This document shows positions 1 through 14,945 of a DNA stretch of 14,945 nucleotides, piece by piece (the stretch's first letter is position 1; every line of letters begins with the position of its first letter). Position numbers and translations under genes: made by a program. The notes below the pieces were generated by a model, which was not told the DNA's origin, did no database searches, and saw only the letters and a program-made list of their open reading frames with translations. This DNA is from a virus: positions 1-14,945 of the IMG/VR virus record IMGVR_UViG_3300001520_000028; one strand, given 5' to 3'.

Positions 1-1586
1 GGCGGGATTCCAGCGTAAATAATACCGTCATAAATCAATTGAGGACAAAAATTCCAGATAAAAGTATAAAATAGGTTTTTAATATGAGCACCATCAACGT
101 CAGCATCACTCATAATAATAATTTTACCATAGCGGAGTTCATCACGGTTATATGTAACCCGCATTGTTTTTGTATCAATCTTTAAACCAAACGCTTCAAT
201 CATGGTCATAATTTCAGCATTTTTTTGAATCTTATCTAAGGTAGCTTTTTGTGTGTTAAGGATTTTACCACGGACGGGCATTACAGCTTGAAATTCATTA
301 TTACGTGCCGTTTTTAAACCACCTGCCGCACTATTTCCTTCAACAATATAAATTTCACATTTTGCTCTATCTTCACTATAACAATCCGCAAGTTTACTAT
401 CAAATTTTAAAGCCTTTTCTTTTTTCTTTCCTTGCTCTCTTGCTTTTTCTCTTGCCTTCTTAGCAGCTTCTCTTGCTTTTTTAGCGTTAATAGCTTTGTC
501 TGCAATAAGTTTAATTTCTTTTTCGTTATTAACTAACCAATATTGAAGATTTTCAGTTAAAGCTACACTAAAAGGCTTCATTTCAATTTTAGTAATACGA
601 GTTTTAACTTGCGCATCATATGATATATTTGGAGCGGTAATATTAAAAACAATATACATACCTTCCTGTATATCATCGCCAGTTAAATTCTCATCTGTAG
701 ATTTAAGCCATTTCTTTTCTTTAAAGAATTTATTAAATTCACGAGTAATAATAGATTTTACCTGAGTAATATGCTGTCCTGTCTCGGTTAAACCTGTATT
801 GACATATGGAACAATAGTAGAAGAATAATTAGATGTATAGGTAAGAACCATATCCATTTTATTCTTACCTTCTGCAAAATTCATATTAAATCTATTATTA
901 ATAAGTTCTTTATTGCCTACTGCGGCATCGACTAAATCATTTAAACCTTTTTCGGATATATAGTCATATATCTTACCATTTTCATTTAAGTGAAGTGTTA
1001 ATCCTGGGCATAGACAAGAAATAGTTTTAAGTAATGAATGGACTCTATTACTTTCTACTTCCGTATGAGTAAAAAATTCTTCCGAAGGTTGCCATTCTAC
1101 CAGTGTACCATGTACACCACCTGCTCCCGCAGTTCTATTTTGAAACACACCTTCTTCAAAATAGATTTCTTCCCATTCATTATCTCTCATAGTTTTGACT
1201 CTTAACCAATGACTTAAAAAGTTTGTGATTTTAGAGCCAATACCGTATGAGCCTAAACTTGTTCCTTCATAAGTTCCATCTTCTCTATATTTACCAGAAG
1301 TATTAAGAACATCAAAAGAAGCCTGAAGAATTGTTTCTCCATCTTCTCTAAAACTATTACATATAAAACCTTGTCCATAATCCCGTACAGAAACTGTATC
1401 TCCAATTATTGTTATATCAATACGATTACCATTTCCAAGACGAAATTCATCAACCGCATTAGAAATAATTTCTACTAATAACTGTGTTGAATAAGTTGTA
1501 TCACCTGCATAAACACCAGGACGTAATCGTGTAAATTCTAATGGAGAAAGACTTTCAATACTATCTTCATTATAAAGTTTTGCCAT
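1..1586 (-). CDS. Type IIA DNA topoisomerase ATPase/Toprim subunit (GyrB-like), N-terminal 528 codons. The gene runs off the window's left edge.
   Basis: Start ATG at complement 1586-1584, preceded by AAAGGAGAAATAA. Hand translation gives MAKLYNEDSIESLSPLEFTRLRPGVYAGDTTYSTQLLVEIISNAVDE (GHKL ATPase N-terminus). It continues through ...KAINAKKAREAAKKAREKAREQG...LADCYSEDRAKCEIYIVEGNSAAGG (Toprim EGDSAGG-type motif), QAVMPVRGKILNTQKAT and IIIMSDADVDGAHIKNLFYTF. These are collinear with E. coli GyrB residues about 380-520. No in-frame stop was found down to position 1. The ORF track omits it because it is edge-truncated. Confidence 0.9.
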   Translation of the reverse strand, partial: MAKLYNEDSIESLSPLEFTRLRPGVYAGDTTYSTQLLVEIISNAVDEFRLGNGNRIDITIIGDTVSVRDYGQGFICNSFREDGETILQASFDVLNTSGKYREDGTYEGTSLGSYGIGSKITNFLSHWLRVKTMRDNEWEEIYFEEGVFQNRTAGAGGVHGTLVEWQPSEEFFTHTEVESNRVHSLLKTISCLCPGLTLHLNENGKIYDYISEKGLNDLVDAAVGNKELINNRFNMNFAEGKNKMDMVLTYTSNYSSTIVPYVNTGLTETGQHITQVKSIITREFNKFFKEKKWLKSTDENLTGDDIQEGMYIVFNITAPNISYDAQVKTRITKIEMKPFSVALTENLQYWLVNNEKEIKLIADKAINAKKAREAAKKAREKAREQGKKKEKALKFDSKLADCYSEDRAKCEIYIVEGNSAAGGLKTARNNEFQAVMPVRGKILNTQKATLDKIQKNAEIMTMIEAFGLKIDTKTMRVTYNRDELRYGKIIIMSDADVDGAHIKNLFYTFIWNFCPQLIYDGIIYAGIP

Positions 1587-1689
1587 TTATTTCTCCTTTA
1601 TATATTGATTTATATTCTATTTTATTTTGAAAATTATCATCATAACATTTAATCTAAATCTTATCAGGTAACATAATAAGAGACGATGA

Positions 1690-1794
1690 CTACTTTAAAA
1701 TAGATTCAAAACTAGAATAAAAGTGTTGTAATCGATCCACATCAAAAAGAGAATCTCCATATTCATCTGTAGGATAAGACATTATATAAATCAT
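1690..1794 (-). CDS. Small hypothetical ORF of 34 aa. It ends at a TAG; if the TAG were read through it would extend to a TAA overlapping the GyrB start.
   Basis: ATG at complement 1794-1792 with SD AAAGGAGAGAAAAA. Translation is MIYIMSYPTDEYGDSLFDVDRLQHFYSSFESILK, followed by TAG at 1690-1692. No recognisable domain. Confidence 0.3.
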   Translation of the reverse strand: MIYIMSYPTDEYGDSLFDVDRLQHFYSSFESILK

Positions 1795-1827
1795 TTTTTC
1801 TCTCCTTTTATATTTTTTCTATAAATA

Positions 1828-1856
1828 TTATAGCAAAATTTTTGTAAAATTGCAAT
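1828..1856 (-). promoter_or_regulatory. Sigma-70-type promoter on the minus strand: TTGCAA, 17-nt spacer, TATAAT. It would drive the small ORF and the GyrB-like gene.
   Basis: The reverse complement of 1828-1856 reads TTGCAATTTTACAAAAATTTTGCTATAAT. The -35 element is at 1851-1856, the -10 at 1828-1833, and the spacer is 17 nt. Confidence 0.55.
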
Positions 1857-1892
1857 TCATATCAAGTCTTTACCTTTAATGACACATTGTAC

Positions 1893-1921
1893 TTGACTTT
1901 TCAAAAATTTTTCGCTATAAT
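1893..1921 (+). promoter_or_regulatory. Sigma-70-type promoter on the plus strand: TTGACT, 17-nt spacer, TATAAT. It is divergent from the minus-strand promoter.
   Basis: TTGACT at 1893-1898, TATAAT at 1916-1921, spacer 17 nt. The predicted TSS is about 1928-1930. Confidence 0.55.
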
Positions 1922-1928
1922 ATAAAAA

Positions 1929-2022
1929 AGAAAAACAAATGACAAAAGTGGGTAGAAACGTAATATATATATCTATAGACAAAAATAACGGTGTGTAGTA
2001 TTTAATACTACACACCTTTTTT
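1929..2022 (+). ncRNA. Candidate small RNA of about 94 nt. It is the complete unit between the consensus plus-strand promoter and the intrinsic terminator.
   Basis: The promoter at 1893-1921 is followed about 70 nt later by a strong terminator. The only ATG (1939) has no SD, and its frame contains TAG codons. The transcript is A-rich and shows no tRNA cloverleaf or T-loop. Confidence 0.3.
1990..2022. terminator. Bidirectional rho-independent terminator. It ends the plus-strand short transcript and lies just 3' of the endolysin stop on the minus strand.
   Basis: Stem GGTGTGTAGTA (1990-2000), loop TTTAA, stem TACTACACACC (2006-2016), then TTTTTT (2017-2022). On the minus strand the same hairpin is followed by GTTATTTTTG. 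Confidence 0.75.
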
Positions 2023-2023
2023 A

Positions 2024-3496
2024 TTATATTGCTTGGACATATCTGTAATTAATAAAACCATAAATTTTATTATCTATACGAATATAATACCATGTTGTGC
2101 CATTGCTAGCTTGTATACTATCACAGACCTATACTATTTTATTCTTATAAATAATTGGAATACTCTTTAAAGTTTTATATTCAACACCTGCCCAACTTCT
2201 TACGTATAAAGCATTTGCTGTAACTTTAACTTTAAAATAATTATCACGGGCGGGAGATGCTTTACCTGTTCTAGTAAATGTAGTTTTAGATGTTGCTAAT
2301 AAAGTTTTATCATTATTAATATTTTTTGCGGGAGTTACCTTCTATTCTGTTTTAGGTGTAGTTTCCGCCTTCGCATATTTAGGAATAGCATAACCGCGAA
2401 TGTTACCATTAGCTACTTTTAAGGAGCGGCGCGCAACTACTCCGCTATTTCCTGTATTTCCTTCTATTGTAGTAATAGTATTGCCCGAAACTTTTTCAAC
2501 AATACCAATATGATCTGCAAAACCATCATTTGGTTGAGTACCATCATCCCAGTTATATGTTATAATCCATCCTGGCTGAGGAGTAACTGAACCATTTTCC
2601 TACCATATACCCGCTTTCTTAAATAATTGAATATGTCTTTCAACGCCACATTCTGTTCCACCAATTAAATCGACAGCATTATTTTTAATAAATGCCGCAG
2701 ATAATGTTGTATCACAATAGTCATCAGTATATTTAACTTTATAGCCAACCGCCAAAGGGGTATGACTATTATATAAATCAATTATATCTCTATGAGTTTG
2801 TTTAGCTTTACTCTTGCCAATCCAACCCTACATAGTTTTTATAATATCTTTTGCGGTAGTTCCTTTAGTTGGAATAGGAGTTGTAATAGGTCGTTCCTAT
2901 ACTTCTGCTCCATAAAAATAATTCATATCAACATTTCCAGAAATGCCGTTTACTTTTCCTTTGCTTGTATACTGTTGATAAGTACAAGGAAAATGAGGTT
3001 CAGGGTTATAATCTGCTAACCATACAATATATTTTTTAATAGTTGCCGCATCGTACCAATTTTTATAATAATCTTGATTTAAATAAAAACCAGCTTTGTA
3101 ACCTTTACTTTTGACGTAATCGCAAAAGGCATTTGTAAATTCGATACAATTTGTTTTAGTTAAATAAACCTTTTTATTTTTTGCGCTTTTTACGGTATCG
3201 TATTCAAAGTCATAAAATATAATAATATCTTTTCCTAGACCTGCGGCCTCCACATTTTTAATACAACTTTTTGCTTCTTCTACGGCATCGTTTTTATTTA
3301 AAGCATAAGCAAAATGATAAACTCCATGAATAGGGATTCCCGCCTATTTAAATTTTTTTACATTAGCGATAAAATATTTATCAATTGTTTTTCTGTATCC
3401 CTATCTAATAATAACAAAATCAATTCCTGATGTTTTTACTTTCTTAGCGTCAATATTACCTTGCCACTAAGAAATATCAATACCTTTTAATGCCAT
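2024..3496 (-). CDS. Modular endolysin of about 490 aa: GH25 muramidase, CHAP/NlpC-P60 peptidase and SH3b wall-binding domain. It contains 8 in-frame TAG sense codons.
   Basis: ATG at complement 3496-3494 with SD GAAAGGAGATAAT. N-terminus MALKGIDIS-TAG-WQGNIDAKKVKTSGIDFVIIR-TAG-GYRKTIDKYFIANVKKFK-TAG-AGIPIHGVYHFAYA... joins track ORF 2897-3253 (...GAEV). It continues past TAG 2897-2899 into ...GYKVKYTDDYCDTTLSAAFIKNNAVDLIGGTECG...ADHIGIVEKVSGNTITTIEGN (Cys/His peptidase), then ...ALYVRSWAGVEYKTLKSIPIIYKNKIV-TAG-VCDSIQASNGTTWYYIRIDNKIYGFINYRYVQAI (SH3b). The stop is TAA at complement 2026-2024. In-frame TAGs are at 3467, 3401, 3344, 2897, 2828, 2600, 2342 and 2129 (plus-strand start coordinate of each CTA). 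There is no in-frame TAA/TGA and no frameshift. Confidence 0.85.
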
Positions 3497-3510
3497 ATTA
3501 TCTCCTTTCA

Positions 3511-3545
3511 AAAAAAGAAGCGGTAGGATTAACCTACCGCTTCTT
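3511..3545 (-). terminator. Rho-independent terminator for minus-strand transcripts. It sits exactly at the holin stop codon, between the holin and the endolysin.
   Basis: The minus strand reads AAGAAGCGGTAGG-TTAAT-CCTACCGCTTCTT, a 13-bp stem with a 5-nt loop, followed by TTTTTT (plus-strand A6 at 3511-3516). The holin TAA (3529-3531) lies in the loop. The endolysin SD and ATG follow 14 nt later. Confidence 0.65.
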
Positions 3546-3747
3546 CAGAATCTTTAACTTCTGGAAGTCCAGCTAAACTAGTCATAATAGAAAGGAATCC
3601 TGCTACGCAAGCAACTGAACCAACATATGTCCAGTTAACTTCATTAATTGCGGCACCTACAGTTATCATAGAAACAAAAGACTGCGCAAAAGTCTTAATG
3701 GCTCTAATACCTGCTGCCTTAATCCATTTCTTTTGTTTTTCACTCAT
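3529..3747 (-). CDS. Holin, 72 aa. It has a small hydrophobic core and a charged C-terminus.
   Basis: Track ORF MSEKQKKWIKAAGIRAIKTFAQSFVSMITVGAAINEVNWTYVGSVACVAGFLSIMTSLAGLPEVKDSEEAVG. SD AAGGAGG lies 8 nt upstream. It sits directly 5' of the endolysin. The stop is TAA, with no TAG codons. Confidence 0.75.
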   Translation of the reverse strand: MSEKQKKWIKAAGIRAIKTFAQSFVSMITVGAAINEVNWTYVGSVACVAGFLSIMTSLAGLPEVKDSEEAVG

Positions 3748-3752
3748 AATAA

Positions 3753-3796
3753 AAATACCTCCTTATTATATATAAATATATAAAAAAGAGGTATTT
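3753..3796 (-). promoter_or_regulatory. Hairpin that sequesters the holin Shine-Dalgarno site; possible translational control element or terminator.
   Basis: The minus-strand RNA is AAAUACCUC, a 26-nt AU-rich loop, GAGGUAUUU, then UUAUU-AUG. The 3' arm contains the holin SD GGAGG, and the hairpin is followed by a U-rich run. Confidence 0.35.
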
Positions 3797-3802
3797 AACT
3801 TT

Positions 3803-4246
3803 TTACTTTTTTGACCTTTTTTCTTTTATTTGTTGTAAATGTTTTTTATTATCTTCAAGAGCACGATTAATTGATTCAATCCACCCCTCTAGATAATTAA
3901 TTCTTTTTTTATGGTATTTAGTCATAAAATGAAATCTTAATCGTATCGTTCTCATTATTAAATATTCATCATAAGAATTATCATGAATATTATTTATAAT
4001 ATCTTTGGTCATTCTTTCTATAGTATGAAGAATAATTTTTTCTCGTTTTAACTCATCTTTATAGGCTTTTCGCACAGCTTTCATTTCAGCTATACGTAAG
4101 CCGGTATATTTACTTTGAATTTCTTCGTCATCAGGATGAACTTTAGCAAATCCAGTATATGTTCCTCTTTTGGTTTTTACAGTAACAATAGATTTACCTG
4201 ATACAGGGTCAAAAACAGAATTAGAAAGTTTTACTCTTAGCTGCAT
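3803..4246 (-). CDS. Hypothetical protein, 147 aa.
   Basis: Track ORF with SD AAAGGAAATAAAG. Stop TAA, TAG-free. No recognisable domain. Confidence 0.6.
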   Translation of the reverse strand: MQLRVKLSNSVFDPVSGKSIVTVKTKRGTYTGFAKVHPDDEEIQSKYTGLRIAEMKAVRKAYKDELKREKIILHTIERMTKDIINNIHDNSYDEYLIMRTIRLRFHFMTKYHKKRINYLEGWIESINRALEDNKKHLQQIKEKRSKK

Positions 4247-4349
4247 CTTTATTTCCTTTCTTTTTTATAACGTAGTCTCTGATAATGATAATAGTCATTT
4301 CTACAAAAAGAGTTCCTACAATTCCTACAAGCACAGGATTTACAATCAT
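4221..4349 (-). CDS. Small single-pass membrane peptide, 42 aa.
   Basis: ATG at complement 4349-4347 in an ATGA overlap with the stop of the phosphoesterase gene, with SD AAGGAGAAGAAAGA. Translation is MIVNPVLVGIVGTLFVEMTIIIIRDYVIKKKGNKDAAKSKTF, a hydrophobic stretch followed by a basic tail. Stop TAA at 4221-4223. It overlaps the next gene's start by 26 nt. Confidence 0.4.
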   Translation of the reverse strand: MIVNPVLVGIVGTLFVEMTIIIIRDYVIKKKGNKDAAKSKTF

Positions 4350-4891
4350 TCTTTCTTCTCCTTATATTTATTAATATCTTTAATTATTTGCTCTATAGAT
4401 ACGGGATAACAATTATGAGCATCCATTGCTACATTATAAATACTATATTGTCCAAACTCAAATTTATTAGAACTATGAGTATGTCCAGATAAATTCCAGA
4501 AGAAACGCTCTTCCTCAAAATTACCTACAAGAGTAGGATAATGAGAAAGATAAAAAATTTTCTTTTTATTGTATTTATAAATTGAAGCAAAACCAAGATA
4601 TGTCATACCGTATTCTGTTTGATATTTATTAAGTTTATTATTTGTATCATGGTTCCCCCAAATAATAAATTTTTCACCATTTAATACTTTATAAACACGA
4701 TTCCATTCTTTCTCGTTTCCACTCATACAAAGGTCGCCAAGAATATAAACAGTATCTTCTGGAGTTACAATACTATTCCATCTTTTTAAGATTTCTGTGT
4801 CATGTTCTTCGATTGAAGAGAAACCGCGCGGGCGCCAGATAAAATCCTTATCGTGCCCGATATGGAGGTCTGAGGTAAAATAAACAGCCAT
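4346..4891 (-). CDS. Calcineurin-like metallophosphoesterase, 181 aa.
   Basis: Motifs DLHIGH, GDLCM, GNHD and GHTH are in the canonical order. Stop TGA. Adjacent to the kinase and the RNA ligase. Confidence 0.85.
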   Translation of the reverse strand: MAVYFTSDLHIGHDKDFIWRPRGFSSIEEHDTEILKRWNSIVTPEDTVYILGDLCMSGNEKEWNRVYKVLNGEKFIIWGNHDTNNKLNKYQTEYGMTYLGFASIYKYNKKKIFYLSHYPTLVGNFEEERFFWNLSGHTHSSNKFEFGQYSIYNVAMDAHNCYPVSIEQIIKDINKYKEKKE

Positions 4892-4892
4892 A

Positions 4893-5405
4893 TTATCTCC
4901 TTTCTAAAAGATTTATTGATTTTCCATCAAAAGTATATATATAGTCAAAAGGCTCATTGTAGGTTGGCGGTTCCATTCTAAGATACATATTATGTACTTC
5001 ATGCGGAGGCACAAAGGTGCGGCCGCCCTTTCTTGTTTCATTGCGTTCAAGACATGTTTCCAAAGGAAGATTCATATATACACCTATTACGGCTACTTTT
5101 GTTCTATCTATATGAAGATTATGAAAAAGAGCATTACGACTTTTTCTATTTAAATGTGTTGCATCTGCAATAACATTATAACCTTCTTTTAAATTTTCAT
5201 TAATTTGTCTAATAAATTCTTTATAAACTTGTTTTTCTTTTGCAAAATAATTATCTGTATCAGAAAGAAAAGCGAATCTTATCCCGTCTCTTGAAATATG
5301 GATAGTATTATCATTCATAATAGCATATTTTGCATAAGTAGATTTTCCTGAACCAGGAATACCTATCATAATATATAATTTATTTTTTTCCATTTTTTTC
5401 TCCAA
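4893..5405 (-). CDS. P-loop polynucleotide-kinase-like protein (T4 Pnk kinase-domain family), 170 aa.
   Basis: Walker A MIGIPGSGKSTYAKY and a downstream ISRDGIR motif match the T4 Pnk pattern GCPGSGKST...NRDDYR. SD GGAGAAAAAA. Stop TAA. Confidence 0.7.
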   Translation of the reverse strand: MEKKMEKNKLYIMIGIPGSGKSTYAKYAIMNDNTIHISRDGIRFAFLSDTDNYFAKEKQVYKEFIRQINENLKEGYNVIADATHLNRKSRNALFHNLHIDRTKVAVIGVYMNLPLETCLERNETRKGGRTFVPPHEVHNMYLRMEPPTYNEPFDYIYTFDGKSINLLERR

Positions 5406-5410
5406 AACGA

Positions 5411-5433
5411 GGGAGAGATAATCTCTCCCTCTA
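5411..5433 (-). promoter_or_regulatory. GC-rich perfect hairpin between the RNA ligase stop and the kinase SD.
   Basis: GAGGGAGAGA-TAA-TCTCTCCCTC: a 10-bp stem and 3-nt loop, followed on the minus strand by GUUUUGG. It stands out as very GC-rich in AT-rich DNA. Confidence 0.4.
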
Positions 5434-5440
5434 TTATTTA

Positions 5441-6667
5441 TTATCCGTGATAGGCAAGTAGAAATTCATTAGAAACAGCTTTAAAAGATTTGCTGCCATC
5501 TTCAGAACGGAATACAATACCTTCTCGCATATCACCATCAATTTGAGATTTATCTGTTGCGTATTCGAGTAACTCTTCTACTGTATCAGGAAGAATGAAC
5601 TTACTATCAACAACAGGGACGCAAGGAATCCGATAGTAATCTTCAAGTAATTCTCTCATTTTAAGAGTATTAAATCTTCCCTTATCAGAAATAATAAGGT
5701 TAAAAGCCATAAAATCATGTCCTTTAAGATGATAATCTCTTTTTTGTACACCTGCGCCATAGGTTTCACCCTGGATAGTAATCCATTCTGCGGCTGGGAA
5801 TAATGTCAGCATTTCAGTTAGAACATGTTCAATATGGTATTTTTCTGCCATCTCTGTATAGATATTAGTTTCATAAAAACATGTTTTATCAGGCTTATCA
5901 AAGCAGACGTTACGAGAACAAACATAAAACTCATTTTTACGAGGCCACTTCCCGCGTTTAATAGTAAAGGTAGTAGAAGAGCCATCAATCTTTTCTGTTG
6001 CAATCCAAGGGTTTTTATCTTCAAGAATCCAAGGTATATTTTGAACTCTTTCTTCATCAGTTTTCTTTACCCAAGCAGGCCAACCAGTTTTATCTCTCTT
6101 TTTACCGAAGAAAATGAAAAGAAATTTCTTTCCCCATTCCCGCTTCATAAGCCAGCGGAAAGGTTGCTTTGCAAAGAGTTTACCATTACGCTGTGCCATT
6201 TTCTTATATTTATCTACAGAAGGTGCTTTACGAGTATTATCTTCTGCGATATAGTAAGTTACACCAAGCTGTTTAGTAAGAAAACGAGAGTCATTCCCAG
6301 CATTGTGCTCAACCCCGTTAGAGTCATGAATAGAATAACCATAATTATGATTCTCAATAGTCCAATTAAGATTGGCAGCAGATATAAGTAAACCTTGACT
6401 TAATGATTTACACATTTTCTGAGTTTTAATCTTATATTTCTTCTTAGCAAGAAACTCCATATCAGTAAAAGGTTTTACTTCAGGAAGCTTTGAGTCAATC
6501 TCAAAGTAAATAGCGGGGTCGCCTACTTTAAATTCACCTTTACCGACAACGATAGTCCACCCGCCAACATGAGCAAGTTCTACTCTATCATATCCTTCGA
6601 TTGGAGTAATGTTATCAATAGTTACAACATATGCAAGTTCTCTTTCGTTAGTTTTTGGATTAAGCAT
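5441..6667 (-). CDS. ATP-dependent RNA ligase, 408 aa. It has a DraRnl/NgrRnl-type (Rnl5-like) N-terminal domain and a KxDG nucleotidyltransferase motif.
   Basis: N-terminus ELAYVVTIDNITPIEGYDRVELAHVGGWTIVVGKGEFKVGDPAIYFEIDSKLP matches the OB-like N-domain of D. radiodurans-type RNA ligases. The lysine-adenylation motif is TEKIDGSSTTF. Stop TAA. The start overlaps the upstream ORF by 8 nt. Confidence 0.7.
   Translation of the reverse strand: MLNPKTNERELAYVVTIDNITPIEGYDRVELAHVGGWTIVVGKGEFKVGDPAIYFEIDSKLPEVKPFTDMEFLAKKKYKIKTQKMCKSLSQGLLISAANLNWTIENHNYGYSIHDSNGVEHNAGNDSRFLTKQLGVTYYIAEDNTRKAPSVDKYKKMAQRNGKLFAKQPFRWLMKREWGKKFLFIFFGKKRDKTGWPAWVKKTDEERVQNIPWILEDKNPWIATEKIDGSSTTFTIKRGKWPRKNEFYVCSRNVCFDKPDKTCFYETNIYTEMAEKYHIEHVLTEMLTLFPAAEWITIQGETYGAGVQKRDYHLKGHDFMAFNLIISDKGRFNTLKMRELLEDYYRIPCVPVVDSKFILPDTVEELLEYATDKSQIDGDMREGIVFRSEDGSKSFKAVSNEFLLAYHG

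Positions 6668-14945: not shown

Follow-up and report, generated by a model that had tools for sequence, protein, structure and literature searches.

Three consecutive, tightly spaced minus-strand genes of a rumen phage, in which the TAG stop codon is read as an amino acid, encode an RNA ligase, a P-loop kinase, and a metallophosphoesterase, and the trio probably (with a probability of about 0.6) constitutes a split pathway in which three separate polypeptides would heal and seal the ends of broken RNA. The window, that is, the whole stretch of DNA analysed, comprises 14,945 nucleotides of the IMG/VR record IMGVR_UViG_3300001520_000028; in its full length it had no megablast match among cultured phages. 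The three enzyme classes, the Rnl5 type of the ligase, and the gene arrangement had been proposed in a sequence-only reading, whose coordinates were reproduced (the open frame of the kinase being 4893..5405). Matches in Pfam, PHROG, PDB, NCBIfam, and Foldseek agree with these assignments, and the AAA_33/polynucleotide kinase (PNK), Metallophos, and RNA_ligase families, which that reading had named for searching, were all matched.

Table 1. Features of the module and its flanks (positions in the window).
Feature	Positions	Strand	Basis
Rnl5-type ATP-dependent RNA ligase (predicted), 408 aa	5441..6667	-	PF21189, PF09414, NgrRnl match
Stand-alone polynucleotide 5'-kinase-type P-loop kinase (predicted), 166 aa	4893..5393	-	AAA_33, phrog_505, Pnkp1/CthPnk
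Small binuclear metallophosphoesterase, aq_1665 type, 181 aa	4346..4891	-	Metallophos, phrog_547, motifs
10-bp GC-rich hairpin	5409..5431	-	Terminator-like scan and fold
111-aa ORF upstream of ligase	6660..6995	-	ORF call; 8-nt overlap of its stop with the ligase start
Strong intrinsic-terminator-like hairpin, 15 pairs and T-run	7612..7647	-	Terminator-like scan

Judged from its sequence, the ligase is a member of the Rnl5 (DraRnl/NgrRnl-like) ATP-dependent RNA ligases. It matches Pfam RNA_ligase (PF09414) above the gathering score (7.7e-21), its N-domain matches the PHA02142 OB-fold family (PF21189; 6.8e-19, 68.6 bits with a cutoff of 27), and in PHROG it is assigned to phrog_968 “RNA ligase” (2e-64; a profile of 398 positions). 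The best Foldseek match is the Naegleria gruberi RNA ligase (NgrRnl; 1e-19), the structure of which (5cot) is also aligned over both domains in two stretches (7.8e-32). The NCBIfam model TIGR02306 (RNA_lig_DRB0094) likewise aligns in two segments, with the longer linker of the phage ligase between them, and since the score of 113.6 bits is under the equivalog cutoff of 151.15 the protein is a family-level relative and not an equivalog. The OB domain occupies approximately residues 9–96, the linker approximately 97–195 (about 60 residues longer than in NgrRnl), and the nucleotidyltransferase domain 196–404, while the NgrRnl alignment reaches residue 403 of 408, leaving no C-terminal appendage. 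Motif I (KxDG) is K226-I-D228-G, and residues R9, D58, R207, K226, D228, E301, E382, and K396 correspond to NgrRnl R4, D53, R149, K170, D172, E227, E312, and K326, respectively, whose roles have been described (PMC7261155); in 75 relatives R9 is at least 90% conserved and all the others at least 98%. The equivalent of NgrRnl Lys121 falls in the longer linker, where it is unmappable and the AF2 pLDDT is below 50, the AF2 model as a whole having a pLDDT of 62 and being poor outside the nucleotidyltransferase domain. The ligase family is spread over at least 8000 protein clusters in metagenomes and 332 records in cultured phages, where the closest homologues are at most 31% identical, and three cultured-phage ligase neighbourhoods inspected contained no annotated kinase or phosphoesterase.

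The physiological substrates and role of Rnl5 enzymes are still called “uncharted.” As a family they are Mn-dependent sealers of 3'-OH/5'-PO4 nicks. The characterised members act on nicked duplexes whose 3'-OH strand is RNA and have little activity on single-stranded RNA, the stem-loop (tRNA) ligases being Rnl1 and Rnl4 (PMC4408790), and both DraRnl and NgrRnl tolerate DNA as the 5'-phosphate strand and as the template (PMC5397189, PMC4408790). The sole demonstrated physiological role is in the recovery of D. radiodurans from ionising radiation by genome reassembly, which is slower after DraRnl loss (PMC5397189).

The kinase appears to have its nearest relatives in the kinase modules of bacterial Pnkp1/Pnkp and of phage PNKs. 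It matches Pfam AAA_33 (5.4e-19) and phrog_505 “polynucleotide kinase” (5e-24, 86 bits), and its best solved relatives are Pnkp1 (4xrp; 1.7e-10, 44 bits) and the C. thermocellum Pnkp kinase (CthPnk, 4gp7; 4e-7, 33 bits), with PSTK at 28 and T4 PNK at 21 bits. In NCBIfam PSTK (55.7 bits) outscores Pnkp (42.8 bits), both being far under their cutoffs, and two tRNA-directed P-loop enzymes, PSTK (TIGR03574, 4.8e-15) and KTI12 (2e-10), are also matched; the genomic context favours the PNK identity. At sub-family level there are matches to Zeta_toxin (32.8 bits), HMUDK (25 bits, below cutoff), and thymidylate kinase, and according to these weaker or sub-threshold scores the zeta-toxin, dNMP-kinase, and 5-hmdU-kinase identities were judged unlikely.

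For T4 Pnkp the roles of the acceptor-site Asp and Arg are established. The PNK acceptor site consists of the Asp (general base) and the Arg of a D-x-x-R motif (PMC3902929). The phage kinase carries a P-loop of the GxxxxGK[ST] pattern (G11-I-P-G-S-G-K17-S-T) and an acceptor-site segment S34-R-D36-G-I-R39, which aligns with SSDfcR of CthPnk and NRDdfR of Pnkp1, and residues G11, G14, G16, K17, S34, R35, D36, and R39 are at least 98% conserved among 57 relatives of 25–96% identity. Its open frame extends up to a TTG at 5405; the true start is likely the ATG at 5393, which has GGAG 6 nt upstream, and the public gene call also gives 166 aa, a length in which no second domain and no HAD match was found. 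In cultured phages 308 records match the kinase, with homologues annotated as PNK/PseT and adjoining RNA ligases; the nearest homologues are bifunctional Pnkp enzymes directly beside RNA ligases. No “Rosetta stone” fusion of this kinase with an aq_1665-type phosphoesterase was found, the best 120 homologues being all stand-alone, while the fusions present in cultured phages and in the related locus L048 are kinase-HD or kinase-HAD, never kinase-metallophosphoesterase.

The third protein belongs to the calcineurin-like binuclear metallophosphoesterase superfamily, since it possesses all the metal-binding motifs (D8xH10, G52D53, G79N80H81, H117, and G136H137xH139) and has Aquifex aeolicus aq_1665 (1xm7) as its closest fold, with matches to Metallophos (1.7e-08) and phrog_547 (4e-46). 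It is of the aq_1665 type and not a Pnkp/lambda-type phosphatase; its nearest characterised structural neighbours are LpxH, the P. putida MPE (an ssDNA endonuclease), and generic phosphodiesterases, not the Pnkp phosphatase, and BLASTP against the Pnkp of phage pW2 gave no match. Healing plus sealing, as proposed earlier, is a reasonable assignment, the nearest cultured-phage homologues of the kinase being Pnkp enzymes beside RNA ligases; the putative role of the phosphoesterase as 2',3'-cyclic phosphodiesterase/3'-phosphatase is suggested by its position beside the kinase. Most phage members of phrog_547 adjoin neither ligase nor kinase. With 1659 cultured-phage records this family is far wider than that of the ligase or of the kinase, which counts against a pathway.

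The kinase stop and the phosphoesterase start are separated by 1 nt, and the Shine-Dalgarno sequence of the phosphoesterase sits within the 3' end of the kinase gene, the two genes being translationally coupled in this phage. The ligase stop lies 35–47 nt from the start of the kinase, and the interval is filled by the shorter hairpin, GAGGGAGAGA-uua-UCUCUCCCUC followed by GUUUUGG (fold −18 kcal/mol, z = −2.6). Hairpins of other sequences are found at the same place in relatives L004–L013 and L028, some with clear T-runs, and the hairpin probably serves in RNA stability or as a partial terminator. The stronger hairpin, placed after a vault-like gene, is the upstream limit of the transcription unit containing the module. 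A possible fourth gene of this unit is the 111-aa ORF, which had no Pfam, PHROG, or PADLOC match and is found immediately upstream of the ligase in 11 of 80 relatives at 44–74% identity. PADLOC on the window yielded nothing relevant, the kinase giving a weak VakA match.

Linkage was followed in 80 related IMG/VR phage loci. Both kinase and phosphoesterase are on the ligase strand in 63 of them, and in 41 the three genes directly follow one another as ligase > kinase > phosphoesterase. Kinase or phosphoesterase matches lie 7–9 kb upstream of the ligase in 7 loci, the pair being adjacent in 6 (the exception is L047), and in 13 loci the pair lies 1–8 kb downstream, adjacent except in L052, L055, L067, L083, and L074 (the last classed as “other”), where the two genes are 0.6–1.1 kb apart. 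The kinase-phosphoesterase adjacency survives several independent rearrangements relative to the ligase in most loci with both genes, the two proteins diverge to 25–45% identity across these loci, and the catalytic motifs of the trio are invariant in 57–75 diverged relatives. The ligase without the pair is found in 9 loci having at least 3 kb of downstream flank, and these loci, together with the hairpin and the 7–9 kb separations, indicate that the ligase and the healing pair are not obligately coupled. In the close relative L048 the ligase is followed by a gene for a fused kinase-HD protein, the type of Pnkp known from Bacillus phages, which shows how readily the 3'-end healing module is exchanged.

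In the proposed pathway the kinase would phosphorylate the 5'-OH end, the metallophosphoesterase would strip a 2',3'-cyclic or 3'-phosphate to give a 3'-OH, and the ligase would self-adenylylate at K226, transfer AMP to the 5'-phosphate, and seal the break. Because the ligase is of Rnl5 type, sealing would be most likely where both ends are held in a duplex or structured context rather than in a free loop, and the candidate sites include tRNA or rRNA stems, guide:target duplexes, and RNA:DNA hybrids. The likely purpose would be to reverse damage by metal-independent ribonucleases of the host (or of a competitor) in the course of infection. Also in favour of the pathway, the phage encodes a separate NAD-dependent DNA ligase just beyond the window edge, so that ordinary DNA nick sealing is provided for. 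Such substrates and such a target are, like this division of labour and the part given to the phosphoesterase, putative.

The alternative that survives best, itself unlikely, is that the module heals and seals nicks of phage DNA with ribonucleotides on the 3' side, for example, 2',3'-cyclic phosphate/5'-OH breaks at embedded ribonucleotides, RNA-patched gaps, or primer junctions. PNK-type kinases also phosphorylate DNA 5'-OH ends, as established for T4 Pnkp. GyrB-like, GyrA-like, and NAD-dependent DNA ligase genes are found on the same strand 3–10 kb from the module, and the acceptance of a DNA 5'-phosphate strand and template by DraRnl and NgrRnl, as well as the delayed reassembly on DraRnl loss, fit this explanation (PMC5397189, PMC4408790). 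However, the immediate neighbours of the module are a vault-like protein, small ORFs without assignment, and a lysis cassette, replication genes being absent there; the closest cultured-phage homologues of the kinase lie beside Rnl1-type RNA ligases; and the PdeM match is far under the cutoff (24 versus 150 bits).

Next in order, and also improbable, is the absence of any pathway, the genes being neighbours by descent, with a general phosphoesterase acting on nucleotide signals or other phosphoesters, a kinase with a non-polynucleotide or DNA-modification substrate (zeta-toxin-like, dNMP kinase, or 5-hmdU DNA kinase), and a ligase working alone. The breadth of phrog_547, the Pakpunaviruses, in which ligase and phosphoesterase are both present but about 40 kb apart, the Zeta_toxin, HMUDK, and thymidylate kinase matches, the hairpin between the ligase and the pair, and the ligase-only loci are consistent with it. 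Despite these points, the kinase and the phosphoesterase stay together through rearrangements in most loci with both genes and are translationally coupled here, the PNK Asp-x-x-Arg acceptor-site motif is at least 98% conserved, the best solved relatives of the kinase are RNA-repair kinases, and in L048 a kinase-HD Pnkp takes the kinase position.

The recoding of the phage, as claimed in the sequence-only reading, is confirmed: with TAG as a sense codon, fragments fuse into ORFs of 962, 388, and 507 aa with 22, 8, and 8 TAGs, respectively. At their rate of about 2% the trio should contain approximately 15 TAGs, yet its 755 codons include none in frame, so that the claim of a TAG-free module also stands. 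TAG is equally absent from the holin, from the GyrB-like and vault-like genes, and from all the small ORFs nearby. The whole non-late gene set of the window has this property, and the standard code suffices to translate the module, as it does all other non-late genes of the phage. Most relatives with the same set are recoded; the comparison of module with recoding covered 5–17 kb per relative, where recoding is visible in late genes only, so locally “standard” loci are uninformative, and function and shared ancestry cannot be separated by it.

The least probable reading is the one, put forward in the sequence-only reading, that ties the module to recoding, namely, T4-like anticodon-loop repair against PrrC/RloC-type nucleases, guarding host tRNAs or the phage's own UAG-suppressor tRNA. 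In its favour are the match of the three activities with the T4 Pnkp/Rnl1 pathway (PMC1920235), the genuine TAG recoding of the phage together with its TAG-free module, the resemblance of the kinase to PSTK and KTI12, the arrays of 10–12 tRNA genes some 2.5 kb downstream of the phosphoesterase in the distant relatives L054 and L075, and, in the ligase-only locus L057, a CTA-anticodon tRNA some 7 kb upstream of the ligase. However, anticodon-loop repair is not the default expectation for Rnl5 enzymes, which, as far as tested, need nicked duplexes, unlike the stem-loop ligases Rnl1 and Rnl4 (PMC4408790); no tRNA or Rfam RNA was found in the window, and scans of the 27 closest relatives revealed no tRNA next to the module; TAG-freeness does not single the module out; the TGA-recoded-looking L030/L031, L072, and L077 of the same ligase clade and several TAG-recoded relatives are without the pair nearby; analogous ligase and Pnkp modules occur in cultured phages without known recoding; and the literature search found no paper linking recoded phages with RNA repair. 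On present evidence the module gives no information on how or why the phage recodes TAG.

Returning to the split RNA-repair pathway, it is a rather unlikely, speculative extension that the Rnl5 ligase performs the sealing step of a pathway dedicated to counter-defence, which would repair breaks within duplex RNA, such as those in guide:target-cut phage transcripts, in rRNA or tRNA stems attacked by ribotoxins, or in a cut suppressor tRNA. [quoted passage not shown] The late genes, in such a setting, depend on the suppressor tRNA. If true, this large clade of rumen phages would provide the first natural context defining what Rnl5 enzymes repair.

Phage RNA repair is a classic counter-defence, in which T4 Pnkp and Rnl1 act against the PrrC nuclease, and the known phage versions employ Rnl1, Rnl2, or RtcB ligases with a HAD or HD phosphatase fused to the kinase. 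While phage RNA repair is thus already known, the present combination differs from these versions, the known repair logic being assembled from different parts: an Rnl5 nick sealer, a kinase of minimal size, and an aq_1665-type metallophosphoesterase, the last two both stand-alone. Their linkage would give a testable function to the Rnl5 ligases as well as to the aq_1665/phrog_547 phosphoesterases. The ligase shares with DraRnl and NgrRnl the N-terminal OB and C-terminal nucleotidyltransferase domains without a C-terminal appendage but has 408 aa instead of about 340, a length typical of phrog_968, and is operon-linked to end-healing enzymes, which is undescribed for them in the literature consulted. 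As in the bacterial Pnkp and Pnkp1 systems, kinase, metallophosphoesterase, and ATP-dependent ligase activities are co-encoded, and a split precedent exists in Pnkp1-Rnl-Hen1, where the ligase is likewise a separate polypeptide (PMC4411300). The bacterial Pnkp, in contrast, is one polypeptide with a lambda-phosphatase-type phosphoesterase and an Rnl4 ligase, whereas the phage has three separate proteins with an aq_1665-type phosphoesterase and an Rnl5 ligase, and no Hen1 methyltransferase was detected among the module neighbours; the module was accordingly not classed as a bacterial Pnkp/Pnkp-Hen1 system. Nor was it placed in the T4-type Pnkp/Rnl1 pathway, the kinase being unfused and the ligase matching PF09414/PF21189 instead of RNA_lig_T4_1. 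With the T4 and Bacillus-phage pairs it shares the repair logic and a homologous kinase, but in those phages the kinase carries the 3'-healing module as a fused HAD or HD domain and the ligase is an Rnl1 stem-loop sealer, and here the corresponding parts are a separate metallophosphoesterase and an Rnl5 nick sealer. A comparative study of jumbo-phage genomes records a few phages in which calcineurin-like and HD phosphatases occur together with PNK and RNA ligases (PMC7824862). The Bacillus phages pW2 and PK-3 have an Rnl1-type RNA ligase gene followed by a kinase-HD protein, in the same order as here, in phage G the kinase-HD protein precedes the RNA ligase, and T4-like phages have the kinase-HAD PseT. 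According to these arrangements and that of L048, members of one kinase family have been combined time and again with a ligase and one or another 3'-phosphohydrolase.

The RNA ligase of the three-gene module matches the Pfam RNA_ligase domain and the PHA02142 OB-fold N-domain, both over threshold. In a phmmer search of the PDB its sole match was the Naegleria gruberi RNA ligase (NgrRnl; 7.8e-32, two stretches, both domains covered), and Foldseek with a mediocre AF2 model placed NgrRnl first (1e-19) and Rnl2 far behind (4e-8). The NgrRnl residues described by the Shuman laboratory as ATP- and metal-binding (R4, D53, R149, K170, D172, E227, E312, and K326; PMC7261155) correspond to R9, D58, R207, K226, D228, E301, E382, and K396 of the phage protein. 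Among 75 non-identical relatives (59–94% identity) R9 is at least 90% conserved and the other seven are at least 98% conserved. The phage enzyme has no C-terminal appendage. A longer, partly conserved linker adds about 70 residues relative to NgrRnl, which gives a length typical for the phage family phrog_968 and probably accounts for an NCBIfam equivalog score (113.6) under the cutoff of 151. According to these data the Rnl5-type assignment of the sequence-only reading was upheld, and we file the protein as a phage subtype of the Rnl5 family.

The kinase, previously named as Pnk-like, matches AAA_33 (69 bits). Among solved structures it comes closest to the kinase modules of two proteins of RNA repair, Pnkp1 (1.7e-10) and C. 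thermocellum Pnkp (4e-7); PSTK and T4 PNK rank next. Across 57 relatives diverging down to 25% identity, conservation is 98% or more for the P-loop and for an S-R-D-x-x-R segment, whose aligned counterpart in polynucleotide kinases holds the acceptor-site Asp and Arg. Its cultured-phage homologues are bifunctional, are annotated as polynucleotide kinase or PseT, and often adjoin an RNA ligase: an Rnl1-type ligase precedes a kinase-HD protein in Bacillus phages pW2 and PK-3, a kinase-HD protein precedes an RNA ligase in phage G, and T4-like phages encode a kinase-HAD protein. Together the solved relatives, the conserved acceptor motif, and these homologues make the predicted role of polynucleotide 5'-kinase likely, while the zeta-toxin, dNMP-kinase, and 5-hmdU-kinase readings scored lower.

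In the third protein every metal-ligand motif of metallophosphoesterases is present and invariant and the AF2 model is confident (pLDDT 90), so the class proposed earlier stands. The profile search gave one significant solved relative, Aquifex aq_1665 (1e-17), which has no assigned function, and then GpdQ (4e-4). The family, phrog_547, matched 1659 cultured-phage records; the ligase matched 332 and the kinase 308. Since neither the solved relatives nor the family revealed a substrate, the role of 2',3'-phosphatase, proposed for the enzyme from the position of its gene, is putative.

The gene arrangement was compared in 80 IMG/VR loci found with the ligase (57–95% identity, contigs up to 240 kb). 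The sequence-only reading had proposed a check for the same trio in recoded phage relatives; 63 of these loci have both kinase and phosphoesterase in the flanking DNA scanned and on the strand of the ligase. The contiguous order ligase, kinase, phosphoesterase is kept in 41 of the 80; the pair lies 1–8 kb downstream of the ligase in 13, matches to kinase or phosphoesterase are found 7–9 kb upstream in 7, and 9 loci with sufficient flank contain the ligase without the pair. The kinase-phosphoesterase gap is typically 5–60 nt with a few exceptions, namely, about 0.6 kb in L052 and L083, a 1.1-kb insertion in L055, L067, and L074, and L047, where the phosphoesterase adjoins the ligase and the kinase is located elsewhere. 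Because this adjacency outlasts several rearrangements and divergence to 25–45% identity, we take it as evidence that kinase and phosphoesterase are functionally coupled beyond inherited order. In L048 (ligase identity 64%) the kinase carries an HD phosphohydrolase domain in the same polypeptide, an example of end-healing module swap; a much more divergent metallophosphoesterase follows the fusion. Directly upstream of the kinase 43 relatives encode a 95-aa Cys-rich protein (CxxC...CxxC) that travels with it, has no match in Pfam, and is not found in the window or its closest relatives. All close relatives have a hairpin after the ligase stop, differing in sequence and with a clear T-run in some; ligase and healing pair therefore probably form semi-independent transcription units.

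Features of the window and of related loci
Feature	Coordinates	Strand	Remark
185-aa ORF		-	First in minus-strand run, upstream of vault-like gene
Vault-protein-like gene, 833 aa	7655..10156	-	PF11978, 1e-21
Strong terminator-like hairpin	7647..7612	-	Between vault-like gene and small ORFs
Small ORFs		-	Between this hairpin and 111-aa ORF
111-aa ORF		-	Directly before ligase
Ligase	6667..5441	-	
Hairpin	5409..5431	-	Between ligase and kinase
Kinase	5393..4893	-	
Phosphoesterase	4891..4346	-	
Hydrophobic ORF, 42 aa, MIVNPVLVGIVGTLFVEMTIIII...	4221..4349	-	Gene call in public assembly
147-aa ORF		-	Between 42-aa ORF and holin
r1t-type holin	3529..3747	-	
GH25+CHAP endolysin, 507 aa	2024..3544	-	
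GyrB-like gene		-	Last of minus-strand run, after endolysin
GyrB-like (630 aa), GyrA-like (778 aa), NAD-dependent DNA ligase (678 aa)	L089 (source contig of the window) 15082..21227	Same	Past low-coordinate end of the window
Kinase-HD fusion, 313 aa	L048 9595..10536		
Divergent metallophosphoesterase	L048 10932..11480		After the fusion
95-aa Cys-rich protein, examples	L015 2189..2485; L020 9577..9861		
Arrays of 10-12 tRNAs	L054 13643..16454; L075 13400..17145		About 2.5 kb downstream of phosphoesterase
tRNA with CTA anticodon (amber suppressor)	L057 1079..1165		ARAGORN call: tRNA-Pyl

The phage segment in the window has a GC content of 30%, and the module belongs to a minus-strand gene run from 10755 down to 3. 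The start codon of the 42-aa hydrophobic ORF overlaps the phosphoesterase stop (ATGA). The vault-like protein, an uncommon thing in phage, combines the major-vault-protein shoulder domain with a vault repeat, an SPFH/Band-7 match, and a long C-terminal coiled coil; its gene is TAG-free, PHROG and PADLOC searches gave no match, and many loci of related phages keep it upstream of their ligase (40–100% identity).

Reading TAG as sense joins broken frames into ORFs of 962 aa (10909..13794, 22 TAG), 388 aa (13781..14944, 8 TAG), and 507 aa (the endolysin, 8 TAG), while TGA as sense gives no comparable ORF gain in the window. The module is indeed TAG-free, as had been claimed, with 0 in-frame TAG in 755 codons against about 15 expected at the late-gene rate, but every other non-late gene of the window is TAG-free as well, so this property marks membership in the standard-code-readable class and nothing more specific. 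In relatives the three genes, wherever complete, are likewise uninterrupted under the standard code. In the lysis cassette (2024..3747, minus strand) the holin is TAG-free, and thus the adjoining endolysin alone would need TAG suppression. The GH25+CHAP make-up of the endolysin and the r1t type of the holin point to a Gram-positive host. Four loci of the same ligase clade (L030, L031, L072, and L077) have higher GC (0.39–0.41) and their ORF coverage rises with TGA, not TAG, as sense, which suggests that stop-codon reassignments differ among related phages.

In the mechanism proposed for the module the kinase would generate a 5'-phosphate and the phosphoesterase a 3'-OH at a break, and the ligase would seal it via lysyl-AMP (K226) and an App-RNA intermediate. 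Characterised Rnl5 enzymes require a nicked duplex whose 3'-OH side contributes at least 2 ribonucleotides, and they act poorly on single strands, while the stem-loop sealers are Rnl1 and Rnl4 (PMC4408790, PMC5397189); sealing by the phage ligase would therefore be expected in a base-paired context. In view of the Deinococcus result, a role on the DNA side is a real rival to RNA repair; however, the phage encodes its own NAD-dependent DNA ligase outside the window. The suggested tie to recoding is speculation for which no support was found: no tRNA is present in the window or adjoins the module in the close relatives scanned, the four TGA-looking relatives and several TAG-recoded ones have the ligase and no pair in the flank scanned, and no literature linking recoded phages with RNA repair was found. 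Only two distant relatives (L054 and L075) have a tRNA array near the module, and in the ligase-only locus L057 a CTA-anticodon tRNA belongs to an array of 12 tRNAs that lies 7 kb upstream of the ligase.

The trio offers a concrete setting in which the so far uncharted physiological role of Rnl5 ligases, and that of phrog_547, a phosphoesterase family very common in phages, could be tested. The concept of phage polynucleotide kinase, phosphoesterase, and ATP-dependent RNA ligase acting jointly is already established; in a jumbo-phage survey the usual HAD domain was occasionally replaced by calcineurin-like or HD phosphatases (PMC7824862), and bacteria possess the split Pnkp1-Rnl-Hen1 system (PMC4411300). 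In contrast to the known RNA-repair systems, the sealing enzyme here is an Rnl5 ligase, the three activities reside in fully separate proteins, the healing position is occupied by an aq_1665-type phosphoesterase, and the arrangement is abundant within a clade of large rumen phages.
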